DNA from: Gemmatimonadales bacterium
Lineage (GTDB): Bacteria; Gemmatimonadota; Gemmatimonadetes; Gemmatimonadales; GWC2-71-9
Assembly (NCBI GenBank): GCA_041615815.1
Contig: JBFJCP010000004.1
Location: 85,379-149,378 of the forward strand
Length of the DNA stretch: 64,000 nt
Direction of reading: 5' to 3'
A program made the position numbers and the translations under genes. Under the pieces are notes generated by a model, which had not been told where the DNA came from, did no database searches, and worked only from the letters and a program-made list of their open reading frames with translations. This document shows, one piece after another, positions 1 to 64,000 of this stretch. Positions within the stretch are counted from its first letter, which is position 1. Each line of letters begins with the position of its first letter.

Positions 1-3
1 TAT

Positions 4-987
4 GTGGCTCCCGATGGGGCCACGGCGGTGTACTTGGCGCTCACGCTCTTCGTCCTCGCCAACATCGCGTTCGAGATGGGGATGGTGTTCTATAACTCGT
101 TGCTCCCGGTGGTGGCGCCCGCTGAACAGATCGGGAGAGTATCCGGCTATGGGTGGGGACTGGGCTATGTGGGGGGGCTCGCCGCGCTGGTGGTGGCACT
201 GGTCGCGTTCATTCAGCCTGAGGTTCCCTGGTTCGGTATCACGAAGGAGGCGGGATTCCATATCCGTGCCACCAATCTCCTCGTGGCGGTCTGGTTTCTC
301 GTCTTCAGCATTCCCTTCTTCTGGTTCGTTCGAGAGGAGCGCCGACCGAAGGTCCAGGGGGCCGCCCCCGGCGCCTTTCAGGAACTCGCGCGGACCTTTC
401 GGGAGCTGCGGCGGTTTCGCGAAGCCGCCAAGTTTCTGCTGGCGCGGCTCATCTACAACGATGGGCTCGTGACGATCTTTGCCTTCGGTGGGATCTACGC
501 CGCTGGGACCTTCGGGTTCAGTTTCACCGAGATTCTCATTTTCGGTATCGCCATCAACGTCGCCGCCGGAATTGGTGCCCTGCTGTTCGGATTCATTGAC
601 GACTGGATTGGTGGAAAGAAGACCGTCTTGGTGAGTGTCGTGGCACTCGCGGTGGCGACCGCGATCGCGGCGTGGTCACCCGATCGAGCATGGTTCTGGG
701 TGGCGGGAATGTTGATCGGGATCTTTGCCGGTCCCAATCAGTCTGCCAGCCGATCGCTGATGGGTCGGTTCGTTCCTCGGGGGCGGCAGGCGGAGTTCTT
801 CGGGTTCTATGCCTTTTCTGGGAAGTTCACCGCGTTTCTGGGCCCCTTGTTGCTTGGCGTTTTCACGCAGCTCACGGGCACGCAGCGGGGCGGTGTTGCC
901 GTCGTCTTGGTGTTCTTTGTGATCGGGGGACTTCTCATGTTTGCGGTGGACGAGCGGGCCGGGATCGCCGCCGCCTCCGAGGACTAG
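4..987 (+). CDS. MFS transporter, UMF1/Atg22-like family (5' end truncated by window edge)
   Basis: Many hydrophobic TM segments; motifs VFYNSLLP, GRVSGYGWGLGYVGG, YNDG, GPNQSASRSLMGR, EFFGFY typical of this MFS family. Confidence 0.85.
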   Translation: MAPDGATAVYLALTLFVLANIAFEMGMVFYNSLLPVVAPAEQIGRVSGYGWGLGYVGGLAALVVALVAFIQPEVPWFGITKEAGFHIRATNLLVAVWFLVFSIPFFWFVREERRPKVQGAAPGAFQELARTFRELRRFREAAKFLLARLIYNDGLVTIFAFGGIYAAGTFGFSFTEILIFGIAINVAAGIGALLFGFIDDWIGGKKTVLVSVVALAVATAIAAWSPDRAWFWVAGMLIGIFAGPNQSASRSLMGRFVPRGRQAEFFGFYAFSGKFTAFLGPLLLGVFTQLTGTQRGGVAVVLVFFVIGGLLMFAVDERAGIAAASED

Positions 988-994
988 TCGCGCC

Positions 995-1798
995 TCAAGG
1001 AATGACCACGCCAGCGTAGGCGACGACATTGCGATCGTCGCCGGTCACGGCTCCGCTATGCCGATAATCCACCACGGTCCCCTCGCGTGCCCCGAGCAGG
1101 CGCGCGGCCACGGTCGTCACCGCGACGGCCGCGCGGCCGCACATGCTGACCCGCTTGCGCCGACACACCCGGAGGAGCTCCTGACCATCCAGCTGCCGCA
1201 CCGCGCGTAAGGCCGCGCGGTCCTTGCGTGCAGCGCGTTTGGCGGGCTCGTAGTGCGTCATGTCCGACGACGCCAGCAGCAGGACGGTGTCCGGCCATTG
1301 CCGCACGAGGTGGGCGAGTGCCCGTCCCAACCGCTCACATTCGGCCCAGTCGTCGAAGGCCAGGAGCAGCGGCACAATGGAGACATCGGGGGCGAGTGCG
1401 GCGAGGAATGGGAGGATGACTTCGATGGCATGCTCTCGCTGATGCGCGTGAGGGTCGTGTGCGGTCAATAGACAAGATTGTTCGAGGGCTTCGGCAAACT
1501 CTTGGGCGATCTTGACGGGGCCCATGGGTGTCTCGAAGGCACCTCGCGCCCACAGGCTCGCCCGAGACGATGTTCCGAGGGTCCCGGAGTGGTTGGGTCC
1601 GAGAATGACCACGACACGGGGAATTTCGATGCGGGCGAACACCGACGCCGCGCAGCGGCCGGAGTAGACCAGGCCCGCGTGTGGGACGACGGCCGCCCGA
1701 ACGGACCGGGTAGGCGCCCGGTACTCGCGCAGGTATTGGTCCACCTGCTCGCGGAGTTCCGCCGGATTGCCGGTGTAGAATCGGTCGGCCACGGCCAT
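995..1798 (-). CDS. amrB: AmmeMemoRadiSam system protein B (MEMO1 family); start uncertain
   Basis: AVADRFY, VPHAGLVYSG, ILGPNH, EHAIEV, SSDMTHY, SMCG, VVAYA motifs; directly downstream of amrS. The ORF-track start at 2008 overlaps amrS. Confidence 0.9.
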   Translation of the reverse strand: MAVADRFYTGNPAELREQVDQYLREYRAPTRSVRAAVVPHAGLVYSGRCAASVFARIEIPRVVVILGPNHSGTLGTSSRASLWARGAFETPMGPVKIAQEFAEALEQSCLLTAHDPHAHQREHAIEVILPFLAALAPDVSIVPLLLAFDDWAECERLGRALAHLVRQWPDTVLLLASSDMTHYEPAKRAARKDRAALRAVRQLDGQELLRVCRRKRVSMCGRAAVAVTTVAARLLGAREGTVVDYRHSGAVTGDDRNVVAYAGVVIP

Positions 1799-1836
1799 CG
1801 GCCGAATGTCGGGACGACCATCGGGGGAAACCAGGA

Positions 1837-2925
1837 TCAGTCCTGCACCCGGACGGGACGCCGTTGCCGTCCCCAGGAGCCCGGGCGGCCGCCGAACACC
1901 CCCGCACACGGCGTCCCGCAACGCTTGCAGTGCCCGGCGTTGGTGAGTTGCCACGCGTCGAGCGAATACCAGTCGCGTCCGATGAGCAGGGCCGAACAGG
2001 TGTGGCAATACGTGCTATCCCGCGTCGGATCGTGGACATTGCCGGTGTAGACGTAGCGCAGCCCATGCCGGAGGGCGATGTCGCGAGCGCGGATGAGGGC
2101 CTCGCGAGGCGTTGACGGCGTGTCCAGCATCTTCCAATCCGGATGAAACGCCGTGAAGTGGAGGGGAACGTCTGGTCCCAGGTGCTGGACGATCCACTGC
2201 GCCTGCGCCTCGAGCTCGGGAACCGCGTCGTTCTCCCCCGGGATCACGAGGGTGGTGATCTCGAGCCAGGTCTCGGTTTCGTGCCGTACGTATTCGAGCG
2301 TCTCGAGCACCGGCGCGAGATGGCCGGCGCAGATCTTATGATAGAAGGTGTCGCTGAAAGCCTTGAGATCGATGTTGGCCGCATCCATATGGCGGTAGAA
2401 CTCTGCACGCGGCTCGGGGCACTGGTAGCCGGCCGTCACGGCCACGGTTTTGACGCCGCGGGCCCGGCAGGCTTTCGCGACGTCGATCGCATACTCGTGG
2501 AAGACCACGGGGTCGTTGTACGTGAACGCGACGCTGGAACAGCGCCAGCGGACCGCGGTGTCGGCGACCGCGGCCGGTGAGGCGACATCGGCGAGCGTAT
2601 CGATCTCACGGGACTTACTAATATCCCAGTTCTGACAGAACTTACAGGCGAGATTACAGCCGGCGGTTCCGAAGGAGAGAACAGGCGTGCCGGGCAGAAA
2701 ATGGTAGAGCGGTTTCTTCTCGATGGGGTCGATGCAAAAGCCGCTGGAGCGGCCGTAGGTGGTGAGCACCACCTGGGCATCGAGGGAGCGACGCACAAAA
2801 CACAGGCCGCGTTGGCCCTCGCGGAGACGACAGGCGCGGGGACAGATGTCGCACTGCACCCGACCATCGTCGAGGCGGTGCCAGTACTGCGTGGGGTGGA
2901 CAGATTCGGCCACAGCCGTCATCAT
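1837..2925 (-). CDS. amrS: AmmeMemoRadiSam system radical SAM enzyme
   Basis: N-terminal CDICPRAC, IDPIEKKPLYHF, GCNLACKFCQNW (CxxxCxxC), FTYNDP, YVYTGN, C-terminal CxxC pairs; GAGGGA SD before ATG 2925. Confidence 0.93.
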   Translation of the reverse strand: MMTAVAESVHPTQYWHRLDDGRVQCDICPRACRLREGQRGLCFVRRSLDAQVVLTTYGRSSGFCIDPIEKKPLYHFLPGTPVLSFGTAGCNLACKFCQNWDISKSREIDTLADVASPAAVADTAVRWRCSSVAFTYNDPVVFHEYAIDVAKACRARGVKTVAVTAGYQCPEPRAEFYRHMDAANIDLKAFSDTFYHKICAGHLAPVLETLEYVRHETETWLEITTLVIPGENDAVPELEAQAQWIVQHLGPDVPLHFTAFHPDWKMLDTPSTPREALIRARDIALRHGLRYVYTGNVHDPTRDSTYCHTCSALLIGRDWYSLDAWQLTNAGHCKRCGTPCAGVFGGRPGSWGRQRRPVRVQD

Positions 2926-2940
2926 GCGATCCCTCGTCAC

Positions 2941-2950
2941 ACTATAGAAT
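2941..2950. promoter_or_regulatory. Overlapping divergent -10 elements (TATAGT on - strand, TAGAAT on + strand)
   Basis: Only 32 bp separate the two start codons; TAGAAT (2945-2950) lies 7 nt before ATG 2958. Confidence 0.5.
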
Positions 2951-2957
2951 GATAACC

Positions 2958-3431
2958 ATGAAGATCGCGCTCGTTGTGGCCGGCGTTCTCGCGGGGCTCG
3001 TTGTCGTCGGGGTGACTGGGCTGTGGGTGGCCGCCCGGATCGTGCCGCGGCCGTCTGAGGTTGGCAAGCCTACCGATCGGTTGTCGCCGTGTCCGGCCTC
3101 CCCCAATTGTGTGTCGTCGCAGGGCGCCGGCGCCCGGCATGCTGCGGCGCCCCTGCCGTACACGGGGTCGCTGGACGAGGCGCTGGCGCGGCTGGTGCGG
3201 GTGTTGGAGGATCAGAAGCGCACGGTCATTGTGACCCGGACCGACACGTATGTGCATGCCGAGGCGCGGTCCGCGCTCTTCAGGTTCGTCGATGATGTTG
3301 AGTTCGTGTTGGACGATCGTGAGAAGGTGGTGCACTTCCGGTCGGCATCGCGGGTCGGCAGGTCGGACTACGGTGTCAATCGCGCACGCATGGAGCGGAT
3401 CCGCGCAGCGTTCACGGCCAGCGTGGACTAG
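2958..3431 (+). CDS. DUF1499 domain protein, N-terminal membrane anchor
   Basis: CPASPNCVSS, FRFVDDVEF, RSASRVGRSDYGVNRAR motifs. Confidence 0.88.
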   Translation: MKIALVVAGVLAGLVVVGVTGLWVAARIVPRPSEVGKPTDRLSPCPASPNCVSSQGAGARHAAAPLPYTGSLDEALARLVRVLEDQKRTVIVTRTDTYVHAEARSALFRFVDDVEFVLDDREKVVHFRSASRVGRSDYGVNRARMERIRAAFTASVD

Positions 3432-3522
3432 TGATTACGCATTCAGCGCGGAGCACGCCGAGACCCCAGGTGAAATACGGATCCGGCTTGTAAGAGGTGG
3501 GCACTAGCGCGTGCCTACGTCA

Positions 3523-4047
3523 TTACTGCACGACGAGCCGGGCACGGAATCGGCTGGCGAGGCTCACCCGTCGCATCTCGTCGTCCGTCATCGATATCCA
3601 TACGAGGTCGGCTCCGTTCACCGTGCCCTCCACCATTCTGCGGTCCACGCGCGTCACCACGAACGACAGGGTGGATTCAGCGTCATGATGCACGCCGATG
3701 TCGTTCGGTAGGCTGAGTTGCATCACGGCACCCAATTGTTGGTCATCAACGTTGCTCAGATCCACAGGCCGGCCCACGAGATCGTCCACGCCCTGCGCGG
3801 CGGATCGCCACTGCACACTCCCGCTCGGCACGGCGGTCACGATGTTGACTGCCGCGGGATCCTGCCCGAGTGCAAAGAACACCCGTCCGTCTGGCAACGC
3901 CATCGAGACCAGATCGATCTGACCAAATCGAAACTCTTCACCATTCACGGTTCCCCGCCAATAGGTATCGTTCCCACGACCACAGCCGATGGCCAAGACC
4001 GCGAGGACACCGGCGGCGATCGCCGCACGGGACGCTGGGTCAGTCAA
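3523..4047 (-). CDS. Hypothetical lipoprotein
   Basis: Signal peptide ending LAIG-C; start overlaps the puuD stop by 8 bp; beta-rich mature part. Confidence 0.65.
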   Translation of the reverse strand: MTDPASRAAIAAGVLAVLAIGCGRGNDTYWRGTVNGEEFRFGQIDLVSMALPDGRVFFALGQDPAAVNIVTAVPSGSVQWRSAAQGVDDLVGRPVDLSNVDDQQLGAVMQLSLPNDIGVHHDAESTLSFVVTRVDRRMVEGTVNGADLVWISMTDDEMRRVSLASRFRARLVVQ

Positions 4048-5230
4048 TCGACGCTCCCTGTTGCATCCAGCGCGCTAGCACAGTCCGCTCGTCGGGCGTC
4101 ATGCCCGTGAGGTTGGCCAGAGGCATGGTCTGCGTCTCGATGGCGACGGCGCGGATCTGCTCCAGGTGCCGAGAGATTTGCTCGGGAGTGTCGAGAACCA
4201 CGCCGAGTGGGGCGACGGGGAACCCCGGTTGGGTCGGCCTTGCCGAGTGACACGGGGTGCAGCGACGCTGAATGATGTGGTGGACTTCGGCAAACGTCAC
4301 GGGCTCCTCCGCCTGCGTCCCCGGTGCGGCGATGCGTGGTGCGGTGACGAACGTGAGGCCCACGATTGCGACGGCAGCGGCGGGCAGGATCCAGACGTGC
4401 TGCCGCTGCCGATTCCGGAGGTTGAAGTAATGGCGAACGCCAACTCCCACCACCGCGAGGGCGGCGAGGATGGCCCAATTATAGGGGTGCCCATAGGTGA
4501 ACGGATAGTGGTTGCTCACCATGATGAAGAGCACGGGCAAGGTCATGTAGTTGTTATGGACGGCACGGAGCGCGGCCTTCCTTCCCAGGGCAGCATCCGG
4601 CACCCGCTGCTCACGGATCGCTCTCACCATCTCCTTTTGCTGTGGGATGATCACGCGGAAGACATTGGCGGCCATGAGGGTGCCGAGCATAGCGCCCACG
4701 TGGATGTAGGCGCCGCGGCTCGAAAAAATGCGGGTCAGCCCAAAGGTAGTGGCTAGGACGAGTCCGAGGGCAGTGAGGGTGAAGGCGAGTTGGGAGTGCA
4801 CGAGCGACGTGCGGCATAGAGCGTCGTACACCAGCCATCCACCCGCCAGCGTGACCAGGCTGACCACCACGGCGGCCGCGGGACGCACTCCGGAGACCGA
4901 TGCATCCAAGAGAAAGGCGTCCGCTCCCAGATAGTAGATCAGCACGAGCAGAGCGAAGCCGGTGATCCAGGTGGCGTACGCCTCCCACTTGAACCAGTGG
5001 AGGGTGTCCGGGAGTCGATTGGGCGCCACGTCGTATTTGACGACGCGATAGAAGCCCCCGCCGTGCACCGACCACATTTCCCCGCCGACCCCGGGCTCTG
5101 GCGCTGCCGGACGTTCGAGGCGGCGATTCAGCCAGTTGAAGTAGAAGGAGGTTCCGATCCACGCAATGCCGACGATAACGTGGATCCACCGCAGCACGAG
5201 GTTGAGCCAGTGAGTAAGGTAGGCGTCCAC
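4040..5230 (-). CDS. puuD: Membrane urate hydroxylase PuuD with C-terminal cytochrome c domain
   Basis: RWIHVIVGIAWIGTSFYF, WSVHGGGFY, LHWFKWEAY, HNNYMTLPV, SNHY, heme motif CTPCH, MPLAN; sits in urate operon. Confidence 0.92.
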   Translation of the reverse strand: MDAYLTHWLNLVLRWIHVIVGIAWIGTSFYFNWLNRRLERPAAPEPGVGGEMWSVHGGGFYRVVKYDVAPNRLPDTLHWFKWEAYATWITGFALLVLIYYLGADAFLLDASVSGVRPAAAVVVSLVTLAGGWLVYDALCRTSLVHSQLAFTLTALGLVLATTFGLTRIFSSRGAYIHVGAMLGTLMAANVFRVIIPQQKEMVRAIREQRVPDAALGRKAALRAVHNNYMTLPVLFIMVSNHYPFTYGHPYNWAILAALAVVGVGVRHYFNLRNRQRQHVWILPAAAVAIVGLTFVTAPRIAAPGTQAEEPVTFAEVHHIIQRRCTPCHSARPTQPGFPVAPLGVVLDTPEQISRHLEQIRAVAIETQTMPLANLTGMTPDERTVLARWMQQGASID

Positions 5231-5264
5231 GTGATCCCTACACCGAGACGAGCCACATGGGGAT

Positions 5265-5606
5265 TCAGCTTCCTCGGTAGGTCGAGTACCCGAAGGGGCT
5301 CACGAGAAGCGGTACGTGATAGTGTTGCCCGGGGCGTACCAAGAACACCACGTCCACGTACGGATAGAACCCCGGAGTGTCCTCGGCCGCGAAATATTCC
5401 GCCACCGCAAACCGCAGGCGATACGTGCCCGCTTGTCGGATGGCGGGCTCACTGAGGAGATCACCCACGCGTCCGTCGGCGTCGGTATGGCGCTGCGCCA
5501 CCTTGGCCCAACCGCCACTGTCCCCCATGAGGTAGAGCGTAATCGCCACTCCGGCGGCAGGTTTGCCGGTGGCAGTATCGAGCACGTGCGAAGTGATAGC
5601 GCTCAT
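5265..5606 (-). CDS. uraH: 5-hydroxyisourate hydrolase (transthyretin-like)
   Basis: HVLDTATGKPA, TDADGR, HYHVPLL, C-terminal YRGS. Confidence 0.96.
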   Translation of the reverse strand: MSAITSHVLDTATGKPAAGVAITLYLMGDSGGWAKVAQRHTDADGRVGDLLSEPAIRQAGTYRLRFAVAEYFAAEDTPGFYPYVDVVFLVRPGQHYHVPLLVSPFGYSTYRGS

Positions 5607-6094
5607 GAGTCGACCAGTTTGCGCAGACGGAGTTCGGTGATTTTGGCCTGCTCGCCGGCGGCCAGGCGGAGTTCGGTCCCGGGATCATTGCGCAGCCGGT
5701 GGTAGAGGGCGGTCAATATCTCCTCACCGCTTCGGCCTGTGGCGCAAATGAGAAAGATATGTCCGAACCGTTGCTCGTACGCGCGGTTGCCCTCGACGAG
5801 GGCGTCGCGTGTGTCCGTGCCGGCGCCGGCCATCCCGGCTTGCTCCTGCTCGGCCCACCCCTTAGTCCCGCGGGCACCGATCCGCGGATGATGGGCGAAC
5901 GCCTCGAGCCAATCTGCCGGATCGAGGTCCCACCAGGTCGTGCCAGCCCGCCGAAAGAGCGTCTCGTCGTCGGGATAAGGTCGCAACGCGAGCATGTGCC
6001 GGACCCAGCGGCGCGAGCCGCAACACGAGTGGAGCACGTCCCGACACCGGTCGTCGGACAGCGCGTTGAGGTGTTGGGCGACCGTGTCGCGCAT
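5603..6094 (-). CDS. uraD: OHCU decarboxylase
   Basis: CCGSRRW, EAFAHHPRIG, EQ, NRAYEQRFGHIFLICATGRS, EQAKITELRL; start moved to ATG 6094 after the alc stop. Confidence 0.92.
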   Translation of the reverse strand: MRDTVAQHLNALSDDRCRDVLHSCCGSRRWVRHMLALRPYPDDETLFRRAGTTWWDLDPADWLEAFAHHPRIGARGTKGWAEQEQAGMAGAGTDTRDALVEGNRAYEQRFGHIFLICATGRSGEEILTALYHRLRNDPGTELRLAAGEQAKITELRLRKLVDS

Positions 6095-6099
6095 GTGGC

Positions 6100-7092
6100 C
6101 TATCGGTCTTGCGGCCGTCCATAGAGTCGAAAGCGGCTCACCCCACCATCCGGGTAAATGTTCAGTCGCACGTGGGTCACCGGTGTCGGAATCTCCGGTG
6201 GTTGAAATCGGTGCTGGGTGTGGCCCTGGAGCGGCGAAGGGGGCAGGAGCGGTAACCAATCCGCCTGCTCGAGCGACTCGCCTTCGGTGGCGGAGAGGTC
6301 GCACGCGTCCACACTGCACTGCGCCGGGTAGTTCCCTTTGAAGTGGGTGGTATCGACGAGGATCTCCTCGACGATCCCCCGTCGCCCCAGACGCAGGACC
6401 ACCCAATCGTGGCCAGCGTCCCGTCGCCGACGGGTCTCCCACCCGTCCCCCATGTTGGCCGCCGGTCCGGGCATGAGCAGGTTGAGCGGTTCCGAGAAGA
6501 ACTCGTCACTGCATGAGAGTGGCGTCCCGCCGTGCACGGCCGCGACGAGATCTACCGGCGTGCCGGCCGCGAGGATGCGGTCCCAATCCGGCCGGGCGTC
6601 GCCGAACACCCGCAACCGGGCCACGCCGCCGTCCGGGTAGATGTTGAGCCGCACATGCGACCATCGATGCCCCGCCGCGACCGGGAAACGGTTCTCGGTG
6701 TGGCCCTGTAGCGGGGATGGGGGCACGATCTCGGCCCAGGCGTCCGACTCGTGCAGGGCCTCCTGGGACGCACGCTCCGGAAACGTCCCAGCATCAATCG
6801 AGCAAGACGACGGATAATTGCCGCGGAAATGATTGGTGTCCACCACGATCTCCCGAATCACCCCCGGCACACCGAGGCAGATGATGCACCAATCGAATCC
6901 CGGTTCGCGGCGTCGTCGCGTCTCCCATCCGTCCATCCACTTGCCGCGGTCGGTGAACTTGTCCTCGACGAAGATACCACGGCCGGGTTTGAGGAGGTTT
7001 TCCTTGGCGCCGAAGAACTCATCGTTCGCCACCAAGGCCTGGCCTCCCAACCGCTCGGCGGCGAGATCAAGGAGTGGGGAGGATGCGCTCAT
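6100..7092 (-). CDS. alc: Allantoicase
   Basis: Two allantoicase repeats, each with DEFF, DGWETRRRR, DTxHFxGNYP, RLNIYPDGGV. Confidence 0.95.
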   Translation of the reverse strand: MSASSPLLDLAAERLGGQALVANDEFFGAKENLLKPGRGIFVEDKFTDRGKWMDGWETRRRREPGFDWCIICLGVPGVIREIVVDTNHFRGNYPSSCSIDAGTFPERASQEALHESDAWAEIVPPSPLQGHTENRFPVAAGHRWSHVRLNIYPDGGVARLRVFGDARPDWDRILAAGTPVDLVAAVHGGTPLSCSDEFFSEPLNLLMPGPAANMGDGWETRRRRDAGHDWVVLRLGRRGIVEEILVDTTHFKGNYPAQCSVDACDLSATEGESLEQADWLPLLPPSPLQGHTQHRFQPPEIPTPVTHVRLNIYPDGGVSRFRLYGRPQDR

Positions 7093-8450
7093 GCCGGCGT
7101 CCGCTGCAAGTGTTGTCCGAACCGCTCATGCGCCAACTGACCCTCATCGAACACACAACGGCCGCGCAGGAAAGTCTGGTGGACCACTCCCGCCAATGTC
7201 CGTCCCTCGTATGGGGTCAACGGATGCCGATGGTGCAGAGCGGCGCCCCGCACCACGAATTGCTCGTCGGGATCCCACAAGACGAGATCCCCGTCCATGC
7301 CGGGCGCGATCTCTCCTTTGCGGTGGGACAAGCCCGCGAGACGCGCCGGTGCGCGGCAGAGCCAATGCACGAGGTCGCTGAGACCGTGATGATGACCTCG
7401 TGCCCCCGTCCACGTGGCCGGTAGCAGCAGTTGCAGCGATGCAATGCCTCCCCAAGCTCGCATGAAATCGCCCGTCGAGAGACACTTGAGCGCCGGTGGG
7501 GACGGTGAGTGGTCCGACGCGACGAGGTCGATCGTGCCGTCCGCCAACCCCCCCCACAGCCGTTCGCGGTTCTCGCGCTCGCGAATCGGTGGCGCACACT
7601 TGTAGGGCGTAGCACCGTCTGGGATATCCTCGGCGGCGAACGTGAGATAGTGCGGACAAGTCTCGACGGTGAGCGGCACCCCCTCGCTCCGAGCGGCGCT
7701 GAGCATGGGCAACGCGTCGGCAGAGGACAGGTGGACGACGTGCATGGGGCTTCCAAACTCGCGGCAAAGGCGTATGACCAGATCAATCGCTTCATGCTCG
7801 GCGGCTCGAGGGCGCGAAGCAAGATAGTCTTCGTACCGGCGCACCGTGGCGTTGGCAGCGACTGATTCGGTGGCGGTCGCGATGGGGCCGGGCATTTCCG
7901 CATGGACCAAGAGCGGCTGTCTCCGCTGGGCCAGGTGCGGCAACGCGTGCCGGAGCAGAGGCTCCGACACCTGGGGGAAGTCGTCGATCCCGGAGGGAAC
8001 GAGAAAGCACTTGCATCCCAAGACCCCGGCCTCGAGCAGTCCGTCCAGCGCTCCCCGATTGTCGGGGACCACGCCGCCCCAGAACCCGTAGTCCACAAGG
8101 CATTTTCCTCGGCTCTCGTCCAGTTTGGCCTGAACGGCGGCCGGTGTGGTGGTGACCGGCGACGAGTTGAGGGGCATGTCGACCAGGGTGGTGATCCCAC
8201 CGGCTGCGGCCGCCGCGGTCGCGGTGGCGAATCCCTCCCAATCGGTTCGGCCCGGCTCGTTCACGTGCACGTGAACATCCATGACGCCCGGCATCACCAC
8301 GAGATTGCCGGCATCGACCGTCCGAACGGCCTTGACGTCCGTGCCGCGAGGGGCGACGCGCTCGATCACGCCATCCACGACGACCACCGTGGCTGCACGG
8401 GGGCCGTCCCGCGTGATCACCCGGTTGCTGGAGAGGGCGAGATCGACCAT
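7089..8450 (-). CDS. allB: Allantoinase (amidohydrolase)
   Basis: DVHVHVNEPGRTDWEGF, GGITTLVDMPLNS, VHAE, HVVHLS, ETCPHYL, KCAPPIR, SDHSP, WGGI. Confidence 0.93.
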   Translation of the reverse strand: MVDLALSSNRVITRDGPRAATVVVVDGVIERVAPRGTDVKAVRTVDAGNLVVMPGVMDVHVHVNEPGRTDWEGFATATAAAAAGGITTLVDMPLNSSPVTTTPAAVQAKLDESRGKCLVDYGFWGGVVPDNRGALDGLLEAGVLGCKCFLVPSGIDDFPQVSEPLLRHALPHLAQRRQPLLVHAEMPGPIATATESVAANATVRRYEDYLASRPRAAEHEAIDLVIRLCREFGSPMHVVHLSSADALPMLSAARSEGVPLTVETCPHYLTFAAEDIPDGATPYKCAPPIRERENRERLWGGLADGTIDLVASDHSPSPPALKCLSTGDFMRAWGGIASLQLLLPATWTGARGHHHGLSDLVHWLCRAPARLAGLSHRKGEIAPGMDGDLVLWDPDEQFVVRGAALHHRHPLTPYEGRTLAGVVHQTFLRGRCVFDEGQLAHERFGQHLQRTPA

Positions 8451-8625
8451 TCGCGATAGGATAGACGCCGCCAGACCCCACGGCCAGAGGTCAGGCGCGC
8501 GTCTGGGGCCGGACGAGAGCCCGGCGCGGCCGAGCGACCACGGTGATTTGACCAGACCGGGCCGTAGCACGAAACTCCAGCCAGCGTACCTCGTAGAGTC
8601 CGGAGAACCTCGACCCCCCAATCTC

Positions 8626-9855
8626 GTGCCAGATCCAGCGCCCGATCTCTCTCGCTTGCGCATTGACCGCGACTCGCCGTCGCCGGCTTCGAAGCGTGCG
8701 CTTCGGCGAAGCCTCGTGCTGGCTGGCCTAGCGCTAGCACTCGTGGCCGCGACGCTCCTGTGGTTCCGCTCTGGTGAAGCGCCTGAGGTCGAGGTGGCCC
8801 TGGCGGAGGTGAGTGGGGGTGCCGCCGGTGGGACCACGGGAATCACGGCGAACGGATATGTGGTGGCCCGCACCAAAGCCTCGGTCTCATCCAAGGTCTC
8901 TGGGCGTCTGGCCTATCTCGGGGTGACCGAAGGTTCCGTGGTCAAACGCGGCGAGGTGATCGCGCGTCTCGAGAACGATGATTACCAGGCCAGCCTGGCT
9001 CAATCTGAGGCGGACCTGGCGCGGGCACGTGCGGCACTGCGGGAAGCGGAGGCGCAACGGGATCAGTTACGGCGCGACCTTGCGCGGGAGCGCGAGCTCC
9101 TCGAGCAGAATCTGACGTCGGCGCGGGAGGTGGAGGATCTGGCGGCGCGCCTCACCGGGGGGGAGGCGCGCGTGGGTGTGCAGGCGGCACAAGTCCAGGC
9201 CGCCGAGGCCGGTGTCGGCGTTGCCCGTGCGAATCTCGAGAACACCTACATTCGAGCGCCGTTCAATGGCACGGTGCTCCGCAAGGACGCCGAGGTGGGT
9301 GAGGTCGTGGCGCCGGTGGCCACAGGAGGCGGGCTCACCCGCGGGGCGGTGGTGACCATGGCGGACATGGAGACCCTCGAGGTCGAGGTCGACGTCAACG
9401 AGGCCTATATCGCGCAAATCGCGGGGGGTCAGCCGGCGCGCATCTATCTGGACGCCTATCCGAACGAAGCCTATCAGGGGGCGGTGCGTCAGGTGGTCCC
9501 CACGGCCGATCGGCAGCGGGCCACGGTGTTAGTGAAGGTGAACATCTTGGATCGTGACAGCCGGATCCTGCCCGAGATGGCGGCCCGAGTGGACTTTCTC
9601 AACGAGCCCGCCACGGGTGACGCGCCGGAGCCCGCCCGGATTTTCGTACCTGCGACGGCAGTACGGAGTGACGGCGGCGAGACGGTGGTCTGGCTGGTGC
9701 GGGATGGGAGGCTCGAACGGCGGATCGTGGATGCGGGTCCGGTGTCGGCGGGTCGACGGGAGATTCGATCCGGCTTGTCTGGGGGAGAGCAAGTGATCGT
9801 GGCCGGTCCCGCCGATCTCGCAGAGGGCGGTAGTGTGCGGCCGCGACGGCCGTAA
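8626..9855 (+). CDS. Efflux periplasmic adaptor subunit (MacA/HlyD-like); start approximate
   Basis: N-terminal TM, ANGYVVA, helical hairpin, [21 protein letters not shown]. Confidence 0.88.
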
Positions 9856-9874
9856 CTCATCACGGGAGTCACGG

Positions 9875-10546
9875 ATGGCCTTGGTGGAGATTCGTCAACT
9901 CAGCAAGTCGTACTATCGGGATACCCAGGAGATCCCCGTCTTCGACGGCGTCGATCTCGACATCGAGGCCGGGGACTTCTTGGCGCTCATGGGTCCCTCG
10001 GGAAGTGGCAAGAGTACCCTGCTCAACCTGATTGCCGGATTGGACTTCCCGGACCGAGGGGAGATCAAGGTCGGCGAGGTGGTGATTACCGGCATGACGC
10101 GCCGGGCGCTCGCCGCGTGGAGGGCCCGCCACATCGGCTTCGTCTTTCAATTTTACAATCTTTTGCCGGTGCTCACGGCCTTTCAGAACGTGGAGCTCCC
10201 GCTCCTGCTCACCAATCTTTCCAAGCGGCAGCGCCGCGAGCATGTGATGACGGCGTTGGGCGTCGTGGGCCTCACAGACCGGGCCGAACACTTTCCTCGC
10301 CAGCTTTCGGGAGGACAGGAGCAACGGGTGGGCATCGCGCGAGCGGTGGTCAGCGACCCGACCATCATTCTCGCCGATGAGCCTACCGGTGATTTGGACG
10401 CTGCTTCCGCCGATGAGATTCTCACGCTCCTCGAGCGCCTGAACAAAGAGTTTGGCAAGACGGTGCTTATGGTGACCCACGACGCCCACGCGGCGGAGCG
10501 GGCCCATGCCGTGATGCATCTCGACAAGGGAGTGCTCCAGGCATGA
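9875..10546 (+). CDS. ABC transporter ATP-binding protein (MacB/LolD type)
   Basis: Walker [33 protein letters not shown]. Confidence 0.95.
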
Positions 10547-11679
10547 AATACATGCGGCTCATTTGGGCCAATCTGCTGCGACGCAAGACCCGCACGGTGT
10601 TGACGGTGTTGAGTGTGGCCGTGGCACTCTTTCTGTTCGCGGCGCTCCGGTCAGTCCTCACTGCGTTTGCCGCTGCGGGGGAGGTGGGGTCGGAGGCTCG
10701 CCTCGTAACGCGGAGCGCCATCGGCATCACCTTTCCGCTTCCCCAGGCCTACGCGCAGCGGATCTCCGCCCTCGACGGTGTCCGCGAGGTGTCCTGGGCC
10801 AACTGGTTCGGTGGCGTCTACGTCGATCCGCAGAACTTCTTTGCACAGTTTGCGGTGAATGACACGTATTTCCCCATGTATCCGGAGGTCCGTATCCCTT
10901 CCGAACAGCTTCAGGCGTTCAACGGGGAGCGAACGGCGGCCATCGTGGGGCAGGGTCTGATGGACCGGTTCGGGTGGCGGATGGGGCAGACGGTCACCCT
11001 ACAGGGGACGATATTCCCCGGTGACTGGGACTTCACGATTCGGGGCGTGTACGTGCCGGACGATCCGAGCTTTGGCGACGAGAGCTTCTTCTTCCATTAC
11101 GACTATCTCCTCGAGCGCACCAACCGGCAGATCACCCCCGGGTGGTTCATCTTGCAGCTGGGAAACCCCGACGCCGCCGCGGCGGTGTCCGCAGAGGTCG
11201 ATGCGCTGTTCGAGAACTCGAGCTCGCCCACTACCACTGAGACCGAGAAAGCGTTCAACGCCGGATTCGTGACCATGTGGGGGAATGTGTCGTTTCTGGT
11301 GCGCGCCATTGGAACCGCCGTCTTCTTTGCCATCCTGCTCTTGGCGGCCAACACCATGATGATGGCCGCCCGCGAGCGTATAGGCGAAGTGGCGGTCCTC
11401 AAGACGTTGGGGTTTTCCAACGGGCTTCTCTCGGGTCTCGTCATGACGGAAGCTGTCACGATCTCGCTGCTCGGCGGCGTGGTCGGCATCCTTGGTGCGC
11501 GGGCCGTTCTGAGCCGGTCCGAAATGATCTCGTCGATCATTCCGGGCTACGCCATCGAGTGGAGCACGGTGGCGTTGGGGCTGGGTGTTGCCGCGCTCCT
11601 GGGCTTGGCCAGCGGACTGGTGCCGGCGATCCAAGCCGGCCGGTTGTCCGTGGTCGACGCCTTCCGCCGGGTCGCGTAG
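10543..11679 (+). CDS. ABC transporter permease (MacB-PCD/FtsX-like)
   Basis: [12 protein letters not shown], periplasmic domain, [23 protein letters not shown]; ATGA overlap with the ATPase. Confidence 0.9.
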
Positions 11680-11687
11680 GAGGGGCC

Positions 11688-12851
11688 GTGAAGATCCCGC
11701 TCGTCTACAACCTCAGAAGCCTGCGGCAGCGTCCGGTGTCGACGCTGACCACTGCCGTTGGCATGGCCCTCGTCGTCGCGGTCTTCGTCGCCATGATGGC
11801 TCTATCGAACGGATTCGAAGCCGCGCTCGTGAGCACGGGATCGCAGGACAACGTGATGGTCCTGCGCAAAGGGGCGAATGCCGAAATGAGCAGCGCCTTG
11901 AGCCGGGAGGCAGCGAATATCGTGGCGGCGTCCCCGTTTGTGGCCCGGGATCCCACGGGGCAGTCCCTGGTGAGTCCGGAGACGTTTGTCGTCATCAGTG
12001 CCCATCGTGTGACCGGGGAGCTCGCCAATGTCGTCGTACGCGGTGTTGGTCCCCGCGCGCGGGACGTGCGCCAAAGTGTTCGGGTCGTCGAAGGCCGATG
12101 GTTCAGTTCGGGCGCGTCCGAAATCGTGGTTGGAGAGACGCTCTCGCGGCGCTTCGCCAATACCGGGATTGGAGACACCTTTCGGTTCGCCGGTCGGGAC
12201 TGGACGGTGGTGGGTCGATTCACCGCCGATGGGTCCGCATTCGAATCGGAGATCTGGGGCGAGAACGAGCAATTCATGCCGGTCTTCCGGGGCCAGGTGT
12301 TTCAGTCGATCACGTTCCGCCTCCAAGACTCCGGGGCGTTCGAGGGCGTCAAGGAGACGCTCGAAGACGATCCCCGGCTCTACGTCGACGCGTTTCGCGA
12401 GCAGCGATTCTGGGAGAACCAGGCTGGGCTCTTGGGTGGGATCCTCCGGTTCCTGGCCATCTTCATCTCGAGCGTGATGGCGATCGGGGCCGTCTTTGGT
12501 GCCGTGAACACGATGTATGCCGCGGTCGCCGCCCGATCACCGGAGATCGGGGTGCTGCTGACTCTGGGGTTCAGACCCAGGAACGTCCTGACCTCGTTTC
12601 TCGTGGAAGCCGTCCTCATCGCGCTGCTGGGCGGTGTCATTGGTTGCCTGCTCACGCTCCCCATCAACGGGCTCGTGACGAGCACGACGAACTGGAACTC
12701 CTTTAGCGAGTTAGCGTTTGCCTTCCGAGTGACCCCAGGACTGTTCGTCCAGGGTCTCATCTTCGCGGCGGTCATGGGCACGCTGGGCGGGATCCTTCCG
12801 GCCTGGCGGGCCGCCCGGCAGCCGGTGGCGACGGCACTCCGGGAGGCATGA
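11688..12851 (+). CDS. ABC transporter permease (MacB-PCD/FtsX-like)
   Basis: GTG after AGGAGG; YNLRSL, NTMYAAVAARSPEIG, LPAWRAAR. Confidence 0.9.
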   Translation: MKIPLVYNLRSLRQRPVSTLTTAVGMALVVAVFVAMMALSNGFEAALVSTGSQDNVMVLRKGANAEMSSALSREAANIVAASPFVARDPTGQSLVSPETFVVISAHRVTGELANVVVRGVGPRARDVRQSVRVVEGRWFSSGASEIVVGETLSRRFANTGIGDTFRFAGRDWTVVGRFTADGSAFESEIWGENEQFMPVFRGQVFQSITFRLQDSGAFEGVKETLEDDPRLYVDAFREQRFWENQAGLLGGILRFLAIFISSVMAIGAVFGAVNTMYAAVAARSPEIGVLLTLGFRPRNVLTSFLVEAVLIALLGGVIGCLLTLPINGLVTSTTNWNSFSELAFAFRVTPGLFVQGLIFAAVMGTLGGILPAWRAARQPVATALREA

Positions 12852-13024
12852 AGGTCGTTTGTGATCCGCATCACACTTCTGCTGCGGCACATCTTGCTAC
12901 TATTTGACAGCGGGAACGGTTACGGTCCCGAGCCCTACAGCCGATCGTCTTCTTATAAGGAAGGGAATCGTGGTGGCGCGTTGCCCGGCGGATCGGGCGC
13001 GTCGTGCACGCGGCGAGCACACCG

Positions 13025-13222
13025 ATGACGATTCAGCGACTCACGCATCCACGGCTCATGATTGCCCCGGCGGTCGGTCAGTCCATCAGGCTGATTGAGT
13101 CGACCGTTCGGCAAGCATTTGCGAGCGTCGGAGTGGTGATCTCCTTTGTCTCTCCCCTGATTTGGCTGGTGGGTTGGGTTGTGCTCATCGTGACCGCCGT
13201 CAAGACCGGCCGTTGGTTCTAG
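13025..13222 (+). CDS. Small hypothetical membrane protein (65 aa)
   Basis: Fills an intergenic gap; C-terminal hydrophobic helix; followed by a terminator hairpin. Confidence 0.45.
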   Translation: MTIQRLTHPRLMIAPAVGQSIRLIESTVRQAFASVGVVISFVSPLIWLVGWVVLIVTAVKTGRWF

Positions 13223-13241
13223 CGGCACGGACGGAAGGAAG

Positions 13242-13276
13242 AAAGCGCCCCGGGTCTCGGCCCGGGGCGCTTTTCG
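13242..13276. terminator. Bidirectional rho-independent terminator
   Basis: AAAGCGCCCCGGG-tctcgg-CCCGGGGCGCTTT perfect stem between convergent genes. Confidence 0.8.
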
Positions 13277-13301
13277 TTGGCACGCTTACGCCCTCCATGC
13301 G

Positions 13302-13574
13302 TCAATCTACGTCGCCCGCCCCCACATCGTGCTCCTGCAGTGCTTGGAGGAACTCTTGTGACTTCCGGCGGCGGCGTTCCGTCTCTGCCGCATCGACCTC
13401 CGCTGCGAGCCAGTCCGGCTCACCACCGTCATCGATGGGAACCCGCAACACCATAGACTCGGCGATGCCCTTCTTGAAGCGCCGCAGCGGAATGGACGCC
13501 GCTCGGCCCTCCTCGTCGACGACGATCGCTGTCTGCGCACTGATACGGTCAACGGCGTAGTAGCGTTCGGCCAT
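13302..13574 (-). CDS. DUF3006-like protein
   Basis: AVDRI..AIV, acidic EVDAAETERRRR C-terminal helix pattern; GAGGG SD. Confidence 0.65.
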   Translation of the reverse strand: MAERYYAVDRISAQTAIVVDEEGRAASIPLRRFKKGIAESMVLRVPIDDGGEPDWLAAEVDAAETERRRRKSQEFLQALQEHDVGAGDVD

Positions 13575-13862
13575 TCACCACCCTCGGATTGGCTGGATCC
13601 GGACCTGGTGCCCGCACGATCTTTGGCCCATAAGGTTGCCGAGTTCCGGGCTGAAAGGCAACGGGCCTGGAAGGGCAGACCGCGATGGGCAGAAGGCAGA
13701 AGGCGAGGGCAAACGCAGCGAGCGGCACGGACGTGCGGCGAATTCAGCAATCCGATGTGAGAACTGGTGATCCGAGTGGGGGGCACAGAGGTGGACGAGG
13801 GCAGAGGTAGGAGGATCAGGGCGAGCTCGCCGCCTCAGCCTTCCACCCTCTGCCCCCGATTG

Positions 13863-16800
13863 TTACGGTGCGCCGTGGCAGGTCTCTCCGAAGCTGGAGT
13901 CGAGCGGCGAGCTGCTGGCATTGGGAGCGCCGAGGAACTCCCAATCGTAGCTATTCTGGTGGAGCTGGAGCTTGAGGATGCCCCAGGTGTTGTCGATCCG
14001 CACCTGGCTGTTCGGCTGAATCTGTCCTGGGCTGATGGTGCGCAGCGGTGAGCCGCCCGTCCCGACGATGAACTGGCGGATGCCGAAAACCGGATCGGCA
14101 ACGCCGCTCGGATTCTGTCGGGCGTAGCGCTCGTAGAAGTGGCCGTCCCCGTTCAACACCAGTTCCACACCCGCGCTGTAGAGGGCATCCCAGACCGCTT
14201 GGAGATTGGCGTCGCCCGGGGCGGTTTGCGGCCCCGAGCTGTACCTCGGCGAGTGCCAGTAAGCCAGGGTGCACAACTTCTGCGTTGTCGCGAGCTCGTT
14301 CTGGAGCCAGGTCAACTGAGCCGACCCCGCGCCGATGGCGATCTCGCTGTTGAGGACGATGACACGCCAGGCTCCGAGGTTGTAGGCGTAGTATCCCTGT
14401 CCGCGCGCCCCGGCAGGCAGGCCATCGCCATCCGGGTCCCAGTAGTCCCAGTAGGGGCTCGCCTGCGGATTCACGTCGTACTCGTGATTCCCGATCGTGG
14501 GCCGGGTCCGGTCGCGGTGCCGACCCCACGTCGGATGGTACAGGGTGTTGAACTGTGCGGCCGTTCCCGACGGCACGTGATCTCCCAGCGTGAAGATCGT
14601 GGCAGCGGCCCCGATTTGGTCGAGCATGGCCGCCGTCTGAGAGGCCCCGGTGGTGTCCCCGGCCGCCCCAATGATGTCACCCGCACCGAGCATGACCTGC
14701 TCAAAGGCGAGGCACCGCACTTCCATGGCGTAACTCGTGGTCGTGTTGTAGGCCACGGTGGCCGTCTGGGGATTGCCGCCAAGGACATTGCAGTTGTCCT
14801 GCCGGCCCGAGATAGCAATGCTATGTTGGCCCACCGCCAGATTCGTGAACGTCACCGTCTGATTGGTCCCGCTCGGTTGCGTGGTCGAGCCGTCCACGGT
14901 CACGCTATAACCGTCCGGATCCAGGTCCGTTCCGGTGGTGGTGATCACCACGTTCAGGGTCCCCTCGTATGGCACGCACGTGACGGTCCAGCTGTGCGAT
15001 CCCGTGCCGTTGGCTGGGACGGTGGCGGTGGCCGGATTGGCGCCGCCCACCGTACAGTTGGCGCGGGCGCCGCTCAGCTGCACCGAGTGATTCCCGTCGT
15101 CCAGATCGACGAACGTGACGGTGCCGTTGATGCCGATGGCCTGACTCTGCGAGCCGTCCACGGTGACCGTGTAGCCATCCGGATCAAGGCTGTCGCCAAG
15201 AGTCGTTACGCTCACGTCGAGGTTCCCCAGGAGGGGCGCGCACGTAATGGAAAACGTCGTCGAGGCCGTACCGGCATACGGGACGCTCACCGTCCGCGGA
15301 TTGGAGCCCGAGACCGTGCAGTTGTTGTCCAGTCCGGTGAGCTCCACGGTGTGGCTCGCCTCGTCGAGCCCGGTGAACAGCAACGTGTCCGCGAGACCGA
15401 TGGCGCTCGGGGTACCGGCATCCACGGTCACCGCGTAGCCGTTGGGATCCAGGTCGGTTCCACTCGTCGTCGTGATGATCCGAAGGTCGCCGAGGCGCTC
15501 GACGCAGTTCACGGTGAAGGTAGTCGTTGCGGTGCCGCTGAACGGCACGGTGACGGTCACGGGGTTGGTGCTGGTGACCGTGCAGTTCCCCTCGAGTCCC
15601 GTGAGCTGCACGCTGTGAGCGCCCTCATCCAAGCCGGCAAAGCTGACGGTCCCATTGGCGAGGATCGCTTGTGGTGTGCCACCGTCGACAGCCACCGAGT
15701 AGCCGTCGGGGTCGATGTCGACGCCGGTCGACACCGTCGTCACGTCGAGATTCCCCGTGCGGTTCACGCAGTTGACGTCGAAGCTCGTGGTCGCGGTGGC
15801 GTTGAACGGCACGTTCGCGGTGACCGGGTTGGTGCTGGTCACGCTGCAGTTGCCCGCCAGCCCCGTCAGCTCGACGCTGTGGTTGCCTTCCGTGAGCCCC
15901 TGGAAGGTGGTGGTGGCATTGATCGCGACACTCTGACTGACCGAGCCATCGACGGTCACCGTGTACCCATCGGGGTCGAGGTCGGTACCCGTGGTGCGAG
16001 TCGTCACTCCTAGATTGCCAAGGCGCTGCGTACACGTCAGATCGAACGTGGACGTCCCCGTTCCCTGGAATGGCACGTTCGCCTGTCGGGGGTTGATCCC
16101 TGAGAGGGTGCAGTTTCCGGCAATGCCGGTGAGAGTGATCGTATGCAGCCCCTCGGCGAGCCCGGTGAACGTCACGGAACCGTTGGTTGCGATCGTTTGA
16201 TTCTGCGCGCCGTCCACCGAGACGGTGTATCCGTTGGGATCCAGATCCACGCCGGTGGTGTTCGTCGTCACCGTGAGATCACCGGTGCGGTCGGAGCAGG
16301 TCACACTGAAGCTCGTAGCGGCGGACCCGTTGAAGGGGACCGTCACCGTGTCTGGGTTCGCGCTCGTCACGGTGCAGTTGTTGATGACACCGGTCAGCTG
16401 GACGGCGTGATCTCCTTCGGTGAGGCCCGTGAAGGTGACGGTTGCGTTGATACCGATGGATCGACTCTGGGTCCCGTCGACGGTGATGGTGTAACCGTCC
16501 GGGTCCAGGTCGTCCCCCGTGGTGGCCGTCGTGACGTCGAGCGTTCCGGTTCGCGCGGCGCAGTTCACCGTGAACGTGGCGGTCCCTGTCGCAGCAAACG
16601 GAACCGAGGCCGTTTGCGGGTTGCTGCCGCTCACCGTGCAATTGCCGGCCAAGCCGGTGAGCTCGACCGAGTGGTTGCCTTCCGCAAGGCCGGTAAAGGT
16701 GACCGATCCATTGGTGGCCACGGTCTGCGTCAGCGTCCCGTCCACGGTCACCGAGTATCCGTCGGGATCCTGGTCGCTTCCGGTGGTTGTCACGGTGACG

Positions 16801-18179
16801 GACAGGTCGCCAAGGCGGTCCGAGCAGGCCACCGCGAAGCTCGTCGAGGCCGTACCGCTGTAGGGCACGGTCACGGTCACCGGGTTCGCGCCACTGACGC
16901 TGCAGTTTCCAGCCAAACCGGTGAGCTCGACGCTGCGATTGCCTTCCGCCACGCCGGTGATCGTCACCGTGCCGTTGATCCCGATGGTCTGGCTTTGACT
17001 CCCATCGATCACGACCGTGTACCCGTCCGGATCTGGGTCGGTGCCGGTTGTCGCGGTGGACACGTCGAGGCTCCCGACGCGGGGGATGCACTGCACGGCG
17101 AACGTGGCGGACCCCGATCCGCCCGGTGGCACATCGGCGCTCACCGGATTGGCGCTGGTCACGGAGCAGTTCTCCGCCACGCCGGACAGCTCGACGCTAT
17201 GCGTCCCGTCGTCCAGGTCGGCAAACACGGCGGTCCCGTTGGTCGTCACGGACTGGCTCTGCACGCCGTCCAGCGTGACCACGTAGCCATCAGGGTCGAG
17301 ATCGGTCCCCGTGGTCGCGACCGTTACGCTCAGCCCACCCTTCAGTGGAACGCACTGAACCGCGAATGTGAGGGTGGCCGTGCCACCAGGTGGCACATCG
17401 GCGTTGGCCGGGTTCGCGCCCGTGACGGCGCAGTTCCCCGCGATACCCGTGATCTCCACCGTATGCGGACCATCCGGGAGATCGGTGAACAAGACACTGC
17501 CATTGGCGTCGATGGCCTGACTCACGGCGGCCGCCGCCGCAGGTGCGGGGGCAGCGGTGGCGTCGGGGCGGATTGGCCGAGCACCGGCAGTCCCGGTGCG
17601 GCCTCGGAGGTTGGCATCGAAAGCGGTGGGATCGTCGTCGACCCGGTCGTCGGGCGCCGAGGTCGCTGACGGCGGGGACGGGCTGATCTGGGTGACGGTG
17701 ACCATGTAGCCGTCCGGATCCAGATCCTCACCGGAAGTGGCCATGTCGACCTGGAGATCGCCCACGAACGTGGAGCAACTGACGTTCATGCGGGTCGTCC
17801 CGCCGGTCCCGTCCTGGATCACCACCGTGCGAGGGTGTTCGCCGAGGATCGTGCAGTTGCTTGCCACGCCGCTCAGGGCGACGGTGTGACTCCCCGCCGC
17901 AAGCCCGCCAATGGTGGCCGAGCCGTTGGCCGGAATGTCCCGGGTAATGGTCCCGTCGATGGTGGCGGTATAGCCGTCCGGATCGATGTCGTCACCGGAC
18001 GTGACGATCTGAACGAAGAGCGCAAACCGCGGCTCACCCGGACCGGTCTGCCTTTCTCCCGCACAGCGGGCCACGAGCACGGACAGGGCGATGTAGCCGA
18101 AGGAACGCAAGAGCACGCCCCATAGGCGCCGAAGACGGGGGCGGGCATCCCTCGGTTCTGGAGTCGTTGCAGCCTTCAC
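13863..18179 (-). CDS. Large putative surface lipoprotein: twelve 88-aa beta-rich repeats plus C-terminal calcineurin-like metallophosphoesterase
   Basis: Hydrophobic N-terminus ending in Cys (LVARC); repeats with DxDPDGY and two invariant Cys; C-terminal GAGDI, LGD, GNHEY, WHSPRYS, GDGHFYER. Confidence 0.85.
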   Translation of the reverse strand: MKAATTPEPRDARPRLRRLWGVLLRSFGYIALSVLVARCAGERQTGPGEPRFALFVQIVTSGDDIDPDGYTATIDGTITRDIPANGSATIGGLAAGSHTVALSGVASNCTILGEHPRTVVIQDGTGGTTRMNVSCSTFVGDLQVDMATSGEDLDPDGYMVTVTQISPSPPSATSAPDDRVDDDPTAFDANLRGRTGTAGARPIRPDATAAPAPAAAAAVSQAIDANGSVLFTDLPDGPHTVEITGIAGNCAVTGANPANADVPPGGTATLTFAVQCVPLKGGLSVTVATTGTDLDPDGYVVTLDGVQSQSVTTNGTAVFADLDDGTHSVELSGVAENCSVTSANPVSADVPPGGSGSATFAVQCIPRVGSLDVSTATTGTDPDPDGYTVVIDGSQSQTIGINGTVTITGVAEGNRSVELTGLAGNCSVSGANPVTVTVPYSGTASTSFAVACSDRLGDLSVTVTTTGSDQDPDGYSVTVDGTLTQTVATNGSVTFTGLAEGNHSVELTGLAGNCTVSGSNPQTASVPFAATGTATFTVNCAARTGTLDVTTATTGDDLDPDGYTITVDGTQSRSIGINATVTFTGLTEGDHAVQLTGVINNCTVTSANPDTVTVPFNGSAATSFSVTCSDRTGDLTVTTNTTGVDLDPNGYTVSVDGAQNQTIATNGSVTFTGLAEGLHTITLTGIAGNCTLSGINPRQANVPFQGTGTSTFDLTCTQRLGNLGVTTRTTGTDLDPDGYTVTVDGSVSQSVAINATTTFQGLTEGNHSVELTGLAGNCSVTSTNPVTANVPFNATATTSFDVNCVNRTGNLDVTTVSTGVDIDPDGYSVAVDGGTPQAILANGTVSFAGLDEGAHSVQLTGLEGNCTVTSTNPVTVTVPFSGTATTTFTVNCVERLGDLRIITTTSGTDLDPNGYAVTVDAGTPSAIGLADTLLFTGLDEASHTVELTGLDNNCTVSGSNPRTVSVPYAGTASTTFSITCAPLLGNLDVSVTTLGDSLDPDGYTVTVDGSQSQAIGINGTVTFVDLDDGNHSVQLSGARANCTVGGANPATATVPANGTGSHSWTVTCVPYEGTLNVVITTTGTDLDPDGYSVTVDGSTTQPSGTNQTVTFTNLAVGQHSIAISGRQDNCNVLGGNPQTATVAYNTTTSYAMEVRCLAFEQVMLGAGDIIGAAGDTTGASQTAAMLDQIGAAATIFTLGDHVPSGTAAQFNTLYHPTWGRHRDRTRPTIGNHEYDVNPQASPYWDYWDPDGDGLPAGARGQGYYAYNLGAWRVIVLNSEIAIGAGSAQLTWLQNELATTQKLCTLAYWHSPRYSSGPQTAPGDANLQAVWDALYSAGVELVLNGDGHFYERYARQNPSGVADPVFGIRQFIVGTGGSPLRTISPGQIQPNSQVRIDNTWGILKLQLHQNSYDWEFLGAPNASSSPLDSSFGETCHGAP
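14705..18030 (-). repeat. Intragenic tandem repeat, 12 x about 264 bp (88 aa)
   Basis: Consensus GxLxVxTxTTGxDLDPDGYxVxVDG..NGxVxFxGLxEGxHxVxLxGxxxNCxVxxxNPxxVxVP..FxVxC, counted 12 times. Confidence 0.9.
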
Positions 18180-18396
18180 GATGTCAGGGCGCTTTCGAAG
18201 GGGTTCCCATTTTTTAAGTGATTACGCGCCTGACACGATTGGAAAAAGCGTACCCGATTAGGATAAGTCTCTGTGCCGGCTACGCTTGACCCCTTGGAGA
18301 GCCGTCTCGACCCGGTGTCTGATCGTTGCAGGATTGCAACAAGGGGAGGTACCGACTGTGGGGTTTTGTCCTTCTGGCCGTCGATGTGCCATGCGC

Positions 18397-20154
18397 TCAG
18401 GCTGATCGCAAGCGGCGCTCCGCGGAGTAGGGGAAGACGTCGGGGACGTCGTCGGCAGCGTGGCGCTCCTGCAGGCGCTGCCAGAACGCGGGATGGAAGA
18501 GACAGGAATGCGTCTCGAGGAAGAGGCGACGGAGCGCACCGCCCAGGCTCAAGAATCGAGACAGCTCCTCGGGAAACACGTCGTGGGGGTTCACGTGGAA
18601 CCAGGGTTCGGCCGCCATCTCGTCTTCGGGGTACCGGGGCTCTGGGAGGTCTCGGAAGGTGCACTCGCTGAGGAGGCACAGTTCGTCGTAGTCGTAGAAG
18701 ATGACGCGTCCGTGGCGCGTCACGCCGAAGTTCTTGAGCAAGAGGTCACCGGGAAACACGTTGGTCATCGCGAGATCGCGAATGGCTTGACCGTAGTCGA
18801 GGACCGCGCGGCGAGCGCTCTCGGGATCGGCATCCCGCAGGTAGAGATCGAGCGGTCGGACCCGCCGTTCGGTGTAAAGGTGCGAAATCACGACGCGATT
18901 GCCTTCGAGCCGCACGGTGTGCGAGGCTCCCGACAGGAGTTCATCGAGGAGCTCGGGTGAGAAGCGTTGGCGGTCAAAGGTCAGGTGTTCGAACTCCTGG
19001 GCGTCCACGAGACGGCCGGCGCGGTCGTGTTCGAAGACCAAGCGATACCGGCGACGCACCTGGTCGCGTGTGGTCTGCTTGGGGTAGGCGAAACGATCGC
19101 GAATGACCTTGAAGACGACGTCGTGCGACGCCATGGTGAAGACGATCATCACGAGGCCGCGTGTTCCCGGAGCGACGACGAAGTGGTCGTCCGAACGCGC
19201 CAGGCGGCGGCGGAGGTTGCGGTAGAACTCCGTTTTCCCGTGTTTATTATGGCCCAGCGCAGTGTAGAGCTCCGCAACGGGCTTCAGCGGCATGAGGGAT
19301 CGGAGAAACTGGATGGTCTCTGCGGCTGATCGTACGTCTGCATGAAAATACGAACGCGTGAAGCTGAAGGCGATGCTGACGTCTTCTTCGGTGAGGAGGG
19401 CGGCATCCACGGCGATGCGGTCGTCGGTATGGGTGAGTGCGAGCACCATCGGCATGACACGGTTACCGCCGCGCACCCGTCCCACGAGGTACGCTGCTTT
19501 CCGCCGGTAGAACACGGCGTCCAGCACGTCGATGGCTTCGAACGGGACGGGAGCCACCCCGGCGGCCCACCGTGAGACGATCCGTTTCGCCACCAAGTGT
19601 GCGTCCTCCTCGAGATCCCGGTAGGGCACGGCAAAAGAGTGATGTTCCAGGATGGACCGGACGACGTCGCGCGGTGAATCTTCCACCACGTACGTGCGAT
19701 ACGGCCGGTCACCGATACCCACAAGCACACGCTCGAATTCGAAGTCCACGTACTCGATGGCCGGGTTGACCCCAACGGTGGTGAAGATCCGACGGGTGAC
19801 GGAGTTGAAGAACGTCTCGGCCAGCTCCATGCTCGGGTCGCCGGCGATCTGCTCGGAGTAGTGGTCTCGCATTTGGGCCCAGACCGCCGCATCCCGTTCC
19901 CGCTCACCCAATAGCGCCTGGATCTCCGCAATCAACGGATCCAGGACCTGTCCGTAGAGTGTCAGGCGTTCACGGGCATCGGCCTGCATCCCGCGCCAGT
20001 CTCGGTTCTCGAACCGTGTCTTGGCACGCCGCGTGATCTCTCGAAAGCGCTGGGAATACTCCTCGTATCCGCGCAACATGACGCTGGCGCCCGCAGACGC
20101 GTCGATCCCGGCGGGGTAGGGGTCCTTCGAGTGCGCGCGGATGGGGGCTGTCAC
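18397..20154 (-). CDS. aceK: Bifunctional isocitrate dehydrogenase kinase/phosphatase (start uncertain, 20154 or 20256)
   Basis: ELAETFFNSV, FYRRKAAYLVG, FSFTRSYF, KHGKTEFYR, APGTRGLVM, FKVIRD, FPGDLLLKNFGVTRHGRVIFYDYDE. Confidence 0.95.
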   Translation of the reverse strand: MTAPIRAHSKDPYPAGIDASAGASVMLRGYEEYSQRFREITRRAKTRFENRDWRGMQADARERLTLYGQVLDPLIAEIQALLGERERDAAVWAQMRDHYSEQIAGDPSMELAETFFNSVTRRIFTTVGVNPAIEYVDFEFERVLVGIGDRPYRTYVVEDSPRDVVRSILEHHSFAVPYRDLEEDAHLVAKRIVSRWAAGVAPVPFEAIDVLDAVFYRRKAAYLVGRVRGGNRVMPMVLALTHTDDRIAVDAALLTEEDVSIAFSFTRSYFHADVRSAAETIQFLRSLMPLKPVAELYTALGHNKHGKTEFYRNLRRRLARSDDHFVVAPGTRGLVMIVFTMASHDVVFKVIRDRFAYPKQTTRDQVRRRYRLVFEHDRAGRLVDAQEFEHLTFDRQRFSPELLDELLSGASHTVRLEGNRVVISHLYTERRVRPLDLYLRDADPESARRAVLDYGQAIRDLAMTNVFPGDLLLKNFGVTRHGRVIFYDYDELCLLSECTFRDLPEPRYPEDEMAAEPWFHVNPHDVFPEELSRFLSLGGALRRLFLETHSCLFHPAFWQRLQERHAADDVPDVFPYSAERRLRSA

Positions 20155-20267
20155 CGGAGCCGGCCTTTCGCAGATGCTCGCGTTGGGCCGAATCAGGAAG
20201 CAAGGCCTGTGCCCCCCGCCATCCCGGGTCGGGTGCCCGGCCCCGGGGGGAGGCATGGGCGGTGGAG

Positions 20268-22526
20268 CTACCGATCTGTCGAGAGCAGCTCCTGGGCTCG
20301 ATCGAGCGCCTGGCGAAGCCGGTCCAGCGCCTTAGCGGTCCGCTCCATCTGGGCGTTCACGTCGTCCCATTGGCGTTGCTCGATGGCTTCCCGAATCCCG
20401 GGGAGCGTCTTGACGCCATATCCGGTGTAGTAGCCGGGCGCGTAGATCGTATGTCGGAACCACGGCCGGCGGGGGAGTCCGTCATCCGCCGACAGCATGC
20501 GTTCGGTGGAGATGAGGATCCGGTTCAGCCGCTGCGCGTCCTGGGACCGCACGCTGCCGTCAGCCATCGCCCTGGCGAGCGCCCGGTCGTACTGTTCCGC
20601 CGTTCGCTGCAGCGCCGCCTGCGCATTCTGCAGTGGGGCGAAGTTGAGAAAGGGCACGGGCTCCTTGGGCTCCGGAGGCACATAGGTCTCCGTGGGGTCT
20701 GCCGCCAGCACATACGCACGCTCTGCCACCAGCGCATTCTCCCGTCGTGTCTGTTCGCGCATCTCGTGCGCCAGATCCATCACCTCCCCGACGTAGCGGT
20801 CCACGTGACCGGCCAGATTACCGAACCGGAACGGCAACACGTCTGCGTTGGCCAAGCGTAGCGTGATGCGACCCGTGGTCTGGGCGAGCGTCACGCCATA
20901 CGTGAAGCCGGGATCCCGAAATCGCGAGTAGTGATCGAACGAGTCGAAGACCGAATGGTAGGAGCCGCCGTCGCCCTCACCGCCGTAACTGATGTTGAGG
21001 GAGGCAATGCCAAGATGCTGGAGGAATGGGGTGTAGTCCGATCCCGATCCCAGCGGCGCGATCGGGACATCGCCGCTCGGTCCCGGCACCGTATCTCCGT
21101 GAATGCGCCGCCGAGCGATGAGGCGTTCGGCGACGCTGACCTTCGTCTGTGGATCGACGACGTCGCTCGCAACTTCGTTGACGATCCGCTCGAGGCTATG
21201 GGAGCCCCCGGCGGACAAGAACCCCCGACTACTGCCGTCGGTGTTGATGTAGGCGACCGCCTTCTCACGGAGTTCCCGGGCATGGTGTTCCGCCCACTCC
21301 GTGGAGCCCAGGAGCCCTGGCTCCTCCGCGTCCCAACCGGCGTAGATGATCGTACGCTTGGGGCGCCAGCCTGACTTGGCGAGCAGACCAATGGCCCGAG
21401 CCTCAGCCAGCAGCGACACCATACCGCTCAGTGGGTCGGCGGCGCCGAATACCCAGGCATCGTGATGGTTCCCCCGCAGGACCCATTGATCGGGATCCTG
21501 GGCGCCGTCGAGCCGCGCGATCACATCGTATGCCGGCTGCAGGTCCCAGTGGAACTCGAGTTGTAGGTGCACCGCTGCGGGCCCGGGTCCGAGGTGATAC
21601 GTGATCGGTAAGGCCCCCCGCCATGACGGCGGTGCCACGGGGCCCGCGATGGCCTCGAGGAGGGGCTTGGCGTCTGCGTACGAGATAGGGAGGACGGGAA
21701 TCTTCATCACCGTGGGAGATTCCGCGGGCGTCATGCGTGCGGCATCGCGCGTTGCACCGACGAACGGCGTCAGCGGATCGCCAGGAAACGTGGGCATATC
21801 CGCCACGGAGCCGCGCTGAGCGCCGTGCTCCATGCGCCACGGTCCGCCGGGATACACCTCGCCCTGCCAATATCCGTCGTCCAGTGGGTCGGAGTAGAGA
21901 ATGCAGCCGATGGCGCCGTGTTCCGCGGCCACCTTGGGCTTGATTCCTCGCCATGATCCTCCGTAGCGGGCGATGACGATCTTCCCTTCGACGCTGATGC
22001 CGCGGCGCGCCAGCTCTTCGTAGTCTGCGGGAACCCCATAGTTCACGTACACCAGCTCACCGGTGACATCGCCATCGGCGGAGTACGCGTTGTACGGTGG
22101 GAGCCGACCATCGGTGATGCGCGAGGTCGCGTCGCGCTCGAGAGCCGGCTCGGCCAGCTGTGGCGCGAACCGGTACGGCTCCACCATTTCCAGCAGTCGG
22201 GTCTTGGGCGTCGGAAACAGGACGTGGAAAGTGTCAATGCGTACTTGATACCCCCATTCCCGAAACTGAGACGCCATCCACTCGGCGTTTCGTTTCGTGT
22301 GGGGCGCGCCCACATGATTGGGGCCTGACGACATCTCCTTGTTCCAGTCACGGAGCAGCCGGGCATCCAGGTAGGAGTCGAAGCGGGCTTCCAGTGCGCG
22401 TTGCGCAACCGTGCCCTCTGCCGTGAATCCGAGGATGATCCCGTCGTTCAGGGTGCCGGGAGCGAAGGCGAGGAGGGTCGCGGCCGCCATGCCCGCGAAC
22501 AGCGAACGGCGATGAGTCGATCTCAT
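20268..22526 (-). CDS. M28 glutamate carboxypeptidase II-like peptidase with PA and transferrin-receptor-like dimerisation domains, secreted
   Basis: Signal peptide; VYVNYG, RGIKPKVA, GNHHDAW, ADPLSG, WDAEE, YINTD, GSGSDY, YHS, RPWFRH; GAGGAG SD. Confidence 0.92.
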   Translation of the reverse strand: MRSTHRRSLFAGMAAATLLAFAPGTLNDGIILGFTAEGTVAQRALEARFDSYLDARLLRDWNKEMSSGPNHVGAPHTKRNAEWMASQFREWGYQVRIDTFHVLFPTPKTRLLEMVEPYRFAPQLAEPALERDATSRITDGRLPPYNAYSADGDVTGELVYVNYGVPADYEELARRGISVEGKIVIARYGGSWRGIKPKVAAEHGAIGCILYSDPLDDGYWQGEVYPGGPWRMEHGAQRGSVADMPTFPGDPLTPFVGATRDAARMTPAESPTVMKIPVLPISYADAKPLLEAIAGPVAPPSWRGALPITYHLGPGPAAVHLQLEFHWDLQPAYDVIARLDGAQDPDQWVLRGNHHDAWVFGAADPLSGMVSLLAEARAIGLLAKSGWRPKRTIIYAGWDAEEPGLLGSTEWAEHHARELREKAVAYINTDGSSRGFLSAGGSHSLERIVNEVASDVVDPQTKVSVAERLIARRRIHGDTVPGPSGDVPIAPLGSGSDYTPFLQHLGIASLNISYGGEGDGGSYHSVFDSFDHYSRFRDPGFTYGVTLAQTTGRITLRLANADVLPFRFGNLAGHVDRYVGEVMDLAHEMREQTRRENALVAERAYVLAADPTETYVPPEPKEPVPFLNFAPLQNAQAALQRTAEQYDRALARAMADGSVRSQDAQRLNRILISTERMLSADDGLPRRPWFRHTIYAPGYYTGYGVKTLPGIREAIEQRQWDDVNAQMERTAKALDRLRQALDRAQELLSTDR

Positions 22527-22663
22527 GAGCACTCCTCAAGAAACTCGGGTGAACGCAGGGACCCCGTAACGGGCAGCATGGCAAGGCGGAACGCCGACGG
22601 GCAATATAGAGGTGAGCGGTGGCAAGCGCAGCCGTGGACCGGTGCTCCGAGCCGGCTTGAAAC

Positions 22664-23857
22664 TCAGCCGCGCTGGACCCACTCCCGCGCCAGCTGGATT
22701 ACCCGATCCACGTCGTCATCGTTGTTGTACAGGTGCAGCGAGAAGCGCAGGACTCCGCGGCGGATCGAGAAGCGAACGCCCTTGGATCGGAGAAACTCGT
22801 ACAGACGGTTCATGGCCGGATCGTCGGCGGAGTCGTGGCGTCCGCCGCCACTCGTGCCGACGGCGACAATGTGTCCCAAGTGCAGTCCGGGGGCTCCGCC
22901 GCATACGGGGAGATCCAAGGCGCGGAGACCGGTCGCCAATCGATTCGCGAGTTGCCGAACGTGTGTGTCGATGTGTTTCGATCCGAGGTCCAGTAGCAAC
23001 CCGAGAGACGCGTCGATCGCCACGGCCCCGAGGTAGTTGTAGTTTCCGAGGTCGAAGCGGCGGGCACCGGCAGCCAGCACCAACTCGCTGGCGTTCATGG
23101 CGGTCTCGTGGGCGTCACGGCCCAGGTCGACCCCAAACCGGGCCAGATAGGCAGGGCTGACCCGGTCGATGGCCTCCCGCCTCACGTAGAGAAACCCCAT
23201 GCCGTAGAACGCCAGCAGCCCTTTCTGCGTGGCGGCCGCGAGTCCGTGAGCCCCGAGGGTGCGAACATCGGTGTGGAGCACGCCCACGGATTGGGCCGCG
23301 TCCAGCAAGAGAAACGCGCCACGATCCTCGCATGCCCGAGCGACGGGAGCGATATCGGTGATGAAGCCTGGCGAAAACGAGACGGTGGGAAGGGTGACGA
23401 GACGAGTTCTGCCATCCATGGCTGCCAGCATTCCTTCGACTGGAAGCCTGCCGTCCACCGTGGGCACCGCTCGGACCTCGACTCCGAGTCGTCGTTTGAG
23501 GTTCAGCCAGGGATAGACGTTGTTGGGGTGTTCGATCTCGGGACAGAAGACGAGGTTGTCGCCGGGTTTCCACGTCAGACCGGCCGCCACGATATTCAGT
23601 CCTTCCGAGGTGTTCTTGGTGATGGCAATCTCGTCCGCGCTCGCACCGATGAGTGACGCAAGACGGTGTCGGGCGCGCTCGACGGTGTCGAAGGCCGCCC
23701 GCTTATTCTCGGCGCCGGCTATCCGTTCCTCCAAGTACCGATCGACGGCGCCTTTCGTATCCGTCGACAACAGGCCACGAACCGACACGTCCATGTAGAT
23801 GCCCTGTTCGGCGCCAGGAAAGAGCTGCCGCGCACGCACAAAACGCGCCTCGCTCAT
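22664..23857 (-). CDS. PLP-dependent aminotransferase class V-fold enzyme
   Basis: NTSEGLN, EHPNNVYPW, DAAQSVG, PLP-lysine in TQKGLL, RFSLHLYN; ATGA overlap with the transporter gene. Confidence 0.88.
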   Translation of the reverse strand: MSEARFVRARQLFPGAEQGIYMDVSVRGLLSTDTKGAVDRYLEERIAGAENKRAAFDTVERARHRLASLIGASADEIAITKNTSEGLNIVAAGLTWKPGDNLVFCPEIEHPNNVYPWLNLKRRLGVEVRAVPTVDGRLPVEGMLAAMDGRTRLVTLPTVSFSPGFITDIAPVARACEDRGAFLLLDAAQSVGVLHTDVRTLGAHGLAAATQKGLLAFYGMGFLYVRREAIDRVSPAYLARFGVDLGRDAHETAMNASELVLAAGARRFDLGNYNYLGAVAIDASLGLLLDLGSKHIDTHVRQLANRLATGLRALDLPVCGGAPGLHLGHIVAVGTSGGGRHDSADDPAMNRLYEFLRSKGVRFSIRRGVLRFSLHLYNNDDDVDRVIQLAREWVQRG

Positions 23858-25080
23858 GACCAACCCTCCGAATGCGCCACGATGGTCGTTCCAACCAAGT
23901 CACCCATGACGTTGATGGTCGTATTCCCCATGTCGATCAACCGATAGATGCCGCCGACGATTGCGGCGATCTCGAGTGGTAGATTGAACGCCTCCACGAA
24001 AATGAGCGCAATCACCAGCCCACCTCCCGGAATGCCCCCTGAGCCCTCGGACAGAAGCAATCCTACTAGGATGATTGTCAATTGCGACGCGAGGCTGAAC
24101 TCGATCCCAGCTGCTTGTGCGGTGAACAACAGTACCCCCGAGAGCATGATGGCCGTTCCGTCCTTATTGATCTGTGCGCCCAACGGAAGCGTGAAGGTGT
24201 AGATGCTGCGAGGGAGATGGAGGCGCTCTTCGGCCATCTCGAAGGCCACGACCAGGCTGGCCAAGCTGCTACACGTTGCAGCGGTCGTGGCGTAGAGCGG
24301 CCCCGTCCGGCGGAGAAACGACAATGGCGATCGTTTCGTCACCCCGGCGAGGAGCGTCAAATAGATCACGACCATCGCGAGCTGTGCGCCATACACTCCT
24401 CCCAAGAAGAGGGCCAGTGGGCCAAAGAGTTGAGCCCCGTAGAGTCCCACGGTGCTCGCGGCCAACGCACCAATTCCCAGCGGCGCGGTGTAGAGGATCA
24501 GGTCCACTAGTTTGCGCAAAACCTCCGCCAAGAGTGCAAACGTTTGTTGCAGCGGCTCCCGTTTGTCCGTGGGCAGAAGCACGGTGGCGATACCGAGCAT
24601 CACGGCGAAGACGACGATCTGTGCCACCTGACCACTGCTGAAGGCGTGAAACACGTTCTCCGGAATGAGATCGACGAACACGTCCGTGACTCTTGGAACC
24701 TGACCGAAGCTCTCGTCCACCGGCTCCGTGAGCTGCATCCCAACGCCCGGGCGGAGCAAGTGCATGGCGGTAAGGCCCAAGGTCAACGCGATCGTCGTGG
24801 TCACCAGATAGTAGAGGACGATCTTTCCGCCAATGCGACCCAGCATCTTGACGTCCGTCAGGCTGGTCATGCCCGCCAGGAGATTGAAAAAGACCAGCGG
24901 GATAGCCGCCATCAGCAGCAAGCGAATGAACAGATCACCGACGGGTTGGACGATTTGCGCCCGCTCGCCGACGATGATGCCGGCGATGACACCCACGGCC
25001 ATGAACAGCAGGATCTTGACCCCTAGCGAGAGGCGGCGGTACCGCTCCCAGAGTTTCCCGGCTGCTGTCGGGTTGGTCAC
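23854..25080 (-). CDS. Dicarboxylate/amino acid:cation symporter (DAACS/GltP family)
   Basis: GDLFIRLL, IPEN, TCSSLASL, LPLGAQINKDGT, GIPGG, DMGNTTINVMGD. Confidence 0.92.
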   Translation of the reverse strand: MTNPTAAGKLWERYRRLSLGVKILLFMAVGVIAGIIVGERAQIVQPVGDLFIRLLLMAAIPLVFFNLLAGMTSLTDVKMLGRIGGKIVLYYLVTTTIALTLGLTAMHLLRPGVGMQLTEPVDESFGQVPRVTDVFVDLIPENVFHAFSSGQVAQIVVFAVMLGIATVLLPTDKREPLQQTFALLAEVLRKLVDLILYTAPLGIGALAASTVGLYGAQLFGPLALFLGGVYGAQLAMVVIYLTLLAGVTKRSPLSFLRRTGPLYATTAATCSSLASLVVAFEMAEERLHLPRSIYTFTLPLGAQINKDGTAIMLSGVLLFTAQAAGIEFSLASQLTIILVGLLLSEGSGGIPGGGLVIALIFVEAFNLPLEIAAIVGGIYRLIDMGNTTINVMGDLVGTTIVAHSEGWS

Positions 25081-25472
25081 GTTTGCGCGGTCGGTGCAGC
25101 AGGCATGGGACCCGTAGTGTGCGTGCGAGATGTTCCCCGCGCCAGCGGTCGGTCCCGAAGGCCGTCATCCGCGGAGGGCGGTTGCGACGGCCCCGCGGTC
25201 TTTGGCTCGCGCTCCGTCCCGAGCATGTTGTTTCGCGGGTGGCCGCGGTCGTGGCGGCCCACTAGATTCGCAACGAGTCCACCGCGTGACTCGTTCTTCT
25301 CTGACCTCTCAACTGCCGTTGGGGCCTTCATGCGAGTATCGATCGTTACACTCGCCATCGCGACCGTCGTCGTTCCGTGCTCTTCGCGTGGGGTGACCCT
25401 CGCGCAGGAGCACCGGCACCAGACCGCCAAAACCGTGGCACGCGCTCTGGTTGGTGAGGGATAGCGTCACCC

Positions 25473-26333
25473 ATGAACCAGCCGGGCGCGGGATCGGCCA
25501 AGTACTTCGAGCTCTACACGCAGTCGCACCGTCAGGCCTGGGACCCGCTCGCCATCGAGTTGGCTCAGGATCGGCGCGACTGGGAGCGGATCCAGCAGGA
25601 GCATGCTGTTGAGGCCTACGGCGAGCAGATCCATCGCCTCTGTTCGCTGTTCTTCGAAGGTGAAGAATCGGTGGCCAAGACGCTCGCTCCGTACCTCTCC
25701 GCCGTCGAGCGGGCAGGGCTGGGCTCGGACAAAGCACTATGTCTGGCGTCTCAGCTGTACGAGGAAGCGAGACACTACGTGTTTTTCGCTCGGTACTTCG
25801 CGGATGTCTTGGGTGATCTGGACACCAAGCGTCATCTCGCGCCCGCGCCCAAGTCGGTGCTCGTGGATGCGTTGACCGATATCAGTACCCGGCTGCGTCG
25901 AGAGGAAGATCCGGAGCGCCTCGAGGTTCTTCTCGTGGAGGGTGCGGTCCGCTACATGGGCATCGCGGAGGCCATGTTGGCACGGACGGGGTACCGTGGG
26001 GCCGAGGAGGCCCTGTTGACGCGAGGGTGGCTCCCGGGGCTCCAGCAGGGATTTCGCTTGATCCGGCGCGACGAGGGCCGGCACGTGTCCTTTGGAATTC
26101 ACTTTTTGCAGGAGATAGTGGAGCGGCAGCCGTCGTATGGAGAGGTGGTCCAGTCGACCTTCCACGCCGCCCTCCCCGATGTGCTGGCCACCGTCAAGCA
26201 GTTCGACGGCGAGCACGCCCTGGTCGACTTGGATTCGCTGCTGCGATACGCGGTGGATGCCGGGCGACAGTTCATGACCGCGGCGGGGTTGGGGGATGAT
26301 GAGGCGGCCATGCTCGACACGTTGCGGCTCTGA
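25473..26333 (+). CDS. R2-like ligand-binding oxidase (R2lox; ferritin-like dimetal protein)
   Basis: FFEGEESV, EEARH, EAMLARTGY, LPG, RRDEGRH dimetal ligand pattern; no RNR large subunit nearby. Confidence 0.82.
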   Translation: MNQPGAGSAKYFELYTQSHRQAWDPLAIELAQDRRDWERIQQEHAVEAYGEQIHRLCSLFFEGEESVAKTLAPYLSAVERAGLGSDKALCLASQLYEEARHYVFFARYFADVLGDLDTKRHLAPAPKSVLVDALTDISTRLRREEDPERLEVLLVEGAVRYMGIAEAMLARTGYRGAEEALLTRGWLPGLQQGFRLIRRDEGRHVSFGIHFLQEIVERQPSYGEVVQSTFHAALPDVLATVKQFDGEHALVDLDSLLRYAVDAGRQFMTAAGLGDDEAAMLDTLRL

Positions 26334-26348
26334 TCTCTGGGGGACATC

Positions 26349-26672
26349 ATGGCGCGGATGCTGGTTCGGTATCGGGTGAAGCCGGAAGCCGTTGCGGAGG
26401 TCAAGAAAGCGATTGTAGAGTTCGTGGACGCCATCCGCGAGCGCGAACCCGACACGATCTACGGCGCGTTCCTGGAGGAAGACGGCCGGTCATTCTTCCA
26501 CCTGATGATATTCCCCGACCGCGAGCGGGAAGAGTCGCATCGCACGTCGGCGCACACCGAGAAGTTCGTGGCGGCGCTGTACCGCAACTGTGAAGTGGAG
26601 CCTGAGTTCCGAACGCTCGAGCTAGTGCGTTCGACCAAACCAGGCCGCGGGTTTCTCGGCATGGGCCAGTAG
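26349..26672 (+). CDS. Antibiotic biosynthesis monooxygenase-like (dimeric alpha/beta barrel) protein
   Basis: VRYRVKPE..EPDTIY..F..H...H..F pattern; about 107 aa. Confidence 0.7.
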   Translation: MARMLVRYRVKPEAVAEVKKAIVEFVDAIREREPDTIYGAFLEEDGRSFFHLMIFPDREREESHRTSAHTEKFVAALYRNCEVEPEFRTLELVRSTKPGRGFLGMGQ

Positions 26673-26705
26673 GGGGGCAAGCCAAACCTCAAGAGGGGGA
26701 CCACC

Positions 26706-27191
26706 ATGAGGTTGCAGGATGCGTTGCTGGGAGTAACCAAGGGTGCCCGAGGTTGGCTCAAGGCGTGGGCCAAGGATTTCACCGATGAGGAAGCCACCGA
26801 GGGCGGCACGGCTGGTCTCAACCCCATCGCCTGGCAACTGGGACACGTCGCCGCAACCCAGGACGATGTGTACTGTCTGTTCACGGGGGATCAGACCATC
26901 GTACCCAAGACCATTCGGGGGATATGTGGTACGGGGTGCCCGGCACCCACGGCCGAGACGACGTATCCACCGATCTCCGAGTTGTGGATGCTGCTGGAGC
27001 GAACGCAGGACCGGTTGATCGGGCTGATCAAACGATCATCGGAGGCGGATTTCGATCGCCCGCCACTCAAAGAGAACCCCTTCTTCCATTCGATGGGGCA
27101 AGCGATCTACGAGATCGCGCTGCATGAGAACTATCACGTGGGGACGGTAGCCGCGTTACGAAAGGCATTGGGCAAGACCGCGATCGCCTAG
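26706..27191 (+). CDS. DinB family protein
   Basis: NPIAWQLGH and HENYHVG His triad; SD GAGGGGG. Confidence 0.85.
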   Translation: MRLQDALLGVTKGARGWLKAWAKDFTDEEATEGGTAGLNPIAWQLGHVAATQDDVYCLFTGDQTIVPKTIRGICGTGCPAPTAETTYPPISELWMLLERTQDRLIGLIKRSSEADFDRPPLKENPFFHSMGQAIYEIALHENYHVGTVAALRKALGKTAIA

Positions 27192-27270
27192 CGCGGCACC
27201 TCCACGGGCGCAGTCTCCAGGAGGTCGATCTACCGCACCCGTCCCCCGGTGGTGTACCATCCACACACTG

Positions 27271-28536
27271 ATGGAGCTCGAACTCTCGTCACGGGACCGC
27301 GCCATGCTCGCGGGCGACCTCGGGCCCGCGTCGCGGCTGGCCATGCGCATTCTCGTCAGGATGGCAGCCATTTGGCGGGCCGCGTCGTTGTTGGACATCA
27401 CCGGCGCCCACATCGACAGCGCGTTGTACGTAGGTGACGCCACCCTGGAGTATGCCGAGCACCTCGCCGAGCTCGGGGCCCGCGTCGCCGTCCCTACCAC
27501 CCTCAATGTGAGTGGCGTGGATACCGCTGCATGGCAGGAGTGGGCTGTCCCACCCGATTGGGCAGCCAAGGCGCATCGCCAGATGGTGGCATACGAGGCC
27601 ATGGGCTGCCGCAGTACCTGGACGTGCGCGCCCTACCAATCCGAACCGCGGCCGGCGTTCGGCGATCAGATCGCGTGGGGCGAATCCAGTGCCATCGTGT
27701 TTGCCAACTCGGTACTGGGCGCACGAACGGAGCGATACCCCGACCTCCTCGACATCTGCGCCGCCATCACCGGACGCGTTCCGGCCGTCGGCCTCCATCT
27801 CACCGAGCACCGAGCCGGAACGGTCCTCATCCGCCTCGCGGAGCTTTCGGAGCGTATTCAACAGGACGACGCCTTTTTTCCAGTGCTCGGCCATCTGGTG
27901 GGGAGCGCGGTGCAGGGTGGGGTGCCCGTCTTGGCAGGTCTGGCCACCCACCCCACCGAGGATCAGCTCAAGGCGCTGGGCGCGGCCATGGCCTCCTCAG
28001 GCGCCGTCGCCCTCTTTCATGTGGTTGGCGTAACCCCCGAGGCCACGACCCAGGCTGCCGCGTTCCACGGCATGGCGCCGCCGCGGGAAATCACGGTCTC
28101 GCTCGCCGATTTGCGGGATGCGCGCCGCGACTTGGACACGGCCCACGGAGCGAAACTGGACATGGTCGTGCTCGGCAGCCCCCATTTCTCGTTCACCGAA
28201 TTCCAACGTCTTGCGGAGTTGGTGGCGGGGACCACCCGGCACCCAGCGGTGCGCGTGCTGATCACGACGGGTCGCGGCGTGAAGCTGATGGCGGAGCGCG
28301 CCGGATTGCTGGAGCCGTTGGAACGGTTTGGGGCGGAGCTCGCGGTGGATACGTGTATCCTCACCAGCCCAATGTTACCGGACCACGTCCGTGTGCTGAT
28401 GACGAACTCGGCGAAGTACGCCTATTACACGCCAAGCCTCTTGGGCCGTCAGATGGCGTTCGGCGGACTTCGGGACTGTGTCCGGTCCGCCGTGGCGGGG
28501 CGCGTCGAGCACGACGAGGAGTCGTGGCGCGAATAG
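27271..28536 (+). CDS. Aconitase X large/catalytic subunit (DUF521)
   Basis: AHIDS, VPTTLN, TWTCAPY, AWGESSAIVFANSVLGART, LKALGAAMASSG, HVVGVTPEA, LGSPH, DTC, TNSAKYAYY. Confidence 0.9.
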   Translation: MELELSSRDRAMLAGDLGPASRLAMRILVRMAAIWRAASLLDITGAHIDSALYVGDATLEYAEHLAELGARVAVPTTLNVSGVDTAAWQEWAVPPDWAAKAHRQMVAYEAMGCRSTWTCAPYQSEPRPAFGDQIAWGESSAIVFANSVLGARTERYPDLLDICAAITGRVPAVGLHLTEHRAGTVLIRLAELSERIQQDDAFFPVLGHLVGSAVQGGVPVLAGLATHPTEDQLKALGAAMASSGAVALFHVVGVTPEATTQAAAFHGMAPPREITVSLADLRDARRDLDTAHGAKLDMVVLGSPHFSFTEFQRLAELVAGTTRHPAVRVLITTGRGVKLMAERAGLLEPLERFGAELAVDTCILTSPMLPDHVRVLMTNSAKYAYYTPSLLGRQMAFGGLRDCVRSAVAGRVEHDEESWRE

Positions 28537-28937
28537 GGGGAGAGCCGGTGGTACCGGGCGAGGTGAGTGGGGAGCTCCTGGTGGGTCGGGCGCCCATCAG
28601 CTTTTGGGGCGGATACGACCCCGCCACGGGGACCATCATCGATCGACGTCACCCGTTGGCGGGTACCGTGGCGAGCGGACGCATTCTCGCCATCCCCGGG
28701 ACGAGGGGCTCCAGCACGACAACCGCCATCCTGCTGGAAGCCATTCGGGCTGGCACGGCTCCCGCCGCGATCGTGACGGCGGGCGTCGATGGGTTCGTAG
28801 CTCTCGCCGCCATCGTGGCCGAGGAGCTCTTTGATCGGACCATCGCGGTGGTGGCGCTGGAGCCCACGGCGTTCGCGGCGCTCCCAGACTGCGGCCGGGC
28901 TCACGTGAGCTCCGACGGAACGATCGACCTGACCTAG
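28524..28937 (+). CDS. Aconitase X small/swivel subunit (DUF126)
   Basis: ISFWGGYDPATGTIIDRRHPLAG, RGSSTT; GTG after GAGGAG, overlapping the large-subunit stop. Confidence 0.88.
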   Translation: MARIGGEPVVPGEVSGELLVGRAPISFWGGYDPATGTIIDRRHPLAGTVASGRILAIPGTRGSSTTTAILLEAIRAGTAPAAIVTAGVDGFVALAAIVAEELFDRTIAVVALEPTAFAALPDCGRAHVSSDGTIDLT

Positions 28938-30499
28938 CCCTCTGGACTCCGGCGTGCCGGCCGACAGGGAATCCACTGCCGCGGCTCCCCCGTTCGCGGG
29001 TCTGTGGGGAGGACGGAGCGGTCGCGCGGCACTCGTTCGGGATCTTCCGACGCCAGGTATGCCAGCATCGCCGCCAACGTCGCGTTGTTCTTGAGATCGT
29101 CGAAGATGATCTTGTCGTACGTATCGCGGTTGGTGTGCCAGGTGTATTGCCGGTAGTCGGGATAATGAGACTGAAGGCGAAATCCCGGAGCCCCGTGACA
29201 GAGGAAGGACACGTGATCGCTGCCGCCGAACTCCTGAGGTCCGGGGAAGTCCAGTTCGATGTGCCCGCTGATCTCCGGTGGAATCTGCGCGATCCATCGG
29301 GCCACGTTGCCCGCGGCTTTTCCCAATCCCTGCGTTTGGAGGTACTCGATCCGCCACGTGCCATTGTCCTGGTTGAAGAGCACCTGGAGGTTTTGCACGA
29401 TTTCCGGATGATCCTCCGTGAATGCCCGGGATCCGATGAGGCCCAGCTCTTCACCACCCCAATGACCCACGAGGATGGTGCGCCGGGGGCGGGGGTAGGC
29501 GGTCCCGAGGAGGCGCATCGCCTCGAGCATCGTAATGGTACCGGTGCCGTTGTCCGTGGCCCCGGTGGCACCGTGCCAGGAGTCGAGATGCGCGGACAGC
29601 ATGACGTACTCATTGGGAAGCTCGGTTCCGCGGAGCTCAGCAAGCACGTTGAACATTGGCACGGTACCCAGCAACTCGCTATCGGCGTGGATCCGAACGC
29701 GCGGCCCTTGATTGTTGCTGGTTAACCGGTAGAGCAGCCCGTAGTCTTCGCAGCTCAGATCGATCGATACCGCCTCTCTCGTATCGGCATCGAAAATCTT
29801 GTTGACACCCCAACCGGCGGACCATCGTGACGTGAGGATCCCCTGGGCGCCGGCGTCCTCCATCCGCCGATGGGCCTGCTGGGTACCTCCCAGCATATTG
29901 ATTCGCGATCGCCAGGTCTCGCGTAGGCTGTCTCGAGTTTCGTCGAGTCGAGCCACGGTTTCAGCCGTCGCGAGCCGCTCGACGGCCTGTGGTTCGCGGC
30001 AGCTTGGCTGCGGTGCCGAGGCGAGCACGAACTTCCCGCGGACGCTGGCGAGCCAGGTGTCCGCCTCCTGGCGGGATCCGAGTGGCGGGATGACCGCGAG
30101 GTCCGCTTCGATAGGGCCGTCCGTTCCCGGGCTCCACGCGAGAAGCTCGGCTTCGAGTGTCTGGACGCGCGGCGCGACGAGGTCGACGTGCAGAATCCCT
30201 TGCCGCCAGCCCCGCCACGTGCCGTATTGCTCCTTACGAACTTGGATCCCCCAGCCGGAGTAGGTCCTGACCAGCCAATCGGTGGCTGCCTGGAAATTGG
30301 CGGTTCCGGAGAGGCGCGGCCCGATCGAGTCCATGAGGACCTGGGCGAGTTGCTCCGTCTGGGAGCGTTCCATCCCCTCGAGCCAGAGCTGCCGGATGAC
30401 GGGGTCCTCGGTGCGGAACGTCTGCGCGCTGGTCGTGGCGGGCCACGAGACGACCGCGGCGATAACGATGGCCAGTGCCCCACGGAAAAGGCTTGGCAT
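28934..30499 (-). CDS. Secreted M28 family aminopeptidase
   Basis: Signal peptide; IGPRLSG, SAHLDSW, GATDNGTG, GEELGLIGS, NQD, GSDH, WHTNRDT; GGAGG SD. Confidence 0.92.
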   Translation of the reverse strand: MPSLFRGALAIVIAAVVSWPATTSAQTFRTEDPVIRQLWLEGMERSQTEQLAQVLMDSIGPRLSGTANFQAATDWLVRTYSGWGIQVRKEQYGTWRGWRQGILHVDLVAPRVQTLEAELLAWSPGTDGPIEADLAVIPPLGSRQEADTWLASVRGKFVLASAPQPSCREPQAVERLATAETVARLDETRDSLRETWRSRINMLGGTQQAHRRMEDAGAQGILTSRWSAGWGVNKIFDADTREAVSIDLSCEDYGLLYRLTSNNQGPRVRIHADSELLGTVPMFNVLAELRGTELPNEYVMLSAHLDSWHGATGATDNGTGTITMLEAMRLLGTAYPRPRRTILVGHWGGEELGLIGSRAFTEDHPEIVQNLQVLFNQDNGTWRIEYLQTQGLGKAAGNVARWIAQIPPEISGHIELDFPGPQEFGGSDHVSFLCHGAPGFRLQSHYPDYRQYTWHTNRDTYDKIIFDDLKNNATLAAMLAYLASEDPERVPRDRSVLPTDPRTGEPRQWIPCRPARRSPEG

Positions 30500-30594
30500 G
30501 CGACTATCCTCCCTGCTCGGTGGGTTCGTGAGTGGTGCAAAGCTACCAAGCGGAGGGGGCGGGGGGTACGCGTGACGGGAGGACCCCGGGGGGG

Positions 30595-30623
30595 TTGCCA
30601 CAATAGATGTATATACATATACT
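30595..30623 (+). promoter_or_regulatory. sigma70-type promoter TTGCCA-17-TATACT with overlapping palindromic operator ATGTATATACAT (30607-30618)
   Basis: Exact 17-nt spacer; perfect 12-bp palindrome; ATG 6 nt after the -10 box (leaderless). Confidence 0.75.
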
Positions 30624-30629
30624 AACCCC

Positions 30630-31079
30630 ATGGTGCCTTCGCGATCTACCTCATCGCTCCCAACCCTCCCGTGCGCGTGTGCGAGCCTCCGACGTGCGAC
30701 GCGGGCTGTCACCCAGCTCTACGATGCGAGACTCCGCGAGGTGGGTCTCCGCGCCACGCAGTTCACGTTGCTCCAGACCCTGCAGCGGGCCAAACGACTC
30801 ACCCAGGGCGAATTGGGTACGCTCTTGGCGTTGGACTCCACGACGCTGTCACGCACGCTGGCACCGTTGGAGTCCAGGGGATGGATTCGGGCTCACGTTG
30901 GGGAGGATCGGCGTGAGCGCCACTGGACGCTCACGGCGCGGGGTCGGCAGGTGTACCAGGAGGGGCTTGCGGCGTGGGAGGGGGCGCAGAAGCGGTTGCG
31001 TGCGATCCTCGGGCCCAGGCGGTGGGAGCAACTGTTGACGCTGTCGACGGACGCGACGCTGGCCGCTCACCACGCGTAG
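30630..31079 (+). CDS. MarR family transcriptional regulator
   Basis: CACASLRRATRAVTQLYD, TQFTLL, LDSTTLSRTL, DRRER..LT..G. Confidence 0.93.
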   Translation: MVPSRSTSSLPTLPCACASLRRATRAVTQLYDARLREVGLRATQFTLLQTLQRAKRLTQGELGTLLALDSTTLSRTLAPLESRGWIRAHVGEDRRERHWTLTARGRQVYQEGLAAWEGAQKRLRAILGPRRWEQLLTLSTDATLAAHHA

Positions 31080-31101
31080 CGGCTTCTTTGCCGGTGGAAA
31101 C

Positions 31102-31113
31102 ATGTATATACAT
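31102..31113. promoter_or_regulatory. Second copy of operator ATGTATATACAT
   Basis: Identical palindrome 15 nt upstream of the next start codon. Confidence 0.7.
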
Positions 31114-31128
31114 CCAATCGGAGGCCCG

Positions 31129-31656
31129 ATGCAGCTCGATGTGAAGCTCCCCATTTCGATCGCCATGAGCATGGTGTCGTTTGGACTGATCGCGCGATGG
31201 TATCTGTGGCCCTGGTTGCGCCGCGTGCCCCCGGCGGACGCGCTCACCCCCATTCTCTTGTTTCACTCCTTCCGCCACATCGGGCTCGCGTTTCTGGTGC
31301 CGGGGGTGACGGCGGTGACGTTGGATCCACGATTCGCTGGGCCCGCGGCCTATGGCGACCTCCTCGCCGCCGTCCTGGCTCTTGGCGCGGCGGTGATGCT
31401 TCGGGCAGGTTGGCCGGGTGCGCTCGGGCTCGTTTGGGTATTCAACCTGGAAGGCACCGTGGATTTGCTGCACGCGGTCTATCAAGGGTTCCGCCTCACG
31501 CCGGACGGTCATCTGGGAGCGACGTACTTCATCCCGGCGGTGGTGGTTCCCGCGCTGCTGGTCACGCACGCGGTCGTCTTCGTGCTCCTCGTTCGGTATG
31601 CCCGCGCGCGCGCGCGTCAGGCGCTCGATGCGCCGTCGGCTCAACCGGTGGCGTGA
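31129..31656 (+). CDS. Hypothetical integral membrane protein (about 5 TM)
   Basis: ATG after GGAGG; hydrophobic helices with polar motifs HSFRH, YGD, FNLEG..DL, VP.LLVTH. Confidence 0.8.
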   Translation: MQLDVKLPISIAMSMVSFGLIARWYLWPWLRRVPPADALTPILLFHSFRHIGLAFLVPGVTAVTLDPRFAGPAAYGDLLAAVLALGAAVMLRAGWPGALGLVWVFNLEGTVDLLHAVYQGFRLTPDGHLGATYFIPAVVVPALLVTHAVVFVLLVRYARARARQALDAPSAQPVA

Positions 31657-31675
31657 GCGGCCAGACGACAGCCCC

Positions 31676-32491
31676 TCACGGGGCAGCGCAGCGGAACCCG
31701 ATCAAGATGTGGCGTGACGCGGGTGGGCGGCCGTGGCGAAACGCGCAGCGACAGGTTCCGGGCGCGTCGTCCCACGAGCAGCCTTTGAGCGTGGCGCGCC
31801 CGCCGCCGAAGTCGGAGCTCGTCCACTCGAACACGTTGCCGGCGAGATCGCGAACGCCGCGCGGCGTGGCGCCCGCGGGGTGCGCCGTCACCGGAGCGGT
31901 GAAGGTCGTGTCCACATGGGCAGCATCCGGCCGCCAGGCGTCGCCCCAGGGGAACCGCCGGCCCTCGGGCCCTCGGCACGTTGCTTCCCACTCCTCCTCC
32001 GTGGGGAGGCGTTTCCCCCGCCACGCGCAGTAGGCGCGCGCATCCTCATGAGTAACGAGCACCACCGGGTGCTCCAGCAGCGCCGAATCCGGACCGCCAG
32101 CGCGCCACAGGAACGGGGCAACCTCGGTGTACGGGTGCACCAGAAACCCCTGCGCCCGGTACTCGGTCTCGGAGATGAACGGGGGAGGACGCCGCGTGGC
32201 ACGCACGAAGGCCGAGTAGGCGCGTTGGGTCACGGGGGTCCGGTCGATGCCGAACGCCGCGAGACGAACCGTGTAGGGCGTTCGTTCCCAGGCGTCGTAC
32301 CAGCGCGCCTGTCCCACGTCCGGCGGCGACAGCTCGTAACCCGCCGCCCGCTCGGCCGCGTCGCTGCCCAGCCGATAGCTGCCCGCTGGGATCGGAACGG
32401 AGTCGGGTCCCACGGGCGCCGCCTCGCGCCCGCAGGCCGTGGCCGCCAAGCCGAGGAAGAATCCCAGCTGTACACGAGCCTTTCGCATCAT
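31676..32491 (-). CDS. Formylglycine-generating-enzyme (SUMF1/EgtB/PvdO) family lipoprotein
   Basis: Lipobox ATA-C; PVT, HPVV, RLPTEEEWE, FPWG, DLAGNVFEW, GFRC. Confidence 0.88.
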   Translation of the reverse strand: MMRKARVQLGFFLGLAATACGREAAPVGPDSVPIPAGSYRLGSDAAERAAGYELSPPDVGQARWYDAWERTPYTVRLAAFGIDRTPVTQRAYSAFVRATRRPPPFISETEYRAQGFLVHPYTEVAPFLWRAGGPDSALLEHPVVLVTHEDARAYCAWRGKRLPTEEEWEATCRGPEGRRFPWGDAWRPDAAHVDTTFTAPVTAHPAGATPRGVRDLAGNVFEWTSSDFGGGRATLKGCSWDDAPGTCRCAFRHGRPPASRHILIGFRCAAP

Positions 32492-32614
32492 GCCCCCTGA
32501 TGCACGCCGGACCGTCCCGCCACTCACGGGAGCGCCGTGGCGAACGGCGTAATCGGTAGATAAGATTGGGAGCACAATTTGCGTTTTCCCCGTGAATCCT
32601 CTGGAGGAGGTCCT

Positions 32615-33409
32615 ATGTCCAAGCGCGTACTGGCTGTCGCCCCTTTGGCGCTGGCACTTGCCCTGCCGCCGTCCACGGTGGCGCAGGAGGCTCAAGCGCC
32701 AACGATGTTCTACATCGTCCAAGATCAAGTGAAACCCCCGATGATCGCGGAGTACGAGACCGCGTCGAAGGCCTTCATCAAAGACCTCGCCGCCACCGCG
32801 GGGATCGAAGGCATCCAGTGGACGGCCGTGAGCGGGATGGAAGTGGGCTACATCTATGTGGTGCCGGTCAAGGATTTCGCCGACCTTGGGAAAGCATTCC
32901 AAAAGTGGGAAGGCGCCGGTGAGAAGATGGGTATGGCCAAGTGGCAAGAGCACATGGCCCGGAGCCAGGCGATGGTCGATCACACGGCCACCTCGATCCT
33001 GGCGCTGCGCAACGATCTGTCCTATATGCCAGAGACTGCCGCCTTCACCACGGAACGGCCCTATCGCCACTATGCCTGGTGGTACGTGATCCCGGGCAAG
33101 GAGCAGGCGATCGAGGCGGTGGCCAAGGAATTCGTCGATCTCTACAAGACCCGTAACATCCAGACGGGATGGCGCATCTACCAGCATGTGGTGGGTCCCG
33201 ATCTTCCGATGTACCTCGTGGTGGAAACAGCCGAGAACGCGGCTGCGTTCGAGGCGCGTACTGCGAAGATCCGCGAGACGCTCGGCGAGGCCGGCATGCG
33301 TCTCGAACAGAAGGCCATGAAGTTAGCGCGCCGCGTCGAGATCAACGATGCGTGGATACGGCCGGATCTCTCGTTCCCACAGGAAACGCAGTACGGGCAG
33401 CGCCCATAA
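32615..33409 (+). CDS. Secreted hypothetical protein with internal duplication (NIPSNAP/dimeric-barrel-like)
   Basis: GGAGGAGG SD; signal peptide TVA-QE; two halves each with VxP..E...K.F and RxDLS[YF]. Confidence 0.75.
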   Translation: MSKRVLAVAPLALALALPPSTVAQEAQAPTMFYIVQDQVKPPMIAEYETASKAFIKDLAATAGIEGIQWTAVSGMEVGYIYVVPVKDFADLGKAFQKWEGAGEKMGMAKWQEHMARSQAMVDHTATSILALRNDLSYMPETAAFTTERPYRHYAWWYVIPGKEQAIEAVAKEFVDLYKTRNIQTGWRIYQHVVGPDLPMYLVVETAENAAAFEARTAKIRETLGEAGMRLEQKAMKLARRVEINDAWIRPDLSFPQETQYGQRP

Positions 33410-33442
33410 CCGCTACCCGTCGACAAAACATTGCCGGCAAAT

Positions 33443-33472
33443 AGGGCAGCCCCTTTGGGGCTGCCCTTCTTT
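33443..33472 (+). terminator. Rho-independent terminator
   Basis: AGGGCAGCCCC-ttt-GGGGCTGCCCT followed by TCTTT. Confidence 0.8.
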
Positions 33473-33525
33473 GTCGTTCCGGTCGGTCCGTCGCTGCAGC
33501 CTTTCCCTCCGTCTATCCCGCTGTC

Positions 33526-35772
33526 TCACCAAATGAACGTGTGAGTGTACTTGATCAGAAGCACGCGCTGCTGTGAGGCGGGAAGCCGTGGACCGACCAC
33601 GACGCTCCGCTCGGTGTTGAGCGTCTCGGTATAGACGATCCAAAGGTCTTGGCCTTCTCGGAAGTTGTAGCGCAGACGTGCATTGAGGTTGACGTCATCG
33701 TCAGCACTGTTGTACTGCAGAAACGTGGCGAGCGATAGATGAATGTCGAGCGCGGTCTGCACGCGGAGCCGGCCGAGGTGAACATCGAGTGCTTCGTCCC
33801 GATCGGGGAAGCGGATGGCATCGAATTGGTACTCCAGCCCAAGTTCGAGATGGCGAGAGGGATTCCAGGCTGGATTGAATCCCAGCGAGACTCGGCTGCC
33901 GTCGTAGAAGCTCCCGGCACTCACGGTGAAGCTGGGCCGGAGCCGGGCGGCGCGAGAGGCTTGGACCCGCAGCTCGCCTTCATGGAACCAATAGTTGCCG
34001 GGAAGGACGGGCGCACCGTCCGCCACATCGAACGTCTCCAGCACACTCTCGTAGCTGTTCTTGGCCGTCACCGTGATCTCCGCGCCGTTCTTGAGTTCCG
34101 TTTCAAGAGCAGGCTCGATGGATGCCGACTCCACGGTGCGGTCTGGGTTGCGGATGACGGTGTGGCCACGGTTCGCGATGCCCATGGTCCGAAACGGCGA
34201 GCGCGGCCCGGGGAACCACTGGTACTGCAGCCGATTCTGCAGTGACGTAAAGTCAGACCGCGTCTGGAAGCCCACGCCAGGGTCGTAGGATTCGCCTGAG
34301 CGGATGAATTCGGCGGAGTAGCTGAACCCGTTCTGGTCCCGCCGCTCCCACCGCGCGAGATAGAGGGCGGCGCTCGGGTCGCCGAACGTCGGGCCGGCCG
34401 ACGCGGCGGTCTGCGCCCACTTGAGGATCAGGTACTCGTCTCCCACCACTCGGACACTGGCGTCCACGCCGGTGGCAACGTTGTAATCCCCGTCCTGCGT
34501 CACGCGGGTGGTGACCATGCCCCCGATGGTTGAAAAAGAATTGAACACCTGCCGTCGGAGACGCAGGACGCCGAAGTTCTCCGATGGGAGCCCCTGCGCG
34601 GACGCCGTCTGCATCGTGAGGAATCCGAGGTCGGTGTTGCCGGCGCGCCCCACGAGGCGAACGCCCCCCAAGAGGCGAATGGGCTCTTCGTCCACCAAGC
34701 CGATCCGCCGGCTGTGGAACAGCCGATCCCTTCCACCGGTGTTGAACTCGAAAATTGCCGAGCGCTCCTGGAAGAACTGGCGTTTCTCTGGGAAGAAGAG
34801 CGAAAACCGTGTCAGATTGACCTGCTGGTCGTCCACCTCGACCTGGGCGAAGTCCGTATTTACCGTGACGTCGAGGGCGAGGTTGTTGGTCGGGCTGTAC
34901 CGCACGTCCAGCCCAATCTCTCGCGTCATGTCACGCTCGAACTCGTACTGGCTGGCCCCATCCTCGAGCTGGGCTACCCGATCCACCCCGCCCAACGCGT
35001 ACGGGGTGACGTAGAGCGGCCGGTGGCCGTAGACCCCCTCGAGCACGATCCGTTGCGCCTGGGATGGCTTGGCAAAGGCCATGGCCCAGTTGGGGGGGAT
35101 CGCGGGGAACAGTTGTCGCTCGTTCTTTCGCGCGATGAAGCGATAGAGAATCATTCCCATTTCCACCCGACCGTTCGAGTCCTGGAATCCCAGGCTCGAG
35201 AACGGAATCCGCATCTCCGCAAACCATCCATCGTCGTTGTGCGTGGTGGCGGCGTCCCAGAACGTGTTCCAGTCTGCGTTCATGGGCATCCCTCCTCGGA
35301 ACTCAGCGTCGTTGGAGAGCGAACGGTCCGTGCGGGTACCGCCGGGGTTCACCACGAACCAGGATGCGGTCTCATAGTCATTGTACGTGTCCAAGACGAT
35401 GGCGAGGAGGTCGTCGCCACTGTACTGATCGCGGTACAGCGTATTGGTGCGGATTCCCCGCGGATTCGAGTCGTAGAGCCGGCCGGACACGTAAAGATGG
35501 CTGTCGTTGTGCGCCACCCGGATCTCGCTTCGCTCGGTCACGTCGGCACCGAAGGTGGGCGTGAACATCGTCATGGGGAGGGGATCGATGCGGTCCCACG
35601 CCGCCTCGTCTGGCATCCCATCCAGCGTGATGGGATCGGACAGGCGAGGAATGACCATGGGTGCGGACTGCGCCGACCCATAGGACGGCGTCACGAGCAT
35701 GAGCGCCACCGGCAAGCCGATGACCTGCCACCAGTGGCGCGATCGGGAGGGGAGAGGACGACCGATGGGCAC
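33526..35772 (-). CDS. CBM9-like/DUF5916 outer membrane protein; start approximate
   Basis: ITLDG.PDE..W, GWFAEMRIPFSSL, TVNTDFAQVEVD, FSLFFPEKRQFF, LFHSRRIGL, aromatic C-terminus KYTHTFIW. Confidence 0.85.
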   Translation of the reverse strand: MPIGRPLPSRSRHWWQVIGLPVALMLVTPSYGSAQSAPMVIPRLSDPITLDGMPDEAAWDRIDPLPMTMFTPTFGADVTERSEIRVAHNDSHLYVSGRLYDSNPRGIRTNTLYRDQYSGDDLLAIVLDTYNDYETASWFVVNPGGTRTDRSLSNDAEFRGGMPMNADWNTFWDAATTHNDDGWFAEMRIPFSSLGFQDSNGRVEMGMILYRFIARKNERQLFPAIPPNWAMAFAKPSQAQRIVLEGVYGHRPLYVTPYALGGVDRVAQLEDGASQYEFERDMTREIGLDVRYSPTNNLALDVTVNTDFAQVEVDDQQVNLTRFSLFFPEKRQFFQERSAIFEFNTGGRDRLFHSRRIGLVDEEPIRLLGGVRLVGRAGNTDLGFLTMQTASAQGLPSENFGVLRLRRQVFNSFSTIGGMVTTRVTQDGDYNVATGVDASVRVVGDEYLILKWAQTAASAGPTFGDPSAALYLARWERRDQNGFSYSAEFIRSGESYDPGVGFQTRSDFTSLQNRLQYQWFPGPRSPFRTMGIANRGHTVIRNPDRTVESASIEPALETELKNGAEITVTAKNSYESVLETFDVADGAPVLPGNYWFHEGELRVQASRAARLRPSFTVSAGSFYDGSRVSLGFNPAWNPSRHLELGLEYQFDAIRFPDRDEALDVHLGRLRVQTALDIHLSLATFLQYNSADDDVNLNARLRYNFREGQDLWIVYTETLNTERSVVVGPRLPASQQRVLLIKYTHTFIW

Positions 35773-35931
35773 GAGCGAATTATCACCCCTTCGCGAGGGA
35801 GGCGCTACGGGGACCTCGGTGAACCGGGGTTGACAGTGCCGATGTGGTAGTGTCACTTGAGCTTCCTTACACCATTTACCGGATCCGCGAGGTGCTCGGG
35901 ACCGAGGCCCTCCGGAAGGGACCCGTCGCTC

Positions 35932-37803
35932 ATGCGCCTGCTGCTCATCAACCCGCGGTTCCCCGAAAGCTTTTGGAGCTTCAAGTGGGCGATGGATCGG
36001 GTCCTGCCTGGACGCAAGACCGTGAATCCTCCGCTCGGACTCGCCACGCTGGCCGCGCTCTGTCCCCCCCATTGGGAAGTGAGCATCGTCGACGAGAACG
36101 TCGAGCCTATTCCGCTGAAGCCCGAGGTGGACATCGTGGGGATCTGCGGCATGGGCGTGCAGTTTCCTCGACAGAAAGAGCTCCTCGCCTACTACAAGCA
36201 ACAAGGGTACTACGTCGTCGCGGGAGGCAGCTACGCGTCGCTCCTGCCCGAAGAGTACGAGTCTCAGGCGAACACCGTGGTGTCGGGAGAGGCCGAGCAC
36301 ATTTGGCCGCAGTTTTGCGTGGACTACGAGGCGGGACAGGCCCAACCGCTGTACCACGAAAAGGGTGAAGTGGATCTGGCCGATTCACCAGTCCCGCGGT
36401 TCGATCTCCTCCAGCTGGATCGCTATCAAGCGGTGAGTCTGCAATTTTCCCGCGGCTGCCCTTTCCGGTGCGAATTCTGCGACATCATCGTGATGTTCGG
36501 CCGCAAGCCGAGGACCAAGCCCTTCGAGCAGGTGGGGAAAGAGCTGGATACGCTCCGCGGTCTCGGAGTGCGGAAAGTCTTTTTCGTGGACGACAATCTC
36601 ATTGGCAACAAACCGGTGGCCAAGCAACTCCTTCGGTACTTGGCGGAGTATCAACGGGAGCACCGCTACCGGTTCGAGTTCGGGACCGAGGCTTCGCTCA
36701 ATCTCGCGCAGGATGCAGAGCTGCTCGACCTTTTCCGAAAGGCCAACTTCGGATGGGTGTTCATTGGCATCGAATCGCCGGACGAGGAGAGTCTCAAGGA
36801 GACGCTGAAGTTCCAGAATACCCGGCAGGACATCCTTACGTCGGTCCGGACCGTCTACCGACACGGGATCGACATCCTCGCCGGCTTCATCATCGGGTTC
36901 GATCACGACACGGTCGACACGTTCGAACGCCAGTACCAGTTCATCACGCAGTCGGGGATCCAAGCGTCGATGATCGGCCTGCTCCAAGCCACGCCCCGGA
37001 CCCCACTGTACGACCGGCTCGCCAAAGACGGACGGCTCATCCCGCACGCCACGCATACGGATAATTCAAGGCTCGGCACCAACGTGATCCCCAAGGGCAT
37101 GGCGTACGACGAGATGGTTGAAGGATACCGGACACTCCACTATCGACTCTTCTCGGATGCTGGGATCGCTGCCCGGATTCGGAACAAGCTGAAGTATCTT
37201 ACGAACAAGGTGGCCGGCAACAGCTTTTCGGTGGCAGTGACGCTCGGCATCCTCTACCGCTTCATCGTCCGCGGGCTCCTCCCCGGAGGGCCCCGACGGC
37301 TCTACCACTTCCTGCGCTCGCTCCGGTGGACTCGGCCCAGCCTGCTGATCCAGGTGATTGACGATTGGGTGCTGGGCCTGGCGATGCGTGATTACATCGA
37401 CCGGCACTTCCGGGGCGTCGAGGACTCAGCCTGGCAGCTGTTACGACAGCGAGTCCGAGCTATGGAGAAGGCGCTCAGACGCTACCGCGAGGCGGGGGCC
37501 CTGGAAGTCTCCCTGAGCGAGGTGCGAAGTGCGGCGACGGTGCTGTCGCTGCGAATGCGGGGTTGGCTCGATCGGCGTTTCTTTGCGCGGGCCGCCCGGC
37601 ATCTCGAACAAGTGCTCCAAGACACGCGGTCGTCCGTCACGTTGCACATCGACCAGATTCACGTGGCGCAGGTCCACCACCTGCAACGGCTCTTGCGACG
37701 GCTTTCGCGCTATGGGGATCGGATCCGGATCACCGTGCACGAGACAGTTCGCGAGGTCGTCGAGGTCGACTCGTCGGTGTTCAACCTCTCGTTCGAGGCC
37801 TAG
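35932..37803 (+). CDS. Cobalamin-binding radical SAM protein (DUF4070-type) with C-terminal extension
   Basis: INPRFPESFWSF, PPLGLATLAA, SRGCPFRCEFCDI, FVDDN, FIGIES, GFIIGFDHD. Confidence 0.9.
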   Translation: MRLLLINPRFPESFWSFKWAMDRVLPGRKTVNPPLGLATLAALCPPHWEVSIVDENVEPIPLKPEVDIVGICGMGVQFPRQKELLAYYKQQGYYVVAGGSYASLLPEEYESQANTVVSGEAEHIWPQFCVDYEAGQAQPLYHEKGEVDLADSPVPRFDLLQLDRYQAVSLQFSRGCPFRCEFCDIIVMFGRKPRTKPFEQVGKELDTLRGLGVRKVFFVDDNLIGNKPVAKQLLRYLAEYQREHRYRFEFGTEASLNLAQDAELLDLFRKANFGWVFIGIESPDEESLKETLKFQNTRQDILTSVRTVYRHGIDILAGFIIGFDHDTVDTFERQYQFITQSGIQASMIGLLQATPRTPLYDRLAKDGRLIPHATHTDNSRLGTNVIPKGMAYDEMVEGYRTLHYRLFSDAGIAARIRNKLKYLTNKVAGNSFSVAVTLGILYRFIVRGLLPGGPRRLYHFLRSLRWTRPSLLIQVIDDWVLGLAMRDYIDRHFRGVEDSAWQLLRQRVRAMEKALRRYREAGALEVSLSEVRSAATVLSLRMRGWLDRRFFARAARHLEQVLQDTRSSVTLHIDQIHVAQVHHLQRLLRRLSRYGDRIRITVHETVREVVEVDSSVFNLSFEA

Positions 37804-37941
37804 CGCTCGGCGCCCGGTACCTGCCCCCGGGCCAGATCGCGTATACCTCCATCATCAAGGTAGAGACGGTAGCGGGGTCACCCACTCGCCGGACCGATCG
37901 CGAACTCGTACATTGGGGCATCACTCACGCGGAGATACGGA

Positions 37942-38157
37942 ATGGCCGTGACTCAGAAAACGAGCGTGCTGGCAGTTGCTGGCTCTTATTGGATCGGCGT
38001 GGTCCTCGTAGTGCTGATCGTGAGCGGCACCGCCTTTCCAGCGTTTCGCGATTTCGTGGCGTCGCTCAATCTGTTCAGCTATCTCGGTCTGTGGGTGTTG
38101 GCGTTGCTACCGGGCCTCATCATGATCGCCGTGTCCGGAGAGCTGACCAAAGCCTAG
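37942..38157 (+). CDS. Small two-TM membrane protein
   Basis: GGAG SD, two hydrophobic helices, fills the gap. Confidence 0.6.
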   Translation: MAVTQKTSVLAVAGSYWIGVVLVVLIVSGTAFPAFRDFVASLNLFSYLGLWVLALLPGLIMIAVSGELTKA

Positions 38158-38289
38158 GGCTGGCGCCGAGATCACGCCCCCTTTAGGTTTCAGGCAGCGG
38201 GAAACCGGCTGCGAGACAGCGGTTCCCATTCCAGCGAACGTGACGGGGGCCTGGATTCAGCCAGGCCCTTTGTACATTGGAAACGCCAC

Positions 38290-38414
38290 GCCGCCGGCGA
38301 GGAAGGCGGCAACCCAACGCGGGGGTCAGGATACCGCGGAGAACGCAGATGAGTCGGTTAGGACGGTACATGCCGGACTCCGATCCCATCGGCACAACAC
38401 AAGGAGTTCGGTAC
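38290..38414 (+). ncRNA. Candidate structured csp 5' leader (copy 1)
   Basis: Stems and conserved blocks shared with the leader at 58260-58378. Confidence 0.55.
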
Positions 38415-38624
38415 ATGCGTACCAAAGGAACCGTGAAGTGGTTCAACGACAGCAAGGGATTCGGCTTCATCACGCCGGCAGACGGCCAGGCCGATTGCTT
38501 CGTCCATCACAGTGCTATCTCTGGCGAAGGCTTCAAGTCGCTCCGAGAGGGTGAGCAGGTGGAGTTCGACGTCGTGGCGGGCAAGAAGGGCCCGGCGGCG
38601 GAGCATGTCGTTGTAGTCCAGTAA
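38415..38624 (+). CDS. cspA: Cold-shock protein (CspA family; symbol is family-level)
   Basis: GTVKWFN, KGFGFI (RNP1), CFVHHSAI (RNP2), KGPAA; AAGGAG SD. Confidence 0.96.
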
Positions 38625-38649
38625 CGGACGGCCGCCCTATCGGCGGTTC

Positions 38650-38685
38650 AAGGCGGTCGGGGTCACCCGGCCGCCTTCGTTTTTT
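38650..38685 (+). terminator. Rho-independent terminator
   Basis: AAGGCGGTCGGG-gtca-CCCGGCCGCCTT followed by a T6 tract. Confidence 0.85.
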
Positions 38686-39195
38686 CTGCAGTGGTGTTGA
38701 GGCCTTACGTGGCCCGCTCGGTCTGATTGCTCCCCGACACGATCCGTCCCACTCGCTGACCCCGCGATCCCGCCCCCACCAAACGGCCCACCCCAGGGGT
38801 TGATGGGAGCCTTCCCGCGCTCTTCAGCCGCGTCGTCACGTCGGCGGCTCTGCAACACTGTGTTGCCGGGTCGGCAGCGGTTCTGGATTGGGAGATGCGC
38901 CGCTGACGTCCCGGTGTCGTTGGGCGGCGTCCATCGTAGCGACTATGCGGCGCCGACGCCCTCAGCATTGCGGGTCGCCCAAGTCCGGTTGCTACCCGTA
39001 GTTGCCCCTGTCGCGGCGCGCGGGTCCGTTGGTGGCTTGGCGCGGTGTATCGCGCGTACCGCAGTAGCGATTGCCTCACCGGTCCCATTCTGTGCGCGCG
39101 AATCGTGCTGGCACACCTCGGGCCCGGGGTTTGCAGATAAAGCGCGCAAAGACACCATGTTATACCAACGCAACATCTCGATCCGTGAGAAGGGT

Positions 39196-39648
39196 ATGAC
39201 GGATCTCGAGGTCGCCCGAGAGTTGGTCCGCGAAGGGCTGACGGCGCTCCACCCAAAGAGTGGGCTGCCGAACTATTTTCGTGCGGAGCTCGCGTTTCGT
39301 GAGGCCGTCGCGTTGCTGCGCGGCACCGAGCAGGAGACCGGTCTCTTGCTCGTCGTGGCCTATGACAACCTTGCCTGGGCGTGTGACGCGCAGGGAAGGG
39401 AAGCCGATGCCGAGTCGTTCTATCTCCGCTCGCTCGCAGCGCAGCAAGCGGCCGATTGGCCACCTGTGGTCTGCGACGAGCTCACGCTCCTCAAGCTGTC
39501 CCAACTGTATGCCCGGCAAGGCAACCTCGAAATGCAACGCGCAACCCTCCGAAAGATGCGCTCACAGACCGAGTGCAGTTGTAAGCGTTCCGCCACGGCA
39601 TTCGAGGGCAATCCCGATCTCGAACGGGTCGCCGGCCTCTTGAAGTAA
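39196..39648 (+). CDS. Short TPR-like protein (paralogue 1); start 39157 or 39196
   Basis: NY..AE..F..A, NLA, AESFYLRSLA TPR_12-like helices. Confidence 0.7.
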   Translation: MTDLEVARELVREGLTALHPKSGLPNYFRAELAFREAVALLRGTEQETGLLLVVAYDNLAWACDAQGREADAESFYLRSLAAQQAADWPPVVCDELTLLKLSQLYARQGNLEMQRATLRKMRSQTECSCKRSATAFEGNPDLERVAGLLK

Positions 39649-39829
39649 GTCTCGCCACCACCGGCCCGGGCGGCGATCGCCGCTCACGCCGCCTTCCATC
39701 ACCATTCCCGCCTGCACGGATCACGTCGCGTCGATCGGGTCCGACGAGGGCGCGCGTCGTTCTCGCTCGGCAGGGTGGCCCACGCCTTGCCCATACACAT
39801 GGGTGGACACCCAACCATAGGGGCTGACG

Positions 39830-40327
39830 TTGCCGCAGAACAACAACCCGAATCCCGCGCCGCTCGCCGAAGCCGAGCGACTCATCCGTGCCGGGCGCGC
39901 CCTCCTGGCTTGGGCGGGGGAGGGGACGCGTCACGGTAACTATGCCGAGGCCGAACGGTGTTTCCACCGGGCCCTAGACATCCTGCGGGAGTCGGTGGGT
40001 GACGGGCATCCACAGCTGGCCCTCGTGTGGGATCGCTTGGCCGTGCTCTATGAGGAATTGGGTGACAGCGAGGAGGCGGAGACCTGCTACCTCCGCTCCC
40101 TCGCAACCCAACAGGCGGCCGGCTGGGAGTCGTCCGTCTATCAGGAACGCACGCTGTTGCGATTGGCCCAATTGTACGGACGCATGGCCAAGCACGAGTT
40201 ACAGAGCGCGGTGCTTCATTGTATTCCGCCCACGGACGCCGCCGGTGTCGGTGTCGTTCCCACGACACGGTCTGCCGCATCCACGCGCCAGCGGGGCCAA
40301 AGCCGTTGGCGGGAGCGAAGCGCGTAA
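39830..40327 (+). CDS. Short TPR protein (paralogue 2)
   Basis: GNYAEAERCFHRALDI...GDGHPQLA..LAVLY kinesin-light-chain-type TPR. Confidence 0.75.
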   Translation: MPQNNNPNPAPLAEAERLIRAGRALLAWAGEGTRHGNYAEAERCFHRALDILRESVGDGHPQLALVWDRLAVLYEELGDSEEAETCYLRSLATQQAAGWESSVYQERTLLRLAQLYGRMAKHELQSAVLHCIPPTDAAGVGVVPTTRSAASTRQRGQSRWRERSA

Positions 40328-40516
40328 CGTCCTGACGCCGCGCACGTATGGCCGGCGGGCGAGCCGTCGCTCGCCGCTCCTCCGCTGTCTGTAATACTCC
40401 CCATATCACTTCCGGCTGTCGCTTGCGCCGCGGCCCTTGTCGAGTCGGTGTCCGAGGCCGTATACACCTCGAACACGTACGATCCTCGAGACCACGGCAC
40501 CGACCGGGAGACCCTG

Positions 40517-41665
40517 ATGACCGAGACTGCCTTCAACCCCGAGCGCTTCCGCAAGCTGTTCTTGTTGGCGCTGGCTGTGGGGATCTCGCTCGTGTTCCTC
40601 GCGATGATACGCGACTTTCTCACGGCTTTGCTGCTGGCCGCGATCCTCAGCGGCATGTTCCATCCGCTCTATCGCCGCTTGTTTGGCTTCTTCAAGGGGA
40701 AACGGGCCATGGCCTCGGGGGTCACGGTGGCGATTGCCCTGCTCATCATCATTCTGCCTCTCACCGCCTTTTTGGGGATCGTGGCCGCGCAGGCGGTGCA
40801 GTTCAGTGGAGAGGTGCGGCCGTGGGTGGAGCGGCAGGTGAGCGAGCCATCGCGACTCGATAACCTGATCGAGCGACTGCCGTTCTTCGAGGTGATCCGG
40901 CCGTACCGCGATCAGATCCTCTCCAAAGCAGGTGAGCTGGCAGGAAGGGTGGGGACGTTCGTGGTGGGGATTCTGGCAGCCACCGCTCGGGGCACCGCCG
41001 CGTTCTTCTTTCTGCTGTTTGTGATGCTCTACGCGATGTTCTTCTTTCTGATGGATGGACGTAGCGTGTTGAACAAGATCCTGTACTACATGCCGCTTAC
41101 CCCCGATCAGGAGAACCGGATGGTGGACAAGTTCGTTTCCGTGTCACGGGCGACGATGAAGGGAACGCTCGTGATCGGCATTCTCCAGGGCGCGCTCGCC
41201 GGAGCAGCGTTCTGGGTGTTGGGGCTCGACGCACCGGCGTTTTGGGGTGCGGTGATGGCCGTCCTTTCCATCATTCCGGGTCTGGGAACGGCACTCGTGT
41301 GGGTGCCGGCCGTCATCCTGCTCCTCGTGGGTGGCAGGATCGCCGCTGGGGTGGGGCTGGCCCTCTGGTGCGGCGCCCTCGTGGGCACCGTGGACAATTT
41401 TCTCCGACCATACCTCGTGGGTCGAGACACCAAGATGCCCGATCTGCTGATTCTGCTGTCGACCTTGGGCGGGATCGTGCTCTTCGGCGCCGTGGGGATC
41501 GTCATCGGTCCTATCGTGGCCGCGCTGTTCGTGACCGTGTGGGATATCTATGGCACGGCCTTCAAGGACCTCCTCCCGGCGGTGGAGCCCATCCCCGTGC
41601 TCGAGCCGCCCCGCAAGACCACCCCGCGCAAGAAGCCCAAACCGAAGCACGGGGAAGGAGGTTAG
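40517..41665 (+). CDS. AI-2E family transporter
   Basis: PLYRRL, FFFLMDG, IPGLGTALVWVP, DNFLRPYLVG, STLGG, GIVIGP. Confidence 0.93.
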   Translation: MTETAFNPERFRKLFLLALAVGISLVFLAMIRDFLTALLLAAILSGMFHPLYRRLFGFFKGKRAMASGVTVAIALLIIILPLTAFLGIVAAQAVQFSGEVRPWVERQVSEPSRLDNLIERLPFFEVIRPYRDQILSKAGELAGRVGTFVVGILAATARGTAAFFFLLFVMLYAMFFFLMDGRSVLNKILYYMPLTPDQENRMVDKFVSVSRATMKGTLVIGILQGALAGAAFWVLGLDAPAFWGAVMAVLSIIPGLGTALVWVPAVILLLVGGRIAAGVGLALWCGALVGTVDNFLRPYLVGRDTKMPDLLILLSTLGGIVLFGAVGIVIGPIVAALFVTVWDIYGTAFKDLLPAVEPIPVLEPPRKTTPRKKPKPKHGEGG

Positions 41666-42681
41666 AACGTCCCCTCGCGCACCTGGTGACGCGTGAGGTC
41701 CTTGCGAAGCGCCACCACCTGCTCGACCTGGACCGGTTCATTCTCGGGCAGCGGCGCGTCGCCTTTTTCCTTCCCGAGCTGGAACACGCTCTTCACTTTC
41801 TGGAGCAGCCCCGAGCCATCCAGCGCTTTCTCCCCCTCAGCGTAGTAGTCGAACCACGGCAATTCCGCGGCTGCGTATTCCCGGGCCGTGGGTGGCGGCG
41901 TGGGCGGAGACTCGCCCGTGATCGCGCGCCAGACGAGCGAGTTGGCGATGTGGACGAAGCACCGGCTGCTGTGTCCCAGCTCCCAATCGTCCAAGTCGAA
42001 TCGGTCTTCGAAGATCTCCTGCCGCATGCGGCCGCCGGCGCCGATGCCCATGTCGGGCCGCGCGCTGGCTCCCGTGGTCGCGAGCGTCATACTGAACAAC
42101 CCCGTACTCATGACCCGGGGCTCGGCCGCTATCACCGAGCCGAATAGCCGCTCGTAGGCCATTCGCTTCATCGGATGCGCCACGATCTGTACTCCGCCGA
42201 ATTCGGCTTCTCCGGTGAGCTGCTCTTCGGCCGAGTAGCCACTCCCCAGGGGCATCGCCACGAACTGCCGGATCACTCCTTTCTCGACGCAGTAACCGTC
42301 CAGCCATGGCTGGTTGGGGACGACGAGATAATCCTGCGGGTGGCGCCGGAGCTCCGTCTCGAAGGCCTTGCCCGTGACGGCGTTGATCTTGCCCGCCGAT
42401 ACCTTGAGCGCGAAAGGGTACTGGCCGTGAAAGTTGATCCACATCGCTTCCGACTGATACATCGGTAGCATCACGCCACCATGCTCGATCCAACGCCCCG
42501 GCACCCGAGCGGCGTGGTCGTCCACGTGAAGAACCGTGAATCTCCCGAGCCCCGGAGGAAGCGGGTACTGCTTTCCGTCATCCGGAATCCGCAGCGTCCG
42601 CTGGAACTCCAACCGCATGGAGGCCTTGGGATGAACGTCGGGAAACCTCACGACGAGTTGGTTGTGTTTGAGCTCGATCAC
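41662..42681 (-). CDS. Conserved uncharacterised soluble protein (QRTLRIPDD family)
   Basis: GGAGGAG SD; motifs FQRTLRIPDDG.YPLPPGLG, LPMYQSEAMW, QDY, QPWLDG, RQFVAMPLG.GY, AGG.M.Q, LPWF. Confidence 0.85.
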   Translation of the reverse strand: MIELKHNQLVVRFPDVHPKASMRLEFQRTLRIPDDGKQYPLPPGLGRFTVLHVDDHAARVPGRWIEHGGVMLPMYQSEAMWINFHGQYPFALKVSAGKINAVTGKAFETELRRHPQDYLVVPNQPWLDGYCVEKGVIRQFVAMPLGSGYSAEEQLTGEAEFGGVQIVAHPMKRMAYERLFGSVIAAEPRVMSTGLFSMTLATTGASARPDMGIGAGGRMRQEIFEDRFDLDDWELGHSSRCFVHIANSLVWRAITGESPPTPPPTAREYAAAELPWFDYYAEGEKALDGSGLLQKVKSVFQLGKEKGDAPLPENEPVQVEQVVALRKDLTRHQVREGTF

Positions 42682-42706
42682 GGTCTCCTCCGTCTGTCTT
42701 GCGGTC

Positions 42707-43060
42707 CTACCAGTTGCCGTCTCTGACCTCGCGCACCAGCTGCACCACCGCTTTATCGGGCATCCGCTTCAGCTCTCGGATGAGGGCGGCGAAGAGTTCG
42801 GGGCGTTTGCGGATGACCTCCTGCAGGTCCGACGACACCTTTCCTGCCAAGGCGAGTAACACATCGGCGTCCTCCCCCAGCTCGTCCGCCAGCTTGCCGA
42901 TCGTCGTCTCTGACGGTGGCGCCACCTCCCCGCGTTCCACCTTGCTCAGATAGGATGGCTCGACGCCGATGCGGTGCGCCACCTGGCGGACCGAGAACCG
43001 CGGGTCCTCTTCCCGAAGCCGCTCGCGGCACGCCCGGACGTAGTCGCCGAAGGACTGCAT
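42707..43060 (-). CDS. XRE-family helix-turn-helix regulator
   Basis: SFG.YVR..R, SVRQVA..IGVEPSYLSKVERG..PPS, LLALAGKV. Confidence 0.92.
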   Translation of the reverse strand: MQSFGDYVRACRERLREEDPRFSVRQVAHRIGVEPSYLSKVERGEVAPPSETTIGKLADELGEDADVLLALAGKVSSDLQEVIRKRPELFAALIRELKRMPDKAVVQLVREVRDGNW

Positions 43061-43062
43061 GA

Positions 43063-43096
43063 TGTGTATTATGTACTAACTAGTACACAAAAGCAA
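43063..43096 (-). promoter_or_regulatory. Leaderless promoter TTGCTT-17-CATAAT with inverted-repeat operator TGTACTA-ac-TAGTACA
   Basis: -35 at 43091-43096, -10 at 43068-43073, ATG 7 nt downstream; perfect 7-2-7 IR at 43072-43087 in the spacer. Confidence 0.75.
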
Positions 43097-43403
43097 TGGC
43101 TAACTGCGGATACGGCTCCACAGAGCGGGTGACCGGCCGGCACGCGTGCGGCGGACGATGGAGGCGTGGGCTTTGGGAATCGTTGATATCCCGCTGTCGA
43201 AAATAGACTTATCACCCGCCTCGACAAGCCCTGGGATCCGGCGAAGGCGTGACTCCGCGGTACGAAACTTCCTCTCCTAACGCCTAGCGTAGGCCTCGGG
43301 CCGGCTGGCACCGCGTGTCGGATCCCGGGGAGGGCGCTCCCCGGTCGTGGCGTCCTGGGACCGGGGACGTGGGAGCCAACCGGCTCGAGGCCTCAGGAGT
43401 GCT

Positions 43404-43712
43404 ATGCAGAACGCCGAGCCCCACCACATCGACCGTCTTCCGCCCATTGCGTGGCAGCACCTCAACGCGTTCGTCACCGGCGCGGACCGCGAGGCGCTCG
43501 AGCAAGGCGACTGGCTCGTGTTCTACGAGTTCGTCAAGTCGTGCCATATTCACGAGGCCAAGTTCGCCGTCGAGGCTCTGGTCGAGTTTCTGGGGGAGCA
43601 GGGGTTTCGGCGGGAGGCCACCATCGAACTCGGCCTCGTCTATGCGCACGGTCGCGCGCTCCTCGCCAACCGGGGGACCCCGGGCCCTCGCCTGTCGAAC
43701 GCCGCCCACTGA
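43404..43712 (+). CDS. Hypothetical helical protein (102 aa)
   Basis: AGGAG SD; protein-like composition (DWLVFYEFV, Y.HGRALL). Confidence 0.65.
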   Translation: MQNAEPHHIDRLPPIAWQHLNAFVTGADREALEQGDWLVFYEFVKSCHIHEAKFAVEALVEFLGEQGFRREATIELGLVYAHGRALLANRGTPGPRLSNAAH

Positions 43713-43814
43713 CCCTCTCCGCACCGTGGACGGAGACATCCGTCACGGAACTTTCCACCCCCCCGTCCTAGACTGAGACGTCCTCACCTCTCCGCCCGGG
43801 AGCATCGAGCACAA

Positions 43815-44882
43815 ATGGCACGCACTGTCGCACTACTGATGGTAGTGATAGTCCTGCCGTTCTCGGCTTCGGCGTTTGCCCAGAGCACTGAAGCCCTTCT
43901 CGTTGCGGCAGCTCGGGCCGGAGAAGCGCAGCTGCTCGAGGAGCTCCTGCGACGCGGCGCGGATCCGGACGGCGTGGACGAGAGTGGAGACGTCCCACTC
44001 GTGGGCGCCGCCGCCGCCGGTCACACGGGCGCCATCCGCGCACTGCTGGCCTCGGGCGCGGCCATCGAGGGGACCGACGCCGTTGGCCGGACCGCCCTCA
44101 TTGCGGCGGCTGGCGGGGGGCATCTTCTCACCGTAACCACGCTCCTGAATGAAGGAGCGGATGCCTCCGCGGCGACGCAGACCGGATGGACGGCGCTTCT
44201 GGCCGCAGCCTCGGGTGGCCACGCACCGGTCGTGAAGATGCTGTTGGATCGCGCCGCGGATCCCAATGCCCGGGACGACCGGGGATGGACGCCACTGCGC
44301 GCGGCCGCCGACTCGGGGAACGTCCGCGCCGCGAGACTCCTACTCGATGCAGGCGGGGACCCCAATGCGCGCACGGACGCCGGGACCACGGCGCTCATCG
44401 TCGCCGCGCGGGACGGATCGGTAGAGCTGGTGCGACTACTGCTGGAGTACCACGCAGAGCCGACGGCGGCAGATTCGGCCGGTGGCAGTGCCTTGGTGTA
44501 CGCCGCGATCGACGGTCATGTGACCACCGTGCGGCTCCTCCTCCCGGCGGTGGGAATTGAGAGTCCCCAGGCGCTGGAGGCGCTCCTTCTGTCCTCGCTC
44601 GAAGGGCTGACCGAGATGGTCACGACGCTGATGCAGGGAGGGGTGAGCGCCGACCAGCGCAATGAGTACGGGCTGACGCCCCTCATGGCCGCTGCGGCGG
44701 CCGGACACATGGAGGCAGTGCAGGCCCTCCTTGCCGGCGGGGCGAACCCACTACTGGAAGATCCAGTGGGATGGTCTGCCGCCGCCTATGCCCGCGACGC
44801 GGCGCATGGTGACATCGTCGAAATCCTCGAGGATGCCGAAGCGAACTGGGGCCGGCTTGGGAAAGCCGCCCAAAAGAGTTGA
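43815..44882 (+). CDS. Secreted ankyrin repeat protein
   Basis: Signal peptide AFA-QS; about 9-10 GxT[AP]LxxAAxxG..V..LL..GAD repeats. Confidence 0.92.
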   Translation: MARTVALLMVVIVLPFSASAFAQSTEALLVAAARAGEAQLLEELLRRGADPDGVDESGDVPLVGAAAAGHTGAIRALLASGAAIEGTDAVGRTALIAAAGGGHLLTVTTLLNEGADASAATQTGWTALLAAASGGHAPVVKMLLDRAADPNARDDRGWTPLRAAADSGNVRAARLLLDAGGDPNARTDAGTTALIVAARDGSVELVRLLLEYHAEPTAADSAGGSALVYAAIDGHVTTVRLLLPAVGIESPQALEALLLSSLEGLTEMVTTLMQGGVSADQRNEYGLTPLMAAAAAGHMEAVQALLAGGANPLLEDPVGWSAAAYARDAAHGDIVEILEDAEANWGRLGKAAQKS

Positions 44883-44890
44883 GGTCACAC

Positions 44891-45394
44891 GTGGAACGTC
44901 CCAGTCGGCCGTACACCAAACCCAAGACACCGCCTCCGAGCCAGCGTCAGCCCCGGCGCCATGAGGCCGATCAGGCTGCCATCGTCGACGGCCTGCTCAA
45001 GAAGTTGCGGCACGCCGATCCCGATCTCGTGGGCCGGCGTGCCGAACGACCGGGCGCACCGAGGACGTCGTCGCCGATCGTGAGTCCCGCTCCCTTTACA
45101 CCGGACTGGCGCCGCCCGTGGCTTTGGACGTCCCTCGCCGTGGGCGTTGGTGTTGGCCTGACGCAGTGGCCGTACGCCTTCGCGTGCGGGCTCCCCCTCG
45201 CCGTCTACGCGTTCGGCTTGCTGTTGTTTCTCTCGATTGGAACGGTGGCCGGCATATCGTCGTGGCGCCATCGGCGAGCAATCGCCCACGTCGTGGCGCT
45301 GATCCTGGTGGTGGTTGGGCTCGGGCTCGCGGCGGATCTCATGCTGCCACGCCTGGGGTATGCGTACGAACAGGCCACGTGGTGGTGCCAGTGA
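44891..45394 (+). CDS. Hypothetical membrane protein (3 TM)
   Basis: GAGG SD; Pro-rich N-terminus; WPY..CG, RLGYA...WWC. Confidence 0.7.
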   Translation: MERPSRPYTKPKTPPPSQRQPRRHEADQAAIVDGLLKKLRHADPDLVGRRAERPGAPRTSSPIVSPAPFTPDWRRPWLWTSLAVGVGVGLTQWPYAFACGLPLAVYAFGLLLFLSIGTVAGISSWRHRRAIAHVVALILVVVGLGLAADLMLPRLGYAYEQATWWCQ

Positions 45395-45504
45395 CGTTGG
45401 AAGGTCGGAAACAGCACGGTCGGAAAGACGGAAGGCTGGCTGAGGGTATTCATCCAACCTTCTAGCCTTCCAACCGTTCCCTTCCTCTCCTTCTGGCATT
45501 CTAC

Positions 45505-45945
45505 CTAATCGACATGTACCACGATGTGGCGCTGGCGACGATCTTCACCGTCCAGTCCCACATCCCCCGGCGCCTCGACGGCGAGACGCGAGGTGGGCAC
45601 GCCCCGCAGCGCGAGGTGGACCCGCACCGCCTCGGCGCGGTGTTGACCCAGCTCACGATTGACCTCACCATCGCCCGAGGTGAACGCGTACCCGGCGATG
45701 CGGAGGGACACGTCCTGCGTCTCCGCCAAGATCGTGGCCAACGAATCGAGGCTCTCGAGCGAGGCGGGAAGCAGCCGCACCCGGCCCTCGGCGAATGTGA
45801 TGGGATGACTCTCGAGGAAGTGCACGATCCTGGTGCGACCGTTGTAGCTCTCGATGTGCTCACCGAGGCGTGGTCCCGCCTCGGTAAAGCACGCAACCGA
45901 GACCAGGCCTATTCCTATTCCTACCGTCAGCTTTGGCGTCAACAT
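45505..45945 (-). CDS. OmpA C-terminal-like domain lipoprotein
   Basis: Lipobox SVA-C; ITF, L.IAG, N.EL..RAEAV..L..GV..RL. Confidence 0.72.
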   Translation of the reverse strand: MLTPKLTVGIGIGLVSVACFTEAGPRLGEHIESYNGRTRIVHFLESHPITFAEGRVRLLPASLESLDSLATILAETQDVSLRIAGYAFTSGDGEVNRELGQHRAEAVRVHLALRGVPTSRLAVEAPGDVGLDGEDRRQRHIVVHVD

Positions 45946-46409
45946 GGGTGTCCTGCGTTTTCGAGTGGGCGCACGTGACGGCGATGAGTCGCAACCGCTA
46001 TGCCGTCCGCTGAGTCACTATAAGTAATTTCAACACAATAACTTGGACTGTACTGACTGCGGATACACTCGGCATACGTTGCCTGGATGCCTCAACCCGA
46101 GAGCGAAACGGTGTCTTGCTTTGCAAGACGACGTGCTTGCACGATCCACCGATCGTGTTTGATGCGACCGGTGAAGACATCCAATGGCTCGGCGACCTGC
46201 CGCATGTGGGCGAAGGACCAGGTGCCACGTTTTGGCTCGTGTCTCGATTCGGGACCCGGGAGCAGGTTCGGGGAGTGTCGGTTTGGGATGGACTGGATAG
46301 GGGGAGGCAGAGGCGGCTGGAGGCGCAGGAGGGACGCGTGTGACGGGGTTCACAGCCTCCGTCGAGCGCGCTTCGTTGATTGCCTGTTCACGACACGAGG
46401 AGGAAGCCG

Positions 46410-47156
46410 GTGGAGACGTCGCCGGTGAACGACAAACCCGCGGGTCAGACGCGGACGCTCGTTCGGGGCATTCGCCCCGGCGAGTGGGGGTGGGTGACTC
46501 CGTCGGCAGCCGTCTTGGGTCTGGCCAACTTCGTCCCGCTCCTTGGCGTGGTGTTTTTGGGATGGGAAGTCTTTCCCATCCTTTTCCTCTACTGGCTCGA
46601 GAACGTCATCGTGGGCGGGTTCAACGTGGTGCGGATGGCCACGGTGAGCCCCCGAGACATTGCGGCGTGGGTAGGGAAGCTGTTCTTGATCCCATTCTTC
46701 GTGGTGCACTATGGCATGTTCACGATGGTGCACGGCGTCTTCGTGTTCGCGCTCTTCGGCCAGAATCTGGATGTGCGCGGATTCTTTCCGAGCCTCGGGG
46801 ACGTGTGGGGTGTTTTGAACGAGTACCAGTTGGTGGTCGCGGCGCTCGCGCTCGTGGCCAGTCACGGCTTCTCGTATGGCTGGAACTTCCTCGGCAAGGG
46901 CGAATACCGACGAGCGTCACTGCAGGCGCTGATGCACCAGCCGTACCGGCGAGTGGTGGTGCTCCATCTCGTGGTCTTGCTCGGGGGGTTCGCGGTGCTT
47001 GCGCTCGGTCAACCGGTGGGCGCGCTCCTGTTACTCATCGTGCTCAAGATGGGAATCGACGTGGCCGCGCATTTGCACGAACATCGAAAGTTGCAGGACC
47101 ACGAGGAAGACTCAGCGGGCTCGTCGAGCTCCAAGACGGTCAGAAGAACACACTGA
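46410..47156 (+). CDS. DUF6498-like membrane protein
   Basis: GAGGAGG SD; LYWLENVIVG, FF.VHYG.F..VHG.F, PY.RVVVLH. Confidence 0.8.
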   Translation: METSPVNDKPAGQTRTLVRGIRPGEWGWVTPSAAVLGLANFVPLLGVVFLGWEVFPILFLYWLENVIVGGFNVVRMATVSPRDIAAWVGKLFLIPFFVVHYGMFTMVHGVFVFALFGQNLDVRGFFPSLGDVWGVLNEYQLVVAALALVASHGFSYGWNFLGKGEYRRASLQALMHQPYRRVVVLHLVVLLGGFAVLALGQPVGALLLLIVLKMGIDVAAHLHEHRKLQDHEEDSAGSSSSKTVRRTH

Positions 47157-48330
47157 GAGATGCAAAGAAGATCGTGGGAACCAGTCCGAACTCGGACGTC
47201 GGCACCCCATCTTCGAGGATGCCGTCACTTCCCACTCCCATAAAGAGCCCAGCCCGCGCACTGGCTTCATCGCTCACCGACACCGAAACGCCCGGGCTGA
47301 GGAGCGCGCTGGGATCGTTGCCGTTCAAGAGCGTGAGGAGACTCAGCCCCACGAGTGGGTGGACTTGGTAGCTTCCCTGCAGCGCGAATACGTTGGCGCC
47401 GACAACCTGGAGCTCGCCACGAGCGAAGGCTGGTGAGCGAAGGAGTGTGGCGAGGTCCCGGCTGTTTGCCGCACCGAGGCCGTCGTGCTGGTACTCGGCG
47501 ATGACATAGAGGTCGCGGTCCGCGAGAGTGACTCGCGTATCGATGCCTCCAGCGGTCCGCACCACAAAGGCGCCGTCGTCTCGCTCCCGGAACTCGGCCT
47601 CGGCACGCACGGCAACGGAACCCAGACCACCGGTGACGCCCAACCCCACCGCTGGCTTGTCATGGAGTACGCCTGCCCAGAGAGAGTATTCCCATGTCTG
47701 GATCACGCCGCGCCAACGTCCCGCCGCCGTGATCGTCACACCACCCGCGGTGTCCGATGGCCGGAGGATGAGATCCAGATCGCTCAGCGGATCGGGGAAC
47801 AGTTGCACGCGGGCGGCGTCGACTCCCGCGCGATACTCGCGGAACGGATCTGCGGGATCGAATGGGACGAATGGGTCCGCGGGCGTGAGGATCAGCGTGG
47901 TTGCCCAAGAGATGGTCTGGCGGCCGAGCGTCACATCCGCGACGGATCCGAGCGCCAGCCCGAGGTTGATCCGATCGAAACGGTGACGCCAGGTGACGTG
48001 ATCCTCAGTGGCAATGTCCCACTGGAGGTCGACCCACGTGCCTCCGCCCGGTGCGACACCCGTGGCCAGCCCCGCTGCTATCCCGGCCGCGGTCTGCTGT
48101 GTGTACGTGAAGAGGTGCTCGTAGGCGATTGCCGCGCCGAGTGGCCCGAGCGTCGGTTCGACCATGAAGCGAAGCCGCTGGAAATCCGCGAGGCCGGCGG
48201 GCGTGCCGCCGGTGGCATCGCTCCACAGTCCCACATTGAGATAGTAATTTCGGAGCCACGGCAATTGCGCGAATGCGGGCTGAGCCAGGCCCAGGGCCAG
48301 CACGAGGCTGAGCGAAGCTGCGCGAATCAC
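47140..48330 (-). CDS. Putative outer-membrane beta-barrel protein
   Basis: Signal peptide AFA-QL; LGRQTISW, EYRAGVDA, amphipathic strands, terminal Phe; last gene of Lol-like operon. Confidence 0.75.
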   Translation of the reverse strand: MIRAASLSLVLALGLAQPAFAQLPWLRNYYLNVGLWSDATGGTPAGLADFQRLRFMVEPTLGPLGAAIAYEHLFTYTQQTAAGIAAGLATGVAPGGGTWVDLQWDIATEDHVTWRHRFDRINLGLALGSVADVTLGRQTISWATTLILTPADPFVPFDPADPFREYRAGVDAARVQLFPDPLSDLDLILRPSDTAGGVTITAAGRWRGVIQTWEYSLWAGVLHDKPAVGLGVTGGLGSVAVRAEAEFRERDDGAFVVRTAGGIDTRVTLADRDLYVIAEYQHDGLGAANSRDLATLLRSPAFARGELQVVGANVFALQGSYQVHPLVGLSLLTLLNGNDPSALLSPGVSVSVSDEASARAGLFMGVGSDGILEDGVPTSEFGLVPTIFFASLSVFF

Positions 48331-49043
48331 CCCACGGCCGTAGGCGCGCGGTGCTCGTCGGATGCGACCGCCCCATCCACCAATCGAACCAGACGTCGGG
48401 CCCGCTCCATCACGCGGGGATCGTGGGTGGCAAACACGAAGGTGGTACCCAGCTCCCGATTCAGTTCTTCCATCATGTCCAAGAGCGTGTCGCTGGTGTG
48501 GGAATCGAGGTTGGCAGTGGGCTCGTCGGCGAGCACGAGTGCGGGCTCACCCACGACCGCCCGGACCACGGCAACCCGTTGTTGTTGACCGCCCGAGAGC
48601 TTTCCAGGACGGCGGTCGGCAAGCCCTTCCAGTCCCGTTCGTTTGAACAAGGCGTGCACCCGCTGCCGCCGCTCGTCGTCGTCCATTCCCTGGAGCAACA
48701 GCGGGAACTCCGCGTTCTCGAACGCGGTGAGCACCGGGAGCAGATTGTACGCCTGGAACACGAAGCCGATGTGTTCGAGGCGCATTCTGGCGAGTTCGCG
48801 GTTCGACATGGCGCTGAGTTCGCGACCCGCCACCCAAAGCTCGCCTTTCGTGGCCCTCGTGAGGCCACCCATCAAGTTGAGCAGCGTCGTCTTGCCAGAG
48901 CCGGAGGGTCCGGCCATTGCTACGAAGGCGCCCGCGTCGATTGCTAACGAGACGCCGCTCACGGCATGCACGTCTTCCGGCTCTTGCTTGAACGTTTTCC
49001 ACACGCCTTCCGTCCGCACAGCCACGCGGTCGTTGTCAGTCAT
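48327..49043 (-). CDS. ABC transporter ATP-binding protein (LolD-like)
   Basis: GPSGSGKTT, LSGGQQQR, LADEPTANLD, ATHD. Confidence 0.95.
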   Translation of the reverse strand: MTDNDRVAVRTEGVWKTFKQEPEDVHAVSGVSLAIDAGAFVAMAGPSGSGKTTLLNLMGGLTRATKGELWVAGRELSAMSNRELARMRLEHIGFVFQAYNLLPVLTAFENAEFPLLLQGMDDDERRQRVHALFKRTGLEGLADRRPGKLSGGQQQRVAVVRAVVGEPALVLADEPTANLDSHTSDTLLDMMEELNRELGTTFVFATHDPRVMERARRLVRLVDGAVASDEHRAPTAVG

Positions 49044-50317
49044 CGTTCGAATTTCATCGATTCGGCTACGTCGATGCGTGTGGCCCGGTATGCGGGATAC
49101 AGCGAGGCGATCGCACCGACTAGGAGAATGAAGACGAGTCCCTGGATGACTCGAGCGGTTCGAAAGACCGGCACCACCACTGGCTCCATGACGACGCCGG
49201 AGAAACTCCACTCTTCGTTCCACGCGAACGAGAAGTCCAGCCCGTTGCGAAAGAAGAACCATGTGAGAAAGAGTCCGAGGCCGATGCCCACCAAACCCGC
49301 GAGCGCGGTGAGCACGACCCCTTCCACCACCACCAAACCGCCCGTCTGTTGGGGAGTGAACCCGAGGGCTTGGAGCAGGCCGAACTCGCGGTACCGGTAC
49401 ATCACCGACATGAGAATCGTGTTGACGATCCCGAGTCCGATGATGGCGAACAGGATTCCCTGAAACAGATAGTTCCCGAAATCATCGATCTTGACGGCGG
49501 CATCGAGCTCGGGACTCGCCTCTCGCCAGGTGAGGACGTCCAGATCACCGGCAGCGATGATTGGCTCGAGCGAGCGACGAAGGACGCGCTGCACCGCGGG
49601 GACCCGCCGGCTCGACCGGACCAACACGGCCAGCGTGGTGACATCGTCGTTGGTCCCCAGCCATGCAGCGGCCGTGGCGAGCGGGACGTGGAGGACCGCC
49701 TGATCGATCTCGGGGATTCCCGTTCGGTACACACCCACCACGCGGACTAATTGACCGGCGATCTCACCCGCGGCGTCCTGTGTGGTCAGCACCATCCGGG
49801 ATCCAACACGCACGTCGAGGGCTTCGCGGAGCCCCTCACCGATGTAGGCGGCCAAGCGATCGTCGGGCTCGAGGTAACGACCGTCCACGAGGCGGTCGTC
49901 CAGGATGGAGAAGCGCGCTTCGGCGAGCGGATCTACCGCCATGATCTGCGCGGGCCGCGCCCCCGCGGGCGAGCTCGCCAATCCTCCCACACTCACCATG
50001 GGGACCACGTCGAGGATTTCATCCGCCAACTGCGGGCTGGCCAGGGCCTCTGCGGCCACGCGACGCGCGCCGGCTGGGACCCGATCGTCGATCTTCCGGC
50101 TGGCCAGATACCCCGGCGCTTGAATCACAATGTGGCCTGTGCCCATCCGCACGGCGGACTCTATCCAATCCTCATGGGTCCCATCTGCGATGGGCAAGCT
50201 GAACATGAGCAGCGTCCCACCGATGATCATCGCGGTTGCGGTGAGTGTGGTCCGGCGTGCCTGCCGCCGCAGGTTCCGGAGGGCGAGGCGCACCATTACC
50301 GCTACGCGGGTCGTCAT
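49040..50317 (-). CDS. ABC permease (LolC/E, FtsX-like)
   Basis: LALRNLRRQARRT, NTILMSV.YR.REFGLLQALG, SLYPA.RA. Confidence 0.9.
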   Translation of the reverse strand: MTTRVAVMVRLALRNLRRQARRTTLTATAMIIGGTLLMFSLPIADGTHEDWIESAVRMGTGHIVIQAPGYLASRKIDDRVPAGARRVAAEALASPQLADEILDVVPMVSVGGLASSPAGARPAQIMAVDPLAEARFSILDDRLVDGRYLEPDDRLAAYIGEGLREALDVRVGSRMVLTTQDAAGEIAGQLVRVVGVYRTGIPEIDQAVLHVPLATAAAWLGTNDDVTTLAVLVRSSRRVPAVQRVLRRSLEPIIAAGDLDVLTWREASPELDAAVKIDDFGNYLFQGILFAIIGLGIVNTILMSVMYRYREFGLLQALGFTPQQTGGLVVVEGVVLTALAGLVGIGLGLFLTWFFFRNGLDFSFAWNEEWSFSGVVMEPVVVPVFRTARVIQGLVFILLVGAIASLYPAYRATRIDVAESMKFER

Positions 50318-51576
50318 AGTCCCGACAGCGTGTCGGCAGGTGGGATCCGCGCGGCTCTGGCCGCTGGGTAGAGCGCCGCCAGCACGGCCGTGAGGAGCAA
50401 TGCGCCGGATGCCCACAACGCAATCGCTGGCCGATATTCGACGCGGAGCACAGGGCGCACGAGGGCGCCAAACATGGTGAAATCGCCGTACGCCCAACTC
50501 ATGTCGGGTGGAGCGTTATGCCACCACACGAGAATTGGGAACGACACCAACACGCCGCCGATGATGCTCAACAGCCCCAGCGCCAACGCCTCAAGCACCA
50601 CGGTGAGCATGACGGCGGGAGGGGTCGTACCGAGGGCCAGGAGTACTGCGAATTCGCGGCGGCGCTCGAACGTGGCCATGAGCATCGTGTTGGCCACGCC
50701 GAACACCGCGATGCCGAACACGATGGCTAGTACCACCCAATTCCAAGTACCCACGAGGCGCACGTAGTCCTGCATCTCCGGCCGGAGCTCCGTCCATGGT
50801 GCCACCTCCACGGGCGATCCCGACGCGCCCAGCCGTTCCCGCAGCCGCGCGGCCGCGTCCGGTGCCAGCCACGGATCGGCTGTGGTGGCGGCAATCTCGT
50901 GAATCCGGCGAGGGTCCAGTGCGAGGAGAGCTTGCAGCGTGGCGAGGTCCAGGAGAGCGTAGGAGCCGTCGAGCTCGGTCATCCCGGTCCGAAACACACC
51001 GGACACGGTGAACAGGTCATTGCCCATCGACCCGTCCGCTGCGGGCGCGACGACCACAACTTCGTCACCCAGATCCACGGCGAGCTGGCGTGCCATCTCG
51101 ACCCCAACCGCAATCGCGTGACTTCCCGCCTGTGGCAGGTGGCCCCGAGTCACTCCCTGTGCCAACCGGCTGACCTGGGGCTCCAGCTGTGGGTGCATAC
51201 CCATGAGGATCGCGGCGGTCGTGGCCTCACCCGAGCTCACGAGCCCGCCGGCGAACACCCGCGGCGCCGCCGCGGCGATGGCTGGCTCCTCTTCAACGGT
51301 CCGGAGCAGCGCGTCCACGTCCGCACCCTCGCGTCCACCGATGGTCTCATAGAGGCTGCGCTCTGGCCGGTAGTCGGTCGCGTGCACCTGGAGTTGTCCC
51401 GTGAGGAGCCCGGTCCCGTTCTCCACCATCTCCACGGTGAGTCCGTCCATGAGTCCCACCATGAGCACGACGGCGCAGTACCCGAAGGCGAGTCCAGCAG
51501 CGGTAATCAGGGTGCGGCGCCGATTTCTCCCGAGGTTGCGCCATCCGATCCGCCACCAGGGATTGGCCACGGTCAC
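50314..51576 (-). CDS. ABC permease (LolC/E, FtsX-like)
   Basis: WRNLGRNRRRT, NTMLMATFERRREFAVLLALG, LYPAARAA. Confidence 0.9.
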   Translation of the reverse strand: MTVANPWWRIGWRNLGRNRRRTLITAAGLAFGYCAVVLMVGLMDGLTVEMVENGTGLLTGQLQVHATDYRPERSLYETIGGREGADVDALLRTVEEEPAIAAAAPRVFAGGLVSSGEATTAAILMGMHPQLEPQVSRLAQGVTRGHLPQAGSHAIAVGVEMARQLAVDLGDEVVVVAPAADGSMGNDLFTVSGVFRTGMTELDGSYALLDLATLQALLALDPRRIHEIAATTADPWLAPDAAARLRERLGASGSPVEVAPWTELRPEMQDYVRLVGTWNWVVLAIVFGIAVFGVANTMLMATFERRREFAVLLALGTTPPAVMLTVVLEALALGLLSIIGGVLVSFPILVWWHNAPPDMSWAYGDFTMFGALVRPVLRVEYRPAIALWASGALLLTAVLAALYPAARAARIPPADTLSGL

Positions 51577-52364
51577 CGCCCCCCCGCGCGGAGTGAGCGC
51601 AGCGAGAAGAAACTCTCGGACAGTGAGATGTCGAACTCGACCTTGCTATAGCGGATCACGGTGCGCTCGCCGGGCTTGTCCTGGGGCAGCATTTCCATGA
51701 CCGCTGGAACCAGCCGACCCCCCATCTCGCGGAAGTCGCCGAACGTGAGCACGCGAACGAGCGTGTCGTCTTCGTCGTAGTAATGCGCCCACGTCGGCAT
51801 GAGGTCTCGCTTTCGCACCTGATACTCGATATGGCCCCACACGACGGCCGCCTCGGATTTGGGCGTGAGCACGAACTCCCACACGTCGTCACCATCACGT
51901 ACGCCGTCGAAGGCGATGGCGATGTCGTAGTCCTCGACCAGTCGGCTTTCCTTCACGAGATCGTCGTTGGTGAAATGCGATCCCATCCACGATCCCATCA
52001 TGAGGGATGCCGGGATCTTGATGGTGCGGTCCACGCGGGGTAGGTAGTTCCAGATGTCGTCGCCGGCTTTGAGCGTAGCGGTGCCGGCTTCCTTGCGGGG
52101 TGCCGTGACCCGAATCAGCGAGTATTCGGTGCCGAGGGACCACACCTCCATGGTGACGCTTCGTTCCCAGTGTTCGGTCACGACGTCCATCGTGGCCACG
52201 CCGTAGCTCGATTCACCTCGCAAGATGCGATCGACGCGATCGATGATCTCGCGAGGGGTCTCCTGGGCGGATCCGGAGGATGCCATGGCGAGGACGGCTG
52301 CGGTGAGCGTGAACGCCCGTCCCCGGGGCGGTCTGGAGGACAGTGGTTGCAGACGCGTGCTCAT
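51573..52364 (-). CDS. Outer membrane lipoprotein-sorting protein (LolA-like)
   Basis: Signal peptide; P.KEAGTATLK, WNYLP, SWMGSHFTNDDL, FSLRSL. Confidence 0.88.
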   Translation of the reverse strand: MSTRLQPLSSRPPRGRAFTLTAAVLAMASSGSAQETPREIIDRVDRILRGESSYGVATMDVVTEHWERSVTMEVWSLGTEYSLIRVTAPRKEAGTATLKAGDDIWNYLPRVDRTIKIPASLMMGSWMGSHFTNDDLVKESRLVEDYDIAIAFDGVRDGDDVWEFVLTPKSEAAVVWGHIEYQVRKRDLMPTWAHYYDEDDTLVRVLTFGDFREMGGRLVPAVMEMLPQDKPGERTVIRYSKVEFDISLSESFFSLRSLRAGGR

Positions 52365-52494
52365 GACGTATCAACCTCTTTGTGGCCGTCTAAAGATGGT
52401 ATGAGAGGAGGGTGAACAGAATGAAGAGGCAGGACAAAGGGAGGAAGTAGGCAGATTGAAGGGTGCTGATGACAATCGCGAGCGGAACCCTTCG

Positions 52495-52962
52495 TTAGCC
52501 TGCCCGCATGGCGTGAAGGATTTTCGGCACGTGCCTGTCGATCACGAACTTGCCGATTCCCACCGTCGCGAACGTCGAGAGGAACACCCAACCCCAGAAT
52601 GGGGAGTCGGGAATGCGCGTGGTGGCCTCGGAGACCGCGGCGGCTACGAGTCCCACATACGACCAACTCATCCAGTACGCGTGCGCGGCGATCCACTGCC
52701 GCCGCGGCCAGCGAAACCGGACACACACGAGGCCCGCGACAACCGTGACGAGACTGATGAGGGCGGCGATGTGAAAGGGTCCAAAGCCGCCAAAGAGGCG
52801 ATAGATGGCCAGTGCCGTGCCGTTGAGACCCAGCATGCTGAACGCGTAGGATCGCCCAGCCAGGCGGTGGGCCCTCGTGCCTTTGGCCAGCAGCACCGTC
52901 AACAAGCCAAAGCCCAACGCGGTGAAACCGAGAGTGACGTGGATCAGCGGTATCGTGCTCAT
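52495..52962 (-). CDS. DUF2306-like membrane protein
   Basis: IH...G, KGT.AHRLAGRSY, GPFH, H.YWM.WSY. Confidence 0.78.
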   Translation of the reverse strand: MSTIPLIHVTLGFTALGFGLLTVLLAKGTRAHRLAGRSYAFSMLGLNGTALAIYRLFGGFGPFHIAALISLVTVVAGLVCVRFRWPRRQWIAAHAYWMSWSYVGLVAAAVSEATTRIPDSPFWGWVFLSTFATVGIGKFVIDRHVPKILHAMRAG

Positions 52963-53082
52963 GCCAGTGCATACGGGGTTCAGCACTCCGGGGTTTCGCC
53001 CGGTGCCGCGACGAGTGGCGATTTACGTGGCGGACTGCCTATCTTGCGACCTTCACCGAAATACGAGCTTAGCACCCGCACC

Positions 53083-56000
53083 GTGACCACACTCGACCAG
53101 CGTCTCCAAGACGCCGTAGGTGATGTCTACCGTATCGAGCGAGAGCTCGCCCGCGGCGGTATGAGCCAGCTCTTTCTCGCCACGGAGGCGTCGCTCAACC
53201 GACAGGTGGTCATCAAGCTGCTCCCGCCGGAAATGGCGAGCGCGGTCAGCGCAGCGCGTTTCAAGCAGGAAATGGAAGTCGCGGCGCAACTGCAGCATCC
53301 GCATGTCTTGCCGGTCCTCTCGGCAGGAGCCAGACACGATCTCATCTATTACGTGATGCCGTTTGTGGCGGGTGAGTCGCTCCGAACCCGCTTGAACCAG
53401 GAAGGCAAGCTCGAGGTGGATCGCGCCGTCCGGATCCTCTCGGAGGTGGCGGACGCGCTGGCCTACGCTCACGAGCATGGGGTGGTGCACCGCGACATCA
53501 AGCCGGAAAACATCTTGCTCCAACAAGATCACGCGGTGCTCACGGACTTTGGGGTTGCTCGGGCCGTGGAGCAAGCGCGGGGTGGTGAGCGACTCACTGA
53601 ACTGGGCGTGGCCGTAGGGACACCGGGATACATGTCTCCGGAGCAGGCTGCGGGCGATCGCGACGTCGATAGCCGCGCGGATGTTTACGCGCTGGCCATC
53701 GTGGGGTACGAAATGCTGACCGGCGCGGCGCCATTCACCGGCCCCACCGCCCAGGCCGTGTTGGCGGCGCACCTCACGCAGGACGCCAAGCCCGTGCACG
53801 AGGTGGAACCGACCACGCCGTCGGCCGTGAGCGCGGCGATTGCGAAAGCACTGGCTAAAGATCCTGCGGAGCGGTTTCAGTCGGCCGCAGCGTTCCGGGA
53901 CGCGCTTCGCGCCGCCACGTCGGTTCCCGCTACCGCGAGGCGTTCGTCACGGCTCCCACTCGTGGCGGCCGCGATGCTGCTCGTGATCGCCGCGGGATTC
54001 GTGCTCTGGCCGCGCGGCTATCGGATCGAGGGTGATCCCCGGCAGAGCATCGTCGTCTTTCCGTTCGAAAACAAGACAGGGGCACCGGAAAACGATTACC
54101 TCGAAGACGCATCGATGAACCTGCTGGGGCTGGCTGTAGGACATTGGGAGGACATGCGGGTTTACGATGACGAGCGCACCGGGTCGCTGCTTCGCCGCCG
54201 AGGCATCCTGACGCCTGCAGAGATCGATTTTGATGCTGCGCGGGCGATGGCGCGCGAGGCGCGGGTCGGTACGCTGGTCTTGGGCGATATCCGACGTGAG
54301 GGCAGCGAGCTGGCCATCGAGGCCAAAGTGCACGACGTGGCGTCGGGCGACCGGATCGCCACGGAGCTGGTGCGGGCGACGCCCGATGGCGATCCGCGTC
54401 CCCTGTTCGACTCGCTGGCTGCACGGATCCTTCGCGTGAGTGGCGCACCGGCAGGCGAGCGTCCCGATCTCCTGACCCAGACAACACAGTCGCTGGAGGC
54501 GTACCGCCAGTATCTCTTTGGAACGGCAGCGCTGCAGCTGCTGGAGATCGATTCGGCCAAAGCGCATCTTCGCCGCGCTGTGGCGCTAGACTCGACGTTC
54601 GCCCTCGCGTATATCCGCCTCGTGGATGCTGACGGTTGGGCCGGGGTGGAGCGTGCGAGTCCCGCCGAGCGGCGGGAATTGATTGCCAAGGCGACCGCGT
54701 ACAGTGAAAGACTACCACCGCGGTACCGCCAGCTCCTTCGGTTCCACGCCGCATACGAATCGGGACAGTTGGCGCGCGCGCGTCGGATTGCCGAGGAGAT
54801 GATCGCGCACGATTCGAGCGACGTCGAAGCCTGGTATCAGTACGGTGAGGCGCATTGGCACCATGGAGCCGGACGGTTTCCCCATCCCGACAGCCTGGGC
54901 AATATGGGCAAGGCCCTTGGAGCATTCGAGCAGACATTGCGCCTCGATTCCGGGTACGTTCTGGCCTACCTCCATCTCACGGACGTGCTCGGTTCCTGCG
55001 CCAACGACAATCCATGGCTGTGCTTGTTGAACGGTGATTCGGCCGTGTATGGAACGACGGCCGAGCTGGTGGAGCGATACGGACAGGAGCGTGTGGATCG
55101 GCTCCGCGCTGCGGCGCGCGATCGTCGGCTGGAAGCCGGGTACGCGTGGGTCGGGACTGCACCCAGCTCCGAGCGAGCACGAAACACTCTGATCAACATG
55201 CTGTTGGAGCGCGAGCTCTATGCGGAGGCAGAGAGTCAAATCGCGGTACTGCGCGCTAACGGCCAAACGGCCGTGGCCGATGGATGGGAGGCGCGGCGGG
55301 CGTTCGAGCAGGCAGAATACGCGGAGGCAGGTGCGGTCATCGAACGAGCACTGTCTGGCGGGCTCGGGGGCTTCCGGCAGCTGGCCAACGCAGGGCTCAT
55401 CGATGTCATACTCCGCTCCCTCGCCGGGGCGGCGAGATTCGAGACGCTGCAGCAGGTATTCGACATCTTGGAGCAGCTCGGACCGGGGGACACGATCAAC
55501 GCCAACAATGTCGTGCTCTCGAAGCGACTCTTCCGTCAGTGGTTCGACGCCCAAGCGGTGATCCTCCTGAGTGCGGACTCGGCCATCGTTGCTCGGGAAG
55601 CGCGCGGGTGGCTAGATACGTTGGCCGCGCACTACGAGCCCGGTACCGCGGCGCACGAAGACCGGTTGGCACAATCGGGTTCGACGGTGCTGATCGCGTA
55701 CCTGGTGGCGCGTGATAGCAGCCTTCTCAGCCAGTTCCTCGCTGATATCGACACGACGGGTTCCCGGACTTGGCGTCCGATGCTGGCCCATCTGGCCTTT
55801 GCAAGGGGAGACACGACCACGGCGCGGGCTCGCATCACAGCGCATTTCGAGCGTCGCGACGAACTCGAGCTTCGGAATCAGCCGGGGAGCGTACGTCTCG
55901 TTGCGTGGGCCGACTTGATGGCACGACTGGGACAGCCGGAGCGGGCCACGCAGGCGCTCGAGATCTTCGAGACCGACGAGGTGGGCGATAACCCGTGGGG

Positions 56001-56196
56001 TCCCATGCATGTTCGTTCGTGGGCCGAGCGGGGTGCACTGTATCAGGCGCTCGGGGATACAGACAGGGCCCTCGAGATGTACGAGCGTTTCATCGAGGCG
56101 TGGCAAGACGGAGGCACGATCGTGCAACCGCAGGTCCAGCGGGCTCGTGAGGCTCTCGCGGCGCTGCACGGCGAGACCCGCAGTCCACGTCGATGA
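53083..56196 (+). CDS. Hanks-type Ser/Thr protein kinase with TM helix and TolB-N-like/TPR sensor region
   Basis: RGGMS, VIK, HRDIKPEN, DFG, GTPGYMSPE, DVYALA; TM LVAAAMLLVIAAGFVLW; VFPFEN, T.SLEAY, TPR helices. Confidence 0.92.
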   Translation: MTTLDQRLQDAVGDVYRIERELARGGMSQLFLATEASLNRQVVIKLLPPEMASAVSAARFKQEMEVAAQLQHPHVLPVLSAGARHDLIYYVMPFVAGESLRTRLNQEGKLEVDRAVRILSEVADALAYAHEHGVVHRDIKPENILLQQDHAVLTDFGVARAVEQARGGERLTELGVAVGTPGYMSPEQAAGDRDVDSRADVYALAIVGYEMLTGAAPFTGPTAQAVLAAHLTQDAKPVHEVEPTTPSAVSAAIAKALAKDPAERFQSAAAFRDALRAATSVPATARRSSRLPLVAAAMLLVIAAGFVLWPRGYRIEGDPRQSIVVFPFENKTGAPENDYLEDASMNLLGLAVGHWEDMRVYDDERTGSLLRRRGILTPAEIDFDAARAMAREARVGTLVLGDIRREGSELAIEAKVHDVASGDRIATELVRATPDGDPRPLFDSLAARILRVSGAPAGERPDLLTQTTQSLEAYRQYLFGTAALQLLEIDSAKAHLRRAVALDSTFALAYIRLVDADGWAGVERASPAERRELIAKATAYSERLPPRYRQLLRFHAAYESGQLARARRIAEEMIAHDSSDVEAWYQYGEAHWHHGAGRFPHPDSLGNMGKALGAFEQTLRLDSGYVLAYLHLTDVLGSCANDNPWLCLLNGDSAVYGTTAELVERYGQERVDRLRAAARDRRLEAGYAWVGTAPSSERARNTLINMLLERELYAEAESQIAVLRANGQTAVADGWEARRAFEQAEYAEAGAVIERALSGGLGGFRQLANAGLIDVILRSLAGAARFETLQQVFDILEQLGPGDTINANNVVLSKRLFRQWFDAQAVILLSADSAIVAREARGWLDTLAAHYEPGTAAHEDRLAQSGSTVLIAYLVARDSSLLSQFLADIDTTGSRTWRPMLAHLAFARGDTTTARARITAHFERRDELELRNQPGSVRLVAWADLMARLGQPERATQALEIFETDEVGDNPWGPMHVRSWAERGALYQALGDTDRALEMYERFIEAWQDGGTIVQPQVQRAREALAALHGETRSPRR

Positions 56197-56231
56197 GCCC
56201 GGATTTCGAGACCTGACCGAACGGGGAATCC

Positions 56232-57071
56232 ATGCGGTGGAAGCGAAGTAGGCGAAGCACAAACATCGATGACCGCCGAGGCCGTCGGGTCCGGCGAAGT
56301 GTGGGGATCGGCGGAGGAGCAGGCCTCCTGCTGGTGCTCGCCATCGTGTTGTTGGGTGGCGATCCCTCGGCCTTCTTGAACGTGGCCGGTGGCGCACCGG
56401 CCACGGCGCCCACAGCGACGCCGGCCGGCAACGACGAAGCGAGGGATTTCGTCTCGGCCGTGCTGGGATCGACGGAGGATTCCTGGGCGGCCATCTTTGC
56501 GCACGCGGGAGCGCGCTATCAGCCGCCAACCCTCGTTCTGTATACCGACCAAGTCCAATCCGCCTGCGGGTACGGATCGGCGGCCTCGGGCCCCTTCTAC
56601 TGTCCTGCGGACTCCCAGGTCTATCTCGACCTCGGGTTCTTCCGGGATCTGGCGCGAATGGGAGGTGCCGGGGACTTCGCCGCCGCTTACGTCATCGGCC
56701 ACGAGGTCGCCCATCACGTTCAACATCTGATGGGAACGTCCGGTCAGATTCATCGGGCGCAACAGCGTTCGAGTCGCACGGAGGCCAATCACCTCTCGGT
56801 GTTGCTCGAGCTCCAAGCCGACTGCTACGCCGGAGTCTGGGCGCACCACGCCAACCAACGGCAGCAGATTCTCGAGCCGGGCGACGTGGAGGAGGGCCTC
56901 GCGGCGGCGGCGGCGATCGGCGACGATCGTCTACAGAAGATGTCGGGCCGCGGAGTGCATCCCGAATCGTTCACGCATGGAAGCTCGGAGCAGCGGGTAC
57001 GGTGGCTCCGCACCGGTCTCCAGACCGGGAGCGTGGATGACTGCGACACCTTCTCCCGCGGAACGCGGTAA
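56232..57071 (+). CDS. ypfJ: Neutral zinc metallopeptidase (YpfJ family)
   Basis: STNIDDRRG, SACG, GPFYCPAD, HEVAHHVQ, ELQADCYAG, IGDD, FTHGSS. Confidence 0.92.
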   Translation: MRWKRSRRSTNIDDRRGRRVRRSVGIGGGAGLLLVLAIVLLGGDPSAFLNVAGGAPATAPTATPAGNDEARDFVSAVLGSTEDSWAAIFAHAGARYQPPTLVLYTDQVQSACGYGSAASGPFYCPADSQVYLDLGFFRDLARMGGAGDFAAAYVIGHEVAHHVQHLMGTSGQIHRAQQRSSRTEANHLSVLLELQADCYAGVWAHHANQRQQILEPGDVEEGLAAAAAIGDDRLQKMSGRGVHPESFTHGSSEQRVRWLRTGLQTGSVDDCDTFSRGTR

Positions 57072-57086
57072 CGCCCGGGTCGGCGG

Positions 57087-57584
57087 ATGCATTTTCACAC
57101 GATTCACCAGTTCCTGGCGTATTACGAGCGCATCCGCGCCCGTACGCGGCGATTGATCGATTGCATTCCAGCCGATAGGATCGATTGGTCGTCCGCGCCG
57201 GACAAATGGACCTTTGCAGATCTGATCCGGCATCTCGCTGCCACCGAACGGTTCATGTTCGTCGAAAACGCCATGCGCCGGCCAAGCCGATACCCGGGGC
57301 ACGGGCCTGAGCTAGCCCGGACGCACGCCGCCGTCCTGCGATACTTGGACGATCGCCACGCCGAATCCGTGGAAATGCTCTCGACGCTCGGCGATGAGGA
57401 CCTGCAGCAACAATGCGAGACTCCTGGCGGTACGCTCATCACGGTCTGGAAATGGCTGCGGGCGATGGTGGAGCACGAAGTGCACCATCGGGGGCAGATT
57501 TATCTCCTGTTAGGAATGCTCGGAGTCGCCACACCACCGCTGTATGGATTGACCTCCGAAGAGGTCCGGGAGCGCAGCGAATGA
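57087..57584 (+). CDS. DinB family protein
   Basis: DLIRHLA and EHEVHHRGQ. Confidence 0.9.
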   Translation: MHFHTIHQFLAYYERIRARTRRLIDCIPADRIDWSSAPDKWTFADLIRHLAATERFMFVENAMRRPSRYPGHGPELARTHAAVLRYLDDRHAESVEMLSTLGDEDLQQQCETPGGTLITVWKWLRAMVEHEVHHRGQIYLLLGMLGVATPPLYGLTSEEVRERSE

Positions 57585-57685
57585 TCGGGCTGAGCGACGT
57601 TTCACACAGCCGGATCGGCCTCATTCGACTACATTAGAGGATCCGCTTCGCACTCCTCCTCTTGTTTCCCCCATGATCGGAGTCA

Positions 57686-58153
57686 TTGGTGACCATCGCA
57701 CAGCAGGGCCACACGGTTCAAGTCCACTACACCGGCCGATTGCAGGACGGCACCGTGTTCGACTCGTCCGTCGGCAGAGATCCCCTCGAGTTCACGATAG
57801 GAGAGGAACAGGTGATTTTGGGCGTCGAGACCGCGGTGGTCGGTCTCCGGGTGGGCGAGCGTAAAGAGATCTCCGTGGCTCCAGAGGACGCGTACGGCCC
57901 GTACCGGGATGAGCGGGTCGTCGTCGTGTCCCGTGAGCAACTCCCGGACGAGATCGAGCCTCGGCCCGGCATGATGCTGCAAGGGCGGCTTCCGGGAGGA
58001 TCCGTCGATTTCGTCGTGACGTCGGTCTCCGACGAGGATGTGACGCTCGACGCCAACCATCCTCTGGCGGGTAAACAGCTCGATTTCGAGCTGGAACTGG
58101 TAGCGATCGTGGCTGGCGAAAGCGGGCTTTCCTCCTTCTCCGGTGACCGTTAG
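57686..58153 (+). CDS. FKBP-type peptidyl-prolyl isomerase (SlyD-like, no His-rich tail)
   Basis: VHYTGRLQDGTVFDSS, PEDAYG, LDANHPLAGK.L.F. Confidence 0.93.
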   Translation: MVTIAQQGHTVQVHYTGRLQDGTVFDSSVGRDPLEFTIGEEQVILGVETAVVGLRVGERKEISVAPEDAYGPYRDERVVVVSREQLPDEIEPRPGMMLQGRLPGGSVDFVVTSVSDEDVTLDANHPLAGKQLDFELELVAIVAGESGLSSFSGDR

Positions 58154-58213
58154 CTTGGAGATTGTGGAGGAACAGGTGTCTCTGTCCGGCACGTAGCACG
58201 CACCAGCGACGGG

Positions 58214-58251
58214 AAGGGACCTGCGGGTCGCGCAGGTCCCTTGTGTATTTT
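58214..58251 (+). terminator. Hairpin after the PPIase gene (terminator and/or csp promoter element)
   Basis: AAGGGACCTGCG-ggtcg-CGCAGGTCCCTT followed by GTGTATTTT. Confidence 0.55.
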
Positions 58252-58259
58252 TCGGACCG

Positions 58260-58378
58260 GCTGGAACTTCGGGGCTCCAGCACCCCAACGCGGGGGGAGT
58301 GACCGCGGACACGATGACGGTTCCCGGCCGCTGGCAGACCGAGCAGCCCGGGCTTCATCGACGGCAAAGGAGTGAGCA
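58260..58378 (+). ncRNA. Candidate structured csp 5' leader (copy 2)
   Basis: Same blocks and stem order as 38290-38414. Confidence 0.55.
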
Positions 58379-58591
58379 GTGCGCACCACCGGTACGGTGA
58401 AGTGGTTCAACGACACGAAGGGCTTCGGGTTCATCAAGCGCGAGGACGGGGAACAGGATTGCTTCGTCCACCATTCCGCCATCTCGGGGTCGGGTTTCAA
58501 GACCCTGAAGGAGGGAGAGCGCGTGGAGTTCGACGTGGTGCAGGGGCAAAAAGGGCCTGCTGCACAAAACGTGACTCGCGTCGAGGTGTAA
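58379..58591 (+). CDS. cspA: Cold-shock protein (CspA family; symbol is family-level)
   Basis: [29 protein letters not shown]; AAGGAG SD, GTG start. Confidence 0.96.
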
Positions 58592-58608
58592 CTCCTTCAC
58601 CGTCAAGT

Positions 58609-58650
58609 GGGTTGGCGGGGCGCCCGTCGGGGTAGCCCCGCCGACTCTTC
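58609..58650 (+). terminator. Putative terminator hairpin
   Basis: GGGTTGGCGGGGC...GCCCCGCCGACTC followed by TTC. Confidence 0.55.
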
Positions 58651-58768
58651 GGCGCTCGCCACACCGCGCCCACCGCCACGCTCCCCGGCGTTAAACCTTT
58701 CCACGCTTTGCCGTATCCAATCGACCGATCGAACGCATCGTCGTGACATTCCGTCAGGGAGGCCTCCG

Positions 58769-61213
58769 GTGTCGCTGGTGATCACGAACTTGCGAGTGGC
58801 TCTGCGCAGTCTCGGCAAACGCCCGCTCTTTGCAGCGGTGGCACTCACGACGATCGCCGTGGGCATCGCCGCGAACACGGCCATCTTCGGCGTGGTGCAT
58901 GCGGTGCTGCTCGAGCCGCTCCCGTACGAGGATCCGGGCCGGTTAGCGACCCTCGACGTCAAGGCGCCGACGGGATTCTACATCTCGACGTCGATTCCCA
59001 ACTTCGAAGACTGGCGCGACCGGAATCGGGTGTTCGAAACGTTCGGCGCCTCGGCTGGCTGGGGGATGGTGATGACGGGGAGGGGGCCGGCCGAGGTGTT
59101 GAACCTTCGGGCGGTGCTGGGCGAGTTCTTCGAGACGCTCGGCGTGGCGCCGGCGCTGGGGCGCATCGTGCCGGCCGCGGAAACCGGGCCGGGTGCGCCG
59201 GCCGTGGTGGTGCTAGGACACGGCTTCTGGCAGCGGCAGTTCGGTGCCCAGGGCGACGCGCTGGGGCAAACACTCGTGCTCGATAATCAGCCATACCAAA
59301 TCGTGGGGGTGATGCCGCGGGGGTTCGGATATCCGTCCGCGGACGTGGAGGCGTATTTCCCCATGGGCTCCCTGGCGTCCGACCTGCCGTGGACCGATCG
59401 AGACAGCAGTTTCGGAACGCGCATCGTAGCGCGGCTTTCAGTTGGGACCACCCTCGAGCAGGCCGCGGCGGACATGCAACGGGTGGGCCGGGAGGTTCAG
59501 GAACTCGAGGGGAGAGCGGTTCCCCAGCCGGAAGTTCGCGCGCTGACCGATCTCCTCGTAGGCGACGTGCGTCTGCAGCTCTGGGTCGTGATGGGAGCCG
59601 TGGCGTTCGTGCTCCTCATCGTTTGCGCCAACGTCGCCAATCTGCTGCTTGCTCGTGGCGAAGATCGTCGCCGTGAGATGGCCGTGCGGACCGCGCTCGG
59701 CGCCCATCGGAAAGCAATCGTGAGCCAGCTCCTCGTGGAGAGCATGGCGATCGCTACCATAGGCGGTCTGTTGGGCGTGGTGCTCGCCGCTCCAGCGATG
59801 CGGCTCGTCATCCCATTCCTTCCAGGCGGCATCCCCGCGGCCTTGGTGGACCGGATCTCTCTGAGCGGCGGCGTGCTGCTGTTCGGCGTTGCCCTCTCAC
59901 TCGTAACCGGTCTGGTGTTTGGACTCCTGCCGGCATTTCGCATCTCTCAACTCAATCCCATTGGTGAGTTGCGGGCCGCTGGTCACGCGGACGAGCGCGT
60001 CCGTCACCGGATGCGGTCGGCATTGGTGGTGGCTGAGGTCGCCGTGGCACTCGTGCTGCTGATTGGGGCCGGACTCATGGTACAGAGCCTTGGTAGGCTC
60101 CGTGCCGTGGAAAAGGGATTCGATGCCGAGAATGTGCTGACCGCCCGAATCGGGCTTCCCGATGAACGGTATTCGGATCGCGACCGGTGGCTGCGGTTCT
60201 TCGAGCAGCTGCTTCCCCGTGCGGAAGCGCTGCCGGGTGTTCGCGCCGCGGCCGTGAGCCTGCTCCTTCCCCTCAGCGACCGCTCGTGGGAGATGCGGAT
60301 CGTTCCGGAGGGAGTGCCGGTTCAGCGAGAGACCGCTGAGTCGGTGCTGTTCGGTATCGTGTCGCCCAGGTACTTCGAGGCGCTCGGAGTGCCTATCCTT
60401 CAGGGCCGCTCGTTTGCTCCGTCCGATCGCGATGAGACGGAGCTGGTGGCGATCATCGACGAGACCATGGCCGAACGATTCTGGCCAGGTGAGAACCCCA
60501 TCGGGAAACGCGTCGCGTTCGAGCTCGAAGAAGGGAGTAGCTGGGACGATCCGGTTCCGGTCTACCGGACGGTCGTCGGCGTGGCGAAGAACGTCCGTCA
60601 TTATGCATTGGCCAGTCCGTCGCGCATACAGGTCTATATCCCCTACACACAGCCGCAGCGCTTTGCGGGTGTGGGTCTCAACGTGCTCCTCAAGACAACC
60701 GTCCCAGCCACGTCTTTGGTCGAGCCATTGCGGCAAGAGGTGGTGGCGCTCGATCCGGACGTACCCATCTACCGAGTGACCACGATGGGGCAGTACGTGG
60801 ACCGGGCGCTGTCAGGGAGCCGCTCCATGAGCGGCATCCTGGTGGTGTTCGGCATCGTGGCACTCTTGCTGGCGGCGGTCGGGATCTTCGGGGTGATGTC
60901 GTACTCCGTAGTTCAACGGACCCGGGAGATCGGTATCCGCATGGCCATGGGGGCACGTGGAGAGGATGTAGTGCGGTGGATAGCAGGGCAGGGTGCCATG
61001 CTGGGACTCATCGGGATCGCATTTGGACTCCTCGCGGCGCTCGCCCTGATGCGGGTGCTCGCCGGCTTGTTGTTCGAAGTGGGGACGATCGAGCCCCTGA
61101 CGTACGCGGGCGTGGCGCTCGTGCTTCTCGCCGTCGCGACGTTGGCCGCCTATCTGCCGGCACGACGCGCGACGCGAGTGGATCCGGTGACGGTGCTCAA
61201 ATCAGATGGCTAG
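58769..61213 (+). CDS. Duplicated ABC permease (ADOP/MacB-like, two PCD+FtsX units)
   Basis: GIAANTAIF, LLIVCANVANLLLAR, E.AVR.ALGA, LVVAEVA, R.REIGIRMAMGA, PARRATRVDP. Confidence 0.92.
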   Translation: MSLVITNLRVALRSLGKRPLFAAVALTTIAVGIAANTAIFGVVHAVLLEPLPYEDPGRLATLDVKAPTGFYISTSIPNFEDWRDRNRVFETFGASAGWGMVMTGRGPAEVLNLRAVLGEFFETLGVAPALGRIVPAAETGPGAPAVVVLGHGFWQRQFGAQGDALGQTLVLDNQPYQIVGVMPRGFGYPSADVEAYFPMGSLASDLPWTDRDSSFGTRIVARLSVGTTLEQAAADMQRVGREVQELEGRAVPQPEVRALTDLLVGDVRLQLWVVMGAVAFVLLIVCANVANLLLARGEDRRREMAVRTALGAHRKAIVSQLLVESMAIATIGGLLGVVLAAPAMRLVIPFLPGGIPAALVDRISLSGGVLLFGVALSLVTGLVFGLLPAFRISQLNPIGELRAAGHADERVRHRMRSALVVAEVAVALVLLIGAGLMVQSLGRLRAVEKGFDAENVLTARIGLPDERYSDRDRWLRFFEQLLPRAEALPGVRAAAVSLLLPLSDRSWEMRIVPEGVPVQRETAESVLFGIVSPRYFEALGVPILQGRSFAPSDRDETELVAIIDETMAERFWPGENPIGKRVAFELEEGSSWDDPVPVYRTVVGVAKNVRHYALASPSRIQVYIPYTQPQRFAGVGLNVLLKTTVPATSLVEPLRQEVVALDPDVPIYRVTTMGQYVDRALSGSRSMSGILVVFGIVALLLAAVGIFGVMSYSVVQRTREIGIRMAMGARGEDVVRWIAGQGAMLGLIGIAFGLLAALALMRVLAGLLFEVGTIEPLTYAGVALVLLAVATLAAYLPARRATRVDPVTVLKSDG

Positions 61214-61292
61214 CAGGGAGGACACAGGGCAGAACGGCGATGGCAGCGTGTAGCATACCGATCGATGAGCGAAAGGGTGGAGCGTAGGACCC

Positions 61293-61838
61293 TCAGCCTC
61301 GTTTCCGCGTCCATGCGTCTCGCCGAGCCTCCTGCCACTGTCCGTCCTGTTGGATGTAGGTGATGGTGAGCATGCGATTGGGAGCGAGCAGGACAGCCTC
61401 GTCGCGGATGAGGGAGCGCCCGCCCTGATTGGTATAGCCGGTGTAGGCCGTCACCACGGTACTGTCGTTGGTTCGATACACTCGACCCTTGTCGGCGCGT
61501 CGGCCCAGGATGTAGTAGGCGTGGAAGAACGTCGTCTGGGTCGCTACGTCCCACCCCTTGAAGCCCTCTGCCATCACACGCTCGCTACCGTCGGCCAGAA
61601 CCTGGCTGATGGTCATCTTGGCGACGGTCCGATATCGGTCGACCCACTCCAGGCGGTACCCGAAACGAAACCGGTCCCCGTTTGACCCTTCGAGTTTCTC
61701 GGTAACCCAAGAGCCCATGAACGGTTCGAGTGCGACGATTCCCAGTGAGTCACCGGGAGGGGGTGAGGGGGCCTGAGCGACTCCCACCACGGGCAGGCAC
61801 GCGCAGAGGCCGAACACGGCAACGCGGACGAAATGCAT
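61293..61838 (-). CDS. Secreted hypothetical beta-rich protein
   Basis: Signal peptide ending GVA-QA; L.PF.GSW and GWD motifs typical of lipocalin-like barrels. Confidence 0.65.
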   Translation of the reverse strand: MHFVRVAVFGLCACLPVVGVAQAPSPPPGDSLGIVALEPFMGSWVTEKLEGSNGDRFRFGYRLEWVDRYRTVAKMTISQVLADGSERVMAEGFKGWDVATQTTFFHAYYILGRRADKGRVYRTNDSTVVTAYTGYTNQGGRSLIRDEAVLLAPNRMLTITYIQQDGQWQEARRDAWTRKRG

Positions 61839-61916
61839 TGGCGTCACCTGAGAATATGGAGTTGACAATCGAGCTACGGAATCTCCTCTTGCGAGCTACG
61901 ACCAAAGCCCCGACCT

Positions 61917-61966
61917 CCCTAAACCCTAACCTCTATTTCCCTAACCACTAGCCCCTAACCCCTCGA
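61917..61966 (+). repeat. Degenerate heptamer tandem tract (CCCTAAC x about 7)
   Basis: CCCTAAA CCCTAAC CTCTATT t CCCTAAC CACTAGC CCCTAAC CCCTCGA. Confidence 0.7.
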
Positions 61967-61983
61967 CCGCTCACCTTTCGTCC

Positions 61984-63612
61984 ATGTCTCCCCTCCTTGC
62001 GGTGCTGATGCTCCAGATCGGCCAGGTGGATTCGGCGCTGGCCGTTGTGGACGACGTGATCCGGGGCCACGTGAACATCTTGCAGTACGACATCGCGGTC
62101 TCGATTCCCGATGTGGGTAAGGCGATCACCGCCACCACGACCATTCGGTACCTGCAAAGCGCGTCCGACGGTGTACTCAGGCTGGACTTCGATCCACGTC
62201 TCAGCGTGGATTCGGTTCGGATGGGTCGCATGCTTCGCGTGCGGCTCGCTCCCGGACGGGATTGGCAGCGCGGGCCGGATGGGGGAGTCACGATTCGTCG
62301 ATGGGGTCGCGAGGGCGAGACGGCAACGGTCGCGGTGTTCTATCACGGATCCCCAGCCGATGGGCTATTCATCCAGGACAACGTGCATGGAGCCCGCACC
62401 GCCTTCGCCGACAACTGGCCCAACCGGGCACGCCATTGGTTTCCTGCCATCGACCATCCGAGCGACAAAGCGAGCGTGGCGTTTCACGTGGAGGTGCCGG
62501 CGGGCTGGCGAGCGATCGCTAACGGCGTGCTCTCTGGGGTCGATACCTTGGCTAATGGCCGCACCACGTGGCACTGGAGCGAACGCCGCGCGATTCCGGT
62601 GTACACCATGGTGGTCGGCGCCGGGCGGATGGCGGTGACGGAACTAGGGTCGCCCGCGGGCGTGCCCCACACGCTGTGGACCTTTCCCGAGGACTCGGTG
62701 TTCGCCGCGGCACAGCCGTTTGCGCGCGCGAACCTGATATTGGAAACGCTGACCAAGGCGTTCGGCCCTTTCCCCTATCAAAAGCTGGCCCACGTGGAGT
62801 CTTCGACGCGGTTCGGAGGGATGGAGAACAGCTCGGCCATCTTTTACACGGAGCGTGGGTACGCCAGCCGCGAGATGGGCGAGGGCCTTGTGGTGCACGA
62901 GACGGCGCATCAGTGGTTTGGCGACGCCGTCACGGAGTACGATTGGCATCATCTGTGGTTGTCCGAGGGGTTTGCCACCTATCTCACTGCGTTCTTCTAC
63001 GAGCTCATCGGCGAGCACGACACGTTTCGCGAGCGCCTCCGGGACAACAGACAGCGGTACATGGAATCGGAGGTGGTGGACAAGCCCGTGATCGACACCA
63101 CCGAGCAGGATCTCTTCGGTTTACTGAATGCCAACAACTATCCCAAGGGCGGCTGGATCCTCCACATGTTACGCCGTGAGGTTGGCGACTCGACGTTCGT
63201 GCGAAGCTTGCGTGAGTTCTACGAGACGTATCGCGACTCGACGGCACTCACCAGCGACTTCGCCGCGATCGTGGAGCGCCAGGCGAACCGCGAGCTGGAT
63301 TGGTTCTTTCGGCAGTGGCTGCTCCAGCCGGGCTATCCCAAACTCGGCGTCGCATGGACGTTCGACGAGACTCAGCGGGTGCTGACCGTGAGTGTACGAC
63401 AGGTGCAGCCGCCGGAGTGGGGTCGGTATCGGATGGCGTTGCCCATCCGGCTTCGATTTGCGGACGGTGGTCAGATGGACGTCCCGGTGCCGCTCGAGGG
63501 TGCTGACGTCTCGGCGACGTATACCGGCGTGTCGGGGCGGCCGGTGGCTGTGGAGGTCGATCCGGAGGGGGATCTGCTCCTCGAGGTGGTGGTGAGCGAG
63601 GGTACGGATTAG
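61984..63612 (+). CDS. M1 family aminopeptidase
   Basis: GGMEN, HETAHQWFG, WLSEGFATY, YPKG, FF.QW. Confidence 0.93.
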   Translation: MSPLLAVLMLQIGQVDSALAVVDDVIRGHVNILQYDIAVSIPDVGKAITATTTIRYLQSASDGVLRLDFDPRLSVDSVRMGRMLRVRLAPGRDWQRGPDGGVTIRRWGREGETATVAVFYHGSPADGLFIQDNVHGARTAFADNWPNRARHWFPAIDHPSDKASVAFHVEVPAGWRAIANGVLSGVDTLANGRTTWHWSERRAIPVYTMVVGAGRMAVTELGSPAGVPHTLWTFPEDSVFAAAQPFARANLILETLTKAFGPFPYQKLAHVESSTRFGGMENSSAIFYTERGYASREMGEGLVVHETAHQWFGDAVTEYDWHHLWLSEGFATYLTAFFYELIGEHDTFRERLRDNRQRYMESEVVDKPVIDTTEQDLFGLLNANNYPKGGWILHMLRREVGDSTFVRSLREFYETYRDSTALTSDFAAIVERQANRELDWFFRQWLLQPGYPKLGVAWTFDETQRVLTVSVRQVQPPEWGRYRMALPIRLRFADGGQMDVPVPLEGADVSATYTGVSGRPVAVEVDPEGDLLLEVVVSEGTD

Positions 63613-64000
63613 GGAATCGCGGCGGGTTCGCTCGCTCGTCGTCCTCGATAAGTCGTTATGTTCAAATGAGATTCCGCTTTGCACGGGCAGCGGGGTCGTA
63701 CATGCGTGAGTCAGTGAGGGACTGTCGAACCGTACGGTCCCTTTTGCGTTGGTACGGGCCGGGAGAGCACAATCGCCCCTATGAGGAGTACGAAGCCCTT
63801 GGATGCAACCTCGGCGACGGCCCCTCCGCAGCTGGCTCACGAACATGTCCCCTCAGTTATGCTCTCCCCGGGCGAAGCCAAGCGCCTGAGGAGCCGGCAC
63901 GTTCCGTAACAATCCTCGGAACGATCCGTTACGTCACTCCTGCTTCAGCTGGCGGGCGGTGATCTTGTAAGTCCTTCCCGCCTTTGTCGATTCATCGAGA

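Follow-up and report, generated by a model that had tools for sequence, protein, structure and literature searches.

The two cold-shock protein (csp) genes of the window, by which we mean the whole 64-kb stretch of DNA analysed here, lie 20 kb apart and are preceded by upstream regions of the same design, which raises the question of whether these regions encode a functional RNA and, if they do, how it acts. A preliminary description made from the letters alone had proposed a structured element of about 120 nt in front of both genes, consisting of a hairpin of changing sequence (P1), an identical block containing a short helix (P2), a variable hairpin (P3) and a Shine–Dalgarno sequence (SD), and had offered a thermometer, a Csp-autoregulatory element or a riboswitch-like motif as its function. 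A check of the sequence found P1, the block, P3 and the SD of both leaders where that description had placed them. The shared architecture is also above chance: the block pattern CCCAACGCGGGGG-N5/7-ACCGCGGA occurs twice on the forward and never on the reverse strand of the whole 4,188,222-base genome, the reversed pattern used as a control does not occur in it at all, and a model built independently of this genome (R1, below) recovers both copies. The block itself, although the same in both copies, is not a conserved sequence. It was found in 2 of 41 genomes searched (this genome and G016), and a sequence search did not find it even in the two genomes of the same genus. Because the exact block is too rare in relatives, we instead collected upstream regions anchored on the protein and built covariance models; it is the structure, rather than the exact block sequence, that is conserved.

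For the covariance model R1 we used 21 leaders, all of them from relatives and none from this genome. It returned four matches in the genome at E ≤ 1, each directly upstream of a csp gene. The copies on two other contigs score highest (C15, 77.1 bits; C31, 70.9 bits), followed by the two copies in the window, csp1 (61.0 bits) and csp2 (25.4 bits, with a genome-wide E of about 0.02). The two copies described at the outset are thus both real but belong to a larger set, as the genome has five csp genes of which four carry the leader. Across the phylum, R1 matches in 76 of 151 sampled genomes from several families, and the cold-shock N-terminal motif follows in an open frame after 94 of the 96 aligned matches. 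Both csp leaders belong to a type of 5′ leader, composed of several parts and carried by cold-shock protein mRNAs, that is specific to one lineage, the class that holds most of the sampled Gemmatimonadota.

Could the resemblance instead stem from a recent duplication of csp together with its upstream DNA, with hairpins that arose by chance and no functional RNA? The distance of only 20 kb between copies sharing an identical 13-nt block, the ease with which G+C-rich DNA folds and the modest z-scores of P1 (median −1.75) might suggest so. This reading is already contradicted, and we give it next to no credence, since a model from other genomes recovers both copies, the element occurs in those 76 of 151 genomes across several families, and compensatory changes are seen in P2, in the upstream hairpin H2 and in a leader base matched to the wobble position of a codon (see below).

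Among the checks suggested at the outset were a comparison with Rfam and a search for conservation and covariation in other genomes. Conservation and covariation are both present, the latter in P2, so that the proposal of a conserved, structured, lineage-specific csp leader is borne out, and an Rfam scan gave no gathering-level match to any family in the 64-kb window and 16 related loci. The cspA family RF01766 reached 23.4 bits at csp1 (38308–38680, mostly coding) and 9.9 bits at csp2 (58457–58531, within the coding region) against a gathering score of 78, in agreement with the lack of likeness to the E. coli cspA leader noticed before. In the literature searched, no publication dealing with a csp leader of Gemmatimonadota turned up; the supplements of both csp-switch papers cited below may list more predicted switches. 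Judged from its sequence, the leader is a new family, the predicted control logic of which is already known from other bacteria. With the aim of finding a wider cold-shock regulon, we also searched this genome with a weak model of module A (R2, 6 pairs). It scored best on the csp2 leader (32.3 bits), then on the C15 (28.5 bits) and csp1 leaders (20.8 bits), and a wider regulon was not found by this search; the other matches (on C21, C3, C1, C25 and C37 and after the fifth csp gene on C6) resemble ordinary 3′ terminators or are intragenic and were discarded. Sequencing runs with DNA of the locus are listed as marine and soil metagenomes; RNA runs contained only small shares of it. When contigs of four RNA runs were compared with the locus at 80% likeness, only 38394–38624, the conserved coding region, was covered, with many differences, and this RNA therefore comes from other organisms.

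All features of the two copies lie on the forward strand. The csp1 leader has a putative promoter at 38161–38189 (−35 TGGCGC, 38161–38166; 17-nt spacer; −10 TAGGTT, 38184–38189), which was assigned by position and was not found by a strict consensus scan of the locus. The start of the predicted transcript reads as a hairpin (H1, GCAGC...GCUGC, 38194–38212), the position of which is taken by hairpins of variable sequence in relatives too. Between H1 and H2 lies the conserved single-stranded motif CCAGCGAAC (38231–38239), which in relatives appears as ACCAG(C/U)GAAC or ACAAGUUCC. H2 (38247–38279), located with a hairpin finder, is a terminator-like hairpin (GGGCCUGG-AUUCAG-CCAGGCCC, 38247–38268) followed by UUUGUACAUUG; its stem lies 57 nt from the putative −10 element, and with its weak T-run it was left unflagged by a consensus terminator scan. 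P1 follows at 38290–38310 (GCCGCC, 38290–38295; GGCGGC, 38305–38310), then the block CCCAACGCGGGGG-TCAGGAT-ACCGCGGA (38313–38340) with the P2 core (38312–38338), in which two helices can be drawn, S1 (ACCC, 38312–38315, with GGGU, 38323–38326, the outer pair being an A-U variant) and S2 (CGCGG, 38318–38322, with CCGCG, 38334–38338). P3 (38348–38390) is a local hairpin of GAUG/CAUC (GATG, 38348–38351; CATC, 38387–38390), UCGG/CCGA and an inner stem, and it belongs to the predicted minimum-free-energy fold at 10, 25 and 37°C. Inside its 3′ strand lies a candidate anti-SD, CCGGACUCC (38373–38381), with nine complementary pairs, one of them G-U, to GGAGUUCGG at 38403–38411. The SD AAGGAGU (38401–38407) is followed by a hairpin GGUAC/GUACC (38410–38414/38419–38423), the loop of which holds the AUG (38415–38417), and by the coding sequence for a cold-shock protein of 69 aa (38415–38624). 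An N-terminal extension from a TTG at 38277 was rejected as an artefact of the open-frame listing, the conserved feature being the spacing of SD and ATG.

The csp2 leader is a reduced version. Its putative −10 element TAGCTT (58151–58156), again assigned by position, overlaps the FKBP-type gene upstream at its stop codon and lies 59 nt before the GGGACC of H2, a spacing as in relatives; a consensus scan of the locus did not find the promoter. The conserved motif CCAGCGA (58203–58209) precedes H2 (58214–58254), a terminator-like hairpin of 12 pairs (58214–58242) followed by GUGUAUUUUUCG, which the consensus terminator scan did flag. P1 (58260–58281) is formed by GCUGGA (GCTGGA, 58260–58265) and UCCAGC (TCCAGC, 58276–58281). 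The block CCCAACGCGGGGG-GAGTG-ACCGCGGA (58284–58309) again contains a P2 core (58283–58307), with S1 of CCCC (58283–58286) and GGGG (58294–58297) and S2 of CGCGG (58289–58293) and CCGCG (58303–58307). In predicted folds a P3 hairpin of its own sequence (58312–58360; CGATGA, 58312–58317; TCATCG, 58355–58360) leaves the SD AAGGAG (58367–58372) unpaired ahead of the GUG start codon at 58379; SD and coding sequence (70 aa) together span 58367–58591. A motif search of the upstream region found no ACUCC anti-SD in this leader. On the sequence, csp2 retains only H2, P1 and P2 together with a private P3.

How strongly is each of these parts conserved as a structure? The P1 site in relatives is occupied by a variable hairpin (64 of 71 segments of at least 14 nt), with a median of −14.0 kcal/mol and a median z of −1.75; the changed sequence with an unchanged hairpin, which had been taken as a sign of selection on the fold, thus recurs in relatives but is the weakest evidence for such selection. 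P2 S2, correctly given as CGCGG/CCGCG in the preliminary description, is the best-covarying helix, and its covariation is strong: in alignment A3, which was fitted to the structure of R1 and favours P2 S2 and P3, it is paired in 100% of cells (C-G 61/U-A 34 and G-C 59/A-U 33), and four types of 5′ arm (CGCGG, CGUGA, CGCGA and CGUGG) each come with the matching 3′ arm. These and all further covariation and pairing statistics take no account of kinship among the sequences. S1 is paired in 81%, its outer pair being G-C in 48, A-U in 8, G-U in 8, C-G in 3 and other in 27 leaders (G/A versus C/U, Fisher p = 8e-5), and the variant pairs UGC/GCA, GCCG/CGGC, GCCA/UGGC and CCGG/CCGG are also seen. Among the 34 leaders with deviant loops, S1 strands paired no better with their own partner than with those of others (3.18 versus 3.03 pairs, p = 0.5), and a fifth-pair extension of S1 is present in 19 of 96, no more than chance. 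The loop lengths (loop 1, 1–3 nt; loop 3, 4–14 nt) are compatible with an H-type pseudoknot. With moderate support from these data, P2 probably forms a small pseudoknot of this type; S1 and S2 could also be alternatives instead of simultaneous helices. Short leaders in which the SD directly follows P2 exist as well.

The leader is longer than the element proposed, which is present as described but extends about 100 nt 5′ of 38290 and, at its other end, into the coding region. In the 5′ half, a G+C-rich H2-type hairpin with a U-run, as expected of an intrinsic terminator, lies within 70 nt upstream of P2 in 71 of 96 leaders, and its helix covaries, with a score that none of 500 shuffles attained. 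Upstream of H2, 47 of the 71 leaders have a sigma-70-like promoter of the form TTGNNN-N16-19-TANNNT (shuffle expectation 2.9), with a median of 50 nt from the end of the −10 element to H2, and between H2 and P2 a sigma-70-like promoter is present in none of the 71 (shuffle expectation 1.15). From these promoter-like sites we infer a transcription start that would place H2 inside the transcript, upstream of the gene. H2 may thereby add a layer of transcription attenuation, and a G+C-rich hairpin with a T-run about 50 nt after the −10 element and upstream of a regulated gene is indeed what leader attenuators have; it could also simply terminate upstream genes. Unlike in leader attenuators, no competing antiterminator was found for H2, and the T-run of csp1 is weak. 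A candidate antiterminator, in which CUGG of H2 would pair with the conserved motif CCAG, was dropped because it is indistinguishable from shuffles (70.8% paired, reached by 47 of 500 shuffles; covariation score reached by 107 of 500).

The proposed main mechanism lies in the 3′ half. The 5′ strand of P3 and the conserved ACUCC are complementary to the SD, the AUG and codons 2–5, so that the local P3, which leaves the SD free, competes with a long-range helix that hides SD and AUG. An ACUCC-type motif is present in 22 of the 34 csp upstream regions first examined. In the 75 leaders compared, UCGG of the leader pairs with +14 to +11 in 52–74, GUACG with +8 to +4 in 65–73 and CAU with +3 to +1 in 31–65. 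Most P3 and SD/anti-SD positions are invariant and therefore say nothing for or against pairing. Among the positions that vary, leader column 80 and the third base of codon 3 combine as G:C in 21, C:G in 17, G:G in 5 and C:C in 4 leaders (Fisher p = 3e-5); 38 of 75 leaders have a Watson–Crick pair here against a shuffle mean of 24.0, none of 10,000 shuffles reaches 38, and other registers in the same test give 7–26 pairs. A leader base thus covaries with a synonymous codon position. The basal flanks of P3 likewise pair better with their own partner than with those of other leaders (−3.57 versus −2.47 kcal/mol), the own partner being the better one in 53 of 83 (Wilcoxon p = 1.4e-4).

Fold prediction favours the long-range helix in most leaders. 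In 56 leaders the best fold pairing SD and ACUCC is predicted to be more stable than the best SD-free fold by a median of 8.6 kcal/mol at 10°C, 8.2 at 25°C and 7.0 at 37°C, an unpaired SD has a median probability of 0.0, and the SD is not predicted to be sequestered in about 11; in a set of 81, it is paired in the minimum-free-energy fold at 37°C of 69. The predicted barrier out of the local fold, which is transcribed first, has a median of 13.8 kcal/mol at 37°C. Predicted equilibrium folds and SD accessibility barely differ between 10 and 37°C, so that a temperature dependence rests on the kinetic argument from predicted barriers and on analogy; for the same reason a simple melting thermometer was ruled out in favour of a two-state model governed by kinetics or a chaperone.

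The reading that best accounts for these data, to which we assign a probability of roughly 0.6, is a csp-type two-state translational switch with a kinetic trap in the ON form and P1, P2 and H2 as upstream modules. In the ON form, the local P3 would sequester both the ACUCC anti-SD and the strand complementary to the start region, leaving SD and AUG free. In the OFF form, the 5′ strand of P3 would pair with the AUG and codons 2–5 and ACUCC with the SD, one long helix hiding the ribosome-binding site. Since P3 emerges first during transcription and the predicted stability of the OFF form is usually the higher one, cold would be expected to trap the mRNA in the ON form. In the warm, or once Csp has accumulated and acts as an RNA chaperone, the leader would be able to refold to OFF. 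Temperature or Csp is suggested as the signal by analogy with known systems, and the trap by the modelled barriers. Upstream of the switch would stand the variable hairpin P1 and the small, probably H-type, pseudoknot P2, to which some role may fall, and further 5′ in the transcript the intrinsic-terminator-like H2, where termination may attenuate transcription. The parts listed in the preliminary description are real, but four things escaped it, namely the 5′ half with its terminator-like hairpin, the stem that would make P2 a pseudoknot, the anti-SD and the long-range pairing with the coding start. Its thermometer and its Csp element, taken together as a Csp-modulated thermoswitch, fit best among the functions offered.

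The leaders of the family share the hallmarks of csp thermoswitches to different degrees. The 5′UTR is long: counted from P1 it measures at least 125 nt up to the start codon, and counted from the inferred promoter about 220 nt. Two mutually exclusive forms of ribosome-binding site and anti-site are indicated for the family by prediction together with covariation; in the window they are marginal in csp1, with an energy difference of about 0, and lacking in csp2, which has no anti-SD. In csp1 the modelled ON and OFF folds lie 0.0–0.5 kcal/mol apart, the SD is 42–46% unpaired at all temperatures, and the Lys codon 4 disrupts part of the long helix, which in these models makes csp1 a weak version of the switch. 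By the same predictions, the two copies in the window are the least switch-like members of the family and atypical of it.

As csp2 keeps H2, P1 and P2 in spite of having no anti-SD, these parts must do something other than mask the SD. A Csp-autoregulatory operator without intrinsic temperature sensing would be one way to employ them: Csp would bind single strands such as the CAGCGA repeats, loop 3 of the pseudoknot or the P3 loop and alter folding, termination at H2 or translation, the leader reporting the level of Csp and not temperature. E. coli CspA-family proteins are transcription antiterminators and attenuate their own expression through a "cold box". The strict association with csp (4 of 4 matches in the genome, 94 of 96 aligned), the retention of H2, P1 and P2 in both window copies and the near constancy of the predicted equilibrium folds with temperature all suit such an operator, and so does S. 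aureus CspA, which is reported to drive the cspB/C leaders into their locked form (PMC8034633). No U-rich motif of the kind bound by Csp is evident by eye in the conserved single-stranded parts, and an operator does not exclude a thermoswitch, as the two act together in known systems; as the leader's whole function we consider it rather unlikely. We hold a similarly low expectation of a three-layer cold sensor, in which H2, as a promoter-proximal intrinsic terminator, and the P1–pseudoknot module would form a device that responds to temperature or Csp, attenuates transcription and folds the RNA, upstream of the translational switch and independently of it. Primary sensing would then fall to the pseudoknot, which either cold would stabilise or Csp would melt and which would decide both whether the downstream RNA is made and which form P3 adopts. 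This would explain why P2 is kept in csp2 and in the short leaders lacking an anti-SD, and would, if true, be a kind of sensor not yet described.

Somewhat less probable still is that the leader serves mainly mRNA stability or processing, its 5′ structures blocking or guiding 5′-end-dependent RNases and cold induction coming about by differential decay. The stacked stable structures H1, H2, P1, P2 and P3 and the conservation of P2 and P1 also in leaders such as csp2 that lack the anti-SD are in keeping with this, and in E. coli the cspA mRNA becomes much more stable in the cold; the complementarity of the leader to SD, AUG and codons 2–5, the covariation with a synonymous site and the finding that 69 of 81 leaders have a paired SD in their predicted ground state are left unexplained by it. 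P2 could finally be imagined as an aptamer for a metabolite or ion, which would make the leader a true riboswitch: the probable pseudoknot is compact, measuring about 27 nt, its nucleotides are highly conserved, and the smallest known pseudoknot aptamers are of comparable size. We think this highly improbable, and the riboswitch-like motif originally offered fares accordingly: the leader precedes csp genes exclusively (4 of 4; 94 of 96) with no transporter or metabolic gene linked, loop 3 varies in length (4–14 nt) and in sequence, and Rfam gives no riboswitch match even at E ≤ 10, so that neither a pathway gene nor a known aptamer class, the marks of a metabolite riboswitch, accompanies it.

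The two-state translational switch, in contrast to these readings, has close parallels. Temperature control by RNA has a classic example in the csp genes, and 5′UTR thermoswitches are known from E. coli cspA/B/G/I, S. aureus cspB/C and L. monocytogenes cspA; to our knowledge, the known csp switches come from a few Proteobacteria and Firmicutes and have no common sequence. In the S. aureus cspB/C 5′UTRs, a hairpin hides the anti-RBS in the O form, the RBS is paired in the L form, and CspA favours the L form (PMC8034633); the authors of that study expect the same principle to be at work in other bacteria, without any similarity of sequence (Catalan-Moreno et al, NAR 2021, PMC8034633). The Gemmatimonadota leader agrees with cspB/cspC in residing in the 5′UTR of csp paralogues, several but not all of which carry it in a genome, and in the logic, here predicted, of two mutually exclusive folds exposing RBS or anti-RBS. 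Unlike the S. aureus leaders as portrayed there, it has no sequence relationship to them, its predicted locked helix also covers the AUG and codons 2–5, it has the variable P1, a probable pseudoknot and, inside the leader, a terminator-like hairpin upstream of the switch, and no UUUGUUU-type loop motif is seen in it, the Gemmatimonadota leader being known here from sequence and prediction. For E. coli cspG/B/I, a second study describes a long stem-loop that spans RBS and AUG at 37°C and, at 10°C, a shorter one in a shifted register (PMC13271884). On that account, the leader resembles the cspA family in its long 5′UTR, in a warm-form stem-loop that would enter the coding region and hide RBS and start codon, in a predicted shorter, register-shifted cold form confined to the 5′UTR, and in an ON form that is the one able to form first during transcription; unlike that family, it is no member of RF01766, has another sequence and other helices, and has no identified equivalent of the "cold box". 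Its predicted pseudoknot and internal terminator-like hairpin, we should add, have no described counterpart in the E. coli cspA family that we know of.

Gemmatimonadota are a widespread phylum of soils and sediments, for which we know of almost no described RNA regulation. The analysis adds a well-delimited family from this phylum, with a 96-member alignment and a working covariance model, and with an unusually clean two-state signature in the leader base that covaries with a synonymous codon position. This covariation supports competition between hiding the anti-RBS and hiding the RBS as a convergent solution of csp genes. The leader would merit a new Rfam family and overturns no concept; its predicted pseudoknot and predicted leader-internal terminator would be additions to the known switches that are open to study in cultured Gemmatimonas.

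Both cold-shock genes of the window have leaders of a common architecture, with a hairpin P1, a shared block, a closed hairpin P3 and a Shine-Dalgarno (SD) sequence lying where the preliminary description had placed them. Upstream of csp1 (coding sequence 38415-38624), these are P1 with arms GCCGCC/GGCGGC (38290-38310), the block CCCAACGCGGGGG-N7-ACCGCGGA (38313-38340), a hairpin with GATG/CATC closure (38348-38390) and the SD AAGGAGT (38401-38407). Upstream of csp2 (58379-58591), the corresponding parts are P1 with arms GCTGGA/TCCAGC (58260-58281), the block again, now with N5 between its halves (58284-58309), a hairpin with CGATGA/TCATCG closure (58312-58360) and the SD AAGGAG (58367-58372). 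Searching the 4,188,222-base genome for the block pattern gives two occurrences, against none for the reversed control. The leader extends further 5' than first described: the alignment of the two upstream regions runs past those coordinates, and at 20-40 nt 5' of P1 both copies have a hairpin that is G+C-rich and carries a T-run. Strong terminator-like hairpins also lie at the ends of both genes (38650-38677 and 58607-58650), the one 3' of csp1 having 12 pairs followed by CGUUUUUUCU. The region 3' of csp2 (58607-61213) holds an 868-aa ORF whose translation, judged by eye, resembles a duplicated FtsX/MacB-type ABC permease.

A search of 41 genomes for the exact block found it in two, of which one is the unpublished genome G016; the 39 without it include both genomes of the same genus. 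In the csp upstream regions of 24 relatives, the architecture is kept and the sequence changed. We built a covariance model (R1) of P2, the helix within the block, together with P3 and the SD, from 21 aligned relatives' leaders, none of them from the window's genome. In that genome, which has five csp genes, R1 gave four matches at E<=1, each immediately 5' of a csp (77.1 bits on contig C15, 70.9 on C31, 61.0 for csp1 and 25.4 for csp2); in this search, the fifth csp was without a leader. The latter gene (G000 C6:105322-105585, outside the window) has a good TTGACG...TATTAT promoter upstream, and the hairpin just 3' of it, which scores 21.6 bits against a model of module A (the 5' half of the leader), is most likely an ordinary terminator.

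Across an even sample of the phylum, R1 matches 76 of 151 genomes, a tally that takes in the unpublished G083, and no genome with a match carries a label more distant than 'same class'. By family, these are 49 of 71 genomes in f1, 18 of 31 in f2, 1 of 1 in f5, 5 of 6 in f6, 1 of 16 in f7 and 1 of 2 in f8, with none among the 23 genomes of f3, f4 and f9-f12. Scanning the exact P3 pattern over ~185,000 species, one genome each, returned at least 120 stretches; among the matches listed, 73 of 80 have Gemmatimonad* titles. R1 matches the seven others among those listed at full length in three cases, partially in three (14.7-16.8 bits) and not at all in one. The full-length matches (L139, L159 and L179; 44.5-63.2 bits) come from MAG contigs whose titles read Acidobacteriota, Patescibacteria group and Krumholzibacteriia, and could reflect mis-binning, mislabelling or transfer. 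Of the 96 R1 matches that we aligned (alignment A3), 94 precede an open frame encoding the cold-shock N-terminal motif. The leader is a real, conserved, csp-specific structured RNA element, and the conservation in other genomes on which the preliminary description had staked its proposal is borne out by the genome tally.

It is also a new sequence family. As the earlier claim of novelty implied, Rfam 15 gave no gathering-level matches in the window, nor were there any in 16 related loci. In E-value mode, the only relevant match was RF01766 cspA (23.4 bits for csp1 and 9.9 for csp2; gathering score 78), and the coding region accounts for most or all of its aligned columns. Full-text literature searching found nothing on a Gemmatimonadota csp leader, and the RNA sequencing runs compared with the locus covered the coding region only and came from other organisms.

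The P2 helix (S2), first read as CGCGG/CCGCG, is paired in 100% of cells of A3 and switches at two positions (C-G/U-A 61/34; G-C/A-U 59/33). The arms CGCGG, CGUGA, CGCGA and CGUGG are all found with matching partners, and neither of the two rarer types is confined to a single family. A3 leans to the helices modelled in R1 and, being fitted to S2, favours it; the two compensatory columns recur in an unfitted MAFFT alignment (13/8 of 21). A conserved GCCC abuts the 5' side of S2 and can pair with GGGC at the start of the S2 loop (stem S1), which, given loop lengths of 1-3 nt (loop 1) and 4-14 nt (loop 3), would give the topology of an H-type pseudoknot. Sequence support for S1, which is not part of R1, is moderate: it is paired in 81% of cells, its outer pair being G-C in 48, A-U in 8, G-U in 8, C-G in 3 and other in 27 (G/A versus C/U, Fisher p = 8e-5, sequences treated as independent of kinship). 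Whole-stem variants are UGC/GCA (seven leaders), GCCG/CGGC, GCCA/UGGC and CCGG/CCGG, and, against S1, a test limited to the 34 deviant-loop leaders was null (p = 0.5). P1 is a hairpin that differs between leaders in both length and sequence; of 71 segments, 64 measure at least 14 nt, the median energy being -14.0 kcal/mol and the median z -1.75. Short leaders (L022, L024, L027, L037, L050 and L054) have the P2 core followed by the SD within ~10-25 nt, without P3 or the anti-SD, so P2 can function, or is at least retained, where the switch described below is missing.

The terminator-like hairpin H2, G+C-rich and followed by a T-run, lies <=70 nt upstream of P2 in 71 of the 96 leaders, with an unusually conserved 5' arm (GGGRCCUGG) and a helix whose covariation score was reached by none of 500 shuffles (sequences treated as independent of kinship). 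A promoter pattern (TTGNNN-N16-19-TANNNT) occurs <=150 nt upstream of H2 in 47 of these 71 leaders (shuffle expectation 2.9), the -10 end being a median of 50 nt from H2, and between H2 and P2 in none (shuffle expectation 1.15). H2 therefore lies inside the 5'UTR, and it looks like a leader attenuator; an antiterminator for it was sought in the leaders, and none was supported. In the window, H2 of csp2 (58214-58242) is flagged by a terminator scan and H2 of csp1 (38247-38268), with a weak T-run, is not; the promoters of both copies are putative, assigned by position. Further 5' lie a variable hairpin (H1) and the motif CAGCGA, or ACCAGCGAAC / ACAAGUUCC. CAGCGA-like motifs occur twice in the 5' module (38196-38199 and 38231-38237; 58203-58209; also in relatives), one copy a few bases past the -10 box, at the likely transcript 5' end, and the other just 5' of H2; the motif could be a protein-binding site. 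Because the promoter of some relatives directly precedes P1 or P2, without H2, the leader halves are separable modules. In L020, L028 and L030 (L029 was also noted), csp directly follows a ribosomal protein S21-like ORF (rpsU) in one operon. Upstream of rpsU, some relatives have a module-A-like leader (AGCGA, a hairpin, ACCAGAGAC, then a GGACCUGGGC...GCCCAUGGUCCU hairpin and a U-rich run) without P2 or P3, so the 5' module may serve more than csp.

P3 carries a nearly invariant CCG-N-ACUCCGA, of which ACUCC is complementary to the SD GGAGU. When typical members were folded with 30 nt of coding sequence added, the P3 5' strand (UCGG...GUACGG-CAU) paired in the minimum-free-energy fold with AUG, CGUAC-N and ACCGG, that is, with the initiation codon and the next four codons (2-5) of the conserved M-R-T-T-G, and ACUCC paired with the SD at the tip of this long helix. 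On these pairings, the leader is predicted to have two exclusive forms, a local P3 that leaves SD and AUG free (ON) and a long leader-coding helix that buries both (OFF). Over 75 leaders with the gene start M-R-(T/I/M/V/S), UCGG is paired with +14 to +11 in 74, 74, 52 and 55, GUACG with +8 to +4 in 68, 66, 65, 73 and 71, and CAU with +3 to +1 in 65, 57 and 31; these pairs are absent from the R1 model. Opposite the synonymous third base of codon 3 stands leader column 80, which varies; the two combine as G:C in 21, C:G in 17, G:G in 5 and C:C in 4 (Fisher p = 3e-5, sequences treated as independent of kinship). Watson-Crick pairs number 38 of 75 here, against a shuffle mean of 24.0, with none of 10000 shuffles reaching 38, and 7-26 in other codon registers. 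The local P3 is the csp1 minimum-free-energy fold at 10, 25 and 37 C. The P3 3' strand (CCGAUUAC or CCGACGAACAUC) would lie in a loop in the long form, yet keeps its complementarity to the 5' flank: flanks pair at -3.57 kcal/mol with their own partners versus -2.47 with foreign ones, own being better in 53 of 83 (p = 1.4e-4, kinship-blind). Covariation in other genomes, named in the preliminary description as a check, is found in the S2 compensatory pairs, in column 80 with the codon-3 wobble base and in the H2 helix, on kinship-blind statistics.

In 56 leaders, the fold with SD and ACUCC forced to pair beats the best SD-free fold by a predicted median of 8.6, 8.2 and 7.0 kcal/mol at 10, 25 and 37 C, and the median predicted probability of an unpaired SD is 0.0; the SD is paired in the predicted 37 C minimum-free-energy folds of 69 of 81 leaders. 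The window's two leaders, which have H2, P1, P2 and a closed P3 in common, are atypical members of the family. The csp1 leader has every part, but codon 4 is Lys, which loses the UCGG:ACCGG pairing; its ON and OFF folds are predicted to be isoenergetic (0.0-0.5 kcal/mol apart), the SD is 42-46% unpaired in the predicted ensemble, and the start codon is predicted to sit in the loop of a small GGUAC/GUACC hairpin. That perfect 5-bp hairpin (GGUAC-AUGC-GUACC, 38410-38423), with the AUG in a 4-nt loop, draws its two strands from the SD-AUG spacer and from codons 2-3; the spacer of many relatives contains GUACGG, for which the same kind of pairing is possible with CGUAC of codons 2-3. The csp2 leader lacks ACUCC, its P3 is private to it and its SD is free in every predicted fold.

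The predicted median barrier from the pre-SD local fold to the minimum is 11.5 kcal/mol at 10 C and 13.8 kcal/mol at 37 C. As temperature leaves the predicted fold equilibrium nearly unmoved, we infer temperature dependence from kinetics and analogy: the ON form would arise first and persist in the cold, and warmth, or assistance from Csp, would bring about the OFF form. According to PMC8034633, Staphylococcus aureus cspB/C has an open form, in which a long hairpin sequesters the anti-RBS, and a locked form, favoured by CspA, in which the RBS is paired; its authors expect similar alternative folds in other bacteria's csp leaders, with no likeness in sequence. For Escherichia coli cspG/B/I, PMC13271884 describes a long stem-loop at 37 C that includes part of the coding region and hides RBS and AUG, and a shorter, register-shifted stem-loop in the 5'UTR at 10 C. 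Like these leaders, as so described, that of Gemmatimonadota has predicted alternative folds that free or hide the SD, and because the design matches we read it as the same device. Judged from folding models and by analogy, the Gemmatimonadota leader most likely operates in the manner of the known csp thermoswitches, to which it adds two modules.
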